DNA of 64,000 bases. Source: Paramoeba atlantica. Taxonomy: Eukaryota; Protista; Discosea. The notes beneath the pieces were generated by a model. It saw only the letters and a list, made by a program, of their open reading frames with translations, was not told where the DNA came from and did no database searches. Positions within the stretch are counted from its first letter, which is position 1. Each line of letters opens with the position of its first letter. Shown piece by piece: positions 1 to 64,000 of the stretch. Location of the stretch: positions 494,533-558,532 of the forward strand of contig CDRNVI010000015.1 in the NCBI GenBank assembly GCA_977017575.1, written 5' to 3'. Made by a program: the position numbers and the translations under genes.

Positions 1-28
1 ATTTTCATGGGAGCTTCTTGCCCAAGAT

Positions 29-637
29 ATGCGCGTTTCCTTTCATGAAGCGTGGAATACTTACCAAAGAAATATTGCTAAAATATCTCTTCAGACGTTG
101 ATGGCTAGCGCACTTTTGTTACATTCAGGGGAGTATTCACACGCTGTGGTTTATCAATGGGATACCAGGCCTCGGTTAGTGAATTACTCCTTAACCCCCC
201 TTCTTCAACGCATGGGATCGATCGGTAAAAAGAAGTGGTTTGGTCCCACTCCCCGAGAAGCTGATGTAGAATACTTGGAGTATTCTTTTGAAGGTACACG
301 AAGTGCGCTGGTCGCTTTCGAGGACTCTGTGATGCGCAATGTGTTGTATGTCTTCTCGGATATTTTGGTAGAGTGTTTCGCAGTTTTGCCATTATGTGTG
401 AATACGAAGTCAAAAGAAGGTCCGGATGCGCGTTTAGACCCGAAAAGAGCTCAACAGGTTTTTCTCACTAGGTCATGCGCAAATGGAGTGAAGCTTTTTG
501 GTGCTGCGCTCGGCGCCGCGGCTGGTACTCATCTCAACGCAGGTCATGGGGAATGCTGGGGAGAGGCCTTGGGAGGCATGCTTGCTCAACTCTTTCTGTG
601 GAAAACAAAGAACACTAAACCATATGCAGCTAACTGA
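29..637 (+). CDS. Hypothetical protein with small-residue-rich hydrophobic C-terminus; frame is open to the window edge, so probably 5'-truncated
   Basis: 202-aa ORF on the cluster strand; no stop in frame from position 2; GAALGAAAG and GEALGGMLA hydrophobic segments; no family recognised. Confidence 0.55.
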   Translation: MRVSFHEAWNTYQRNIAKISLQTLMASALLLHSGEYSHAVVYQWDTRPRLVNYSLTPLLQRMGSIGKKKWFGPTPREADVEYLEYSFEGTRSALVAFEDSVMRNVLYVFSDILVECFAVLPLCVNTKSKEGPDARLDPKRAQQVFLTRSCANGVKLFGAALGAAAGTHLNAGHGECWGEALGGMLAQLFLWKTKNTKPYAAN

Positions 638-1075
638 GATGCCTATAAAAATACATCACCGATTGCGCACGTCTAAAATCGAAGGCATTGCAGATTCTTA
701 GAAAACTTGTTTCGAAGACGTGGCTAAATAAGTGGGGCGGATTTGTTGTACAAGGATTATTTCAAAGCTAGTAGAGGTACTTTGAATAAATAAGTAGATG
801 ACCTTTAAAGTTACGTTTTCTTAAACTTTGTAAAGTAATTTGTACCCCGGCTGCACATGACTTACAGTCAGCAAAACAAATTGATTTTTTTCTTTTGTAT
901 ACAGCTATTGAATAAATAGCACGGTTGCGCTGGTAATGTGTGCTAGTAGTGTAGGCTATTAGTATAGGCATGAGTGTCAATGCTCAGCATAGAGTGTCAA
1001 TGCAAAACAAGACGTAAGTAGAAGCGAACAGAGACCGCCCAGAAGCAAAATGACAGGTGAGCCACGTCAAATCTA

Positions 1076-1318
1076 CCGGTCGAGCAAAACATTTGGCATT
1101 TTTTTAATTTCGTCCTTCGAGATCAAAAAAACGTCAGATCAATATTTATGTGGACCAAAATTATTGGGGAAAAATTTTTCGTGCATTGAAATTCCACCCC
1201 CTAGCGCTCACAACGTATGGGATTCCGGGCCCTGAGAAAAATAAAGTCAGACCAATATTTATGTGGAACAAATTTTTTGGAGCCAAATAAAAGTGGACTA
1301 AATTTTCTGCTCGACCGG
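1076..1318. mobile_element. 243-bp TA-flanked MITE
   Basis: TA(1074-75) CCGGTCGAGCAAAACATTT ... AAATTTTCTGCTCGACCGG TA(1319-20); TIR 17/19 identical; flanks reconstruct TCTAGA; internal 35-bp direct repeat at 1133-1167 and 1246-1280. Confidence 0.75.
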
Positions 1319-1691
1319 TAGAGGAAGAAATGGAACCCAGGATGAAAGGGGCAAGGGATATACGTAGTAACAGGCGTGGCAGGTTCCCATTGAAAAGAAA
1401 TGGCATCTCCCCGCACGAATTTCGTCTCCGAGCTAGCAAGCGCAAAGGCTGTTCTCGTGCGGGGAGATACCATTTCTTTTCAGTGGGAATCTGCCACGCC
1501 TGTTGCTTCGTATCTCCCTCGCCCCTTTCAGCCTCGGTTATGATTATTTACATGTATTATTATTCTATATCTACGAGAATTCCGAGTAGACATTACTAGT
1601 ATTCCAAAGTTCTAATCTTGAATGCAAAGATAAATGTTGTTCTCTTCGGTCTAAAATGATGTTATGACAGCGCACTTCGATTTCCGAATAC

Positions 1692-2993
1692 ATGGCATAT
1701 TTTCCTTCTGTCACTCTGCATTCTACTCTTTTTGTTGCAATCGTTGCGTCCTTCATCCTTTTCCAAAGTCACTATCGAATATCCAGTCTTGAATTTTTGG
1801 TAAATAAGTTACCCTTGCGCCTAGCACGCGGCAGATTACCTTCAAAATTGAGCACTTTATCACGCCGAAAACCTATACGCGCGCTTGTAGTCCTTGGATC
1901 TGGCGGTCACACAACCGAAATGCTATACACTTTGCCAAATATCAAAAGCATGCTTTCTTTTTCTTATGTAATCGCGAGTAATGATAAGGGCAGCATATGG
2001 GCTCTCAAAGATTTCTCAAGTAGAGCACGGAAACAGGCAACTAACATTTGCCTGCCAAAAAATTCGTCACGCAAAACACATAACCCATTGAACAGTGCAA
2101 TGGTCTATCGCGTGCCTCGTGCTAGAAGCGTTCGTCAAAGCTATTTTACATCTATTTTTTCTTTTTTACATTGTCTTATTGTTTCTGTCTTTATCTTGTT
2201 TCACTTCCAACCTGATATCCTCCTTACTAACGGTCCAGGTACGTGCGTTCCGATTGCGTTGGCCACGTTCTTTCTTCGTCCTTGGATTTCATGTAAAATT
2301 GTATATATGGAAAGCTTTGCTTGCGTGCGTTCTCTTTCGCTCTCTGGTAGGCTTCTATACAAATTTTGTGACCTATTCCTCGTTCGCTGGAAAAGCATTG
2401 CTAAGATTTATCCGAAAAGCACATACGTACCATCCGAAGGAGCAATTTCAGGTTATTTAATAGACCAAAACATGCTTCCTATTCGTGGGACAGGATTATC
2501 AGCTGATCCATATGTTTTGATTACCGTAGGATCCACTTGTTTTAACGAGTTGGTTAAAGCATGCGATGATCCCTGGTTTGTGAAATGTATGCATGAGAAA
2601 TATTGTATTAACAAAATTTTTATGCAGATTGGAACCGGTTCTTATATTCCTCAACATCCAGACATAGTGCATTTTCGCTTCCAGTCTACCGGATTTGCAG
2701 TATCACTCGCCAAAGCCACTCTCGTGATTGGACACGCAGGGGCCGGCACTATATTAGATACACTTCAAGGTGCTACACCCATGATTATTGTTCCAAACGA
2801 AAGCCTCATGAATGATCACCAAACCCAGCTTTCTCAGGAACTGAGTGAAAGAGGTATTCTCCAAACACTTCGAATGCCCGAATTGAAATCAAAGCTTCCT
2901 ATGTTACAGATTAAAAAATCTGAGACTGGATTTGTGGCGGGCGCTTACGGGGAATATTTATCGTCGCATCTCGCCTTATTGAGTAAACCGTAA
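1692..2993 (+). CDS. ALG14-ALG13: Fused ALG14-ALG13 UDP-GlcNAc transferase (GT28/MurG-like; second step of dolichol-linked oligosaccharide synthesis)
   Basis: N-terminal TM segment; ALG14 motifs VVLGSGGHTTEML, TNGPGTC, YMESFA, SLSGRLLY; ALG13 motifs LITVGST, MQIG, VIGHAGAGTIL, VPNESLMNDHQ. Confidence 0.92.
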   Translation: MAYFPSVTLHSTLFVAIVASFILFQSHYRISSLEFLVNKLPLRLARGRLPSKLSTLSRRKPIRALVVLGSGGHTTEMLYTLPNIKSMLSFSYVIASNDKGSIWALKDFSSRARKQATNICLPKNSSRKTHNPLNSAMVYRVPRARSVRQSYFTSIFSFLHCLIVSVFILFHFQPDILLTNGPGTCVPIALATFFLRPWISCKIVYMESFACVRSLSLSGRLLYKFCDLFLVRWKSIAKIYPKSTYVPSEGAISGYLIDQNMLPIRGTGLSADPYVLITVGSTCFNELVKACDDPWFVKCMHEKYCINKIFMQIGTGSYIPQHPDIVHFRFQSTGFAVSLAKATLVIGHAGAGTILDTLQGATPMIIVPNESLMNDHQTQLSQELSERGILQTLRMPELKSKLPMLQIKKSETGFVAGAYGEYLSSHLALLSKP

Positions 2994-3261
2994 GAATCTA
3001 AAAACGTTAATACACCGCATACCGTGATCCTCCTGCTTCATTATCTGTCATTTGACCCCTAATCATTTAATGATTAGCTGACATTAGTATCCATCAGCTG
3101 AACTACATGTAGTAACCATCAAGTTTCTCTCAGCTTATCGCTGATTAAGGGCTTGTCCATCTGTCAGGACCTTTTCCTAATTCCTCTCATTAATTTTTAT
3201 AACTATAAATTTTCTTTTCGTTTATCTTTCATGTTTACAAAAATTAATAAGAAGGGGAGTA

Positions 3262-3495
3262 CCCCCTTGCTTATGGGTTCGGAACTCATAAGTGTATCAG
3301 GACGGAAACCACCACCCCACAAAGGAAAAATCAGGCACAAGGCTTCCCGCCAATTCGACAAGGTGACCCTAACGAGTAGGATATGTTCCATCACATCTAT
3401 GGAGCTGTCAAATACATTTCCTCTTAGAAAACTTTCCCCTTAGAAGAAAGAGCTAACAAGCGTACCAGAACTGGTGGGACTCATAAGCAGGGGAG
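3262..3495. mobile_element. 234-bp TA-flanked MITE (CTCCCC-type end)
   Basis: TA(3260-61) CCCCCTTGCTTATGGGTTC ... GGACTCATAAGCAGGGGAG TA(3496-97); TIR 15/19. Confidence 0.6.
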
Positions 3496-3640
3496 TATCG
3501 TAATACATGTACATTGTATTAAATACATATGCATATTCATGCATGTAAATGATGCCTCTTGTAATTTACATGTAGTGTCATTAACTTTGCGGATCTATTT
3601 ATTGACTAGTTATTCGTTCTAACTTGAATTTATTTCTGAC

Positions 3641-5080
3641 ATGGTAAAGCTTGACGCCACTATATTACAATACTTAGAAAAGGAGGACTTCCGCGTTCTC
3701 GCTGCGCTGGAATTGGCCATTCGAAATCATGATCTAGTTCCCTCTCCCTTGATTGAAAGGATCGCTAATTTGCCTCGTGGAGGAGCACTGAAAAGGTTAA
3801 AGGAAATGCTAAAATATAAACTCATCCATCATGATCGACAATTTTACGACGGATATGCGATGAAGTATGCTGCTTATGATTTTCTTGCCTTGCACACCTT
3901 TGCTCAACGAGGAGTGCTTTCCGGAATTGGTTCAATGATGGGGTGTGGCAAAGAAAGTGATATTTATTTGTGCACTGACAAAGATGGGCAAGATCTTGTT
4001 ATTAAACTGGAGCGCCTTGGACGATGCTCTTTCCGAACAGTAGCTAAAAACCGGAACTACACGAAGAACGGTCGTCGTGGGGGTGCAAGTTGGTATTATC
4101 TTAGTCGTCTGGCAGCAACGAAAGAGTTTGCCTTTCTGCAAACCTTGTACGAGGAAGGCTACCCTGTGCCTCGTCCAGTAGACCACAATCGACACGCTAT
4201 TGTAATGGAACGAGTCGATGGGGAGGTCTTGTACAACGCAAGAACGCTTCAAGATCCAACCCGGGCGTTTTATCAGTGTATTGATTTGATCGTTCGGCTT
4301 GCACAGAATGGATTGATTCACGGTGATTTTAACGAATTCAACCTTCTTCTACGACGGGATACTGAGGAACTAGTGCTGATTGATTTTCCTCAAATGGTTT
4401 CCGTGCGTCATAAAAATGCGGTTGAACTTTTCAACAGAGATATTCAATGCATTCACCATTTCTTCCTACGAAAGTACAAGCTGAGTTTTGACTACTGGCC
4501 CAAACTTGACATTGACGGTTCACGAATAGGGTACTTAGATAGCCTTGTTCTAAAAGGAAAGTTTACTAAACAAGATGAAGAAGAGATGGAAAAGCTGATA
4601 AGTCAACAAAAGTCGTTGGAAGACTCACTAGAGCAAAGCTCCTCTGATACAGAATCTGCGTGTGGATCCTTAGATGGTGATTCTTCATGTGACGATGACT
4701 TAATATCTAATTCATCGTGTTTTCGAGATTCGAATTTAATGGAACAGGCAAGTAAGACGGATTCTTACGACAGATCAGTAAAAAATTGTCGTTCGTTTTC
4801 TGATTGCATAAACGCGGACCCGAGCAGTGAAAGAAAAATTCAAAACTCTTCTCTGAAGTATGAAAGCACTTCAGATTGTTCAGGAGATATTGCCAGCGAA
4901 TTTCTTGCTCGTCCTCATTTTTCGAATCTAAAAGTAGATACCAAGCATATTCGTCAAAAAGTTGCGCAAGAAGGGGAAAGAAGAGCCTTTGGAGAATTCA
5001 AAGGTCGTTTAGCTCGCCGCAATCTATTTAAGTCGCGCGACAAACGGCGTCTAAATGGGGAGTTAAGCAAATTTCTTTAA
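3641..5080 (+). CDS. RIO2: RIO2 atypical serine/threonine kinase (40S maturation)
   Basis: N-terminal winged helix (LEKEDFRVLAALEL..RNHDLVP), GCGKESDIY, IHGDFNEFN, IDFPQMVS; acidic linker and basic tail. Confidence 0.96.
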   Translation: MVKLDATILQYLEKEDFRVLAALELAIRNHDLVPSPLIERIANLPRGGALKRLKEMLKYKLIHHDRQFYDGYAMKYAAYDFLALHTFAQRGVLSGIGSMMGCGKESDIYLCTDKDGQDLVIKLERLGRCSFRTVAKNRNYTKNGRRGGASWYYLSRLAATKEFAFLQTLYEEGYPVPRPVDHNRHAIVMERVDGEVLYNARTLQDPTRAFYQCIDLIVRLAQNGLIHGDFNEFNLLLRRDTEELVLIDFPQMVSVRHKNAVELFNRDIQCIHHFFLRKYKLSFDYWPKLDIDGSRIGYLDSLVLKGKFTKQDEEEMEKLISQQKSLEDSLEQSSSDTESACGSLDGDSSCDDDLISNSSCFRDSNLMEQASKTDSYDRSVKNCRSFSDCINADPSSERKIQNSSLKYESTSDCSGDIASEFLARPHFSNLKVDTKHIRQKVAQEGERRAFGEFKGRLARRNLFKSRDKRRLNGELSKFL

Positions 5081-5378
5081 AACTTGTAATACTATTTGAT
5101 ATAATGTATGTGCTGTGAAACGTATACTGAATTCGAGCAAAGGTATTATGAAAGGTATTATGAAACATAAACGTGTCTCCATTTGTAATAAATTCATTTG
5201 TTCCGCCTATGAAATAAACACTAAAACGGATTTTTTAGGGTAAGATTGATTATAAGTTATGCATCTAGGACTGTATAGCTCATAGACAGCTAAATTTTAG
5301 TTAGAAACTACGTTGAGTTTCTAGATCATTGGCATTTTGTCACTACCTTTGCTCTTACTCGCTTATCTAATTCTTACA

Positions 5379-6476
5379 ATGCGGCTATTTTATTCCGTTT
5401 CACAACGTACACAATACATCGGCACCGTGCCTGCTAATTTTTTAGAAAACAGTAAACTTTTCCCTCAATTTGGTTTGTGCTTTTCTCCCTGTCGGCGAAT
5501 TTCATTACTGGAGAAAACGGCTCTTCTCCTTGCTCGATTAGCTTCTATAAAAAGTAGCATTACAAAATCACCAGAATCTCTTGATCAGTCGTCACAAGGG
5601 AAAAAAGGTCGAAGCAATTACTCTTCCGTTCAGAAGCACTCTTCTGTTGAAAACAAAATTCAGAATGCTTTGAAGGTTCTTGTCGATCATCCCATCCCCT
5701 CTCTTACGGCGGGCATTACCGGTAAGGCAAGTAAACTTTTAAAAGAACGGTTCCCAGAGTTATTCGATGAAATTGATTTAGAAAAGAATTCTGATTTCTC
5801 TCTCGATAATCTGATGATGGACAGCGGACGGCTCGTCTACTGGAAATGTTCCAACTGTGAAAAATCGTTTCGTAAATCTGTTGTAGAACGGGTCTACCTA
5901 ACAAAATTTTGTCCCTACTGCGAGGAAGCCAATCGCCGTCCACTGGACAAATTCTATCCGGGGATCGCTAAAGAGTGGGACATCCTACGTAACCCTCTCC
6001 ACCTTCGACCAAAGTTTGTGGAGAGTTCTTCCCTTGATTCATTGTGGTGGAAATGTGCAAAGTGTACCTATGGCTTTGAGGCCACCGTGAAGGCTCGGGT
6101 GGGCGGCGAGAGCTGTCCCAGGTGTCACCCCGTCCACGGAAACTGGGCCCTTCGACGTCCCGAAATTGCCAAAGAGTGGCACCCACTGCGGAACGGCGAC
6201 CTCCGAGTGACGGACTTAAGCGAAAAGCACAATCGGTTGATCTGGTGGATGTGTCCGAAGTGCTCGTTTGAGTATGAGGCAGGGCTTCGTGATCGTACCG
6301 TGAAGGATGTAGGATGCCCTCTGTGCCAGACGCAGCCATCGCGAGGGTCCGAGGAAAAGACTCCAAAGCCGAAGCAGAGCGAACCTACGCAGGGGAATAC
6401 CGGGCAAGAGGCCATCTCCACCGAGTCTGTTGCGGGGGCGAAAGACAAGACAAAAAAGAAGCATCCGAGCAAATAA
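5379..6476 (+). CDS. Protein with repeated treble-clef zinc-ribbon modules (WxCxxC...R....CPxC; DUF4379-like), possibly mitochondrial
   Basis: WKCSNC...CPYC, WWKCAKC...CPRC and WWMCPKC...CPLC, with AKEWD/EWHP spacers; first ATG 5379. Confidence 0.75.
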   Translation: MRLFYSVSQRTQYIGTVPANFLENSKLFPQFGLCFSPCRRISLLEKTALLLARLASIKSSITKSPESLDQSSQGKKGRSNYSSVQKHSSVENKIQNALKVLVDHPIPSLTAGITGKASKLLKERFPELFDEIDLEKNSDFSLDNLMMDSGRLVYWKCSNCEKSFRKSVVERVYLTKFCPYCEEANRRPLDKFYPGIAKEWDILRNPLHLRPKFVESSSLDSLWWKCAKCTYGFEATVKARVGGESCPRCHPVHGNWALRRPEIAKEWHPLRNGDLRVTDLSEKHNRLIWWMCPKCSFEYEAGLRDRTVKDVGCPLCQTQPSRGSEEKTPKPKQSEPTQGNTGQEAISTESVAGAKDKTKKKHPSK

Positions 6477-6860
6477 TATGTTGCTGCCTTCACATTATTG
6501 TAGAATTATTTGCTTCGTGCTATTCAAAATTTCGATTTTTGCATATACGTAAAGCAAGTGCAATGTAGCACAAGTAAAATATGTCTTAATGCGATGTACA
6601 CTCAGTAACTTCCGTACGTCATGCACTTGAGTAAGTTACGCGTTTACATACGCTTGTGCTGTACATACTACAGTCTGTAGGAATTCTTAGGGGTACAGTA
6701 TTTTATATGTACTTAACAAAAATCGGAACATTGGTCGCTAAATACATCTCGACGATAAAGCTCATGTATTTCGCATTATACGTCATACTTATGTTATAGT
6801 AACTACTTAGTAAGTCTTACTAACATTGCATACTTTTTTTACTTTATAGGACACTTCCCT

Positions 6861-9449
6861 ATGTCCAGCGTAGTAGAGCTTTTGCTTAGTCTTGGAAATC
6901 CGGACAATGTCGTCCAAAGAAACGCGGAGGCAGTGATATACAATGCTCGGGATGAAAATCTTGGTGCCTTTCTTTCCGAACTCGTTCGCATCGTCCGAGA
7001 CGAAAAAATCAACGAAATAGCCCGACAGCAAGCTCTCATTCTTCTCAAGAATACTGTGGCCTTTAACGCTCGTGATGAGCAAAACAAGAAGTTACTAGAA
7101 AGTCGCTGGAATTCCATAGATCTAGATACTCGTGCTAACGTTCGCAAAGAAATTCTTAATACTCTTGGATCTCCCACACGCGGAGTTCGTTTTATAGCTG
7201 CTCTAGTCGTGGCTAACTTGGCGCGCCTTGAGCTTCCTCGTCAACAGTGGCCGGAACTTCTTAATGCTTTGTTTCACGCGAGCAAAGCAAAAGGGCACAT
7301 GGAAGCCGCTATCACCACTCTAGGGTACATATGCGAGGAAAGCAATTCCTGCAGTGCACTCGCAGAAGAACTCCAGCAGCATGCCAATCGCATTCTTGAT
7401 TGTGTTATTAACGGTATGCGCGATACCGATGAGGAAGTGTGTTATCAGAGTACGAACTCATTGTGTAATGCCATTACCTTTATTCATGGAAACATGGACG
7501 TTCCAGCGGAGAGGGATTTTATCATGCAAACTATTTGTGCGAATTGCGTGAACCATGAACCTAGAACCATCGTGAAAGGTCTGGAATGTCTTGTTCGTAT
7601 TGCCTTTGAATATTACACCGTTCTTTCATCGTACATGCCAGCGCTTTTTAGCCTTACCGTTCAGAGCATTCAGACAGAAAATGAAGATACAGCTCTTCAA
7701 GGGTTTCAATTTTGGACTACAATATGCGAAGTAGAACTTGTACTTCTTGAAGAACATGAAGGAGAGGACTGCCAAGGTTATGCCTCAAAAGCTGCACCTC
7801 AAATTGTACCTGTGGCCCTCCAATCCTTATTGAAACAGGAGGAAGGTCAAAGTGATGACGATTGGAACGTATGCGCCGCAGGGGGTATATGTCTTCGAGG
7901 CTTCGCACAGGTTTTGAAAAATGATATTCTGTCCTATGTAATGCCATTCGTAACAAACAATGCGAAGGATAGCAACTGGAAAAACTGTGACGCAGCGCTA
8001 ACCGCCTTTGGGGGTATTCTCGACGGGCCAGATACAGCCGCGGTAGGTCAAAGTATTACGGGGGCTATGCCTCTTCTTCTTCAGTACACAGCCAGTGATC
8101 AACATCCCATGGTGCGCGAGAGTGCCGTTTGGGTTCTCTCTCGTATAGCTAATTTTCACGCTCCCGTTATTCTCCAAGAGTATCTAGATCAAGTTGTTCG
8201 ACTTTCAGCGGGGCTTATTGGAGATATCCCTTCTATAGGTAACAAAGCGTGTAGTATTCTTCACAATCTCTGTATTGAGCTGGAAGGTGACACAACAACT
8301 CCAGCTACAAACGCCATGTCGGCCTATTTTGAGCCACTAGTTACGACACTTCTCCAGTGTATGGATCGTCCTAACGCTCATGAAAGTAACTTGCGTGGAG
8401 CGGCGCAGGAAACGCTTAACTCCCTACTCAGCTGCGCGGCAGAAGATATATTTACTAAGGTGAACGCTCTGATACCTGAGTTCGTCGCTCGCATCGAAAA
8501 AACGACGGCCTCCATTACACCGGATATACCCACCTCGACTTTACAAGAACTCCAACTTACGCAAGGTCTTTTCTGCGGCTCCCTGCAGCACGTTTGTCAT
8601 AAACTCGGAAAACGTCTCACAAAGGAAAGTGTTGCCCTGATGATGCGGGCGTGCCAGCGTGCCCTCGTCCCGGTAGGCGAAACAGTTTCTGAAGAGGCTG
8701 TGTTACTTGTGGGTGCCTTAGCGGCCGCAATAGGAACAAACTTCCAAAACTACCTACCCGATGTCGCTCCAGCTATCTTATCATCTCTACGAAACTGCAA
8801 GGAGCCCTCTTTATGCACTATTGCTGTGGGTACCGTAGGTGATATTGTTGCCGCACTTGGGACGCGCACCCCCGAATCTTTCTGTGACGAGTTCATAGGG
8901 GCCCTTTTGGCAAACGTTCGCTCGGATGATCTTCCACAGAGCACGCGCCCTCCTATTCTTAGTTGTTTTGGTGACATTGCATTGCATACTGAAGGGATCT
9001 TTGAAAAGTATCTCCCTGTTGTAATGAACGTTCTTGACAGCGCCGCCTCCGCCGTAGACACAATTGACCCGGAAAATGACGAAATGTTGGAATTCGGCGA
9101 GGATCTCAGGGAATCTATTTGCGAAGCCTTTACTGGAATAATTCAAGGAATTAAGGGAAAAATTTCCGTTTTAACTCCCTACGTCCCGAAATTCTTGCAA
9201 TTTATCATGTCTAGTGGAATGGCCAAACAGGTTAGCGATCCTGTGCTGTCGCATTGCGTAAGTGTGTTGGGTGATTTGCTGAATGTGTTTGGTTCACAAA
9301 CCAACCGGCAACATTGTCCGTCTGAACTAGTCAATTTCGTACGAAACAAGCAAGTACAAGAAATGGTGGAGAGGGCGATGAAAAGCAATAATGAAGAAAC
9401 TCGCGATGCCGCACAATGGACCCGTAAAGAAGCCTCTTCCTATCTGTAA
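6861..9449 (+). CDS. KPNB1: Importin beta-1 (karyopherin beta)
   Basis: 862 aa; IBN_N region (ARQQALILLKN), EFW-type motif QFWTTICEVE, acidic loop QEEGQSDDDWN, LRGAAQE, LRESICEAFTGIIQG. Confidence 0.93.
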   Translation: MSSVVELLLSLGNPDNVVQRNAEAVIYNARDENLGAFLSELVRIVRDEKINEIARQQALILLKNTVAFNARDEQNKKLLESRWNSIDLDTRANVRKEILNTLGSPTRGVRFIAALVVANLARLELPRQQWPELLNALFHASKAKGHMEAAITTLGYICEESNSCSALAEELQQHANRILDCVINGMRDTDEEVCYQSTNSLCNAITFIHGNMDVPAERDFIMQTICANCVNHEPRTIVKGLECLVRIAFEYYTVLSSYMPALFSLTVQSIQTENEDTALQGFQFWTTICEVELVLLEEHEGEDCQGYASKAAPQIVPVALQSLLKQEEGQSDDDWNVCAAGGICLRGFAQVLKNDILSYVMPFVTNNAKDSNWKNCDAALTAFGGILDGPDTAAVGQSITGAMPLLLQYTASDQHPMVRESAVWVLSRIANFHAPVILQEYLDQVVRLSAGLIGDIPSIGNKACSILHNLCIELEGDTTTPATNAMSAYFEPLVTTLLQCMDRPNAHESNLRGAAQETLNSLLSCAAEDIFTKVNALIPEFVARIEKTTASITPDIPTSTLQELQLTQGLFCGSLQHVCHKLGKRLTKESVALMMRACQRALVPVGETVSEEAVLLVGALAAAIGTNFQNYLPDVAPAILSSLRNCKEPSLCTIAVGTVGDIVAALGTRTPESFCDEFIGALLANVRSDDLPQSTRPPILSCFGDIALHTEGIFEKYLPVVMNVLDSAASAVDTIDPENDEMLEFGEDLRESICEAFTGIIQGIKGKISVLTPYVPKFLQFIMSSGMAKQVSDPVLSHCVSVLGDLLNVFGSQTNRQHCPSELVNFVRNKQVQEMVERAMKSNNEETRDAAQWTRKEASSYL

Positions 9450-9880
9450 AAATATTCGGATTTTGGAAACATAAAAAGGTTTGAATTTGTGATTTCTCAA
9501 GCGTTGTAATACATCGCCTTTGTTGTCATTACATGTATACAAGTTTGTTTGCCTTAATATATCGTGTCATCTTCAACAGAAGTTGAAAAGGTGTAAGAAA
9601 ATTGCATACTAATTAATTTAAAATTCATGTATCATGCATGTAGTTTACGAAAATGTGTTACATATAGATGTGCGACACCAACATTTTTTAGAACACTCTC
9701 AAATTACTTTTTTGCTACCGTACCGTAACATTTTTTTCTGAAAATACACAACCGACTTTTTTCCTTTGTATTTTTTTCTATGGGTGAGTCATACATGTCA
9801 CTGTATATTTTTACAAAACTGACAATACATATTTTTTTAAAGAAATCCTTATCAACATCTCCTTTCCCACCCTCACACAC

Positions 9881-10942
9881 ATGCTTCTACTGAGAAAAAC
9901 CTTGCTCCAAAACCACCAACTAGGAGTCACCCCTATGTGGAAACGGGGACGAACACACAGTGACCTCAAAGACCACAACGGGGTCACTGGATTTCTTTTC
10001 GGTTCTCTACCGGATCGCGTACAAGACTACGCCCGTTTTGCGCTCTCGGAAGGGATGATGCACGAGTACGCGCGCCAGGGATGGGTCGTGAGCCCCCGTC
10101 CCGTGATGTCACGCGCCCAACTCGACATGCTCCTACACGAGATTCGCAACCTGGTCGCCTATGAAGGGGACGAGATGCCTCCCAACAAGGCGCTGTTGTA
10201 TAATTACACTGACATCAACCCACTTGCCTCGCATCAGATTTTTTATAGTACCGGACACTGGCGAGTGCTTCGTTGTCTTCATGATTTAGTTTACCTCCCC
10301 GCACTCACGGCCCCGGCCTCGCAGCTTCTCGGGAACCGTGCAGTTCAGTTTCTCCACGACGAGTTGTTCTGTAAACCCCCTGAGAAGGGAAGTTGTGTAG
10401 TGTGGCACCAGAATGGGGTTCAGTGGAAGAACACGCAGCCGTTGCAACACGTCACCGCTCACCTCGCGTTCGATCAACAGAGTGTGCAGAATGGAGGGCT
10501 CCATGTCGTCTCAGGTTCGCATCTCTGGCGTGCAGTCGAGAACACGATTCCTATGACCGTGAGTAGCGACCCAGACCCGAAAGTTCAAATGGAGGCCGTG
10601 CTCTCGGCACTCTCGGAAGAGGAAACTGCAAAATTTCATGAGAATGTGACATGCCCCAAGGTGCCCAGAGGTCACGCGTTGTTTATGCATCCCCTGCTGC
10701 TGCATGGGTCGCACCCGAATACGAGTGTTCAATGGCGCAGAGCGGGTGCAGTGCATTATTGTGCACAAGGTACGTGTGCGGTGAACACGGGTCCACTGTT
10801 TCAAGGAACGTACGTGATGCGAGGAAGTGAACCTCTGATGGGGAAATTCTATCCGATCGTCTTCGACCCACACAAAATGGCTGGATCGCAAGCCCCCGCT
10901 AGTCCAGCTGGGGCTCCCTCTCTTCCCGCTCCATCTTCTTGA
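9881..10942 (+). CDS. Phytanoyl-CoA dioxygenase (PhyH)-family 2OG-Fe(II) oxygenase-like protein; HxD is replaced by HxN
   Basis: FCKPP, WHQN, NGGLHVVSGSHLW, GHALFMHPLLLHGSHPNTS, RRAG. Confidence 0.82.
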   Translation: MLLLRKTLLQNHQLGVTPMWKRGRTHSDLKDHNGVTGFLFGSLPDRVQDYARFALSEGMMHEYARQGWVVSPRPVMSRAQLDMLLHEIRNLVAYEGDEMPPNKALLYNYTDINPLASHQIFYSTGHWRVLRCLHDLVYLPALTAPASQLLGNRAVQFLHDELFCKPPEKGSCVVWHQNGVQWKNTQPLQHVTAHLAFDQQSVQNGGLHVVSGSHLWRAVENTIPMTVSSDPDPKVQMEAVLSALSEEETAKFHENVTCPKVPRGHALFMHPLLLHGSHPNTSVQWRRAGAVHYCAQGTCAVNTGPLFQGTYVMRGSEPLMGKFYPIVFDPHKMAGSQAPASPAGAPSLPAPSS

Positions 10943-12168
10943 GTTTCCTTTTTTAGAATGGTTATGGAGTTAGCTAGATAACTTTTCACGTGAGAATTGT
11001 AAACGCGTATTGTTCCCGTATTCATTTTGGTGTAAATCTTTACATGTATGTTATGGGGCTCTAAATTTATACATGTCCAGTTGACTTATAGTACTTGCAG
11101 TTGACATACTGCAACGTAGCGAAACATGTTCTTAAAACTCGAATTGGTATAAGCAGATTAAAATGAATAAGAACCATACAAAAGCAAAGTACGCTCTTTC
11201 ATTATGTACATGAGAATGTTCTAAAAATGTGGTGGTCCGACATCTCCCAAAAATCAGTATGGAGCACTTGGAACCGATCTGAATGGGTTTGTTACGGAAG
11301 TGCGTTCGCATTTTCTAATGTGAGCATGATCTTAGCCGGCTATTTTAATCGGAAATCCCAGAGCATTGATTTCGAAGATAGAGTGACATCTCGCCTGCAT
11401 GAAATCTCGCCTGCATTGAAAGATTGAAAATAGATTCTAGTTAAAGAAATGCTTTAAAAAAATCTACTGTTCCACGAAACTTGTTTTGAGTGAGTCCGGG
11501 GAACGTATTTTCTTCTGTATTATGTAGTACGTACAAACGTGTATTAGAGACGACACCGGGATTACAGAATCGACAACATCTTGTCGGATTTCTTGTACAG
11601 TGTGCCGTGCGTTTAAAAAAAAGTTTTTAATTCTGCTAGAGATCTGAAGCTCGTTTTCATGACCCTGCATGCCACCATAGCCTGGTAAACATGGTTATTT
11701 GCTTGTATGTTAGCTCGGCGATGGTGTTCACAGAGTAGAAGTCCTTCTTCACGCTTCGCTCATACGAGAGGTACTAACGGTGCTTCAGAACTTGATTGAC
11801 GTGGACTAGTTATTGCGTTGGGTTATGTAGACACTTAAATTCTGCCTTGATTCAACAAATAAATAAAACAGTGAACAAACATTTTTGAAGCTTGTATGTG
11901 TTAACCACTTCATTCTCCCGCACGAATTCGCGCGCAACTACCCTTTTTTCACCCCCTACCTAATAGTAGTAACTCTACTCCCTATTTGCCTATTCCTAAT
12001 TATCCTTTTTGACGGAGCCTTGAGTATGAGGCGTCGCGAAGTTTTTCGTTTTTTTACCCTTATTGTAAATCTCTATTGTTGTGCCCTATGCCTTACAAGC
12101 AGTTCACATTCTATTCTATACTATCGTCTTTGTTTTTCTCACCCTTATTACCTCCTTAAAAACGATTC

Positions 12169-14175
12169 ATGTCTGGTGGTGAGATTGATGAGGAATTTTC
12201 TGGTATATTCGCGGGATCCACCTCGATGGCCAAACTTATACTCAAGTCCAGTTATGATGTACAAAAGGTAACGTCGAGTTGGCCGGATGGCAACAGTGTC
12301 CCGTATGCTTTCCTGTGCGATGCGTTTGCTGATGTTTCCAACGTCAGTGCCCGTCTGGAGTGTATACTTAGAATGGCTCACTGTTTTCATGCTATTTTAC
12401 ACCGCTCACCCGACAGTCTACGAGAGGCAGTGTACCTGACGCTGAATAAGCTAGCACCTGACCAGGAAGGCTTGGAACTAGGTGTTGGTGATGCAATACT
12501 AACAAAGGCAGTGGCGGACGGGTGCTGTAGAACAGTGGCTTATATAAAAGAGCAATACCAGAAGACAGGCGACCTTGCCGAAGTAGCTCAAACGTCAAAG
12601 CAAGGTCAAAAAATGTTGATGCAGCCGAAACCTTTGACAGTGGCTCGCGTTTTTTCTTCACTCAAGTACATTGCAACGGCTTCTGGAAAAGATGCTCAAA
12701 AGCAACGAAGCGAGCGCATAACACTACTCTTGCGTGAGGCAAAAGGAGTTGAAGTTAATTTCATAGTCCGTGCTTTGCAGGGGAAAATGCGAATGGGACT
12801 TGCAGAGCTTTCTGTGCTTGTGGCCCTTTCCTATGCGTTTTTCTTTCACTTTTTCCCGGAATATACGTCGTTTGGGGCGGAGGCTCTTCAAGCGCGGCTC
12901 AATGCAGTGGCGGAAGGCTTGCGTCGTGCTTACCACGATGTTCCCTCTCTAGATGTGATTCTCCCTCGACTTTTACAAGAGGGATTGGCGGCTCTACAAC
13001 CTGGTTCCATATCCATAACTCCAGGCGTGGCCGTAAAACCAATGCTAGCACACCCAACAAATGGCATTAGCACCATTTTCGAGCGTTTAGAAGGTAAAGC
13101 GTTCACATGCGAATACAAATATGATGGGGAAAGAGCTCAACTTCATTTTGTTCGGAACTCTGTGGATAATTCTCCCGTTATGCATATCTTCAGCCGCAAT
13201 TTGGAAAACAACACCTCGAAATATCCCGATATCATACAGCTTCTCCCAACCTGCGTCTCAAAAGAAGTTAACTCTTTTATAATAGACAGTGAGGTTGTTG
13301 CTGTAGATGTTAAAACGGGAGATTTAAAAAGCTTTCAGGTCCTGCAGCATAGAGCGAGAAAGGACGTTAAGCAAAGTGACATAATTATACCCGTGTGTGT
13401 GTTTGCCTTTGATCTACTGTATCTCAACGGTGAACCTCTTCTACATCTTTCATTAGCAGAGAGACGTGAAAATTTGTTTGCTTCTAAATTGTTCGAAGAA
13501 CATTTGCCTGAATTTCGTTTTGTGCAGCACGAAGATTGTCATACAACCGAAGCAGTTGAAACTTTCTTTCAAAAAGCGCTTGATGATGGATGTGAAGGTT
13601 TAATGATTAAGACTTTGACAAAGAACGCGGAATACGTCCCGAGCAAGCGCAGTCATTCTTGGTTAAAATTAAAGAAAGACTATTTAGAGGGCATGGTAGA
13701 TACTATGGATTTAATACCGATTGGTGCTTATTTCGGGAAGGGAAAGCGGGCAGGAGTTTTTGGTGGGTTCCTTTTGGCCTGTTATGACAAGGAAACCGAG
13801 CACATGCAGACTGCATGCAAATTGGGGACGGGATTTTCAGATACTGAATTGGAAAATTTAACGGAACAGCTAAAAGAATACGTCATCGATGTTCCTCGTC
13901 CATATTACCAATATGACGAGAAGGACGAGCCAGATGCATGGGTAGCTGATCATATGGTTTGGGAAATTAAGGCAGCAGACCTTTCTATATCACCGCGACA
14001 TTATGCTGCCTATGATAAAGTTGCTGACGGCAAAGGTATTGCTTTGCGCTTTCCTCGGTTTATTAAAGTGCGTGAAGACAAGGGACCTTCCGACGCTACT
14101 GATTCCGTACAAATTGCCAGTATGTACAGAGCACAAAACCTAGCTATGGTGCGATCCCCCGCAGAGCCGGAATAG
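12169..14175 (+). CDS. LIG1: DNA ligase I
   Basis: Motif I CEYKYDGERAQ, IIDSEVVA, VFAFDLLYLNG, EGLMIK, WLKLKKDY, DLIPIGAYFGKGKR, LRFPRFIKVREDK. Confidence 0.97.
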   Translation: MSGGEIDEEFSGIFAGSTSMAKLILKSSYDVQKVTSSWPDGNSVPYAFLCDAFADVSNVSARLECILRMAHCFHAILHRSPDSLREAVYLTLNKLAPDQEGLELGVGDAILTKAVADGCCRTVAYIKEQYQKTGDLAEVAQTSKQGQKMLMQPKPLTVARVFSSLKYIATASGKDAQKQRSERITLLLREAKGVEVNFIVRALQGKMRMGLAELSVLVALSYAFFFHFFPEYTSFGAEALQARLNAVAEGLRRAYHDVPSLDVILPRLLQEGLAALQPGSISITPGVAVKPMLAHPTNGISTIFERLEGKAFTCEYKYDGERAQLHFVRNSVDNSPVMHIFSRNLENNTSKYPDIIQLLPTCVSKEVNSFIIDSEVVAVDVKTGDLKSFQVLQHRARKDVKQSDIIIPVCVFAFDLLYLNGEPLLHLSLAERRENLFASKLFEEHLPEFRFVQHEDCHTTEAVETFFQKALDDGCEGLMIKTLTKNAEYVPSKRSHSWLKLKKDYLEGMVDTMDLIPIGAYFGKGKRAGVFGGFLLACYDKETEHMQTACKLGTGFSDTELENLTEQLKEYVIDVPRPYYQYDEKDEPDAWVADHMVWEIKAADLSISPRHYAAYDKVADGKGIALRFPRFIKVREDKGPSDATDSVQIASMYRAQNLAMVRSPAEPE

Positions 14176-14205
14176 GGGCGAGAATATAAGTATATAAGAA
14201 AGTAG

Positions 14206-15471
14206 GGGCAATGGGAACTTATATTGTACCCAAAATTTGGGTTTTTCATTTTTTTTGTATTTTGTCGCATCTTTTTGCTAATGTTTATTTTTTGGCTCTG
14301 TACATCTATCCTACATATTTTTGTCCAATATGTGCTCGTGTTCCGATCTTCGGTGCATTCTCCGATGGAAGCATGATGGAGATATCCCTGATAATTTTGT
14401 GTCTTTCCTGGTATCTCATGGAATAATGCGACAAGATAAATGCCCTACACATAAATTGCCTGGCACTCCTCACAAGTCGAATCCCTCATTGTCCATTTGC
14501 TGGCGCAGAAATTGTGGTGCTAAATGCAGGAAACGCCTTACTAGGCTCGCACCTTTTTTTTCTTCGAAACAAAAAAAGCCTGAAATGAAATTCATGCTTT
14601 GGATCAAACTTTGTCAACGGGTCGAAATGGCAATTCTGGCCTCACAGTGTAAGGTAGCCCGACGTACTGTTTTCAAATGGAAAAAACAACTTCTGCTATG
14701 GATTCATAAGGCCGTACTGAAACGCAACGAGGAAATCAAGTTCTCTAGGTGCGCAGTTGATGAAACCTATCTCTTTCCACGGAAGTATCATCGGAGATGC
14801 CGAGTGAGAAAAAGATCTTTTTACATATTACTGGGACAATTACCCAGCTACAATTACTGGGATCTAAAGAGATGGTAGTTGTGGCCGTACTATACGGAAG
14901 AGCGTTGAAAAAAGGGACAGGACTACTTGATAAAATTTTGTGAAAAAGCACACAGTGGACAGCTACCGCACGATCTTAAACACAGATGCTTGGCGGGCGT
15001 ACCGTGGATTAAATGCCGTAAGAGATCATCGAGTCGTGAACCATAGCACAAAAGGTAAATATCGTTTTGTTACAAAAGAGGGAATACATACAAACAATGC
15101 CGAGCCGTGCCACTCTTCTGTAAAGAGGGGAATACGAAAGCAAGGAAGACTCTCAATGCATCCGCATAAGGCTGATGAAATTGTTGCATTGCACACGCTG
15201 TTTTTTAAGAACGCAAACTGGCAAGAACGCTTCCGCGCTCTTTTGTTGGCTCTGAAGTCCGTAAAAGATGAAGTGGAAAGGGAAGAAGTAGAAAGGGACC
15301 AAGACAACGACAATGAAGAGACAGAAGATGACTCTGAATAAGAGAGTGAAGATTGGGGTGTGATTCAAGGTTTGTTGATTTGATTTGAATGCTAAGATAG
15401 ACGAAAAGGGGGTAAAAAGTGGAAAAAGCAGTAAAAAAATCATATGGGTACAATATAAGTAGTCTGTAGCC
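14206..15471 (+). mobile_element. Full-length but inactivated Merlin (IS1595/ISXO2-like) DNA transposon, 1266 bp
   Basis: 8-bp TSD GAAAGTAG at 14198-14205 and 15472-15479; 27-bp imperfect TIRs both starting GG, with inner 16 bp identical (ACTTATATTGTACCCA at 14217-14232; TGGGTACAATATAAGT at 15445-15460); transposase remnant inside. Confidence 0.9.
14321..15341 (+). pseudogene. Merlin/ISXO2-like DDE transposase pseudogene
   Basis: Zn-ribbon CSDLRC/CWRRNC, AVDETYLF..RKYHR, ILNTDAWRAYRGL, HRVVNHS, IHTNNAE; frameshift near 14820-14853; in-frame stops at 14865, 14928 and 14931. Confidence 0.88.
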
Positions 15472-15679
15472 GAAAGTAGCATATTCTTGTTGCCAGTGAA
15501 GCACAAAATCGATAATGTTATTACGAACACGATGAATGAATAACGTCATCTTGTAACTCAAAATAACAATGATCAGCTAAAAACAGCTAAAATTTTCAAC
15601 AATTCAGTGTACTTTACTCCTTGTACTTTAGTGTGCTTTACTCAGTGTATTTTACTCATTATACGTTTCGGTATCCTTA

Positions 15680-16519
15680 ATGCTCTACTATGATCCAAGA
15701 AAGCCTTCGCACTACGAAGAGAAGCTTCAATATCAAGAACAAAGCTCTCCGTTCCTAATAACTGATGGCGTGTTGCAAACACAACTCAACACTCCGGAAA
15801 ACGCTTACAGACGTCGCTTAGAGCTTACTCGGGTGGTAAACCCAAACAGCAAGGCTCTTGAACGTGCTGAACTAGAACTGGCCAAGGAACGTTCCCTGCT
15901 ACGCACCGTACACGGGAGCAATCGTCATAACATCGGGGCTCGTTTGCTATCTAAAATGGGATTCTCTGGTGAGGGTGGACTTGGAAAGCGTGGAGAAGGC
16001 ATCAGTACTCCCCTTGTTCACAAACTTTGGGAAGGATGTGGCCACCAAGATAACGCTCGTGGTCTTGGTGCAAAGTCGGGTCATATGGCGAATCAAGAAG
16101 GCGTTCCTACTAAGAAGACTCTCAGAGGGCACACACTAATTAGTACTGCTCCAGAGTCGCAGCAAGTGCAAAATCTTTATCGCACGTTGAAGAAAAGTCC
16201 CAGTAGGATTCTTAGTATAGCAGGTGTACTGCATCGTTCAGATGGCCAAGATGTACATGAAGTAGTACTGCGCACTGAAATAGAAAAGGAGTTTTTAAAG
16301 TACGGAAAACTAGAATCTATTTCTTTTATTAGTAATCAGAACGCGGAACTAGATACCCCAGGCGATGAAATTTTTCTTTTTATTGAGTACTTGAATATGA
16401 GTAGTGCCATAAAGGCTGCGGAAGCCTTGGAAGGTAAGCTAATCCTGGGCAAGAAGCCACACCTCACATTTTATGATGAAAATTTATACAATAGAAGAGA
16501 GTTTAACATCCTTAAATAA
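15680..16519 (+). CDS. G-patch plus C-terminal UHM/RRM protein, SPF45/RBM17-like splicing factor
   Basis: G-patch NIGARLLSKMGFSGEGGLGKRGEGISTP; UHM-like EIEKEFLKYGKL...FLFIEY....AIKAAEALEGK. Confidence 0.78.
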   Translation: MLYYDPRKPSHYEEKLQYQEQSSPFLITDGVLQTQLNTPENAYRRRLELTRVVNPNSKALERAELELAKERSLLRTVHGSNRHNIGARLLSKMGFSGEGGLGKRGEGISTPLVHKLWEGCGHQDNARGLGAKSGHMANQEGVPTKKTLRGHTLISTAPESQQVQNLYRTLKKSPSRILSIAGVLHRSDGQDVHEVVLRTEIEKEFLKYGKLESISFISNQNAELDTPGDEIFLFIEYLNMSSAIKAAEALEGKLILGKKPHLTFYDENLYNRREFNILK

Positions 16520-16635
16520 TTGTTTACCTAAATTAAAGTCCTCTCCTAAGTATGTGTTGGGTGTTGATCACTAAATGAAATACAAAACTAAATACTCACA
16601 ATAGATTATTTTATTTTTTTCATTAACAACAAAGA

Positions 16636-17214
16636 ATGGCGACGGTTGAGGTTTTGCCTGATGAATTAGATCAGGTACACATTAATGAAGGATCTGCTTC
16701 GGAAGACGAAGTTCCGGAACTAGAAGAAATACACGTGGATCAAAACACTGCAGGATCGCCTGAGCGCAACGTTAAACAAAACCGAAGCCAACGTCGATAT
16801 GCTAAAGTTATGGGAAAAATGGGGATGAAACCGGAAGGTGGAATTACTCGAGTAACCATTCGTAAAGCGAAAAACATTACATTTGCCATTTCACAACCCG
16901 AAGTTTACAAGTATCCCGGAACAGACGCCTACATCGTTTTTGGTGAGGCTGCCATAGAGGATCGCCTTCATGATGCACAAAAGGCGGCCGTGCGACAATT
17001 CACCCAGGCCGCCGGCATGGGCATGCACGGCAGCCCCACCGATGGTCTGCCGGTTGAGGAAGAGGAGGATGGCGACATCAGCGCCGAAGGCATAGATGAG
17101 AAGGATATTGAGCTCGTAATGGCGCAAGCTGCTGTGACTCGAAACAAATCCATTCGAGCGCTTCGTGCTAACGACGGTGACATTGTAAACACTATCATGT
17201 CGCTTACAATGTAG
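16636..17214 (+). CDS. NACA: Nascent polypeptide-associated complex alpha subunit
   Basis: KMGMKP..GITRVTIRKAKNITFAISQPEVYK, YIVFGEA; UBA domain DIELVMAQAAVTRNKSIRALRANDGDIVNTIMSLTM. Confidence 0.96.
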   Translation: MATVEVLPDELDQVHINEGSASEDEVPELEEIHVDQNTAGSPERNVKQNRSQRRYAKVMGKMGMKPEGGITRVTIRKAKNITFAISQPEVYKYPGTDAYIVFGEAAIEDRLHDAQKAAVRQFTQAAGMGMHGSPTDGLPVEEEEDGDISAEGIDEKDIELVMAQAAVTRNKSIRALRANDGDIVNTIMSLTM

Positions 17215-17637
17215 CGCTTCAAGCATTTTTTTGTTATTTCGGTCTACAGGATTTCTCAAGCTTTCAAATCATTAGTTTGCCAATATTTTCTCATCCTAAA
17301 TTTCCATTATTAACAAGATATTAACCAAATTATTTATGGGCGTGACAATATTGTAATTATGGAAATAGCATATTTTCTCTACTGTATATCGATTATGCAT
17401 GTGGTACACGCAGCCCCGTCCATTTCTCAGAGGCTTCTAATATAGAATATAGGCTTCTAGTATAGAATATTTCGACGTGCAAGCGTTCTCTCAATAAATT
17501 ATACTCGCGTTAAACAATTCCTTGGCTCTAGTGATTCTGAGGAATCTCTATTTTAGAGTCCTCCACAGCAAACATAACGCAAAATATATTTTTATCTTTT
17601 TTGGGACAACGTTTACCATTTCCATAAAGTGCTAATC

Positions 17638-18861
17638 ATGCCTGAAAGTACATTCATGTGTATTGACACCTCAGAGTACTCCCGCAACAGTGATCACGAC
17701 AATAGCAGCCGGCTGGATGGCGTTATCGATGCAGCAAATCTTCTTTCTGGGGCGAAATTACATTCGAATCCTGAAAACACAATTGGGTTTCTAACTATGG
17801 GAGGTGAGCACTGCGAGGTTCGTGAATCGCTCACTAATGATGTGGATCGCATGCTAGCATCCCTGTCACGCGTTTCTACTTCAGGATTACTTCACCTTGT
17901 CGAGGGATTGCGAATCGGTTGTCTTGCGTTGGCGCATCGAGGAGGAACGCGTCGAAGCAAAAGGTTGGTGGTCTTTGTGTGCTCTCCAGTGTCGATTCAG
18001 GAAGATCTCGTAATGCGTTTAGGAAAAAAGCTGCGGAAGGAGGAAATTGCACTTGATCTTGTAAATATAGGGAACGAGAACAATATTTCTTTACTTTCTA
18101 ATCTTGTACAACACGTCTCAAAGGAGAATAATAGTCACTTTTTGCACGTTCCTGCTCCTGAAAATATTTCAGGAAGCTTTACAAATTCAGAAGTTTTCCC
18201 ACTTAGCGGGGGTGCTTCTATGCAAATTGACGAAAGTATCGGTGGTGTAGATCCTAACGTAGATCCAGAACTGGCCATGGTTTTGCGTATGTCGGCAGAG
18301 GAAGAGCGCAAGAGACAAGACAATTTACTACAGTGTAAGAGCGAGAAAGGAGAACCTTCGAAAGAGACTAATTATGTCGCAGAGCAAGAATCGAATTTAT
18401 CTTATTCTCGCGTGGATAGCTCTTCGCCGCCTTTTGTTCCCACGACGGAAGACGAGGACTTAGAACTTGCACTCCAACTTTCTCGTGAGCTTGAGGCCCT
18501 TCGCAGCTCTTCAGAAAATAATGAATCAGGTAATAGCAAACAGGCAGAATCTTCTGAAAAGGACTTCATGGAAGTCGATACGGCCAATAACGACGAAAGC
18601 AACGTTCTACATGGAGCTTTAAGCACTCCAGACAATGTTGAGCGCACGAAAACAACTTCCAATTTAGAATGTCTTTCACTAAAGCATGAAATGAAAGAGG
18701 TGGAAAAAAATGACTCTAAGAAGCAATCGCCTTTTGAAGCAGACAAACTTTTTGACGAAATAGTATCAGAAGAAGGCTTTTTGTCCGCAGCAGCGCAGGC
18801 AGCCGGTATTAACTTATCCACGGACAGTAAGGCGGAGAACACTGAAAACCCCTCACAATAG
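17638..18861 (+). CDS. RPN10: 26S proteasome regulatory subunit RPN10/S5a
   Basis: vWA domain (TFMCIDTSEYSRNSD, SNPENTIGFL, RLVVFVCSP); UIMs DPELAMVLRMSAEEE and DEDLELALQLS; ATG 17638. Confidence 0.93.
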   Translation: MPESTFMCIDTSEYSRNSDHDNSSRLDGVIDAANLLSGAKLHSNPENTIGFLTMGGEHCEVRESLTNDVDRMLASLSRVSTSGLLHLVEGLRIGCLALAHRGGTRRSKRLVVFVCSPVSIQEDLVMRLGKKLRKEEIALDLVNIGNENNISLLSNLVQHVSKENNSHFLHVPAPENISGSFTNSEVFPLSGGASMQIDESIGGVDPNVDPELAMVLRMSAEEERKRQDNLLQCKSEKGEPSKETNYVAEQESNLSYSRVDSSSPPFVPTTEDEDLELALQLSRELEALRSSSENNESGNSKQAESSEKDFMEVDTANNDESNVLHGALSTPDNVERTKTTSNLECLSLKHEMKEVEKNDSKKQSPFEADKLFDEIVSEEGFLSAAAQAAGINLSTDSKAENTENPSQ

Positions 18862-19220
18862 GATACGAAAACATGCTGAAAGTTGCGCAATATACTTGAA
18901 TGCTTCACCTATATTGTATTTGTCCTATATCATTTTTATCGTAATTGCTTTTTTGCGGAGTATATTATTAGCCTTAAATATACATTGTACCTTAAATTGT
19001 AAGGTATAATATTGAATATTTTACTCTCAAAAGGGGGCATTTTACTTCATATTCTTAGAAGTCTTTTAAGTAGGAACAGTTGCAAGGCAGAATAAAAAAG
19101 GATAAAAAGTGTAGCAATTGAAAGAAGGCAATTAAATTCATCCTTAATTTTGACATCTTCCAAAGATACTACTATTGATTGTTGAAATATTTATATCGCA
19201 TGCCTTGATTGGCTGCCAAA

Positions 19221-22200
19221 ATGTGTGGGTGGCAAGATCTAGTTAAGACGTACAAGGAATACGTTTTAAGCAGTCTAACTCCAGGAGAAATTAGGCCAAA
19301 TATTTCGCTCAATGAATGGCGAGAAAAATGGGATAGCGAACCTGACAATCTTGTTCGAAGCAAGATAACAATACAAACGGCCCATGCCACTTTGAATAAA
19401 TATTTGGAACTTTCGCAATTTTATCATTCTGAATCCGATAAGTTTTTGGAATATCAACTCCTGATATTGAAGGCACTACATACGATCATCGTCGAAGAAG
19501 GAGAGCAATCTCCAAGCAAAAAATGTCAGATACAATCCTTGCTCAATTATTTAAGAACAATGGGTTTGAAAACCGAAGAACCTCGACACGAGAACGTAGG
19601 AGACGAAGGGATAAAAACTGACTTTCCAGAGCAACATTCAACAAATCGGAACACCGCTGTTCTTCCAGCCAAAGGCAGTGCCTTTCAAAGTCTGCATATT
19701 CAAGATAAATCTCCAAAGAATTCCACTGAGGCTCTAGAACTTATTGACATTCTTCAACAACATATTAGGCGAATGCGTAGATTGGTCTCCACAGAGAATT
19801 CGAAACAGAAGTCTCCGAATAAATCATTGGGTACGTATACAGCAAAACCTTCCGAAGCGAATGTTGATACGAACAGGTCGGTCGACACAAACGATATGAA
19901 GACCTTAGTAAAGAAAACAAAAGTTTACAACCAGAGCAGCACTATACGTCACGAAACGGGCCGAACAGATACCTCTTTAAGGAAGACCCCTAAAAGTTCC
20001 GGACCGTTAGACATTTTTGTCAAAACGCGAAGGTGTCCATCTGATACGGAAAATCAACAAGCGCTATTGCTTAACGAAGTGAGAAGAATGGTTGTAGAAG
20101 CCTGCGTACTAGCCTCCGAATCCAAAGATGTACCATACCTTATCAGGGAAATTCGACAACTGGTAGGAGATGAGCTTATTCCTCTTCCACAATTCGAAGA
20201 AGCTCTCTTACGTCTCGAAGGGTATAAAAACGAAAACGTTGTAGCGGTAGTTCCATTTGATTCTACAAATAATGAAGGAATTACGGAGGAATTTAATGAG
20301 ATATCTCCTGATACCCAAGACAAGGGCACTCCGCTTCAAGAAAGTAAAGTCTCTCCACATTCGGAGAGGCTAGAAACTGGCGATGCATACACGTCTGAAG
20401 AATTCTACCGAACGCGAACGACTCATGATTCTCAAAAAACGGCACAGGAAAGAGAAGAAGAAACACTGGAAATGCGTGAAAAAAGTGCAGCAGGTACCGA
20501 ATTTGAATATGAACCACTGAAGGGTGTTTTAGAAGACAACACGACAACTTCAGCTCAAGAACCAGCTATTATCAATGATCCATTTAATCCGTTAGACGCG
20601 GGGACTGATTTGCCGAATTTTCTTCGACAATTTATGCACTCTATCATCAGCTTAATAAATGATTTAGAGGGCTTTTCAAGTCCAAGTTTGGCTGAAGCTA
20701 AAACATTATCTTTTCGGCGATACGAAAGAATATCATACTGCATGGAAGTTAAGAGACAAGCGGACCAAGAGGCGCTACGTAAGAAGAAGCAGGATGATAG
20801 AGATCGTATGCTTGCGATAAGAGAAAGAAACCGTCGACTAGCTCGTGGTCCAATCGAGGACCTAAAGGTAAAAGACTTAAAACCCCTTCCCGCTATACTA
20901 TACTTAGAGAGTGAACTTGGTATTGCACGCAAGTATTTTAGTGATGTGGTAACTACGTGGGTTTTGCTTCATAGCGCCCCTACGATGTTTCGAATGTCTC
21001 GCATGAGTCTGAATCTGTTTCTTCAGGCACTACAGGAAGACAAGGAGACTCTTTTGATGGAACATACTTTTCGAGGCCTTCTAGAGGTCATAGGATACGA
21101 CGGAGCTACCCCTACAAGTGGTATGTTAACCAGAAGTGCTTCCTCAGGAAAAACCTGGACAATGGACGTCATTGATTATCTTGCTCAAGATATAGGAATT
21201 GAAAAACGATCTCGACCCCAGAAAAAAAGGGAGCTTTTAAATGAATCCGAGTCTAGTTCTGATTCAGAATCAAGCTCAGAAGGGGGGGGTGAAGAAATTA
21301 TTGTGTGCGATAATTGCGATGACGTGATTCCGAGTTCCAATGTGATTGCCGAATGTTGCGCTTGTCAGAAAACTTTTCATTTGAAATGCGTTGGCTTACG
21401 TCGAGGTCCAGGGCGAGGATGGAGGTGTTCAGAGTGCCCTGCCCCGTCCGAAAGTAGCGACAGTAGCGAAGAAAGTAGTAGCGCTGACACCGAAGGTTCA
21501 ATCGAGAGGCACGAAAAGAAAGATGAAGGAGAAAGCGATTATGAAGGTACTGATGATGAAGCAGAGGTCACGAATATGGTAAAAGATGCTCGCGCACTGG
21601 GAAATTATCTCACTTGGGCCAATCTATCTCTCCCTACTCGAGTTTCGTTGCTTCGGGCTCTTACTCGTCGGGCTCTTCTGAGTGACAAATTAAATCAATT
21701 TTTTGCTGAAGCATCTATCACACTTGCACGCGAGAATCGCGAAGTATCTCGTGAGGAAGATGCCACAAAGAGATTTGAGCTACAACACAAGTTTTGGCTC
21801 ATGTCCGAACGCACCGATAACGGACGTAGCATTCTTCGGTCATTGGGTTCAGATCGATACAAACGACTTTACTGGCGCTTTCCTATGGATAGGAGACTCT
21901 TCGTCCAGACTACCACGCAATCCCTTCCTGTTCCCCCGGAAGCACAGTTCGTTCAGAAAAAGTCCAATGTTCTATTTGATGAGGATATGGACACTGATCG
22001 AGGTTTAACTAAAGATATGGATGCTACACCTAAAGAGTGGGGAACTCTATCTTGGGCTTACTTCGATGCGCTTACAGATTCACTGTCACAATTTGGCCTT
22101 CGTGAGTCAGGTTTAAAAAAGAACCTGGATTCTCTTCGCACACATGTGGAAAAAGAATATAAGAATATTTTAGATCCAGAAATTGACACCATTCGCATTA

Positions 22201-22247
22201 CGCGTAGTCGCACCACCGGTGGAGGGTACATAAATCGTCTGAGATGA
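19221..22247 (+). CDS. PHD-finger and WHIM/WSD-motif chromatin protein (BAZ/ACF1-like, probable ISWI partner)
   Basis: PHD CDNC...CCAC..TFHLKC...WRCSEC; WHIM1-like LSLPTRVSLLRAL; LGSDRYKRLYWRF; GLRESGLKKNL. Confidence 0.72.
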   Translation: MCGWQDLVKTYKEYVLSSLTPGEIRPNISLNEWREKWDSEPDNLVRSKITIQTAHATLNKYLELSQFYHSESDKFLEYQLLILKALHTIIVEEGEQSPSKKCQIQSLLNYLRTMGLKTEEPRHENVGDEGIKTDFPEQHSTNRNTAVLPAKGSAFQSLHIQDKSPKNSTEALELIDILQQHIRRMRRLVSTENSKQKSPNKSLGTYTAKPSEANVDTNRSVDTNDMKTLVKKTKVYNQSSTIRHETGRTDTSLRKTPKSSGPLDIFVKTRRCPSDTENQQALLLNEVRRMVVEACVLASESKDVPYLIREIRQLVGDELIPLPQFEEALLRLEGYKNENVVAVVPFDSTNNEGITEEFNEISPDTQDKGTPLQESKVSPHSERLETGDAYTSEEFYRTRTTHDSQKTAQEREEETLEMREKSAAGTEFEYEPLKGVLEDNTTTSAQEPAIINDPFNPLDAGTDLPNFLRQFMHSIISLINDLEGFSSPSLAEAKTLSFRRYERISYCMEVKRQADQEALRKKKQDDRDRMLAIRERNRRLARGPIEDLKVKDLKPLPAILYLESELGIARKYFSDVVTTWVLLHSAPTMFRMSRMSLNLFLQALQEDKETLLMEHTFRGLLEVIGYDGATPTSGMLTRSASSGKTWTMDVIDYLAQDIGIEKRSRPQKKRELLNESESSSDSESSSEGGGEEIIVCDNCDDVIPSSNVIAECCACQKTFHLKCVGLRRGPGRGWRCSECPAPSESSDSSEESSSADTEGSIERHEKKDEGESDYEGTDDEAEVTNMVKDARALGNYLTWANLSLPTRVSLLRALTRRALLSDKLNQFFAEASITLARENREVSREEDATKRFELQHKFWLMSERTDNGRSILRSLGSDRYKRLYWRFPMDRRLFVQTTTQSLPVPPEAQFVQKKSNVLFDEDMDTDRGLTKDMDATPKEWGTLSWAYFDALTDSLSQFGLRESGLKKNLDSLRTHVEKEYKNILDPEIDTIRITRSRTTGGGYINRLR

Positions 22248-22446
22248 TCAAAGCACTTCACGATTTTAAGATGTGTGGTAGTTACATGTAAATCTTTTTC
22301 TCGGACGTTACAATATAACGTGGTTCGGTTATAACTAAGTTCGATATTGATAAACTGGGTGCGACTGTTTCGCATTCCTACCTTTCTGATGGGCTTCACT
22401 AGCGCTAATAGTAGTAGTGCAGTATTAATTGTTACACAGTATTAAT

Positions 22447-22493
22447 GAGGGGCTGCGGGCAGTGGGTTCGGTGATGCACACCCGCAGCCCCTC
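22447..22493. repeat. 47-bp GC-rich hairpin flanked by TAAT direct repeats
   Basis: GAGGGGCTGCGGG (22447-59) pairs perfectly with CCCGCAGCCCCTC (22481-93); TAAT at 22443-46 and 22494-97. Confidence 0.7.
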
Positions 22494-22719
22494 TAATATT
22501 GAACCAGCCATTTTTCACAGTGATACATGATTGCAATATACTTTGTATATTGCTCTATTTTTATAATGCGCTGTTACGCGCAGTGCCATTTGTTTTCATA
22601 GTAAAATAGTAATTTATAATACACTAAAAACGCATTAGAAAAAGCAGGTATTTCGGTTTTTAATTGCTTTTCTAAACGAATCAGCTTTATTTTTCCTCAT
22701 TGTTCCTCTCTACGCCCAA

Positions 22720-24369
22720 ATGCTGTTTTTTATACTGGCCATGCTTCCCTTGTTTTCGGCCCATGTATGCATCCACTCCAACCTGAACCACGCTCATTTC
22801 ACGGCAAACTGGACAAATCTTGTAGAAACTGATTACGCCCCTGAACCAGAATTTTCTGCTGAAATGATTTCTCCGCTTTCTCTCGGGTGGTCCGGGGGAA
22901 AAGCATCACCTCGAGGGGCTATCCGCATTACAACGTCTACTGAAGATCTCTTTAACCCTGAAAAACACTGCACGGCAGTGGGGCAGCTCCGGCCCACTTT
23001 TCTTGGATCGGAGGCCATTTGTCGTGAGGAAGACATACTGACACCGGAGAAAAGGGATCGGCTACTTCATACTGTGTTGCCTGCTGCGGTCTCTTTTTTT
23101 GAAAAGGCACTTAGTGTTGACCAGGGGCACCGTGGATTATTGATGAATAACAACATTTGTGGGGTGGAGATTTCTGTACCCTCTAATTTCACGACAACTC
23201 CGGGGGCTGAGAACGCAGACTACGTTTTGTTCGTGACTGCTGGTCCAATCGAGTCTGCGGAAACCGTAGCTTGGGCAGGAGCGTGCGGGTACAACCGCAA
23301 GGGGCGCCCCGTTGTTGGTCTCGTCAACTTTGGCCCCGCAGCGTTGGGACTTCCTCTCGCTCCTCAGTATTTCACTAAAGTTGCCACACATGAGATCACC
23401 CATGCTCTCGGCTTCACCCCGTATTTTGCGCAAAGTATGTTTCTGTGGCCGAATCGCAATCCAATTAGCACTCGCAATCGCAGGGGAAAGCGAGTGACTG
23501 TGATTACCTCTCCTGAGGTCATTACCCGGTCACGTGAACACTTTGGCTGTCCCACGCTGGACGGTATGGAACTGGAGGACGGAGGCGGGGAAGGTACCCA
23601 ACTTTCCCACTGGGAGAAACGACTTCTTCTAAACGAACTAATGGTAGGCATGCTAAACGCTGGAGAAGTCAATTTAGCCGTAAGTAACATTACTCTTGCT
23701 TTTTTCCAGGATAGTGGTCACTATAATGTGAATTACACAGCATCGTCTCCATTAGCAGAGATGCGCTTTGGTCGAAGCGCCGGGTGTTCGTTTCTAATGG
23801 AAAAGTGCAACACTGTCGGCGGGGGTCGTGGCACTCACTTTTGCTTTAACCGTGAAAAAGCATGCGCCCCGGACCGCCTTGGCGTGGGGGTTTGCAATTA
23901 CGTGGAGTACTCTTCACCTCTGCCCTTGCCTTTTCAATACGACAATCCTTTTTACGGTGGAATATGCGATATAGCAGACTATTGCCCTTTTGTACAAGCT
24001 TATGATGATTATGTCTGCGTAAATCCCAGTCTGGAAGGTTTATCAGGAATTCGTTCCTCACAAGTTGGTGATGTTTTCAGTTCAGAAAGCCGGTGTTTCA
24101 ACACTTTTGATTTAGATGGTACTCTTAAAAAAGGTGGTTTGCGGCACAGTAGGTTAAGGTCTTCCTTGAATAGTACTGGTCAGCGATGTTTACGTGTACG
24201 TTGCGTTCGCGGTGCGCTTCAACTTTCAGTTGGAAAATCTATAAAATGGCTTAGGTGTCCAGCAAACGGTTCGTCTGGTATAATTGAGGCCACCGACGGG
24301 TACAGTGGTCGAATAGAATGCCCCCCAGCTGAAGAGATATGCACGCCAGAACTAGAGGTTTATTCGTAA
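22720..24369 (+). CDS. GP63: Leishmanolysin/GP63-family zinc metalloprotease (peptidase M8)
   Basis: Signal peptide; pro-region HVCIH; HEITHALGF; LEDGGGEGTQLSHWEKR; Met-turn NELM; Cys-rich C-terminal domain. Confidence 0.93.
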   Translation: MLFFILAMLPLFSAHVCIHSNLNHAHFTANWTNLVETDYAPEPEFSAEMISPLSLGWSGGKASPRGAIRITTSTEDLFNPEKHCTAVGQLRPTFLGSEAICREEDILTPEKRDRLLHTVLPAAVSFFEKALSVDQGHRGLLMNNNICGVEISVPSNFTTTPGAENADYVLFVTAGPIESAETVAWAGACGYNRKGRPVVGLVNFGPAALGLPLAPQYFTKVATHEITHALGFTPYFAQSMFLWPNRNPISTRNRRGKRVTVITSPEVITRSREHFGCPTLDGMELEDGGGEGTQLSHWEKRLLLNELMVGMLNAGEVNLAVSNITLAFFQDSGHYNVNYTASSPLAEMRFGRSAGCSFLMEKCNTVGGGRGTHFCFNREKACAPDRLGVGVCNYVEYSSPLPLPFQYDNPFYGGICDIADYCPFVQAYDDYVCVNPSLEGLSGIRSSQVGDVFSSESRCFNTFDLDGTLKKGGLRHSRLRSSLNSTGQRCLRVRCVRGALQLSVGKSIKWLRCPANGSSGIIEATDGYSGRIECPPAEEICTPELEVYS

Positions 24370-25303
24370 ACATCTAAGCGGTTGTTTGTCTTTATATAAA
24401 TTTTGTATACACGGTATTTCAGTGTACGCCACTACTTATTTGTACCTGTGCCATTTCTGTTCTGTATTTTAGCACGACTTCCTTTTACGAGGCCAGGTTG
24501 TGTATAATACGTACCTATTGAATTACAGAAAAGCTTGCAAAGGCGCTACACTTTGTTCCATCGTGTGTCATTTACGAGATAAAAAATAATTTTTATCTTT
24601 TCTGCATTTCGTGAGTACCTTTATTCTCAGAAAAGTCAAAGAACGGCTTTTTTGCGTTTTGACTTGGCGCTGCACGTAGGTGATTCCTGAGATCTCAATA
24701 TCTCATTCATACGGATATTCAGTTACGCTAACATAGTTGCACTTATGTGCTGTCTCCCGAAAGATTAAAAAACTAACGATTCAGCCAACTCTGTGCACTC
24801 CTCATTTAAGAGGCAATCGCCTCTTCGCATCTACACATGCCTAGCGCTTTCCGATTCCGTTATTCTTTTTACATTACATACATGGGATACTTCATATTAT
24901 ACATGGGACACTTCCCATAGCGAGAGGCAGTAACTTCTTCCCGTGGAAGAACCGAAGCAATTGTTTCACTGGTCTTGTGATGCTTACTCCCTCTTTTGCA
25001 AACATAATGTGCCCCCCCTTTAATGGAGACTCCACCCCTCAGACCCCCCTTTAATAGAGACAAAAACTTGGAATAATTTTGGAGAAAAAAATGTATGTTG
25101 CTTAAAAGGGTAGAAAAATACTTAGAATTCACTGAACATTCAATAATCTCTAATAATGTAAACATTCACCGCATTCAAGGTTTCTGAATCCGCGGAATCT
25201 CCTGTCAAGTTGAAAGATGGTGTTCGTAACACGATTCATTTTGTGCACGGGCCTCTGAGCTCCTGGATTATCACAGAACCGCCAGCCACGAATCCGGAAT
25301 CTA

Positions 25304-25615
25304 CCGTATACCCCCCCCCAGTAAGAGAATGGGTTTTGGGTCGAAATGGCCAAATCTCTCTTACTGGGGGGGGGTATGCTTTTTTGGTCAGTTTCCTCTT
25401 TTCTCCCAACTTTTGACTATTTTTTCTTTTTTTTCTTCTGAAAACGTGTTAAAACGCTTCTTTGGGGTACCCTCGAGGCCCCTAACATGCAGACACTCAC
25501 CCCCTATACGCCTCCTATTGAGCTCCCAAGCCAAATCTCTCTTACTGGGGGTCAGCCTAAAAAGGTTCAAATCTCCCTTACTGTGGGGGGTACCTTACTG
25601 GGGGGGGGTATACGG
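25304..25615. mobile_element. 312-bp TA-flanked MITE with CCGTA ends (Tc2/pogo-like termini)
   Basis: TA CCGTATACCCCCCCCCAGTAAG ... CTTACTGGGGGGGGGTATACGG TA, a perfect 22-bp TIR; internal copies of AAATCTCTCTTACTGGGGG. Confidence 0.85.
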
Positions 25616-25849
25616 TAACATTCGAAATCACAAACAACCTTCTTCCAATCACTGTCCGTGAAAAGAGAGACCGAACAGAGTAAAGCATGTATGACAAGCG
25701 CGATATATGCCTGTCGAAATCGACGGTATCCAATATACAGGATAAGTACGGGCTCTCTCCAAGTACTTTTCATAAAACACGCAACTGGTGAGTGACATTT
25801 TTCTGTTTTAGTCTCTTCGTTGTTCTCAACTTAGGATGTACCACTGCTG

Positions 25850-26750
25850 CGTCGTATAACGGTAGCTGATGTCCCAAACTCTCAAAATACGTATTAGGGG
25901 TCGAAGAACATTGTTTTTACTGTATGTGTTTGGACCATCCTGTCTCGCTGATCAGGGTGTCAGTCGGTAAGAAGGTCCACAAGGCTCCGTCCTCATATTC
26001 CTGGGTCTTCCCGGCGCCTTCAAAGCGTTCGGGGATACCAAGGCTATGATTTAGGAAGATGGGGATGGCGTCGCCCATGTCGGGTGCGAAGATGTGACCG
26101 TGAAAGGAACCGTCGTATACGCGGATCACCGTGGCTTCCACGGGGGTTTGCTCACCATGTGGCAGGGAAAGGGAGAGAGACACCTGCTGGGCGCAATCGA
26201 GCTTCTCGCGATCGTTGATTTCAGTGGGTTCCCGGTAGTGTCCTTGAGCATGGGACTTTTGTTGGACACGCCCAGAGTGTTTCTCACCAACCCCATGAAT
26301 TCATGGAAGGTGGCGAAAGCGCCGCAGGGCACCCTAATGTGCCCCGAGCTGGCGGGGCCTAAATCCAGGAGGATTAGCCCTTCGGGTCCGTAGTCAATTA
26401 GGCCTCCATCCAGAAATTAGGGCCATCCAGAATGTTGAGGGACTTGGTTGACGGAGATCGCGCCGACCGTTGCATAACATTGTTTGAACAGGATGAGGAG
26501 CTCGGTCCTGCGCTCCTGTTTTCTGTGTGACCTACACAGAGTGTAGGTAGGAGTTGCCGGAGGAGTTCCACCACTGATAAGTATGGCGGGGGAAGGTTTA
26601 TTAATGGGCGGTAATTTTTCTTTCCCATGGCAATTTGTCTGTCCAAAGGCATTTTATCTGTCCAAAGGCATTTTATCTGTCCAAAGGCATCGGTCCTGTC
26701 CGGCCGCCTGTTGCGAAGACTTGGTATCCAAGTGTTATAGAGAAACATGG
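25850..26750. other. GC-richer intergenic island with broken, coding-like antisense frames; possible decayed mobile element or pseudogene
   Basis: Overlapping short ORFs on both strands; composition differs from AT-rich neighbours; no family confidently recognised. Confidence 0.3.
26632..26690. repeat. 19-bp tandem repeat x3 (ATTTTATCTGTCCAAAGGC)
   Basis: GTCCAAAGGC at 26641, 26660 and 26679. Confidence 0.9.
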
Positions 26751-26959
26751 ACCCCCTAATTTCAAAATATTCTTCATTTTAGGGGTTCCCTGGTGCCCTT
26801 TTTAAGTACGCGTTTGCTCCTTTTAATAGTGTTGCCCGCTATTTTTTTGGTCAAATAATAATAACTACACGCCCGCTAATATATTTTAATAAACGAGTGA
26901 ATAAACGGGATAAAATATTGCATCTATAAGAATAACATTTAGAAATGTAAGCTTTCTTG

Positions 26960-28981
26960 ATGTCTTGGGTTTCTTCACTTATTCATGCACAAGTTATGCT
27001 TCGCAAACTTCACGTTGCAACTTTTTCGGACTTGGTGAATTCAAAGTCAATGACGACGAATGAACTGTCATCTGTCTTAAAAACGACATGTGTGAGTTTT
27101 CCTGTCGATGATATTATACAAACGATTCGTAATCTTGTTTGCTCGACTCCATCGCAGTGGAATCTAGCGACAAAACTTCTAAAAAGAAGTTTTTCTTTAT
27201 TGTCTTCAGAACAAGCAAGTGCATGTGGGAGCTATCTTTTTCATCTACACCCAGATTTTTCTAGTTATTCTCTTGGAGAATACCTTCAAGGGGTAAAAAG
27301 CATTGAGAAGTACCGAAAATATAGGTCTGACGGAACACAGCTTGCAGAAGCACATTACGTTTTTCTTCGTAATTGGGATACCTCCATTCAAATTTACAAG
27401 GATGTTATAGCAAAATGCCAAGATGTTTCTCAAGGGTTTTATTATCCTGAAAATCTTGTGGTAAATTGGATACTACAGCAACCTGCAAAGCGGTGGTGCG
27501 AAGGTTTGCATCTTTTAGAGCGCACAGAAACAACCCTTTCATCTATCTTGGGTCCACTGGTTCGCACGGCAGGTCCTTTGGGGATTTATATTTATCTAAT
27601 ACTAAAAAATAGATTTATTGACTACCGCAGTCAGTGGATTTCCAAGCGCATGCTATTACTGCCACAATGGAAAAATCGTTGGCTTCTCGGGTTTAAAATA
27701 TTTCAAATAATTTCCAGTGGTTCATCTCTCCTGGCTGATGAGGCACGTTTACAATGCCTTTTTAACAAACAGTTGACTATCTGGGATGATTTGAACCATC
27801 CATTTGGACGTATTTTTCTTTACCTTTCCTCGATTCGCTGGCAAAAGACCTTTCCTGACTTCCAAAAACATCTTTTTCGATTTCCTCATGCTACGAGGCT
27901 TCTATCACTCATTCAAAATCCTTTAGAAATAGCAAATTCTACTGCTCTCAGTCACGTTATCGATACATTCGTTAGACAGCCAGATTTGGCGCCTGAAACT
28001 CTCGTAATTAAATTGGTGCAAGTTTCAAGAATAGTTCTCGAAAAAGAATATTGTCATCGCTTGTTTCTTAAATTGATGAAGCGCCGCTTCGTCTTGCTCG
28101 ATGGCGAGCCCATATCGCATTTAAATTTGACGTTGTATCCTGATCAAATATTGCAAATAAAATTTCAATCTTTAGCGCCGTTGGTTGGTTCAAGTCGCAC
28201 GGCAAGTGGTACTCTTCCAGCGAGGCTCACTGAATCGACTATAAAAGCAGCAGGTGAGCACTCAGCCGAAGCAAGTGAATTTATAGAAAATGAAACCGAA
28301 TTAAGTTTTCTTTCCGACCCCATGTTGATTGAAGAGATAAGCATCACACATGATAGTGCCTTTGCTTCAAAATTGAAGCCTGATTGTCCGCCTGATATAG
28401 AGTATGAACTGGGAGATGGGAGTTCATTCGAAAAATCATTTATGGAAGGCGACTACGCAACAGATTCCATTATGAAACCGGAATCCATCTACACCTCGTG
28501 GAATGATGACGTACTTCAGGGCTTTTGTCCATCCGTTCGACCTTTTTGTGTATTGGTCCCTTATTTCTCTAAGCATGCCTTACCCTCCTTGTTTCCAGGT
28601 AAACTTTTGAGCGAGAGGCGTTTATATCAATTTATTTCTGTCGATCTGCATCATCGACCTTCTTTGCGAGTGTACCAATGCATCACATATGGAGACAATT
28701 CCGAGATAGGAAAAATAGTTAAAAAAATGCAGTTTCGGAATGAATTTATACTTGGATGCTCGTGTGCTAAGCAAGGTGGAGGTTCCTTTTTATCTTCCCC
28801 CTTGTGTACGGATGGAGCACCCTTGATAGCGCTTAAGGAGCTACATTTTCGTCATCCTCATACAGGAGAACGAGTACTTGTCGAGCGAACAACAAAACTT
28901 GACCGCATTGCGCAGACCCTAAATACATCAAAGCGTGGACCGAGTTCAAAACGCACAGATCTAAAAAGTGTACAGGTATAA
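26960..28981 (+). CDS. Helical-repeat protein with S4-like and degenerate RluA/RluD pseudouridine-synthase-like C-terminus
   Basis: W..AL.L-type repeats (WNLATKLL, WDTSIQIY, WCEGLHLL, WLLGFKIF); S4-like FLKLMKRRFVLLDGEPI; RVYQCITYG and LKELHFRHPHTGERV resemble RluA motifs; no HRLD. Confidence 0.5.
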   Translation: MSWVSSLIHAQVMLRKLHVATFSDLVNSKSMTTNELSSVLKTTCVSFPVDDIIQTIRNLVCSTPSQWNLATKLLKRSFSLLSSEQASACGSYLFHLHPDFSSYSLGEYLQGVKSIEKYRKYRSDGTQLAEAHYVFLRNWDTSIQIYKDVIAKCQDVSQGFYYPENLVVNWILQQPAKRWCEGLHLLERTETTLSSILGPLVRTAGPLGIYIYLILKNRFIDYRSQWISKRMLLLPQWKNRWLLGFKIFQIISSGSSLLADEARLQCLFNKQLTIWDDLNHPFGRIFLYLSSIRWQKTFPDFQKHLFRFPHATRLLSLIQNPLEIANSTALSHVIDTFVRQPDLAPETLVIKLVQVSRIVLEKEYCHRLFLKLMKRRFVLLDGEPISHLNLTLYPDQILQIKFQSLAPLVGSSRTASGTLPARLTESTIKAAGEHSAEASEFIENETELSFLSDPMLIEEISITHDSAFASKLKPDCPPDIEYELGDGSSFEKSFMEGDYATDSIMKPESIYTSWNDDVLQGFCPSVRPFCVLVPYFSKHALPSLFPGKLLSERRLYQFISVDLHHRPSLRVYQCITYGDNSEIGKIVKKMQFRNEFILGCSCAKQGGGSFLSSPLCTDGAPLIALKELHFRHPHTGERVLVERTTKLDRIAQTLNTSKRGPSSKRTDLKSVQV

Positions 28982-29353
28982 TTTTATTAAACATGTTTAC
29001 TTAACTTTTTCTTTGAACAGGCACAAGAATATTATATACTTTGTTTGGTTTTGCTTGTTTTATTTGATCGGTCGATAAAAATTCATCAAACGAGTACGTG
29101 ATTATAGCTATTCTATTACGCACTTGCCTCTTAAAACTATTTTGGGTGTTATACTTCTTTAGGTAAAACGTAAAGAATTTTTCATGCGTGCAAATCAATC
29201 GTTTTCTTATTGAATGTCTTGAAGCTTTTAAAACTAATTCCTGCGACTTCGCAAAAAACTCTTTTGCCAACTTCCTAAAAAAAATATTTTCTCAAGATTT
29301 CTTAGTATTTTAAATCTATCTTTAGTAATATTTCTTGGTATCTTTATCCGATC

Positions 29354-30667
29354 ATGGAAACTCGGAACTCGTCCTCAGCTTCATTTTACGAGAAATATTC
29401 TGATCACTTCAATTCATTAGAGATTTCAGAGAGGGAAAGCAAAGCTGCTGAAAAAGCAAAGAGACGTCAAGCATTCCTCTCTCTTCACGGCTCAAAAGTA
29501 TCTAATGCAGAGAAATGTCGTCCAAAAACTCGGGCTGAAAGAAGAGGCCTCCAGGAAAAGCAACGAGCAGCCAAAGGTGTATTAAAGGAAGCTGTACCGC
29601 AAAGTCAATGCTCTGCAGTTTCAGTGGCTTCGAAAGAAAACATGTCAACATTATTTTCAATTCAAAAGGCAGATGTACTAAAGACGAAGGAAGGCGGGAA
29701 TACAGTGGCAAAGTGTAATTCCACTCAAGAAATTCCTCTGATTCATTCGGCAATTTATCAATGCGGATTATGGCTTGAAAGTTTCTTGCTGTCCGGATGC
29801 AGTACAAGGTGCGCCGGAACAGCGCTGGCAATTAAATCATGTATAGAATCTTTAGAAGGAAAATCGGATTCTATTTTTGAGACCTCTAAATTCGTTGAAA
29901 TTTTGCTGTTTCAAATTTCTTTTCTTGAGAAATGTCGAACCTTTTCACCTGGATTAGAAAACTTTATTATATACCTAAGGCGAAGTCTATTCTCATTAGG
30001 CCAGCTCAGAATCTCAGAAAAAGAAGCTCTGACTCGTGCAACTAATTCTATTTCCGAATTTCTAATTAAAAACGTGCACTCGGCGCAGAAAACCATTATT
30101 CTGGGAATGTCTTGTATCCGACATGACTGTTCTGTTCTCACCTACGGTCACAGTAACGTCATACGTGAGTTATTTCGAGCAACAGAACTCTCCAGCATAC
30201 ATTTCAATGTAACAGTTATGGATGCAGCCCCTCTTTTCGAAGGTCGAAAACTGTTTGTCGCACTTAAAAATTGTCCAAACATTTCCGTAACATACGGATT
30301 TATTAACAATATACAAAGTTTAATGAACGGAATAGATGTCATCTTGATGGGAGCCAGCGCGATTTCTTCAAACGGGGACGTTTTTTCTAGGTCAGGAAGC
30401 GCGGTAGTCGCCCTTAACGCCTCTCGTCTTCGTTTACCGATTCTGATTTTATGTGAGGCATACAAGTTTACGCATAGCATGAATAAGGTAATAACTGCAG
30501 TAGAAGATAATTTTGAAATTAAGGATAGTGTAATACGCACCTTGTATGATAAAATTCCCCCTTTAATGTTGACGGTCGTCAGAAGCGAGGACGGTCCAAT
30601 CAATCCTTTAAATATTGGAAGCTTATTGCTTGTGAAATCTCAAGGTGAATCTCAAGATGAACGCTAA
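29354..30667 (+). CDS. EIF2B4: Translation initiation factor eIF2B delta subunit
   Basis: Basic N-terminus KTRAERRGLQEKQRAAK; IF-2B fold VLTYGHS, VMDAAPLFEGRKL, VILMGASAISSNGDVFSRSGS, ILILCEAYKF. Confidence 0.85.
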   Translation: METRNSSSASFYEKYSDHFNSLEISERESKAAEKAKRRQAFLSLHGSKVSNAEKCRPKTRAERRGLQEKQRAAKGVLKEAVPQSQCSAVSVASKENMSTLFSIQKADVLKTKEGGNTVAKCNSTQEIPLIHSAIYQCGLWLESFLLSGCSTRCAGTALAIKSCIESLEGKSDSIFETSKFVEILLFQISFLEKCRTFSPGLENFIIYLRRSLFSLGQLRISEKEALTRATNSISEFLIKNVHSAQKTIILGMSCIRHDCSVLTYGHSNVIRELFRATELSSIHFNVTVMDAAPLFEGRKLFVALKNCPNISVTYGFINNIQSLMNGIDVILMGASAISSNGDVFSRSGSAVVALNASRLRLPILILCEAYKFTHSMNKVITAVEDNFEIKDSVIRTLYDKIPPLMLTVVRSEDGPINPLNIGSLLLVKSQGESQDER

Positions 30668-30841
30668 GTTAATATTGTACTCTTTTCATTTACAGTTCTG
30701 TCGCTCATCACAACAGGTGTAATAGAAAAATAATAGCTTTTTGTTTTTTATTCAGTTTATGTATAAATAATCTCCAATAGATCATGAGTATATCTCATCA
30801 AAAATATAATCATTTATTGAACATATTTTCTTGTCATAATC

Positions 30842-31312
30842 ATGTTTTTGCTTCGTAACCGCGCAGGTTTGTCGTCTGTTATCTATCTAAGGTGCCTGTT
30901 TAAAAACGTGTTATTGTCGATATGTTCCCTTATCATATCGTTTGTTCTTGGCGTGTTTGCCTTGATATTTTTTAGGGTATTTTTCAGATATGTGGGCAGA
31001 GTACTGGTAGATTTATACAAAACTCAAGTTGCTAATTTCCTTCCTTTGCTTTCCATAGTGCGCTTTTTTGGTTTTCAGGAAACCGACAGTCTGTTTATAT
31101 CGCTCTCAAAAGCATCACCAAGTGGAACTGCAGCACTTCGCATCCTTTTTTGGTTTTTTGGACTTACGAGCGTTGCTTATCACTTGGTAAAGTTAATTAG
31201 TAAAGTCGGTCGGCAAAATCGAAATATGTCGAATTTTCTAGGCATACACGATTCGGATATACAAGCGTATGAGGAAGAGGTAAACCAAAACTGGAAATAT
31301 TCTACACATTGA
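30842..31312 (+). CDS. Hypothetical membrane protein (2-3 TM segments)
   Basis: 156-aa ORF with ATG, filling the intergenic slot on the cluster strand; hydrophobic segments. Confidence 0.55.
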   Translation: MFLLRNRAGLSSVIYLRCLFKNVLLSICSLIISFVLGVFALIFFRVFFRYVGRVLVDLYKTQVANFLPLLSIVRFFGFQETDSLFISLSKASPSGTAALRILFWFFGLTSVAYHLVKLISKVGRQNRNMSNFLGIHDSDIQAYEEEVNQNWKYSTH

Positions 31313-31615
31313 TTCTTTGTACTACTTTTAATATGTTCGTTCAATATATTCTATGTTCATTTTTTCATACATGTACATTTGCGTACATGTTTAAAGGCAT
31401 GAAATCGTTTTTCCTATCCCGAAATAACATTTCATATACATTCACATGGGGAAACCAGGATTGCTGAATCCGTACAGGCCAATTAACTGAGTGCGGACGG
31501 CAGACAGGGGTATTTATTTGTTGACTTTTTCTAAGCGTTGAGATTTGAAGAGTCTTTTTTCTTACATTTTTGATATTTCTGATTAACTTAGTTCTTATTT
31601 CTTATTGAGTTGCAT

Positions 31616-32656
31616 ATGGAAGTCAGAGAGTCTGAGAAGCACATCCAACATGCGGAAAAGCGTTCTCCCTTGCCATGGGTTGAAAAATATCGACCGCAAT
31701 CTATTGAAGACATTATCGCGCACGAGGACATTATGTCTGCTTTATCAAAACTTATTTCTCTCCAACAAGTTCCTCATTTATTGTTTTACGGACCTCCAGG
31801 AACAGGTAAAACCACAACTGTCTTATCTTGCGCCCGATTGATTTACGGCCCTGGTTCCCTCAAAGGAAATGTTCTCGAGCTCAATGCCAGCGATGAGCGT
31901 GGGATTGATGTTGTGCGACACCAGATTAAAGACTTTGCTTCCACCTCTCAAGTGTTCTCTCATGTCTCTTTTAAACTAGTAGTGCTCGATGAGGCTGACC
32001 AAATGACCTCGGAGGCTCAGGCTGCGCTGCGTCGTGTTATGGAGCGCTATACCAAAAATGTCCGGTTTTGCATTTTGTGTAATCATGTGAACAAGTTAAT
32101 TCCCGCAATACAATCCCGCTGCACTCGTTTTCGGTTTGGGCCGCTTCGCAAATCACAGATGATGCCCCGATTGGTACACATTCTAAATGAGGAGTCGATA
32201 TCTTGGGAGGACAGGGGTGTAGCATCTGCCATTCGCCTCAGCGGCGGTGATATGCGACGCTGTATCAATATTTTGCAGGGCACCGCAATGTCCTTTCATG
32301 AAGTCACGGAGGACACGGTTCATCGCTGCACTGGTGCTCCTTCTCCAAAAACGATTTCTCAAGCAGTGGAAAAAATGCTTGGTGCGAATTTTCCTGAGGC
32401 TCATGAAGAGGTGATGCAACTAACGTCGGCGCATGGGTTATCCACTCTAGATGTCGTCCGCGAATCTCATCACGTTGTCTCTCGTATCGAATTTTCTGAA
32501 CCTGTAAAGGCGTTTCTTCTGCAGCGTCTCGCAACTTTAGAACATCAACTAGCTCAAGGTGGAAGTGAAAAAATTAATTTAGCCGCATTAGTTGGAGCTT
32601 TTCAAATTGCGAAGGAATCTGCTGCTCAAAACATGTCAATTATAAATGTTGTCTGA
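31616..32656 (+). CDS. RFC5: Replication factor C small subunit (human RFC5 / yeast Rfc3 type)
   Basis: LPWVEKYRP, PHLLFYGPPGTGKT, LELNASDERGIDVVRHQIKDFAST, VLDEADQMT..AQAALRR, SRC motif. Confidence 0.9.
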   Translation: MEVRESEKHIQHAEKRSPLPWVEKYRPQSIEDIIAHEDIMSALSKLISLQQVPHLLFYGPPGTGKTTTVLSCARLIYGPGSLKGNVLELNASDERGIDVVRHQIKDFASTSQVFSHVSFKLVVLDEADQMTSEAQAALRRVMERYTKNVRFCILCNHVNKLIPAIQSRCTRFRFGPLRKSQMMPRLVHILNEESISWEDRGVASAIRLSGGDMRRCINILQGTAMSFHEVTEDTVHRCTGAPSPKTISQAVEKMLGANFPEAHEEVMQLTSAHGLSTLDVVRESHHVVSRIEFSEPVKAFLLQRLATLEHQLAQGGSEKINLAALVGAFQIAKESAAQNMSIINVV

Positions 32657-33097
32657 TGTTTATATTATGAAACATTCTTCACACTGTAAAAGACAGTTCC
32701 AGGAATTTATGAGACCTCTTTATTTTTGCATATTTATACTTGGTTCATAGGACATTTGTTTATGATTAATGAAAAGTACAGGACGCCAAAAAAGTGTATG
32801 TTTTTCTGTGGGCGATAAACTATTATTATTTTCTTTTTAACGAGGAAATTTTTGACCCGGTACACTACACAATATCTGCACTCTAATTTATTCGATTCTT
32901 TTACTCTAAATCTTCAAAAACAAACTCTACCCACTAGTACCTCAGCTTTATTTCGAAATACACTACTGTTCTCTACAGACTGCGGATAAATGACTAACTC
33001 CCCGCCTTCTCATCGAGGCAAAGTGACACTCGAGCTTTTACCATTGGAAGATGCAATGAAAACCGACTGGGACTGAGTCGGTGTGGGTAAACGTTCC

Positions 33098-33184
33098 TAA
33101 ACGCGGAGGTAGTTTTCAACGCGAAGCGCGCAGCATGAGTGACTTCCAAGTTGAAAACAACCGCCGCATTTAACGAAGCCACTA
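33098..33184. mobile_element. Left-truncated, diverged copy of the palindromic mini-MITE at 34910-35004
   Basis: Same 29-bp core GCGAAGCGCGCAGCATGAGTGACTTC; about 5 substitutions; right end ...CGAAGCCAC TA retained. Confidence 0.85.
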
Positions 33185-33646
33185 TTGGGTTAATCCTTAA
33201 GAGATTTCTTTTCTTTGTATAAGAAGCTCTTCATCTTTCTGATAATTCGTATTCTAAATTGGGATTTTTTGTTAAGGAAAAAATCCGAACCATTGTATCT
33301 CTTCGCGGTAATCCGTTTTCTGAGAAGTACATGAGACTACGCTGCAATTTTATCTCTCTGGAGTTTGCAATTGATGCTGAGTTCGATGATAGCCCAAGAA
33401 ATGCATGTAAAAAGACTCCACTTCACTTTCATCCTCTAGCTGGTATGTACCTTGGAAAGTTGATGACTCTTAGGGAATATGAATGTTTCAGGCTGCCAAA
33501 ATCGGTTTTTTTTGTCTTTTACAACCTATGGGCGATTGTACGGATTAAGAATCTAGGAATATCGTACTGATCGCAGTTTTCCAAAAATAGCGGAATCAAA
33601 AATCTCTGTGCATAGATATAATTTTTTTGTTTATCGGTTATCAACA

Positions 33647-34111
33647 ATGTTGCTACTTGAGCAGCCACCACTGGATCCGATGACCGAGGCTCTTACTTAT
33701 GCCAGAGAGACGACTTTAAGCGCTGGAGCAGCTGGTCTGGCAGGGGGATACGTCATGGGGAGTGCTTTCAGCTTTCTTCATGCTATGATTACCGCCGAGA
33801 CAACTACCCAAAGCATGGGCATGAAGGATTTTCTTCGCTACTCTGTAAAAACGGCACATCGTAGTGGTTGCAACTTCGCCACCTTTGGCGTATTCTTTGG
33901 AGCCCTCGAGGTGGCTCTAGAAAAACGAAGAGGGAGGAAGGATTTCTGGAACCCGGCCACCTCCGGTGCTCTAATGGGTGGGTACTATGGATGGCGCTCG
34001 TACCGACATATGGGACTCTGGGGTGGGGTGGTCGGTGGAGCCGTGGTCACCGTCTTGTTTGAAAAAATGATTGCTTACATGACAGGTACTCCAATGCATC
34101 CAACTTATTAA
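33647..34111 (+). CDS. TIM17: Mitochondrial inner-membrane translocase, Tim17/22/23 family (TbTim17-like)
   Basis: MITAETTTQSMG..DF.RYS..TAHR.G..FA.FGVFFGALEVALEKRRGRKDFWN matches my recollection of TbTim17; ATG 33647. Confidence 0.9.
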   Translation: MLLLEQPPLDPMTEALTYARETTLSAGAAGLAGGYVMGSAFSFLHAMITAETTTQSMGMKDFLRYSVKTAHRSGCNFATFGVFFGALEVALEKRRGRKDFWNPATSGALMGGYYGWRSYRHMGLWGGVVGGAVVTVLFEKMIAYMTGTPMHPTY

Positions 34112-34458
34112 AGGAGACACCATTATTCACTTCTTAATCATTTCACATGTGGCGACTTGTGACGCGCGTATTTCGATTATCGGACTTACCTTGGCTGCGA
34201 ATTTCTTAAGTATCATAATTTTATAAAATAATACACTTCATTTTCGTCATCTCTGAGTTTTTCATAAGAATACGGTAAATGTATTTCTGTCCTCGGATTC
34301 ATTGTTATGTTTTACATCTTTTAACGTGTTTTATCGGATGAGATTATCCGGCAGTAGGAAATATTCCGTGGCTCTCAGCTTGGACACTCACGTCTCGCGA
34401 TCATCAAAGGTACACAGTATTCTTGCGCAGTTAGTTATTGATGCGCAGTTCTTAGTCT

Positions 34459-34800
34459 AATATCGAGAATATTAACACCTCGTAGGGCACAGAACGTACA
34501 GCCTCCTTGTGGGATGGAGTTAAGTGCGATGTGAATGGCTCGGTAACGAAGATTTATTGGGGTGGAAGGGGGTTACGTGGCAAACCACGTTGGGACTTCC
34601 TTCCTTCTACCCTTTCTCATCTTGATCTTGGAGTTCTTTTGTTTCCAGAGCGTCGGACGAATCCTTATCTGGGGCGGTGGATGTTGGAGTTCCTCCCAAC
34701 TGCTCAAAATCTTTATCTAGTCTATGGTCTACAGGGCCATCATTTTGCAAAACCGCGATTTCCCTGTTTGGAACTCGAGACGCTGTGGTAAACGATGGGT
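34459..34800 (+). pseudogene. LRR-family pseudogene (same family as 50478, 51486 and 56178)
   Basis: WDGVKC....VTKIYWGGRGLRG...WDFLPSTLSHLDL; TAG at 34483 where paralogs have Trp; repeats truncated. Confidence 0.7.
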
Positions 34801-34909
34801 AATGGTAGGTCGGAAGGCGCGTATTGTGCGCGTTTAATAATTTTTCGCCAAAAAATCGAGCTATTTTACCCGACAAAATACATTATTCATGATGTTTTGG
34901 CAATTTTTA

Positions 34910-35004
34910 GTGGCTTCGTTAAACGCGGTGGTAGTTTTCAACGCGAAGCGCGCAGCATGAGTGACTTCTAAGTTGAAAACGACCACCGCGTTTAACGAAG
35001 CCAC
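34910..35004. mobile_element. 95-bp palindromic mini-MITE flanked by TA
   Basis: 39-bp arms at 34904-34942 and 34972-35010 with one mismatch, around a 29-bp spacer; TA at 34908-09 and 35005-06. Confidence 0.85.
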
Positions 35005-35060
35005 TAAAAAAATACAATAGGGGAAACAATTATGAAAAATCATTTTTTTGCAAAATATAT

Positions 35061-35276
35061 CCGAAAAATTCCGAACTTGGCGGACCCGTCCTGAGGATGC
35101 GCGGGGGGCTCACCCCCAGGTATGGGGGTGGAAAATGAGCGCCAAGACCCCGGCTACTCTTTCTGGGGGTTTATTTTGAAAAATATTGTTTTCGAAAAAA
35201 TTTCGTGCGGTATGCCCCCCCATGGACCCCCCCCATGGACCCCCGATTTTGTTTCAATTTTGGACCACCGGAGCCC
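35061..35276 (+). repeat. Dispersed repeat family X, copy A, 5' part
   Basis: Aligns by eye with 47737-47980 (CCGAACTTG.CGG.CCCGTCCTG, GCGCCAAGACCCCGGCTAC, TTCGTGCGGTATGCCCCCC, TTTTGGACCACCGGAGCCC). Confidence 0.85.
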
Positions 35277-35490
35277 CTTTTTACTTTTTTTCTTCGGCGC
35301 GGAAAATGTTTTGGTCCTTTTCTGCTAATTTTCTAATATTCCTATACCTCGTTATATTCCTATACCCTCTTAATATTCCTACCAGGAATACAACCGTATT
35401 AACCCGGACAGTGGTTTAATTCGGTCTACTTTACCTACATGCAATCATCCTAGCGGCCGAGCCAATGAACCTTCTCAAAAAATGTCAAAA

Positions 35491-35580
35491 AAAACCTACA
35501 CGAAGCTACACGGATTACCACGAACCTACACGTACCTACACAGCTCGTCACGGGCCAACGCAAACTTACACAGACCTACT
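35491..35580. repeat. Degenerate 10-bp-period microsatellite (consensus CGAACCTACA, about 9 units)
   Basis: AAAACCTACA CGAAGCTACA CGGATTACCA CGAACCTACA CGTACCTACA ... CAAACTTACA CAGACCTACT. Confidence 0.65.
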
Positions 35581-35596
35581 GCATACTCTCCTATTA

Positions 35597-36139
35597 AACC
35601 CCTGGCCAAAATAAGGCACCCCCCTCCAAAATCTCAATGCTTCGCTTGTTTGAGCTAATTTTGGTAGCATTTTATAGATCTCAATGCAAAGAGTTTGCGC
35701 GTTAAGAAACGGAACAAAAAATACAAAATGCATACATTTGAAAGTCTGATTACTACATTTTCACCCTTAAAAATTTCAAAAAAAATTACGCCCTTTTAAA
35801 CGAAAAAGTCTTCCCCCCTCTGAGAAATTCAGTTTTTTTCATGTGTTTTCGCTCATTTTTGTTGCAAACGAGAGATCACGCTTCCCTCACGAAGATGATT
35901 GCTGCCCTTTTTTCATCGGGAGACCCCTCGTGCCCCTTGATCGCAAAATTGCGCATTCCTGGAAAACAGAAGTGGAACATCAAGTTTTTTATATATTTTT
36001 TGTTCCAAGGTTTTGGTCGACTAAAAATAGCGGGAACGTACAGATTTCAAAAATCTGAACGAAAATATGGTATCATAACCCTACCATGCTCCCTCGTGCA
36101 AAAGATATGGGGGGGGTGCCTTACTGATGGCCAGGGGTT
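35597..36139. mobile_element. 543-bp TA-flanked MITE nested in repeat X copy A
   Basis: TA AACCCCTGGCC-AAAA-TAAGGCACCCCCC ... GGGGGGTGCCTTA-CTGAT-GGCCAGGGGTT TA (TA at 35595-96 and 36140-41). Confidence 0.78.
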
Positions 36140-36141
36140 TA

Positions 36142-36260
36142 TATTACTGTGTTCCTCTTATATTTTCACTGTTTATGTCCACTTATTTTCCAATAATCGA
36201 GGGTAGAGCGGTAGTTATACAACCACCGCAATGTACCTTAACTGAGAATTCGTTCTCCGG
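36142..36260 (+). repeat. Dispersed repeat family X, copy A, 3' part
   Basis: TATTACTGTGTTCC...CAATAATCGAGGGTAGAGCGGTAG...CAACCACCGCAAT matches 48005-48123. Confidence 0.85.
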
Positions 36261-36392
36261 CTATATTGACGTAATTCATTTACCGTTTTTCATCTACCGT
36301 TTTCCACGTACATGACTTTCGTATTCGGCTTGCATAACTTGTGGCTTACATACAGATTTATTTGCGTTTCATAAATTTATAGCATTTTTATT

Positions 36393-37574
36393 ATGTCCGA
36401 CAACGAATACGAGGATGCATCCTCCCACAGCGAGAACGAAGAAGAGGACGAAGTGGACGAGACCATCGCGAACCCCGACGTCACGGAAAAATACAAATTC
36501 GCCGCCGCCTTTGCTACCAAAGCGCTACGCACCGTTGTCGCCTCCCTCTGCATTGGGGCAAAAGTCCACGAACTGTGTGCGCTCGGGGATCGTATTCTGC
36601 TCGAGGAAACCTCCAAAGTCTACACCAAACCTACTGGACAGGATAAGAAAAAGCTTGACAAGGGGATTGCCTTCCCCACATGTGTCTCGGTGAACGCTGT
36701 CGTGTGTCACTACAGTCCTGGAGAGGAGGAGACCGAGGGGTGTGTCCCGCTCGCCGCTGGCGATGTCGTCCGGGTCGACCTTGGGTGTCAAATCGATGGG
36801 CACTGTGCGGTGGTTGCAGACACCCATGTGGTGGCGCCCACCGGTGGGGTAGTCTCTGGTCGAGTCGCGGATGTCGTCGCCGCGGCACATACGGCCCTGG
36901 AGGTGGCGACCCACGCGCTGCGCCCCGGAAACACGGTGTATGAAATCACCGCGCTGGTGGAGAAGGTCGCGACGGAGTATGGGGTGAGTGTCGTGGACGG
37001 AGTGCTGTCGCATCGTATGTCGCGGTACATTATTGATGGGACCCGGACGATTGCAAATAAGGACACCCCTGAGGGTAAGGTGGGGGATGTCACAGTGGAG
37101 CCTCACGAGGTGTGGGCGCTGGATGTAGTGCTCTCGACAGGGACGGGAAAGCTCCGGCCACGGGATCAGCGTACGTTGGTGTACAAGCGTGCACTGGAGG
37201 GGAATTACCAGTTGAAGCTACAGGCGGCTCGTGAGGTGCATAACGAAGTGGAAAAGCATTTTCAGACCTTTCCTTTTGCGACTCGGCACCTCAACCAGAA
37301 GCGCGGCCGTATTGGGATTCAGGAGTGCCTCAAGCATGATATGGTGGTCCCCTACCCAGTGTTGTATGAGAGAGACGGAGAGGTGGTAGCGCACGTCAAG
37401 TCAACGGTGTTGGTGCTGAGCACTCGAATCGAACCTGTTACGGGACCTGTTTTCAATGTCAACACGTGTCAAACGTCTCGTTGCGTCAATGATCCAACCG
37501 TACTAGCGTGGAAGCAACGCTCCCTGCAGTTAAAGAAGAAGAGCAAGGGGAAGAAAAAGAAAAATATGAACTAA
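36393..37574 (+). CDS. PA2G4: PA2G4/EBP1/Arx1-like protein (peptidase M24 fold, ribosome-associated)
   Basis: TIANPDVTEKYK.AA, KGIAFPTCVSVN..VCHYSP, VDLGCQIDG, GVLSHRM, FQTFPF, basic KKKSKGKKKKN tail. Confidence 0.9.
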   Translation: MSDNEYEDASSHSENEEEDEVDETIANPDVTEKYKFAAAFATKALRTVVASLCIGAKVHELCALGDRILLEETSKVYTKPTGQDKKKLDKGIAFPTCVSVNAVVCHYSPGEEETEGCVPLAAGDVVRVDLGCQIDGHCAVVADTHVVAPTGGVVSGRVADVVAAAHTALEVATHALRPGNTVYEITALVEKVATEYGVSVVDGVLSHRMSRYIIDGTRTIANKDTPEGKVGDVTVEPHEVWALDVVLSTGTGKLRPRDQRTLVYKRALEGNYQLKLQAAREVHNEVEKHFQTFPFATRHLNQKRGRIGIQECLKHDMVVPYPVLYERDGEVVAHVKSTVLVLSTRIEPVTGPVFNVNTCQTSRCVNDPTVLAWKQRSLQLKKKSKGKKKKNMN

Positions 37575-38003
37575 ACTCCTTGAAGTGAGCTGTAATTTTA
37601 TATGGGCATAGTGATCTTTCATGTTGGTTTTTTTATGCGTAGGGCTTTCTGTTCCCCTTTTAAGCACCAGAAATGTCCTATACTATTAGTATAGGCTAGT
37701 AACTAACCTATACTGCCGCTTCGTATAATTTAGGCAGATTTGTTCTCTATACAGCAGTGTACGTGGAGCGGTAGATGTTCTTGTCGATTTAGAACCGATG
37801 CCATTTAAAGCAGTTATCAGGTAAAATGCGTGCATAGGAAAATCATTTTTTCTGGAAAAAATGCTTTAGTTCTTTATTCTTATGCATACTTAATCACGCG
37901 CTTTATACAAAATTCCATACTGATTCCGTCTTTTTTGAATCAGCTAAAAAACTCAACATTTCATTCTTCTCACCAGGATTACAGAATTTTTTTCTATTAG
38001 TCA

Positions 38004-40436
38004 ATGTCGCCCACAACTGCATCTCATGAAAAGGCGTCCGCAGAGTACACTATGCTTTTCGGTACGTTTTCTATCCATCCGAGCACTATTCAAAGCTTCT
38101 TATGGACCGTATCACTTCTGGGTATATCCTTTGCTGTCTACGTCGCGTATGCGTTTCGTCTTAAAGCTATCACAGAGTATGGCGCAGTCATTCACGAATT
38201 CGACCCGTACTTCCATCGCAGAGCGACAGAATATTTACTAGAACACGGCTGGGACAAGTTCTTTACGTGGTATGATTACCTCTCATGGTACCCGCTTGGT
38301 AGACCCATAGGCACGACCATTTATCCGGGCTTGCAAATAACTGCCGCTGTCCTGTATCGTATTTTACAGCGTTTTGGTGGCAATTGGGCTATGACGGTCA
38401 ATGAGGTGTGCTGCTATTTACCTGCGTGGTTCGGTTCCCTTGCCACTGTACTGATGGCGTTGTTGACGTATGAGTGCTCCGGTTCACTCCTTTCCGCCGT
38501 ATTTGCATCTCTTATTTTCTCAATTTTGCCTGCTCACTTAATGCGTACTGTAGGTGGCGGTTTTGACAATGAAGCCATTGCGATTAGTGCAATGATAGCG
38601 ACTTTCTATTGTTGGGTTCGTTCTCTACGGGAAACTACTCGCAGCTGGGTGTACGGAATAGCAACTGGACTTTGCTACGGGTACATGGTGGCCGCCTGGG
38701 GAGGATTTATCTTTGTCTTGAATATGATCTCACTACATGCTATGGTCGTTGTTTTCATCGACTGGCTACGAGGTGTCTACGATCGTCGCGTTTTCCTAGC
38801 CTATTCGCTGTATTGCTTTATTGGCACCTTTTTGGCCACCTGTGTTCCTCCTGTTGGGGTAATGCCCTTCAAGTCACTGGAGCAGATAAGCAGTCTTGTC
38901 GTCTGGTGTCTTCTTGCCACGCTTCACTTAAGCGAGTACGAGCGTCAGCGTCGGGATATCCCTATTCAATCGTTTCGGTGCGTTCGGCTTCGGTTCAAGT
39001 ACAGCATCGCGTTGTCGTTTGCGGTTATGGCTGTTTTCGTGGTACTTTTACCCAGCGGATATTGGGGACCTATCAGCTCTCGTGTCCGTGGGCTCTTTGT
39101 GGCTCACATGAAGACGGGTAACCCGCTTGTCGACTCCGTAGCGGAGCATCAACCCGGGACTCCGGACGCCTTCTGGGGTTTTCTTCATATTGTTTACTAC
39201 CTTGCCCCGTGGGGCTTCGTGGTGATGTTCCACCATCCACTACGGCAGTCCAGTTTTCCTCCTATTTTGTACCTAGTCGTGCAATTCTTTGCTTTGACGA
39301 TGTCTCGCTTACTCATTCTAGCATCGATACCCCACGCCTTATTGGGCGGAATTGCATTAGGACTCACTATCGAAAGTTTACTAGAGGATGCTTGTATCCC
39401 ACTCGCTCATTTGTCTCCTACGACACCACATCGTAGAAACGAAAGAAAATCGATGGGACGCAAGAGTTCTTCCTCTGCCTTTGCGAATTTTTCAGGTTGG
39501 TTATTTCACTGGAGGTCACCCACGTGGCGCAAGATCCGTGGAGCTCTTTTCTTTCTTTTTCTCTTTCACGTCCTAAGCGGTGCAAGATCTTTTGTGCGAC
39601 ACGCGGAAAAAATGAGAGATACCATCTCCCACACTTCGCTTGTTTTTAAACACCGGGAAGGGGAACAGGAAACCGTAATTGATGATTACCGAGACGGGTA
39701 TGAGTTCCTGCGCACGGAGACCCCTGCAGATTCCCGTATCCTGGCCTGGTGGGATTACGGTTACCAAATCGCCGGCATGGGGAATCGCACAACCTTAGCC
39801 GACGGTAACACATGGAACCACGAGCACATCGCAATGGTCGGCCGCTGCCTGACTGCTCCTGTGGCCCAAGCCCACCGTATGATACGGCACCTGGCGGATT
39901 ACGTCCTCGTGTGGTCCGGGGGCGGGGGCGATGATCTCGCAAAGGCCCCGTGGATGGCTCGTATTGGAAACAGCGTGTATCGGGATATTTGTCCCAATGA
40001 CCCCCTTTGTGAGAAATTTGGATTTTACCCGAAAGAGGGGATTATGGAGTGGTCACAGGCGGATCCCACACCCATGATGGCGAAGTCATTGCTTTATAAC
40101 CTGCACATGGCAGATCGACGTCCTGGGGTGGGTCCTGACCCGGAACTTTTCGAGGAGGTGTTTCGCTCCAAATATGGATTGCTACGCATTTTTAAAGTGA
40201 TGAATATTAGTCAAGAAAGTAAAGACTGGGTAAGAGATTCTAAAAACCGCATTTGTGACCCTCCGGGAAGTTGGTTATGCGCCGGTCAGTACCCTCCGGC
40301 GGAAGAACTTCAAGAGGTATTGCGTAAAGCTATTAATTTTAAACAGCTTGAGGATTTCAACCGAAAGCAGATGGAACAACAAGACAATTTTGGCGAGCAG
40401 TATCATAGACGTAGTGTGCACGAGAAGCTTATATAG
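38004..40436 (+). CDS. STT3: Oligosaccharyltransferase catalytic subunit STT3 (trypanosomatid type)
   Basis: IHEFDPYF, WYPLGRPIGTTIYPGL, GGFDNE, SVAEHQP, WWDYGYQ, ADGNTWNHEHIA, CDPPGSWLCAGQYPPA. Confidence 0.97.
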   Translation: MSPTTASHEKASAEYTMLFGTFSIHPSTIQSFLWTVSLLGISFAVYVAYAFRLKAITEYGAVIHEFDPYFHRRATEYLLEHGWDKFFTWYDYLSWYPLGRPIGTTIYPGLQITAAVLYRILQRFGGNWAMTVNEVCCYLPAWFGSLATVLMALLTYECSGSLLSAVFASLIFSILPAHLMRTVGGGFDNEAIAISAMIATFYCWVRSLRETTRSWVYGIATGLCYGYMVAAWGGFIFVLNMISLHAMVVVFIDWLRGVYDRRVFLAYSLYCFIGTFLATCVPPVGVMPFKSLEQISSLVVWCLLATLHLSEYERQRRDIPIQSFRCVRLRFKYSIALSFAVMAVFVVLLPSGYWGPISSRVRGLFVAHMKTGNPLVDSVAEHQPGTPDAFWGFLHIVYYLAPWGFVVMFHHPLRQSSFPPILYLVVQFFALTMSRLLILASIPHALLGGIALGLTIESLLEDACIPLAHLSPTTPHRRNERKSMGRKSSSSAFANFSGWLFHWRSPTWRKIRGALFFLFLFHVLSGARSFVRHAEKMRDTISHTSLVFKHREGEQETVIDDYRDGYEFLRTETPADSRILAWWDYGYQIAGMGNRTTLADGNTWNHEHIAMVGRCLTAPVAQAHRMIRHLADYVLVWSGGGGDDLAKAPWMARIGNSVYRDICPNDPLCEKFGFYPKEGIMEWSQADPTPMMAKSLLYNLHMADRRPGVGPDPELFEEVFRSKYGLLRIFKVMNISQESKDWVRDSKNRICDPPGSWLCAGQYPPAEELQEVLRKAINFKQLEDFNRKQMEQQDNFGEQYHRRSVHEKLI

Positions 40437-40714
40437 ACACTTCACTCTAAGTGCATGTATACCGTTAGAGATTTGGATTTTTAACTTACTCGCTTTAAAA
40501 GCTTGTATTTAGCGAATCACCTGACCGAAAAGGTTTTCTTTAGCGGAGTGCTTAATGTCGCTTGCTTTGTGTTTTTTCTTAAATGTCAGAACGCATTTCT
40601 TTACACATGCACGCACGTTATAATTATTTAAGACTCTGTACAGAATTCCAAAAAAGTACATTCTTACCATTCTGATTTCGGATACATCCCCCTTATTTTT
40701 ACATTACTTATAAA

Positions 40715-41479
40715 ATGAATCGCCGCTTCTTATCCGTGTTGACTCGAGGCGCAGCTTCACGTCTTTCGTCCACCACAAGCAGCAGGTTTACTACCCCTCT
40801 CAGCACCGTTTCGATTTCCCAAACGGGTGTTCTACATGCATTTCGCAATCAAAGCTCTTCTCCCGGGAACAACCGCGGACAATTGGGAACACAATCCGTT
40901 GGGCGTTCTACCCCCATGTGTGAATGGTCACGCATTCACGAGACGGACCCCTCTCAAGGCTTTCTCTTCCGCTCAGTGTATCAAAACGGAAACGTCCACC
41001 TTCTCTACTTCCCCCAGAATATTACTCGAGACCAGAAGCGAGCGAACTCGGAGCGTCGCCCGGACGGCTCCAGTCCACTCATGTCCGCGTTCTCCTTGGT
41101 TGACAAAATTAAGCGTATCAATCTCATCCTTCCTACTCCTTTTATTTGTCGACTTCTTGCGGTGCTCGAGGGCACTCTTCCTTCGGTGACGCTAGCGACG
41201 CGCTCCACGCAAGGAACTTTCTCCGGTGATCTCTCCAAGTTTACTTTTCAGCTCTCATGCAGCTCTGTGTATCCGGATGGGACTGAACTTAGCTGGAAGA
41301 TGGACTTCGACCCCGGTGAGTCGATAATGCTGCAGCGCTTTCTGATGATGGCTTTGGAGAGAAATTTTGGGTTTGAAAAGTATAAAGAGGTTCAGCGTAC
41401 ATTACGCCCGGGCCGTTCTTCTCCCCGAACACCTAAGCCCGAAGCGAACAAGTCAGAAGAATCCGACACAGAGCATTAG
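40715..41479 (+). CDS. MRP1: Mitochondrial guide-RNA-binding protein MRP1 (gBP21)-like
   Basis: Mitochondrial-type presequence; HETDPSQGFLFR, LP..FICRLLAVLEG, TFQLSCSS, W..DFDPGESIMLQRFL match my recollection of MRP1. Confidence 0.8.
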   Translation: MNRRFLSVLTRGAASRLSSTTSSRFTTPLSTVSISQTGVLHAFRNQSSSPGNNRGQLGTQSVGRSTPMCEWSRIHETDPSQGFLFRSVYQNGNVHLLYFPQNITRDQKRANSERRPDGSSPLMSAFSLVDKIKRINLILPTPFICRLLAVLEGTLPSVTLATRSTQGTFSGDLSKFTFQLSCSSVYPDGTELSWKMDFDPGESIMLQRFLMMALERNFGFEKYKEVQRTLRPGRSSPRTPKPEANKSEESDTEH

Positions 41480-42041
41480 GTGAAGTGATGAACTTTTAAA
41501 CTTGAAAGTAGTGATGAACTTGAAAGACAACACATATTGATTCATTGTAGTGTATCGAAGGAGCATCATTATTTCAAAAACAAATACATGCATTCATGAT
41601 GTACATCCCGGGTCTGATGAGTATAAACGCTTCTATATACTTTATGAAATTCTTTTATGAAATAGGTGAACTTGTTAGGTTGGTTTTCTTATTAAAGCGG
41701 TGAGAATCTAGGCCTTTTTCGCAAATAATTGAACTCTCTACTGCGAATGTTTAACTACGGACTTTAAAGTTTTATGAGTCACACTGAAAAGTATTATGAG
41801 TCTGAATATCATGACTGCTCTTATGAGTTTGTTTAGGCTGCGATAGAATATAATATTACTATTCCTTATTTAAAAAAGGCACGTGTATCACTTAATATAG
41901 CCAATTCCATATTATACTGCATCTAAAGAAAATTTGGAGAGCTCGATGAATGTAGCTAAATCCATGTATAGAAATGGTAAGCAGGCGTCTTTACAAACAA
42001 TATAGCGATTAGAATAATTTTAATTGCTTCTACAACTTAAC

Positions 42042-42980
42042 ATGACTCACTCGTCTAATCCAATTTTGGAATTCGAAATGATTTTACCATCCTCTGATGA
42101 GATTATCGCCGCATCCCGTTTATGTGGCATCCGGGTTACCGCACCCCAAATACAGTCTTTTAATACAGTTAGCTTACTCAATGAAACTATCGACGAAACT
42201 AAGGATCGAATTGAAATAGAACTAAGACAAGATGTTGCTCCAAAATCAGTTGATTATATTATTTCGGCAGCGCGTGATGGTTTATTTCGAGGTCCCAAGG
42301 CTTGTTATCGGTTAGATCACGGAGCTAATGTGGTAAGAATCGGTTCTCCCCTTACACCTAATGGATATCCTTCATCTATTCCGAATGAAGTCACTGATTG
42401 GCATCCGGATACGGACTATTTGGTAACGCTTGCCAAAATAGGTCCGGACCGAAATATCTCTCAAATTATGGTTATTCGAAAGCAGACATTGAGCTTGCGC
42501 CAATATGTAACAATCGGGAGAGTTGTGCAAGGCACTACTCTTCTAGATAAAATTTTCACGATGCCGCGATTTTCTGACGGAAATTTTATTTGCCCTGTTG
42601 GGGTGAGACAATGCAACGTTCTTTTTCCTCAGGACAAAACAGAATTTAGAAAACGTGGGAGAACATATGCATCGAATGATTGCTTGGAAGGTACTCAAGA
42701 AAATACTCACGTAGGGGAACATCCAGATTTGGATGCCTCAGAATATTCATATAAAAGATTGAGGAATGCTGGTGGTGAAAAAGTTGAGATTTACCGGCCA
42801 CGCTCGCCCTCACTTCCTCTTCAAGTAGAAGGCATGTCTGAAATGCGTACACTGTTACGAAATCATGTAAATGCTTTGAAGCGCAGACGTCGAAAGGTCG
42901 GAAAGCGTTCTTCTGTACATTCTGGGATGAAGCGTGGTTTTCAGATTCTGAGGCAAAGGAGAAAAATGAAAGGAAAATAA
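42042..42980 (+). CDS. Degenerate cyclophilin-like protein with basic C-terminal tail
   Basis: RIEIEL..DVAPKS, LVTLAKIGPDRNISQ, YVTIGRVVQG..LLDKI; canonical FHRII..FMIQGGD is eroded; KRRRRKVGKR tail. Confidence 0.68.
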   Translation: MTHSSNPILEFEMILPSSDEIIAASRLCGIRVTAPQIQSFNTVSLLNETIDETKDRIEIELRQDVAPKSVDYIISAARDGLFRGPKACYRLDHGANVVRIGSPLTPNGYPSSIPNEVTDWHPDTDYLVTLAKIGPDRNISQIMVIRKQTLSLRQYVTIGRVVQGTTLLDKIFTMPRFSDGNFICPVGVRQCNVLFPQDKTEFRKRGRTYASNDCLEGTQENTHVGEHPDLDASEYSYKRLRNAGGEKVEIYRPRSPSLPLQVEGMSEMRTLLRNHVNALKRRRRKVGKRSSVHSGMKRGFQILRQRRKMKGK

Positions 42981-43688
42981 AAAAATTCTTCGTTCGGTTT
43001 GGTCTGGCACTTAAGGCTTAATACCTACATGTATGGAGGCTTTACATATGGATTGGTAAAATACGGTATCGGAAGAAGGAAGAAGACGCAAGTACAAATT
43101 CAAAATGCGCTAGTACACTATAAGCGTATTTTATGTTTTATGTTTATTATTCTACCCTCTGATTCCCTATAAATTTTATATTAGCAAACAACAGTGTATT
43201 ATATAACAAACAACTATAATGGTTGTTTGTTGAAATTTATCAGAGCCATAATGCGGCCCGTCTGGAAAACAGGTCAGCAGTGGTTGGGTTACATAGTAGA
43301 ATACGTCAGCTAAAAGTTTCCTTAATGTACATGTACATTGTATCTTAAGATACATGTTCTAAAGATACATGTACATGTATCTTCCTTCAGCCATATTTTA
43401 GCCGCTTTCACAAGACAGTCACAGAGTGAACTACCGTAATGGAGTTACTTCATTAAGAGAATAGCAACTTTTTACTTAATATCCGCGTATCTTCAATTTC
43501 ACTATTCTGCCGAATAGTATGTATCTACCGTAGAAACGGAAATTAATGAAATGTAGAAATAAGAAAACTATAATTAAGGAAATAATTTCGTGCCACTGAC
43601 TTTTTCTCCTTCTTGCTTTTTTCTCCTCATTGTTAGCTTTTTGTTAGTTTGTAGTCAAGAAACAGAAGGGTTTATCCTCCGTTATTTA

Positions 43689-46600
43689 ATGAAATCTCAA
43701 TACCACACCGTAATTCTGGAGGATATTCCAGTGCGCTTCCCTTTTGAGCCATATCCTGTGCAAATTGAATATATGCGTTCCGTTATACGCACTTTAAATG
43801 CCTCGCAGGAACACGCGCACGCTGCATTAGAAAGTCCAACTGGTACAGGTAAAACTCTTTCACTTCTTTGCTCTGTTTGTGCATGGCTTTTGTGGAGCCG
43901 GAAAAAAGAGAGGACAACAGAAAACTTATCCTCCTTTTCTACGTGCAAAATTATTTACACCACGCGAACTCATTCGCAAGTATCTCAGGTAATGAGAGAG
44001 TTTAGACGTTGTGGCTATGAGAAAGAACTGCAAAGTTGTGTCTTGGGTTCTCGTGAGCAATTGTGTGTTCATTCATCTATTCGCGAGTTGAAGGGTCACA
44101 CTTTACGTGCCGCTTGTGCGAATGCCCGTGCTGTGCGATCTTGTCGTTTTAGTAATCATACTCCTTCAACTCCTTCTCCTTCTCAAGGGCGAGTCATGGA
44201 CATGGAAGATCTCTGTCGCGAAGGTCTATCCACTCCTTATTGTCCTTATTTTTATACCCGAGAAAAAGTATTGCCTACAGCTGATATAATATTTTGTCCT
44301 TACAATTATGCCTTAGATCCCTCGGTGATGACGCAGGATCTGCAGCTAAAAGGCAATATTCTGATAATTGATGAGGCCCACAATTTACCTTCAGTATGTC
44401 TGTCGACCACCAGTATTGAAATTGCGACTACTGACATTGCTGTGGCTATGGGAGATACTTCGAAAGCAATAGAATGTTTGGAGCAAAGTTCTACGACTCC
44501 CGAAGACTCATCGGATTTGCCTCCTGGTGACGAATCTCGTACAGAGGACGTGATGCAAGAACTAATAGTTCTACGAACACTTTTGTATAATCTGCAGAAT
44601 GAACTTGAAGCTCTGCCGCTAGAACTTCATAAAGATACTAACAGTTATGTTTACCTAAAATCCGGGGAACATGTATATTCGTTTCTATCTAAACTAAGCA
44701 TCACGTTCTCTACCGCTCAATTGTTCTTAGAACAAGTTGAGCACACAATGGAGCTCGCTATCTCAGGAAAAGAAAAAAAGGGCCTTTTAGGGTCATGTCA
44801 AGGATTGCAGACAGTTCTCGATTTTATTAAAGTAATCTTTCCACGTTTGAAGGATCGTACATCGCAGGACGTTGAAAATAATTTTAAGAGATCTTACAAT
44901 ATGGTCGTACAGGCCGTTTCAGGGGTTGCCGGAACAAAGCGTCTGCTTTCCCTTTGGTGTCAAGATTGTAGTATGTGCATGCAACAAGTTCACACAAAGA
45001 CAAGGAATCTTCTCATAACTAGTGGCACGCTTACTCCGATTGATTCCTACACGAATGAACTTGGCATTCCTTTCCACACTATATTACAGGGCCCTCATTT
45101 TATTTCTTCTAGTCAAATATGTGCTTCGATTTGCAACGTTTCCGGGTGCGGTACAAGACTCAATGGAAATTATCAGAATCGTTCCAATGCCGATTATCAA
45201 ATGGGTATTGGAACCTGCATTGTGAATTTATGCCGTATTATTCCAGACGGTATTCTTGTCTTCTTTCCCTCATATAGTTTTATGCAACAATTGTTGGAAT
45301 CTTGGCAAAGTCGTAACTGTGAAATATGGTCAACGTTAGCAAAACATAAACATGTTTTTGTTGAGCCTCGCACGACAACAGAGACTAGAAATGTTGTGCA
45401 AAAATTTCAGCTTACCATAGATAACAGCATAGCGGATGTGAAGACCAAAGGTGCCGTTTTATTTGCAGTTTGTCGAGGGAAAATTTCTGAAGGCGTTGAT
45501 TTTTCAGACCGACATGGGCGTAGCGTTATCATCATTGGTATACCGTATGCTAGTCGCAATGATTTAAATATCTTTCTGCGTCGAGAATATTTGGATAAAT
45601 GTTCCCGTGATCGCACAAACAATAGCACGAATTTTCTTACAGGGGAAGTATGGTATCGGCAGGAGGCCTTGCGCGCCGTTAATCAAGCGATGGGCCGCGT
45701 CATAAGGCATAAAGATGACTACGGTTCAATAATTCTCTTGGATGAGCGTTTTAAGAATCAGACAAGAAGTCTCAGCAAATGGATTCAACCTTTTTTGGCA
45801 ACGTATGATAATTTTATTGACTGTCAAAGGGCTAATGCAACTTTCTTTTCTTCAAGAGAGCCTTCTAATGCAACGTTCCGTCACTCGGATATTGCTGTTT
45901 CACAAACAGAAACTAAATTACCATCCATTTTTCCGTCCTCTGCTAGCGCTGCATTCGAATATGAACTTTTAACCGCACGTGATGGTGTTTCCGAGTCCAG
46001 TATCAATGAATTCCGTTCGAAATCAACGGAAAACATTGCTGGCGAATCAATTGAATGGCTTTCCGGCACACGGTCACATCCTCAAAAAGTGTTTCCGAGA
46101 AGGCCATGTTCCGCAGAAACTCGTCAACGTACGGAATGTTCCTCAAAGCGAATGTCCTCGGAATCCTTTATTGATATTGACGCACTACCCCCCGCTTTTC
46201 GGAAATCTGATTCTGTTCCCCTTCTCTTCGGAGTCGTACCCACCGAAGACATCATCGATGCACAGACCACTAGTGCCACACTAGATACCTGCGTAAAGAA
46301 TGAAAATAAGCTTCCGGAAAGAAAAAATATTCAAATCACAAATAAAATTTCTTCTCAAAATCATATTCAGGTAGCAACTGCACCAGAGTTAGAAGCGTTT
46401 TTTAATCAAGTACGGATATACCTTAGTGGGGAATCTTCTTCATCTTATGGTCTATTCAAACGCATCTTGCAATCACTGGGTACTTTACGTTCGTGTGATG
46501 CAACCAACACTTTTAGAAACTTTTGCAAAGATCTGTACAATGTATTACATGGAGAAACTGAGACCGGACAAGATTTCTTGCGCAAAGTCCGAGATCTTAT

Positions 46601-46691
46601 CATTCCAAAACCATTACGATCTAAATTTACTGAAGCCGCACCAGTACATTTGGCTAAGTTTCGTAAAACACGTCATATTGACATTCGCTGA
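43689..46691 (+). CDS. RTEL1: RTEL1-like Fe-S DNA helicase (XPD/FANCJ family)
   Basis: FPFEPYPVQ, ALESPTGTGKTLSLLC, YTTRTHSQ, four Fe-S Cys, IIDEAHN, TSGTLTP, AVCRGKISEGVDFSD, AVNQAMGRVIRHKDDYG; ATG 43689. Confidence 0.88.
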   Translation: MKSQYHTVILEDIPVRFPFEPYPVQIEYMRSVIRTLNASQEHAHAALESPTGTGKTLSLLCSVCAWLLWSRKKERTTENLSSFSTCKIIYTTRTHSQVSQVMREFRRCGYEKELQSCVLGSREQLCVHSSIRELKGHTLRAACANARAVRSCRFSNHTPSTPSPSQGRVMDMEDLCREGLSTPYCPYFYTREKVLPTADIIFCPYNYALDPSVMTQDLQLKGNILIIDEAHNLPSVCLSTTSIEIATTDIAVAMGDTSKAIECLEQSSTTPEDSSDLPPGDESRTEDVMQELIVLRTLLYNLQNELEALPLELHKDTNSYVYLKSGEHVYSFLSKLSITFSTAQLFLEQVEHTMELAISGKEKKGLLGSCQGLQTVLDFIKVIFPRLKDRTSQDVENNFKRSYNMVVQAVSGVAGTKRLLSLWCQDCSMCMQQVHTKTRNLLITSGTLTPIDSYTNELGIPFHTILQGPHFISSSQICASICNVSGCGTRLNGNYQNRSNADYQMGIGTCIVNLCRIIPDGILVFFPSYSFMQQLLESWQSRNCEIWSTLAKHKHVFVEPRTTTETRNVVQKFQLTIDNSIADVKTKGAVLFAVCRGKISEGVDFSDRHGRSVIIIGIPYASRNDLNIFLRREYLDKCSRDRTNNSTNFLTGEVWYRQEALRAVNQAMGRVIRHKDDYGSIILLDERFKNQTRSLSKWIQPFLATYDNFIDCQRANATFFSSREPSNATFRHSDIAVSQTETKLPSIFPSSASAAFEYELLTARDGVSESSINEFRSKSTENIAGESIEWLSGTRSHPQKVFPRRPCSAETRQRTECSSKRMSSESFIDIDALPPAFRKSDSVPLLFGVVPTEDIIDAQTTSATLDTCVKNENKLPERKNIQITNKISSQNHIQVATAPELEAFFNQVRIYLSGESSSSYGLFKRILQSLGTLRSCDATNTFRNFCKDLYNVLHGETETGQDFLRKVRDLIIPKPLRSKFTEAAPVHLAKFRKTRHIDIR

Positions 46692-47028
46692 ATTCCGGTG
46701 TCCCAGATTCATATTAATGTTTGATGTGAAGGGGGGCTCGTTTATTGTTAACAATAATTAATTTCGGTTTTTTCGCGTGACTTCCGATTTTTTTTTTCCC
46801 TATGTCATATTTTGTAGTGTTCAGGATAAGGAAAATGGTGCGCTTAACGATATTATTGAAACAATATTATTCAAACAACAGACTTTCAGTCGCCCGACAA
46901 TGGCAGCCTCCAGAGATAAACCGTTGAGAAGGCAAGTAAACGGTACTTCACGGACATCGCATTTCGATTTACATAATTCAGTTTTGGATGAAACTGGGTG
47001 GCAATGGATGGCAATTGAAAACTGCGTA

Positions 47029-47282
47029 CCGTTTACCCCCCAGTAATAGACCCTCTCCAGTAACAGATTTGGCCATTTTTGGGTTAACCCCCAGTAACAG
47101 AGATTAGGCTGGGGAGGGTGGTTGGAAGAGGGGGTGTTTGGGCGTGTGGGGGTGGCTGGGCGGGGTGAGGGTGGTTGCGCGGGAGCGAATGGCGTAGTTG
47201 CGGGGTTTTCTGGGCAGAAAATCAACGCACCCATGAACAAAAGCGGTACTTTACCACCAAAAAAGCATACCCCCCAGTAACA
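47029..47282 (-). mobile_element. Partial, inverted relative of the 25304-25615 MITE, containing a G-quadruplex tract
   Basis: TA CCGTTTACCCCCCAGTAA end; CCAGTAACAGATTTGGCCATTTT and AAAAGCATACCCCCCAGTAA are reverse complements of motifs at 25343-25385; G-tracts at 47111-47171. Confidence 0.7.
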
Positions 47283-47736
47283 AGAATTAGTCCACGTTCG
47301 TTGACAGTCGGATTTACTGTCAACGAAGTGGCAGCCAATTGGTTGACCCGTCAACGAAGTAGAGACGTACCCGATTTTTGCGTATATTTGCTCTCAGAGC
47401 ACTAAATTCGACGTTTGCGTGTGGGAAATCACTCGTACGCATGAATTCAAGGCTACAGAACGTATTGGGTAGAGAATGCGACTCCAACCATACCATTCTT
47501 CCGACCCAAAAAGACCCCTTGGGGTCCAAAAATTACGTTTTCCCATTTTTTGGTCAAAAATGGGTCATTTTGGGAGGCGTACCACGGCTTCAAGAAGCGA
47601 CATCTCGCGAAGACAATGTCGTAGAAAGCTAGAATACGTCCCAAACTATCAAAATACAATAGTCGGAACAATTTTGGAAGAATATTTTTTTTACCATTTT
47701 TTTCGTCAAGTTGAAAATTTTTTCTAAACAAAATTT

Positions 47737-48123
47737 CCGAAAAAATCCGAACTTGACGGGCCCGTCCTGCGCATACGAGGTTGGGTCACCCCCGGGTAAT
47801 GTGGTGGAAAATGCGCGCCAAGACCCCGGCTACCCCTTCTGCGCTTTTTATTTTCGAAAAATATTTTTTTCGAAAAACATTCGTGCGGTATGCCCCCCCC
47901 TGGACCACGCCGCCCTGGACCCCCCCTGGACCCCCCAAGGGTCCGATTTTTTTTTGAAAATTTTTGGACCACCGGAGCCCATTTTGTATATTTTTCTTCT
48001 ATCATATTACTGTGTTCCTTTTTATATCTTCACTGTTTTTGTTCATTTTTTTTTCAATAATCGAGGGTAGAGCGGTAGACCAACCACCGCAATTTTAATT
48101 ACCTTTAATTGAAGTTTCTCCGG
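47737..48123 (+). repeat. Dispersed repeat family X, copy B (uninterrupted, about 390 bp)
   Basis: Contiguous match to 35061-35276 plus 36142-36260. Confidence 0.85.
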
Positions 48124-48127
48124 TATA

Positions 48128-48178
48128 TAATTATTAGTATTCATTAATTATTAGTATTCGTTAATTATTAGTATTCAC
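48128..48178. repeat. 17-bp tandem repeat x3 (TAATTATTAGTATTCRY)
   Basis: Units at 48128, 48145 and 48162. Confidence 0.9.
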
Positions 48179-48599
48179 TTCTTCAACATGATTATTTCTA
48201 GTTATTAAAACCAACCATTGACTTTCGATCATGATAAACATAATATTTGTATGAATCGTTTTCGGTATTTTCGCAATGTTTTGGATAAATACCTTTTAAC
48301 TCTTAAAGCTTAAATCTTTTCCTACGCTGCAGTTTGTACGCTGCAGTTGCTCAAAAAAAAGTAGGCTGCTGTTCTACGACTATTGTAAAGTAGTCGTTAA
48401 TTGTTTTTCGTTAATCAACGCGTTTACGAAGCATAGCGCATTTATTTAGTTACTAACTAATAGTTAGTGTTTTAGCTTCTCGCATCGTCATAGTCAATCA
48501 TAAGTTGACATGTGCATAATCATTTTTTCTCACGAAGAGATTAATATATTGTCATTATTTTGTTTTTACTTTATCGTAGATCATTATTGGGAACGCGAT

Positions 48600-50327
48600 A
48601 TGGAATTTTGGTACTGTGTATCTACGAAAGGTGTCGGTGGAAACCTTCGCCTTACCAAAACTTCTCCGTCTGCCCACAACAGAGCTGCTGGTTCAAAGGG
48701 ATACATTTTTCTTCATTGGATATCAATCGATGGAAACCATACAATTGTTCTTTCTTTCCACCCCAAAGAGAGTTGGAAAATTTATCTTGCCCGTAGATCA
48801 GGGTCTACGAAAATGAAGATTTCAGTCCCCATTCAACAGGACTCCGCAACTGAAAATGAGGAAAATATTGTTGGCAGCGTGAACGCAAAGAAAGAGGAAT
48901 GCCACGTGTTCGATTTTCATTCCTTGAGTGAGAGGGAAATGGTTGCACAGCTTATTAAAAATCATGGATGCGACGGATCTGATTTGGATACCACATTGAC
49001 TACGGTCCAGCAGCAGACTGGTTCTGATGCTACTGATCCTGCAAAAACGAAATTTTCGAATGTTTCTGCCTCAACGTTTCAAGAAAAAATAGGTATGAGC
49101 AGTAAACCAGTGTCTAGTTCACTATCTTATAATGTCATAGAAGCTTCCAAGGGCACAACTGAATTTTTGACATACATTACTCCTCAATTTGTCCGTGATG
49201 TGTTTGGTCAATTTCCCTCAGTACTACTTGCATATTCTGAGACAGTGCTAAAGGGTGAAATGGAAGAAGAGACTTTTTGGCGGGAATTCTGTTGTAGTCA
49301 CTATTTTAGTTCGCTTGCAAGAGGTAACGTATCTGATCGATTGGCTATCGTCTCTTCAACAGATTCACGAGCGCACAAGGGTTTTTTTGAGGTATATGAG
49401 GAAAGAATAAAAACTGAAAATAATAAAACATTGAAAGGTTTGCCTTTTCTAAGTACGTCATCACAAAATACCACGACTGACGCTTTTGCTTGCGATCCAA
49501 CTTTGCACCTCGATCGACAAAATGTTGAAATTGTCCCGAGCCCTGGCTATAGCACTCACAGAAATGCCAACGAAAGAAATTTGATACCACATTCTCTTGA
49601 AGAGGTAGAACCCATTTTTGATCTTAGCCAGGCGGTATTGTCATCTTCTCGCCCACAGTCTTCCCCTCACGTACATGATACATCTCTCAACTCAGAACTA
49701 CGAAGACATACCGAACTTAATGACTTGCACAAGCGTGCAGTTGACTCGAATTTGAGCAGTGACTCTCACCCTTCTCAGTGCAACATTATTGTCCAAGATT
49801 TTGCGGTTGCGAAAAAGAAAATTGAAAATTACGCATTGGAAACTGATAGCTTCATAAACGCGGTTCCCTTTCGGAATTTAATTCAAAAGCAATACACAGA
49901 TATTACGTGGACTTGCCCTCCCGAATTTTTATCCATCATAATATCCCGCTCTTCATCACACTTTCCGTTTGGCCAACGAATTTATGATACAATGTGTTCA
50001 CTGTACTGTGGCAAGACATTAGATAGATGTATGTCTAGCGAGAACAATGAAAATTACAAAACCTCATGCTCTTTTCAGGAGTTATCTTTTCTTAGACATA
50101 GCGAATTCATTCAAAGAATAATACGCTCCTGCACCCTTGCATGGAGTCTTCATGCTGATAGTGTTGAAGTTCTTAGACCACTGATGTCAGATCTTCGGCG
50201 TTTACGAAATGAATTAGATGAATTGATATCTAAATTTGACGATAGCAGTGTGAAACGAGAGCAATGTGAAGGCATTTTGCGTCTTCTTCAAAACGCAGCT
50301 ACACATTTGGAAATGTTAATAAAATAA
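48600..50327 (+). CDS. TFB1: BSD-domain protein, TFIIH p62/Tfb1-like
   Basis: BSD-like ITPQFVRDVFGQFPSV..AY......MEEETFWREFCCSHYF; PH-like N-terminus; ATG 48600. Confidence 0.68.
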   Translation: MEFWYCVSTKGVGGNLRLTKTSPSAHNRAAGSKGYIFLHWISIDGNHTIVLSFHPKESWKIYLARRSGSTKMKISVPIQQDSATENEENIVGSVNAKKEECHVFDFHSLSEREMVAQLIKNHGCDGSDLDTTLTTVQQQTGSDATDPAKTKFSNVSASTFQEKIGMSSKPVSSSLSYNVIEASKGTTEFLTYITPQFVRDVFGQFPSVLLAYSETVLKGEMEEETFWREFCCSHYFSSLARGNVSDRLAIVSSTDSRAHKGFFEVYEERIKTENNKTLKGLPFLSTSSQNTTTDAFACDPTLHLDRQNVEIVPSPGYSTHRNANERNLIPHSLEEVEPIFDLSQAVLSSSRPQSSPHVHDTSLNSELRRHTELNDLHKRAVDSNLSSDSHPSQCNIIVQDFAVAKKKIENYALETDSFINAVPFRNLIQKQYTDITWTCPPEFLSIIISRSSSHFPFGQRIYDTMCSLYCGKTLDRCMSSENNENYKTSCSFQELSFLRHSEFIQRIIRSCTLAWSLHADSVEVLRPLMSDLRRLRNELDELISKFDDSSVKREQCEGILRLLQNAATHLEMLIK

Positions 50328-50477
50328 TTTTTGAGAGTGATCGAATTTCTGCTTTTCAGTATTACACCGTCTTTGTATTTCACCCCGTGTATTACCCCGT
50401 CTTTCGCTTTTAATATTTCTTTCTTTCCATTTAAGGGCTATATTGCATAAATTTTATTTGACGTCGTTTTTCCCATA

Positions 50478-51104
50478 ATGTCTTATTCCATGAAGCATTG
50501 CTTAGAGCCTGTGCCAGCTCTATTTTCAGATGAACGAGCCGGACGTATCCGTGGGGCTATTCTTCCTTCTGAGTATGAACTGTACAGATTCATTCGAAAT
50601 GTAACCAATCGCAATCCTACTTGGTCGACAAGTCTCTCAGCTTGTGATTGGGAATGGGTTACTTGTAATACTGCCCGTGAGGTAAAGCGTTTAAGGTGGG
50701 GTGGTCTTGGTTTATGTGGCTCGATTCTATGGAAGCATACTCCTGCCACAATTGAACTCCTCGATATGGGAGGTGATGCAAGTGGAGACCACATAAATTT
50801 TTTGTCTGGGGAAGTAAACTTCCGACTTCTTCCTCCAGGACTACTTGCTCTCTATCTGGAGTTCAATAAATTTACCGGAGAACTAGTGGCATCGCACCTT
50901 CCATCTCGTTTGAAATCATTGCATTTAGCTTCTAATTATTTTCATGGTTTCATAAATTTCTATGAACTTCCGTCTTCTCTTTTTGTTTTAGATGTCTCAA
51001 AAAATGCACGCTTACAAGGTAACTATACTTTGTCTTTTCAGTCGCAACGTCCGTTTATGATTGCAAATACGCGGGGGACCATGATTGAGTGCTCAAAATA
51101 TTGA
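50478..51104 (+). CDS. Short leucine-rich-repeat protein with plant-like LRRNT cap
   Basis: LPSEYELYRF...W....ACDWEWVTC; repeats LPPGLLALYLEFNKFTG, LPSRLKSLHLASNYFHG, LPSSLFVLDVSKN. Confidence 0.85.
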   Translation: MSYSMKHCLEPVPALFSDERAGRIRGAILPSEYELYRFIRNVTNRNPTWSTSLSACDWEWVTCNTAREVKRLRWGGLGLCGSILWKHTPATIELLDMGGDASGDHINFLSGEVNFRLLPPGLLALYLEFNKFTGELVASHLPSRLKSLHLASNYFHGFINFYELPSSLFVLDVSKNARLQGNYTLSFQSQRPFMIANTRGTMIECSKY

Positions 51105-51485
51105 ACTACTGTCCATAAGTACTGTGACCCCCCACATTTGTGTGGACACAAATTGTATAGCGGGGTATCCCCCACTTAACCCCCAGGACACGATCAGTCA
51201 CCCCCTCCAGAATTTGGTTACTTTATCCGTTCGGGCTAATTTTTGTTGCGTTTCGCAGATCTCGATGACGCTTGTTTGCGCATACAGGCACCACCTCTGC
51301 TTTTGTCTTAAACAATTTGTGTACTAAAGCAATAAAAACGAGCAAAATATGAAGCTGTAAAGCTTAAACACTGCATTGCATTTTTTTTGCGATTGCATGG
51401 GGTCCTATTATATGGGATTATAGTATATAAACCCTATTACGCTTTTAAGCCTATTCCTGATTTCTTAATTGACATAAGATTATAC

Positions 51486-52190
51486 ATGGAGTTATACTTC
51501 AATTCTTGGTCGATGAATTTAGCTTTTATGGATGTTGGGGCGCGTCGCAAAGGCTCCAAAGTTCGTGGCACATCCTTACCCCAAGAATATGCTCTAGTCA
51601 AATTTCTGGCCAATGTGACTCACGACTCCGGCACCTGGTCAACGCATACACCAGCTTGCGCGTGGAATGGGATTTCGTGTGATGGGAAAGATCGCGTTGT
51701 CGAGATACGTATCGGGGGGGAAGGCTTGAGTGGAACCCTTGACGTGTCCTCGCTACCTGCGTCATTACTTTTGTTAAACACAGCCAGTAATAAATTATGT
51801 GGCTCCGTCGCTTTCTGTTCACTTCCCGGAGAACTCCAGCAGCTAATTCTCCGCTACAACTTTTTTACCGGGCTTGTCGATCTCACGAGACTTCCTTTCG
51901 GACTTCAGTCTCTCTCTTTGCAGTCCAATCGGTTCTCCGGGACGATTGATCTTGCATCGCTTCCCCCTACTTTACATTCTATTTATTTGGGATGCAACAA
52001 TCTTGACGGAGGGCTCGATCTCTCCTCTCTTCCGCGGACTCTTCGTGATCTCTATTTGAACGACAACAACTTCACTGGTTTGGTCGATTGTAGCCGATTG
52101 CCGACCTCATTAAAGACACTACAAATGTCACGCACGCAGATAAGATATGACCCACAACAATGTTCTGCTTTAATTCAGATTTATACATAA
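51486..52190 (+). CDS. Short leucine-rich-repeat protein, tandem paralog of 50478
   Basis: LPQEYALVKF...TWSTHTPACAWNGISC; about six LPxxLxxLxLxxNxFxGxxDL repeats. Confidence 0.88.
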   Translation: MELYFNSWSMNLAFMDVGARRKGSKVRGTSLPQEYALVKFLANVTHDSGTWSTHTPACAWNGISCDGKDRVVEIRIGGEGLSGTLDVSSLPASLLLLNTASNKLCGSVAFCSLPGELQQLILRYNFFTGLVDLTRLPFGLQSLSLQSNRFSGTIDLASLPPTLHSIYLGCNNLDGGLDLSSLPRTLRDLYLNDNNFTGLVDCSRLPTSLKTLQMSRTQIRYDPQQCSALIQIYT

Positions 52191-52520
52191 TACCTACATA
52201 GTATCGCAGATTAGCTATGATTTCATCCTTGTGTACGAATTGTACATGGCCCGCTATGAAAACGTTGTTTTATATAATAATGAGAATTTGATTTTTATGT
52301 CATAGAGTTTGGGAGTTCGGAAGAGTGTCATAAATATTTATGTTAGAACATCATCGAGGTCGGTAATCTTTTTTTAGTTCATTCCGTGCACGTACAAGTC
52401 GTTACATTATACCAGCTTGCTTTCGCAAGCGAACTGGTGCTAGAAATTTTCATTACCTTTTACTATACGCAGAGTGTCCTTTTATCTTGAACTTCTATTT
52501 TTACAATATCTTTTACTAGT

Positions 52521-53069
52521 ATGACCGTTCCTTCTTGCAAGCGGCGTCATGTTCTACATGACTTGGTTTCAAAACCAGGTTTTGATATTATTCCTGAAAC
52601 CGAGCATTATCGTCAACTTGGATCTAAGTCTTTTTCTGGAAAAGCTTACTACTTGGGTCACACTGAATCTCACCATAATACCTCTGTTGATAGTACAGGG
52701 CATCGCTCCATGATGAAATCAATTCCCATCAAGGCAACGCTTCGTTTAGATTATGTGGATGTTTTCATCAGATGGTACCGCGATGTTATTTTTATATCTC
52801 TAGACGATAATCTAAAGAACAATGAAATATTATGTGACGAAATTTTTGAGAAACATGCTGCTCATACATCGTCTGCTATCGTTCATATCGATTCTGATAA
52901 GGGTAAAACGTTCGTCGCTGAACTTAAACATGGTCGGGTCCCGGAACTTGTGACACAACAAATCTTACTTCCACTTTACAAACGCAGAATGCATATTCCT
53001 CCTGTAGCCCTTCACGTAGAAGATCTCAGAACCAGTAACGGAGGTAGAATTGTTGGGGACATGAGGTAA
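52521..53069 (+). CDS. Hypothetical protein
   Basis: 182-aa ORF with ATG after a T-rich tract, on the cluster strand; no family recognised. Confidence 0.6.
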   Translation: MTVPSCKRRHVLHDLVSKPGFDIIPETEHYRQLGSKSFSGKAYYLGHTESHHNTSVDSTGHRSMMKSIPIKATLRLDYVDVFIRWYRDVIFISLDDNLKNNEILCDEIFEKHAAHTSSAIVHIDSDKGKTFVAELKHGRVPELVTQQILLPLYKRRMHIPPVALHVEDLRTSNGGRIVGDMR

Positions 53070-53321
53070 TATTATTATTACCTAAAATTATTACCTAGTT
53101 CTTAAATAGTTGAAATAGGAGGGGTACCTTCATATTCCTGGAAGGGGTAAAACACAAAGTTGCCTTTTAGATTTTTACACATACTTCGAATTCTTGCAGC
53201 TTGTAAGATTTGCTAGATTCTTATTTATATCTTCGATATTTTTCTTTTTTCACTTCATTTTCATCACTTTCTTCTGATCAATTTAGACGACTTACGCCTT
53301 CATCTTTTCTTTCATATTTTA

Positions 53322-53744
53322 ATGGTACGCATTGCAAAGACAAAGACTGGAGCGAATCGTAAGAAAGGTAGCGAACGACGTACGTACCTTCCCAAAGTAG
53401 TGACCCTGGAAACTACCATTCATCTCGCGCCGCACATGAACAATGTCACGCACAAAAAGAGAGCTCCGCGGGCCTGCAAAGTTGTAAAACAGTACGCTCG
53501 CCGCATGATGGATACAACGGACAATCGAATCGATGTGAAACTCAACAAAGCTCTGTGGTCTAAAGGTATTCGATCTGTGCCTCATCGCATTCGTGTGCGT
53601 ATGGCACGAAAAGTTCGAGAGGCTGCGGGAGAGGGAAGTGGACGACGTGGTGGCGGTAAGTACTACACGGTTATATCTTATGTAACACCCAAAGATGGTA
53701 CTTTCAAGGGCAAACAAACAGAGATCGTACAGGAAGACGAATAA
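53322..53744 (+). CDS. RPL31: 60S ribosomal protein L31 (eL31)
   Basis: VVTLETTIHL, KKRAPRA, MMDTTDNRIDVKLNKALWSKGIRSVPHRIRVRMARK. Confidence 0.95.
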   Translation: MVRIAKTKTGANRKKGSERRTYLPKVVTLETTIHLAPHMNNVTHKKRAPRACKVVKQYARRMMDTTDNRIDVKLNKALWSKGIRSVPHRIRVRMARKVREAAGEGSGRRGGGKYYTVISYVTPKDGTFKGKQTEIVQEDE

Positions 53745-54192
53745 AAGGCATGGTTAGTACTTCAGTATCTTTATGAAAAGAAGCGAAAAGATGGAGTAAA
53801 GAAAGAGGGTCATATTTTTAAAGAATATTACTTTTGAAGCGAAAATGACTATTCTAAATCTAAAATAATTATGCACTGAAATTGTGTTCTTGGCTAACTA
53901 CATGTATTGTAGTATCATCAAGTGTTGTATCTCATACCCATTCTAGTACGATGCTAATAGTGATACGTTACTATCACATTTCTTTTTTTAAATATTTTTT
54001 AATAATTACATGAACCTCCTGGAAATAGCGTATTTTATGAATGAGGCACGAGTTTTGATGGAGTTTCGCATGGATCTCGGTCGTGACCTCCTTGATTCAA
54101 AAGGCACTATTGCTTAGTGATTTTGCTTTAGTTATTTTGCTTTATTCACAGACATCTAAATTTTCTTGCCTGGGTTCCAACCTGAATATTTG

Positions 54193-54249
54193 GATGACAT
54201 ACATGTATAGACATGACATACATGTATAGACATGACATACATGTATAGG
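54193..54249. repeat. 19-bp tandem repeat x3 (CATGACATACATGTATAGA), each unit containing TACATGTA
   Basis: TACATGTA at 54200, 54219 and 54238. Confidence 0.92.
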
Positions 54250-54473
54250 CATCGAAATTAAACTGTACTCCATTTTTACCATTTCATGATGAACTCCGAC
54301 GAAAACGCGTCCTTTATGATGGTTCCTTTTGGATACCTACTTGATCACAATCTGTCAGCAAGTTCACTGATCAATTCAATATATTTTCGTTCCTAATACA
54401 GCAGTCTTTTCAGGGGTCCCTAAAACTTTAAAAACTTTATTATATTTTAGTACTTTTATACATACATTACCGC

Positions 54474-54542
54474 GTACAGTACTCGGGTACGTACTCGCTT
54501 TGAGTACTCGAGTACCGTATGCGGGTACCGTATTCGCGGTAC
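54474..54542. repeat. GTAC-palindrome cluster
   Basis: Eight GTAC in 69 bp (54474, 54479, 54487, 54491, 54504, 54512, 54525, 54539). Confidence 0.75.
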
Positions 54543-54850
54543 TCGCCTTGCAATACTCACTAACCCAAAACAATAGTGGCAGGTGGCAGTAAACAGGGGT
54601 ATAGGAATAAAACCAGGATGGTATGAGATGTGGGAAGAGGTGTTTGTCTCGGAGCCTGGTGTTCAGTACCGGTTCTAGAAAGCTGGAGCACGTCTGATTT
54701 CCTATAGAACAAACTTCCTATTTCATAAAATGAATTTCTAAACAGAATAGAAATGAAAAACCAACTGGGCAAAGGGAAAGTATGAGATACAAAGGAATAC
54801 AAAAATTAAAAACAATGACAGGACGAACATTGAGTTTTCAAGTATAAAAA

Positions 54851-54958
54851 TTACATGTGTAATGCATGTATGTAATACATGCATGTATTATTGTACATGC
54901 ATGTACATATTGTTACATGTACATTGTATGTTAATTACATGTGTAATGCATAATGTAC
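54851..54958. repeat. Self-complementary ACAT/ATGT low-complexity block
   Basis: ATTACATGTGTAAT twice, GCATGTAT-GTA-ATACATGC stem, TACATGTA at 54914. Confidence 0.75.
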
Positions 54959-55315
54959 GAACAGTATAGAAGACATTTAAAAGGGAGCATTGTTTGCATG
55001 ACAAGAAGAAAAACTTAAGCCCAGGTATAAAGTGTAGCCCGGGTGATTGTTAAGCACATTACGTGAAACTTTGAAAACCCCATAGAAACATACAGGGGGG
55101 TGCACAAAATATGGGAGGGGGTCAAAATTCGCGTAGGTTGGCCAATTTCGGAAAATACCGCATTCGAGAGCTCTCACAGACTTACGTGTCATGTGATACT
55201 GCGTTTTACGTTGTTTCCGGGTATGTGCATTTTCCCAAATACCGTAAAAACGGCAAATGCAAGTTTGATTTCTGACGAAAAAAATGTTAATATCCACAAT
55301 TTCCACCTTTTTTTG

Positions 55316-55501
55316 CTATATGTCAATTTGCGCGCGTGTCGGTACACTCTTTAATGTCATCAAAAAAACATTGTATAGCTTCCCTTTTAATTTTGGTCCA
55401 CATAATACCCAACACCTGGCAGTGTTCCCGTGAAACCCAAACTCCTTGGCGACAGCAGAAAAAGATTCCGTTTCTACAATTCCTTTTACCAAAAGTATCA
55501 T
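55316..55501 (-). pseudogene. Transposase N-terminal HTH remnant
   Basis: IVETESFSAVAKEFGFHGNTARCW resembles YEKTNSYSRTAQNFGVHEGTVKLW of the 57.5-kb transposase. Confidence 0.5.
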
Positions 55502-56177
55502 GTGAGAGGGTCAGAGTTGCCCATGTCATAATCTTCTTAATAAGAAGGGAGGGTTGGTCTTACAAAATGCTACCACACGCGAGAAGCTTGTATCTTGTAG
55601 TTCCTACAAAACTAATTACACTCTAGGGAGAAGAGTCTATAGAGGCGTACCTCGATGACATCACGTTTGGTCGGACGAATCTCTCACATTAGTCTACTTC
55701 AACGTGAATGGTGCGGATGGACGTGCATGTAAACGTGAATCTAGGAAATTGTTATTTTTGAGTTCACTCACCAGACATCATCCTCAAGAGGCACTCTAAT
55801 TTAGAGTTTATTCAAAACCATTTATTCAAACCCGATACTCTTAAAACTTAAACATATTTATAATCAAGGATCATATGACTCAGACTTTCGATGAATTGGA
55901 GATGTTTTCTTCGATGCTTCATTCGAGGAGCTCTGCCACCTCATGATTCCGAGATTTCTCATTATTAGCAAAAACGAATGACAACTTCTCGTTTTGTTCC
56001 CTTAACACCGTAGTTGTTTTGTATGAGATCATGTTAACCTCTCTTTTTGTATTTTTCATGTATGTCGTTTACGCCTACGGTACATTCGTACGTCACAGCT
56101 ATTTTATCATTTTTCTCAACCGTGCTCTCTAGATCTTTCTGAAAATTTTGCACCTCTTTTTTTCCTGTCACTTCTGG

Positions 56178-56750
56178 ATGAATTTTTATTCAAGAGAATT
56201 CTTTTACACCGGAAAATCTTCGGACTCCTTTGTTGTCACACGGCGTGGAAAGGCCTAAAACTTCCTCCTGAACTTGGTCTTATTTCTTTCACACAGAACA
56301 TTTCGAACCTTCATTCTTCATGTACATCTGAACGTCCTCCTTGTGAGTGGGAAGGTGTGTCATGCACAAGTTCCCATCACATCCACTCACTATCATGGGA
56401 TATGATGAATCTAATAGGTGAGCCTCTGTGGTCCTTTTTGCCAGATACTATAACCGATTTGTCTATGTGTGACAACAAGCTTGAGGGGGCATTGCCGTTG
56501 GAGTTATTTCCTCCTGGTCTTAAGATGTTGAACTTACACAGGAACAGGTTTAGGGATTCGCTTGACTTCAGCAAACTTCCACACCAAGTTTATACCGCGT
56601 GATTTAGTTTCAACTTATTCTCTGGGCCGCTAGATTTAAGTTTCATTTCTCATGCGCTTATATCACTCGACCTAAGCCACAATAGGTTTGATGGTACATT
56701 TCTTCAGTTCCTTCCACTCTTCAATCTTTGGACGTTAGCTCAAACTGTTT
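56178..56750 (+). pseudogene. LRR-family pseudogene inside the TIR-bounded element
   Basis: ATG 56178; frameshift near 56255; LPPELGLISF...PPCEWEGVSC cap; LRRs; in-frame TGA 56600-02 followed by FSFNLFSGPLDL..LISLDLSHNRFDG. Confidence 0.8.
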
Positions 56751-56898
56751 CAGCTCATTCAATCCGCATCTTCCTCCGGTATGGATCATAATACATAACC
56801 AGCATTCAGCAACCTAGCCTTTCTATACACCGCACGAACTTTGAATCGTCTTTAGCTTGTCATTATAGCTTAGTAGCTAATCTATAGTAGCTAATCTA

Positions 56899-57293
56899 CA
56901 GTGCGCCCAGTTGGTAAAGTCCCAAAAAACGGTTTTCCCAAATCGTAAAGTTTTTTGTTTTAGTTACCTTTTTTTAGAGTTTTTCTCTTTTTCGAATATT
57001 TTTGTCTAAAAGAAATCGTCAGTCTGTCATTGATTGCATTTCATCACCTTTTTTAAAGTTATGACAACGGACATTCGCATACAACTTGCGTTGCAAAGCG
57101 TTGTCCAAGACTCCAGCCCAACTGTATTTGATTTTGATATGCTTCATAGAAAATATTGATTCTTGTTTTTTGATTGTGCGCTTTCATTTTTTCTCTATAC
57201 TTCAACGACATTCGATTGCCCCGTTGATAAAGTCCCAAAAAACGGTTTTGACAATTCAGTAACACACAGGTACAGTGCGCCCAGATAGTAAAG
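56899..57293 (+). repeat. Three same-orientation copies of a Tc1-type terminal repeat (CAGTGCGCCCAG..GTAAAG)
   Basis: TA CAGTGCGCCCAGTTGGTAAAGTCCCAAAAAACGGTTTT (56897-936); GTTGATAAAGTCCCAAAAAACGGTTTT (57223-249); TA CAGTGCGCCCAGATAGTAAAG (57271-293). Confidence 0.8.
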
Positions 57294-57296
57294 ATT

Positions 57297-57779
57297 TCAC
57301 TCTAGCATTTCAGTGGCAAATTGTACTCTTCGTTCCTTGTGGTTCGTAGTTAAGAAAGGGACCTTCTTTACCGTCCTAAGAATAATTTTTTCTTTTGATT
57401 TTTTCAACATGTTCTTTAGGGAATTTAATGAACACGTGAAACCACGGCGCTTAACCTCTCTCCAAAGCTCGCTCCAATTAGCGATGCCATAAGTAAGGTC
57501 GCGATAAGCCTCGTCAATAATCTTTAAGGCCACTTCCTTGAGATCTGGTATACTGACCCTAGGAAAACGTTTAGGAGACGGACTGATCACGTCCCCAGTG
57601 GCGTTGTAACGCTCGACCCAGAGTTTAACAGTCCCCTCGTGGACCCCAAAATTTTGGGCTGTGCGAGAATATGAGTTCGTTTTCTCATAGTCCGCCACAA
57701 AAAGCATACTGTGGGTTTCCTTCGTCTTCCCTGGTGAAGAGTAGGACCGCGCGCTCAAATTTCGACCGGTCGTACGCAT
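57297..57779 (-). pseudogene. Tc1/mariner-family transposase, N-terminal DNA-binding half only
   Basis: HTH SYSRTAQNFGVHEGTVKLWVERYNATG; second HTH SELWREVKRRGFTCSLNSLKNML; linker VKKVPFLTTNHKERRVQFA; stops where W...SDE should follow and abuts a CAGTG TIR. Confidence 0.8.
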
Positions 57780-58157
57780 CGGAGTAACATTCGAGCCGTC
57801 GGACCCCCTCGCGTGGACGGTAGAGGACCCACAGCCTGTCAAGGCCAAAAAGGTGCTAAATAGAATAGAATAGAGTTTAGTCCCTTCCATGCAATCTCGG
57901 TTTCGCAGCTCCCACGCCAGTCGTCGTTACGATAGTTTATCTTGCGGGAAGACACCGCTTAACCGCCAGGATGATTTTCCAGGCGATGAGAGCTTTCTCT
58001 GAGGTAGACTTGCTTAAGAATCCTCTGCAGACAGCGGCGTCGTACTCCAGGCAGGTTATTGAACGGCATACATCTTCCTCAATGAACCTCAGCTAAGCAG
58101 CTCAGCCAGGTTCCCTGAGATGGAGTATGCCCCTCCTCTTACTTACTAAGTTAGTAC

Positions 58158-58239
58158 TGGTTCATGAACCATTTCATGAAAACAGTGGTTCATGAAGTGG
58201 TTCATGAAAGGGTTCATTGGTTCATTGGTTCATGAACCA
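58158..58239. repeat. GGTTCAT(GAA) array bracketed by perfect 14-bp palindromes TGGTTCATGAACCA
   Basis: Palindromes at 58158-71 and 58226-39; six GGTTCAT copies in total. Confidence 0.85.
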
Positions 58240-58786
58240 CCAAGGTATGTCAAAACGCCACGGGCAGTCCTTGAGCGAACACGCTTCTGGGGCATAAAAA
58301 AGGAAACAAATCAAAATTTGCCATGTTTTTGAACAAAAAAACATCTTTTTTTTCGTCGGATTGATTATCTATAGTTGAGCGACCCGAGTCTGGAAAAGAC
58401 ATACAACTTTGTGAGAGCTCTCGAATGCGCTATTATTTTCCAAAATCTAACAATCTTTACAAATTTCAGACCCCCCAGATCGAAGTTGACACCCCTGTAT
58501 GAGAAGATCTGAGTTGCCCACGAGGTGCATAACAGAATCTACTCCTTAATAAAATAACGGAATTCTTCACCTTATTTTTAGAACACGGCCTCTTCTGGGT
58601 CATAGTCTTACAGTAGGATCAAAAAGGTCCCTAAATCCATAAACAAAAGCAGTTTTTTTTGAAAAAGCAAATTGCTTTGGAATTCTCTAAAAACTTTGAA
58701 ACTCGGTTTTATTATCGATTAGCCTTATTTCCTTTCTAAGGATATTTCTAGAAGCATCACTTTCTATAAATAAGCACTCTTTGTTC

Positions 58787-60340
58787 ATGTTTTTTCATAC
58801 TTACATCCTTACAAAGCGTGGCCCTTTTGCGAAAATCTGGTTGGCAGCGCATTGGGATCGCAAACTCACGAAAAATGATGTCCGTATGATTAATTTGTCT
58901 GAGACCGTGTTAAACATCATTGAGCCCGCTGTTCCTATTGCTTTACGTACTTCAGGTGAGCTTATGCTCGGTGTAGTGCGCGTTTATGGTCACAAAGTGC
59001 GTGTCCTTCTAAAGGAAGCACAAGACGTTGCTCAAGATTTGCTACGCAGTCACAAAGATGCTCTTCTTGTTGGTGTCACTGCAGCTGGAGGGAAAACAGT
59101 TATTGCAAAGGAAGTATCCTCTGCCGTGACGAACATGGATCCTCCTCCGCTAGATTTTCTAGCCACTCCTTTAGGAACTTTTGAGGCCGATTTCGACGCC
59201 ATTTCTAACCTTGTGCTTCCAAACAAGGTTGATCACGGACTCCGTACAATTCCACGTGCGATCCAACAGCAAGACATCACAGACGACTGGTTTCAACCCC
59301 CTGCCTCACAGTTCCAAGAAAATCTCGAGGATTTCTCCCAAGAGCTGAAATTCCCCCTCGGCGAGGACTCACGTGGTCGAGAAGAATCCATCCCCCTCAG
59401 TGAGCATTCCAAAAAATCCGGCTCCGTTCCCTCCATCGAAGAACTCCGTAAATCCGCCACAGCCCCACGCACTGCCGAATTCGACCGCCTCAACATGGAT
59501 ATTGGTCTTCCCCTCCCCGACGAGGAACTTCCCGAGTTCCCTGTCCTCCCCACCACCCCACCCCCTGCCGGTACCGATCTTCTTCTCGACACCCACGACA
59601 ACCCCCGAGAGGACATCTGGGCCGAGCCCCTGGGATCCGCAAAGAAACTGAAACGTACCCTCGGGGCGCGGCTGAATGTCGTGGACAACCGCGACACGAT
59701 GCTCTCCTCCGAGAGTTACCGCAGTGCCATGCGGGACCGCTCGGAGTTACTGCTGCCGTACTACCGCCAGGGCCCGCACAGCCTCCAGGACACCCGTCGC
59801 GTGCAGCGGCTGGAGCAGCAGTCGCTGCACCAGTCCCTGACGCTGCTCGGGGGACTGGAGGAGTGGGCCCCGATGCAGGGGTGGTACGAGGCCGCGGTAG
59901 CGGAGGGGCATGGGGAGAGGGTGTTCCCGGTCGCGGAGACCGGGAGACGATCCGCTCGTGGGGGAGGGGAGGGGGAGGGTGTGGAGATGGAGATGGCGCC
60001 ACCGGTGCCGGAGTTTGATATGACGGGCATGGGGGTACCGGAGTTGGCGACGTTGGAGGAGCCCGCGGCACCTCCGACGGGATTGGGAGAGGATGCGGCG
60101 ACACCTCCACGCGTGAGTAAGCGGGTCCGGGAGGAGAGTAATCCGGAACTTACGTTGAGTTCGTTTAAGAAAGCATCTAATGTAAATGGGGTGATGGTGT
60201 TTCGTATGGCGATGTCGGGGAAGACACGGACACAGGTTGCGCGGAGCTTTGCGGATGCATTGGTGTTGGCTTCTCGTGGGGAAGTTACGATACGGCAAGA
60301 GAAGCCATACGGAGAAATGTACGTTACAACAGTGGCTTAG
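58787..60340 (+). CDS. SCC1: Cohesin kleisin subunit SCC1/RAD21
   Basis: MFF..YILTKRGPFAKIWLAAHW; IALRTSGELMLGVVRVY..KV..LL.EA; C-terminal WH RTQVARSFADALVL...I.QEKPYGEM; SxExxR sites at 59432-49 and 59705-22. Confidence 0.93.
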   Translation: MFFHTYILTKRGPFAKIWLAAHWDRKLTKNDVRMINLSETVLNIIEPAVPIALRTSGELMLGVVRVYGHKVRVLLKEAQDVAQDLLRSHKDALLVGVTAAGGKTVIAKEVSSAVTNMDPPPLDFLATPLGTFEADFDAISNLVLPNKVDHGLRTIPRAIQQQDITDDWFQPPASQFQENLEDFSQELKFPLGEDSRGREESIPLSEHSKKSGSVPSIEELRKSATAPRTAEFDRLNMDIGLPLPDEELPEFPVLPTTPPPAGTDLLLDTHDNPREDIWAEPLGSAKKLKRTLGARLNVVDNRDTMLSSESYRSAMRDRSELLLPYYRQGPHSLQDTRRVQRLEQQSLHQSLTLLGGLEEWAPMQGWYEAAVAEGHGERVFPVAETGRRSARGGGEGEGVEMEMAPPVPEFDMTGMGVPELATLEEPAAPPTGLGEDAATPPRVSKRVREESNPELTLSSFKKASNVNGVMVFRMAMSGKTRTQVARSFADALVLASRGEVTIRQEKPYGEMYVTTVA

Positions 60341-60774
60341 GTCGAGGTAGTACTACGGATTGTTTTCATCGATTCATGAAAAACGTGTTTATTAACGCTT
60401 TTTACTTCTCAGCTGACGAAGAACAAAGAATAAAATTTAATATGAAATGTTTGATTGATGTGTTGAAATGTTGGCTTTTTTTCGGCTCAAAAAAAATGCT
60501 CCTGATTGCATTGATTTACATGTAGGTAGAGGTTTCTTGTGTATACGACGCGATACGAGTTTTTCTTTGATAATTTGTTTCACTTTGTTTTAAAGCTGTT
60601 TCTATCTTTTTTTAGACGCTTAGAGTTGCTTTATATTACGCCGTCAGTCTTCGACAAAATACGTAAGTTTACTAAACTCCATTGGATTCTTTTATACCGC
60701 GAATCAGTGCCGCGCATTATATGTCTTTCCTTCTCCCTTTTTTTCAACCCTTTCATCCTTTTTTTACATAAATT

Positions 60775-62166
60775 ATGAATTCTGTCCATGGGAAAAGATC
60801 GTTGAATCGGATACTTTTAAGTGCGGACTCTTCTTTTGCTCATGCTTTCCGTAGATCCATTCATATTCAGTCGATTCGCATGCCTTCGCTTTCCCCAACT
60901 ATGCAAGCAGGAACTCTTCTGTCTTGGAAGAAACAGGTTGGCGATTCCATTACTGGTGGCGACGTCTTTTGTGAAGTACAAACGGACAAAGCTACTATGG
61001 AGTTTGAAAACGTGTCGGAAAAGGGATTTTTAGCTCGGGTTCTTGTTGCAGACGGGACACCTGATGTTCCGGTAGGTAAAACGATTGCACTTCTGGTTGA
61101 AAATGCGAAACACCTCACTCATAAAGAAATCTCTGACTTTATTGTACAGGACTTAGATTTAGAATCTAAAAACGAAAGCGACACTCGAAATCATCCCATT
61201 CAAAGTGAGTCTTCTCCGGTAGAAACAGATAAGAAGTTCCAATCTTCGGAAACGGATAGGAACACTCGTATTTTCATATCTCCTTACGCCAAGACGCTCG
61301 CCCGTGAACTAGGAGTAAATTACGCGGAGGCAATCCCGACTGGGGGTGAAGGTCCACAGTACCGCATTACCGCTGACGACGTGCGTCGGCTTCATGCTAG
61401 ACAGTTAAACAAGTCTTCCCCCACAGCGGAGGACTCTGTTTTCCCTGAGGCCGTTCACCCGAAGTGCATGTCGACCTTGCCGTTTATCTCAATGCCTGTT
61501 ACAGAAGTTCGTCGTGCGATTGCCCGACGATTATCATACGCCCAATCGCATGTGCCTCAGTTTACCATTATGGAGGAGGTCTGCATGGAAGGGGCATATA
61601 AACTGATTGAGCACTATCGAAAAGAAAAAGGTGCACGACTCTCCGTCAATGATTACATTGTCAAGGCAGTTGCACAAGCATGTCTAAACGTTCCTGAAGC
61701 CAACACACATTGGGAAAGCGACACAGAAATGCGCCGCTATGATTCCGCGCATGTCTCCATTGCTGTTGCGACTCCAGCTGGGGTATTGGCACCCGTTCTG
61801 CGAAGCGTTGACACAAAGACTTTTGAGGAAATCTCCTGTGAGATACGCGCTCTCGCGTTAAAGGCAAGGCAGGGCTCACTTACTCCCTCTGAGATGAGCA
61901 ATGGAACCATAACAGTGAGTAACCTGGGAGGGTACGGCACCAAGGCTTTTACAGCGATGCTCAATTCTCCGCAAAGTGTCATTGTGGCTGTGGGTCGCGT
62001 GGAATGGCGGCCTGTGATAGATCAAAGAAGTGGGGAGATGGGAAATAGGGCGGAGAGGTTTTTGTCCCTGTGTGTCACATTTGACCATCGCGTTATCGAT
62101 GGAGATATCGGTGCACGTTTCGTAAAATATTTACGAGGCAACATAGAGACTTCTCTTGAGCATTGA
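60775..62166 (+). CDS. DLAT: Pyruvate dehydrogenase E2, dihydrolipoamide acetyltransferase
   Basis: Lipoyl domain MPSLSPTM...EVQTDKATM; E3-binding domain ISPYAKTLARELG; catalytic FDHRVIDG. Confidence 0.9.
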   Translation: MNSVHGKRSLNRILLSADSSFAHAFRRSIHIQSIRMPSLSPTMQAGTLLSWKKQVGDSITGGDVFCEVQTDKATMEFENVSEKGFLARVLVADGTPDVPVGKTIALLVENAKHLTHKEISDFIVQDLDLESKNESDTRNHPIQSESSPVETDKKFQSSETDRNTRIFISPYAKTLARELGVNYAEAIPTGGEGPQYRITADDVRRLHARQLNKSSPTAEDSVFPEAVHPKCMSTLPFISMPVTEVRRAIARRLSYAQSHVPQFTIMEEVCMEGAYKLIEHYRKEKGARLSVNDYIVKAVAQACLNVPEANTHWESDTEMRRYDSAHVSIAVATPAGVLAPVLRSVDTKTFEEISCEIRALALKARQGSLTPSEMSNGTITVSNLGGYGTKAFTAMLNSPQSVIVAVGRVEWRPVIDQRSGEMGNRAERFLSLCVTFDHRVIDGDIGARFVKYLRGNIETSLEH

Positions 62167-62404
62167 CATTAAAATAATCATGTTGGATGGACTAACTTCC
62201 CAAAATTCGTTTTTTTCAGTGCACCGTTTACTACTTTTCAACTTGTTTCCTACCAAATAGAGCCTGTATAACCTACTCAATATTTTTGTTTTCATTTTAT
62301 TATTATTATTATTCATTACTATATTTATGTTTATATTTTTCATTTCAGTTCAGAATTTCAGTTTCATTTATTTTAATTGGGTCTCACACTAGTGAAGGAC
62401 CGAT

Positions 62405-64000
62405 ATGCATTGCAGTGTGGTGCTTCGCCGCTGGATGGTTGTCGGATCCCAACCTCCTCCCCTTCCAGACTCCATCAACCGCATTGCTCCTTCATCCCCC
62501 GCTCTGACGACCACACCGATTTATGGACCGGGGCTTACGCCTCACGACCCTCTTTCACCTGTGACCTCTACAATATCCGAGATGCATGCCATTCGTCGCA
62601 TCGTAATGGACACTACGCAAATGAAGCGTACGCACCTGCAACGTCAAAATGAATCTTTAGCGCAGGAAGCGAGACGACGCATTGCATCTGTTAACGTCGC
62701 AGCCTCTGGGGGGACTGATTCTGTGGGAGCACTTTCCCCGAGGTCGGTGATTCAGCTTCTGGCCAATGCCTGCTACTTTGGGTTTAATTCTAATGACGCT
62801 ATTGTCCAGCAGTGCACAAAGTGGATACGCACCCATCTGGGTATGCTTAAGATGGAGGACATTGGGGCGGTGATTTTTGCGTGTGCTGCCGTGCAGTCAA
62901 AGGATGCGAAGCAGATCATTGAGTGTGTTGCCTCCCGAACAGATCGGGCATCGAAATATATGAACAGCTCTACCATTACGACCGTACTCTCTGCGTTTGC
63001 CAAGGTGCGGTATTCGAACGAAAAGCTTTTCTTTGGTCTTACGCGACGTATTATGACACTTTGTCGCATTGGGGGCTTTGAGAAGAATGAGTTTGTGCCG
63101 CTGTTGGATTCCGTTGCCAGGGCGCGCATCCGATCGACTCCTCTCACCACCGCGCTCATGTATCGCATTCAGTGTGGTACAGACCCTCTGATGTTTCCCC
63201 CAGAAGAAATGGTGATGGTCATCTACGCTTTTGCTAGACTGCGCCTACGTGACGAGAAATTTATAAAAAGGTTATCCGGGAGGACGATCGGAATGAGTGA
63301 GCACCTCAGCGCCCTACAACTTACCTCCGTGCTCAACAGCTTTTCCATACTGGGCTACAAATTCGAGAGCATGATCTCCGCCCTCACCACCCGATGCAGT
63401 GAAGTCATGAACGACTTCTCCGCTCGCTACGTCGCCATTGCGCTACAAAGTTTCCGTCGTCTCCACGTCAACTCCCCCGAACTCTTCGACGCCCTCGCCG
63501 AGCGTGCGCTCGCGGTGGTCCCCCAACACACCGCTCGCGACATCGCCGCCGTCGTAAGCTCCCTTGAATTCTTCAGTCTCGCGGACGAGGAGCTGTTCCA
63601 AAAACTCTCCGAGCACGCCCTCACCGTTGTCCACGACTTCTCCGCCCTCGGCATCGTCGAGGTCCTCCACGCCTTCGCGCGCATCCAATACCGCCACGTC
63701 CCCCTGCTCACCTGTCTCTGGGACCGCTGCCGTGAGCTCCTCCCCCTCTTCGACGCCTCCGGGGTACGCCGGGTGCTCTACAGCGTCGCGCGGTTCCAGG
63801 CCCACATCTCCCACCAGGCCCTCGCGAACGCCCTGTTCCAGCGCGCCCTCATCCTCCACCCCGAGCTGTTCCTCTCCCCCGAGAGCATCCAGGAGGCGGA
63901 CGTCGTGTTCCAGGTGTTCGGGAAGGAGTACTGCCCCGACCTGTACGCGTTCTTCCTCTCCCGCAGCGCGGCCATCGCGGCCTCCCCGCCCCCGCCCCCC
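62405..64000 (+). CDS. Helical-repeat (HPR/OPR/FASTK-like) protein, probably mitochondrial RNA-binding; runs off the window
   Basis: My translation from ATG 62405 is open to the end (MHCSVVLRRW...); ~37-aa repeats such as TTVLSAFAKVRYSNEKLF, MVIYAFARLRLRDEKFI, IALQSFRRLHVNSPELF, VEVLHAFARIQYRHVPLL. Confidence 0.78.
   Translation, partial: MHCSVVLRRWMVVGSQPPPLPDSINRIAPSSPALTTTPIYGPGLTPHDPLSPVTSTISEMHAIRRIVMDTTQMKRTHLQRQNESLAQEARRRIASVNVAASGGTDSVGALSPRSVIQLLANACYFGFNSNDAIVQQCTKWIRTHLGMLKMEDIGAVIFACAAVQSKDAKQIIECVASRTDRASKYMNSSTITTVLSAFAKVRYSNEKLFFGLTRRIMTLCRIGGFEKNEFVPLLDSVARARIRSTPLTTALMYRIQCGTDPLMFPPEEMVMVIYAFARLRLRDEKFIKRLSGRTIGMSEHLSALQLTSVLNSFSILGYKFESMISALTTRCSEVMNDFSARYVAIALQSFRRLHVNSPELFDALAERALAVVPQHTARDIAAVVSSLEFFSLADEELFQKLSEHALTVVHDFSALGIVEVLHAFARIQYRHVPLLTCLWDRCRELLPLFDASGVRRVLYSVARFQAHISHQALANALFQRALILHPELFLSPESIQEADVVFQVFGKEYCPDLYAFFLSRSAAIAASPPPPP

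What the first reader, a model, noticed from the sequence alone, without database searches (positions are those of the whole stretch)
57297..57779. Tc1/mariner-superfamily transposase in a kinetoplastid
Seen: 160 codons with paired HTH regions and the KKxPFLTxxHKxxRxxFA linker typical of Tc1/IS630 transposases, next to a TA-CAGTG end, plus five distinct TA-flanked MITE families in the same 64 kb. Known: trypanosomatids lack class II elements, and the only kinetoplastid DNA transposons I recall being reported are Merlin. Inferred: a diverse, apparently undescribed Tc1/mariner-MITE system, perhaps acquired from an amoeba host or retained ancestrally.
Basis: partly seen in the sequence, partly recalled or inferred. 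Interest (0 to 1): 0.8.

Follow-up and report, generated by a model that had tools for sequence, protein, structure and literature searches.

The report
Dead Tc1-like transposon in a kinetoplastid
This is a broken front half of a cut-and-paste jumping gene; complete, possibly still active copies of the same family sit elsewhere in this kinetoplastid-type genome, a group in which I found no published report of such transposons.

Summary
Window 57298-57776 (minus strand) encodes about 160 residues of the paired helix-turn-helix DNA-binding part of a Tc1/IS630-type transposase, including the KKVPFLTTNHKERRVQFA linker.

It is a dead piece:
- No catalytic DDE domain exists anywhere in the 64 kb.
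- Its true start (58295-58248) is cut off by a 495-bp foreign insert.
- Homology stops 13 residues before the first catalytic Asp.

The neighbouring TA-CAGTG end is not its end. The family's ends are TA|CAGGGG..., with inverted repeats of about 105 nt, and this copy's 5' end lies at 58396-58497.

Four compact copies (1.56-1.57 kb) on other contigs of the same assembly share these ends and TA flanks. Three carry intact 373-residue genes and one has a single stop. At least eight intact 373-residue proteins are on record. Their catalytic spacing is DD32E, not the DD34E of Tc1.

An exhaustive protein search found relatives above about 31% identity only in this assembly, so there is no sign of recent transfer, from an amoeba or otherwise.

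The host looks like a kinetoplastid: one-strand intronless gene array, and a spliced-leader-like tag on the SCC1 RNA. The literature I searched reports only Merlin DNA transposons in kinetoplastids.

This scan had already noted the same DD32E family on other DNA of this genome. Verdict: a real, ordinary relic of a notable, apparently unpublished family.

The parts
57298..57776 (-). Transposase-derived coding remnant. It matches residues about 9-167 of the intact 373-aa protein: both HTH motifs and the linker, ending 13 residues before the first catalytic Asp. It lies in the open 197-codon ORF 57297-57890.
   Evidence: tblastn and blastp give 74-75% identity to P0024/P0026 over 159 aa. Pfam hits HTH_23, HTH_28 and HTH_Tnp_Tc3_2. 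DNA is 79.7% identical to L001:6078-6539.
58248..58295 (-). Original first 16 codons of the transposase (MPQKRVRSRTARGVL.), now separated from the rest of the gene.
   Evidence: tblastn: 13/16 identical to P0004 residues 1-16 and 88% to P0003. It lies within DNA homology 58499-58250 to L001:5829-6082.
58396..58499 (-). 5' terminal inverted repeat of the element in transposase orientation (58396-58497), followed by the flanking TA (58498-58499).
   Evidence: It aligns with both arms of four other elements: 76-87% identity, invariant TA|CAGGGG terminus, conserved inner core GCGCATTCGAGAGCTCTC. Read depth is 7564 here against 45-92 in the flanks.
57755..58249 (.). 495-bp foreign insert splitting the transposase gene after codon about 16, with TCAAA on both sides. 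It supplies the false ATG and the first 38-44 codons of the 197-aa ORF and contains TGGTTCATGAA-type palindromic repeats.
   Evidence: The homology map has a gap here. A contig of run X4 joins 57754 to 58250 without it (table 5). Repeats are listed.
57271..57293 (+). TACAGTGCGCCCAGATAGTAAAG, a solitary copy of the terminus of a different repeat. It marks where the transposase homology breaks off.
   Evidence: Homology to all intact elements ends at 57298.
56897..57270 (+). 374-bp unit of the CAGTG-type repeat. An outer and an inner direct copy of GTAAAGTCCCAAAAAACGGTTTT lie 313 bp apart. No inverted partner exists in the window. Its nature is unresolved.
   Evidence: (D3, D7). Depth is 4-6 times that of the flanks, with many variant letters.
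56249..56695 (+). Leucine-rich-repeat gene remnant on the sense strand of the gene array, with one in-frame stop.
   Evidence: tblastn with the LRR protein of 51387-52190: 30% identity over 149 aa, E 3e-18. Pfam LRR_1 is weak.
55403..55522 (-). Second, more divergent fragment of the first HTH of a transposase of the same family.
   Evidence: tblastn: 44-47% identity to residues 28-63 of P0003, P0004 and P0005.
55091..55318 (-). Flanking TA (55091-55092), then a divergent 3' inverted repeat (55093-55190) plus subterminal sequence of an element of the same family.
   Evidence: Alignments. It is only 65-75% identical to every other arm and 71% to the arm at 58497.

Best explanation
Shown. The 160 codons are the front (DNA-binding) half of a dead copy of a cut-and-paste DNA transposon. 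It belongs to a Tc1/IS630-type family that is restricted, as far as public data show, to this genome. A complete element is 1.56-1.57 kb. It is flanked by TA and has terminal inverted repeats of about 105 nt that begin CAGGGG and hold a conserved core. It carries one intronless gene for a 373-residue transposase with two helix-turn-helix motifs and an RNase-H-type catalytic domain whose residues are spaced D..D-32-E. The window copy kept its 5' repeat, its first 16 codons and codons about 9-167. It was split by a 495-bp insertion and lost everything from just before the first catalytic Asp onward, at a junction with an unrelated CAGTG-type repeat. It cannot make an active enzyme. It lies antisense in a 4.6-kb repeat-filled gap of a one-strand gene array, upstream of SCC1.

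Inferred. The transposase binds the repeats, cuts the element out and reinserts it at a TA. The family is, or recently was, mobile. The divergent end at 55091-55318 and the second small HTH piece belong to another, older copy, not to this one.
For: Identity of the fragment:
- Pfam and NCBIfam hits.
- 74-75% identity to intact P0024/P0026.
- Colinear DNA homology to L001 and L005 from the terminus through the 5' UTR into the ORF.

Family anatomy:
- Four elements each read TA|CAGGGG...CCCCTG|TA, with arms 90-93% alike.
- The D, D and E residues are invariant in eight intact proteins.
- 32 residues separate the second D from E, against 34 in outside relatives.
- Sleeping Beauty catalytic domain, E 1.5e-13.
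- The AF2 model's best structural matches are Mos1, Sleeping Beauty and SETMAR.

Truncation:
- tblastn finds no DDE piece in the window.
- A run lacks the 495-bp insert in a joined form.

Selection history:
- dN/dS is 0.20 at dS 0.79 against the L005 copy, with no stop in 159 codons. The copy therefore diverged as a working subfamily and died recently.

Lineage:
- The ten proteins of this assembly form one clade (support 100/100) on a long stem.
- Exhaustive HMMER: the three distant hits at 34-36% identity whose source I looked up all lie on this assembly. The first named outside hits are arachnid Tc1-like proteins at 25-30% identity.

Host:
- All long ORFs lie on one strand.
- A GTTTCTGTAC... 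tag is joined at an AG just before SCC1 in an independent run.
Against: - No empty site or polymorphic insertion was seen, so mobility and the TA duplication are inferred from flanks only.
- No single read-derived record spans from the transposase piece to SCC1. Only overlapping short contigs tile it.
The canonical leader motif is recalled from memory.
- The Pfam hits of the window piece alone fall just under the curated cut-offs.
- Depth-based copy number is rough and may include other organisms in the samples.
Confidence: 0.85

Rival explanations
1. The whole stretch 55091-58499 is one 3.4-kb non-autonomous 'Pack-type' element. On this reading it captured a host LRR gene fragment between its two inverted repeats and could be moved by transposase supplied by the intact copies.
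For: - Both ends are family members in the correct mutual orientation, each next to TA.
- An LRR fragment lies between them.
- Another first-reader note reports a 6.5-kb TIR pair around an LRR gene elsewhere (untested).
Against: - The two arms are only 71% alike, against 90-93% in real elements. The left arm is about equally far from all subfamilies.
- A second HTH fragment of a different subfamily sits near the left arm, which points to two separate partial copies.
- The interior is single-copy by depth.
- The LRR piece is on the sense strand of an array that already has an LRR gene 4-5 kb upstream. A resident paralog hit by insertions is the simpler reading.
Confidence: 0.15
2. The transposase belongs to the element that ends in TA-CAGTGCGCCCAG. 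On this reading the ORF lies just inside that terminus.
For: The CAGTG terminus abuts the end of the ORF (57271-57293 against the stop at 57297), and CAGTG is a classic Tc1-type end.
Against: - All four complete relatives have CAGGGG ends.
- This copy's own CAGGGG end, 5' UTR and first codons are present and colinear at 58499-58248.
- The junction lies in mid-gene, where 206 more codons should follow.
- The CAGTG sequence has no inverted partner in the window and is absent from the other fetched loci.
Confidence: 0.04
3. The open 197-codon ORF is a domesticated or regulatory HTH-only protein that binds the family's repeats, for example as a damper of transposition.
For: 159 homologous codons are free of stops and frameshifts, and dN/dS is 0.20. 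DNA-binding-only derivatives can inhibit Tc1/mariner transposition; this is general knowledge and was not tested here.
Against: - The low dN/dS is explained by its history as an active subfamily.
- The start codon and first 38-44 residues come from a foreign insert.
- It is antisense to the gene array.
- It is single-copy, with no ortholog outside the assembly.
- An RNA-like run that covers both flanks has no contig on it or on the repeats.
Confidence: 0.05
4. The locus is a contaminant or an assembly chimera that joins foreign transposon DNA to kinetoplastid DNA.
For: The assembly record is filed as an ENA analysis with metagenome-style contig names. The repeats could mislead an assembler.
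Against: - Contigs of two DNA samples cross 54800-56930 and 58418-60437, and overlapping pieces tile the interior.
- An independent 2015 run of the same organism holds both flanks.
- Intact family members sit among eukaryotic housekeeping genes on other contigs.
Confidence: 0.03

Closest known systems
Tc1 family (DD34E) of the IS630-Tc1-mariner group, e.g. Tc1/Tcb2 and Sleeping Beauty
   Same: - Bipartite HTH DNA-binding region.
- HTH_Tnp_Tc3_2 plus DDE_3 domains.
- SPDLNPIENLW motif around the catalytic Glu.
- TA flanks, terminal inverted repeats, a single transposase gene and a size near 1.6 kb.
- Best sequence match among solved structures is the Sleeping Beauty catalytic domain (E 1.5e-13).
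- Nearest named proteins are arachnid Tcb2-like transposases.
   Different: - 32, not 34, residues lie between the second Asp and the Glu.
- Identity is only 25-31%.
- The family sits on a long isolated stem in the tree.
- It has an extra stretch between the first and second Asp.
- Its ends are CAGGGG, with 104-111-nt repeats holding a conserved palindrome-like core.
- The host is kinetoplastid-type.
mariner Mos1 (DD34D)
   Same: Mos1 is the best whole-length structural match of the predicted model (Foldseek E 1e-11). It shares the same two-domain plan and TA target.
   Different: The third catalytic residue is Glu, not Asp. Repeats are long rather than about 28 nt. Sequence similarity is marginal.
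Bacterial IS630 family
   Same: The NCBIfam IS630 model aligns over nearly its full length (E 4e-20). The TA target is shared.
   Different: The score of 72 bits is below the family cut-off of 100. The elements sit in eukaryotic chromosomal contigs among eukaryotic genes.
Merlin elements of Bodo saltans and Perkinsela (the only DNA transposons I found reported in kinetoplastids; PMC8101967)
   Same: A DDE-type cut-and-paste element in a non-trypanosomatid kinetoplastid.
   Different: Merlin is a different superfamily (DDE_Tnp_IS1595). It was described as a few old copies without recognisable repeats or target duplications. Here there are intact genes, clear repeats, TA flanks and many copies.

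Membership tests
IS630-Tc1-mariner superfamily | N-terminal bipartite (paired-like) helix-turn-helix DNA-binding region | tested here: met
   Window piece: HTH_23/HTH_28 at residues 67-107 and HTH_Tnp_Tc3_2 at 139-196. The model of the intact relative shows two three-helix bundles.
IS630-Tc1-mariner superfamily | RNase-H-fold catalytic domain with a D, D, E/D triad, in the window copy itself | tested here: not met
   No DDE-coding sequence lies in any frame downstream or anywhere else in the window. The copy ends 13 residues before the first Asp.
IS630-Tc1-mariner superfamily | Catalytic D, D, E triad and fold in intact members of the same family | tested here: met
   D180, D276 and E309 are invariant in 8 intact proteins. 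DDE_3 scores above its cut-off. They align to the Sleeping Beauty triad. Structural matches are Mos1, Sleeping Beauty and SETMAR.
IS630-Tc1-mariner superfamily | Terminal inverted repeats and a TA target-site duplication | tested here: met
   All 10 ends of 5 elements read TA next to CAGGGG. Arms are 90-93% alike in the four compact elements. No empty site was available, so the duplication itself is inferred.
Tc1 family sensu stricto (DD34E) | 34 residues between the second Asp and the Glu | tested here: not met
   32 residues in every subfamily. A two-residue gap appears against DD34E relatives in the alignment.
mariner family (DD34D) | Third catalytic residue is Asp | tested here: not met
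   Glu in the NPIENLW motif is invariant.
Bacterial IS630 (NCBIfam NF033545 equivalog) | Score at or above the curated cut-off of 100 bits | tested here: not met
   72.4 and 60.1 bits for the intact proteins and 29.3 for the window piece.
Pack-type or non-autonomous element (for 55091-58499 as one unit) | A matched pair of ends enclosing non-transposase cargo, moved as one unit (several copies or an empty site) | tested here: inconclusive
   The ends are in the correct orientation with TA, but only 71% alike. The interior is single-copy by depth. No empty site was available.
Merlin superfamily | DDE_Tnp_IS1595 domain | tested here: not met
   The Pfam scans of the window piece and of the intact proteins list no such domain.

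The most novel reading that the evidence does not exclude
The DD32E family is currently mobile in this kinetoplastid. It has several intact 373-residue genes, copies 97% alike, well-kept 105-nt repeats and ends at roughly hundred-fold depth. If so, it would be the first active cut-and-paste DNA transposon known in Kinetoplastea, resident and diversifying there for a long time. Dead copies such as this one, and many short derivatives, would be moved in trans within polycistronic gene arrays.
Probability: 0.5. Interest if true: 0.7.

Novelty: new member of a known kind. Interest (0 to 1): 0.5.

Why it matters
Kinetoplastid genomes are the textbook case of eukaryotes that carry retrotransposons but almost no DNA transposons. 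The papers I found report only a few old Merlin relics (PMC8101967) and none in 57 trypanosomatid genomes (PMC12278014).

A diversified Tc1-like lineage with intact genes and abundant ends would have three consequences:
- It would change the picture of the ancestral kinetoplastid mobilome.
- It would raise the question of how a transposase gets expressed in a genome without gene-specific promoters.
- It could provide a native transposon tool.

The window locus itself adds only a dated relic. It also shows how such elements pile up in a widened gap of a gene array.

Tried and rejected
- Rfam scan of the window: no hits.
- Atlas look-up of SCC1 to name the organism: only generic eukaryote clusters.
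- Literature search for the leader-like tag: nothing relevant.
- Inverted partner or other copies of the CAGTG-type repeat: none in the window, in the fetched loci or in the scan's notes.
- Sequence search of the fragment alone against solved structures: nothing significant for the N-terminal piece.
- The bacterial promoter/terminator scan does not apply to this organism, so I did not use it.
- Reading the in-frame TAG of the L001 copy as a recoded stop: rejected, because intact copies have Tyr there.
- Amoeba-host transfer: rejected for lack of any relative above about 31% identity outside the assembly.

Full report
**1. The observation**

The minus-strand ORF 57297-57890 (197 codons) is real.
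- Its residues 67-107 and 139-196 hit HTH_23/HTH_28 and HTH_Tnp_Tc3_2. The latter scores 31.0 bits against a cut-off of 31.5.
- The NCBIfam IS630 model gives E 6e-7.
- TACAGTGCGCCCAG follows the stop codon at 57271 and recurs at 56897.
- No frame downstream, and no place in the whole window, encodes a DDE domain.

**2. Relatives and family anatomy**

A word search with the fragment found one relative on another contig of the same ENA assembly (ERZ24900291). Wider searches found more.

At least eight intact 373-residue proteins are on record: P0024, P0026, P0004, P0011, P0015, P0016, P0017 and P0005. There are also dozens of fragments.

Four elements were read in full:

| Element (coordinates include the flanking TA on each side) |
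|---|
| L001:5829-7403 |
| L003:3772-5333 |
| L004:3760-5323 |
| L005:7790-9367 |

- Each is 1.56-1.57 kb between the TAs.
- Each reads TA|CAGGGG...CCCCTG|TA.
- Each has 104-111-nt inverted repeats that are 90-93% alike between arms and share a conserved core.
- The L001 copy has a single in-frame TAG where the intact copies have Tyr.

The proteins carry HTH_Tnp_Tc3_2 and DDE_3. They align to the catalytic domain of Sleeping Beauty (E 1.5e-13) with the three catalytic residues in register. They keep D180, D276 and E309 invariant.

An AlphaFold model of P0024 (mean pLDDT 80.8) matches Mos1, Sleeping Beauty and SETMAR best.

The second Asp and the Glu are 32 residues apart. The nearest outside relatives have 34. 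I found no use of 'DD32E' for this superfamily in the searchable literature.

**3. What the window copy is**

DNA and protein comparisons give this map, read on the minus strand:
- 58497-58396: the 5' repeat.
- 58295-58248: the original first 16 codons.
- 57755-58249: a 495-bp foreign insert bounded by TCAAA.
- 57776-57298: codons about 9-167.
- At 57298 the homology stops, against the 23-nt CAGTG-type sequence.

A contig of run X4 joins 57754 to 58250 directly. The form without the insert therefore exists as DNA somewhere in that sample.

The ATG of the 197-codon ORF and its first 38-44 codons belong to the insert.

Against the L005 copy, the 159 shared codons give dS 0.79, dN 0.16 and dN/dS 0.20, with no stop. 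I read this as a separate subfamily that evolved as a working gene and was broken recently.

**4. The wider 3.4-kb block**

Another first-reader note takes 55091-58499 as one Pack-type element.
- The left end (55091-55318) is indeed a family end in the matching orientation.
- However, it is only 71% identical to the right end and 65-75% identical to all other arms.
- A second, divergent HTH piece lies beside it at 55403-55522.
- The LRR piece at 56249-56695 is on the sense strand. It is 30% identical to the LRR gene at 51387-52190 of the same array.

I therefore favour two partial copies plus a CAGTG-type repeat that landed in or around a resident LRR paralog. The single-unit reading is not excluded.

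**5. Host and assembly**
- All ORFs of 250 codons or more lie on the plus strand. They are intronless eukaryotic housekeeping genes, including leishmanolysin.
- In a 2015 run of the same coded organism from a different study, a contig starts at 58751 with 16 unmatched letters, GTTTCTGTACCTTGTT. They stand directly after a pyrimidine tract and an AG.
- From my own knowledge, GTTTCTGTAC is the conserved part of the kinetoplastid and diplonemid spliced leader. SCC1 therefore appears to be trans-spliced there.
- That run holds both flanks but none of 55091-58750, not even the highly repeated ends. This fits RNA without detectable element transcripts.
- Contigs of two DNA samples cross both outer junctions (54800-56930 and 58418-60437), and overlapping pieces tile the interior.
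- Depth over the right repeat is about 80-170 times the flank depth. This is a rough sign of many copies.
- I could not name the species.

**6. Origin**
- In a maximum-likelihood tree, the ten proteins of this assembly form one clade (100/100) on a stem of 1.5 changes per site.
- The exhaustive HMMER search of 1.84 billion representatives gave 13 hits at E 1e-30 or better.
- I looked up the source of three of the more distant hits (34-36% identity). All three lie on this assembly.
- The first named outside hits are arachnid Tcb2-like proteins at 25-30% identity.
- There is thus no trace of a recent donor. The 34-97% spread of identity inside the genome suggests long residence and diversification.

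**7. Literature and earlier notes**
- Lopes et al. 2021 (PMC8101967) call Merlin the first DNA transposon in kinetoplastids.
- The Bodo saltans genome paper lists only retroelements and TATE (PMC4728078).
- A 2025 survey finds no class II elements in 57 trypanosomatids (PMC12278014).
- My searches found no report of Tc1/IS630-type elements in kinetoplastids.
- Within this scan, first readers had already noted DD32E Tc1-like elements with 107-108-nt repeats on other pieces of this genome, and follow-up agents had described a different twin-transposase Tc1 family.
- I derived the DD32E spacing and the repeats independently, before reading those notes.

**8. Verdict**

The family behind it is a genuine, apparently unpublished Tc1-like lineage in a kinetoplastid-type genome.

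Noticed in passing
window 57755-58249: A 495-bp insert inside the transposase gene, bounded by a 5-nt direct repeat (TCAAA). It has no inverted ends and carries a cluster of TGGTTCATGAA palindromic repeats at one end. An inner segment of about 110 bp (57764-57874) is repeated about 8-fold by depth. Its class is unknown.
   Followed up: partly
window 56897-57296: A CAGTG-type repeat with an outer and an inner direct copy of a motif of about 32 nt, 313 bp apart. This layout recalls the IR/DR arms of Tc3 and Sleeping Beauty. A third partial terminus follows. No inverted partner was found.
   Followed up: partly
window 58751 (run X5): A spliced-leader-like tag, GTTTCTGTACCTTGTT, is joined just after the AG at 58750-58751, 30 nt upstream of the SCC1 start codon region. 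It marks the trans-splice site of SCC1.
   Followed up: partly
window 1074-1320, 25302-25617, 33098-33184 and 34904-35010, 35595-36141: Further short TA-flanked inverted-repeat structures. One has perfect 24-nt ends, and another is a 107-bp hairpin element with two copies 94% alike. All are MITE-like and lie in the gaps between genes.
   Followed up: partly
window 35003-35295 and 47645-47999: A repeat of about 300 bp is present twice in direct orientation (77-89% identity) in two different intergenic gaps.
   Followed up: no
L003:573-2691: Two 336-residue Tc1-like transposase genes lie head to head in a mirror-image element. Its ends begin TA|GTGTAGGCATGAG, so it is a different family from the one studied here. 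It lies 1 kb from an intact DD32E element.
   Followed up: no
L005:7790-9367: An intact DD32E element sits in the sense orientation between LicD-like and CSE1-like genes of a one-strand gene array. The dead window copy is antisense. Orientation may matter for expression.
   Followed up: no
P0007 (386 aa) and P0019 (411 aa): Family members whose transposase reading frame runs on into unrelated sequence. P0007 has a weak DUF6570 hit. They could be fusions, or broken copies read through.
   Followed up: no
window 1692-2993: A single ORF combines an Alg14 domain with a Glyco_tran_28_C (Alg13-like) domain, a fused form of the two-subunit UDP-GlcNAc transferase.
   Followed up: no
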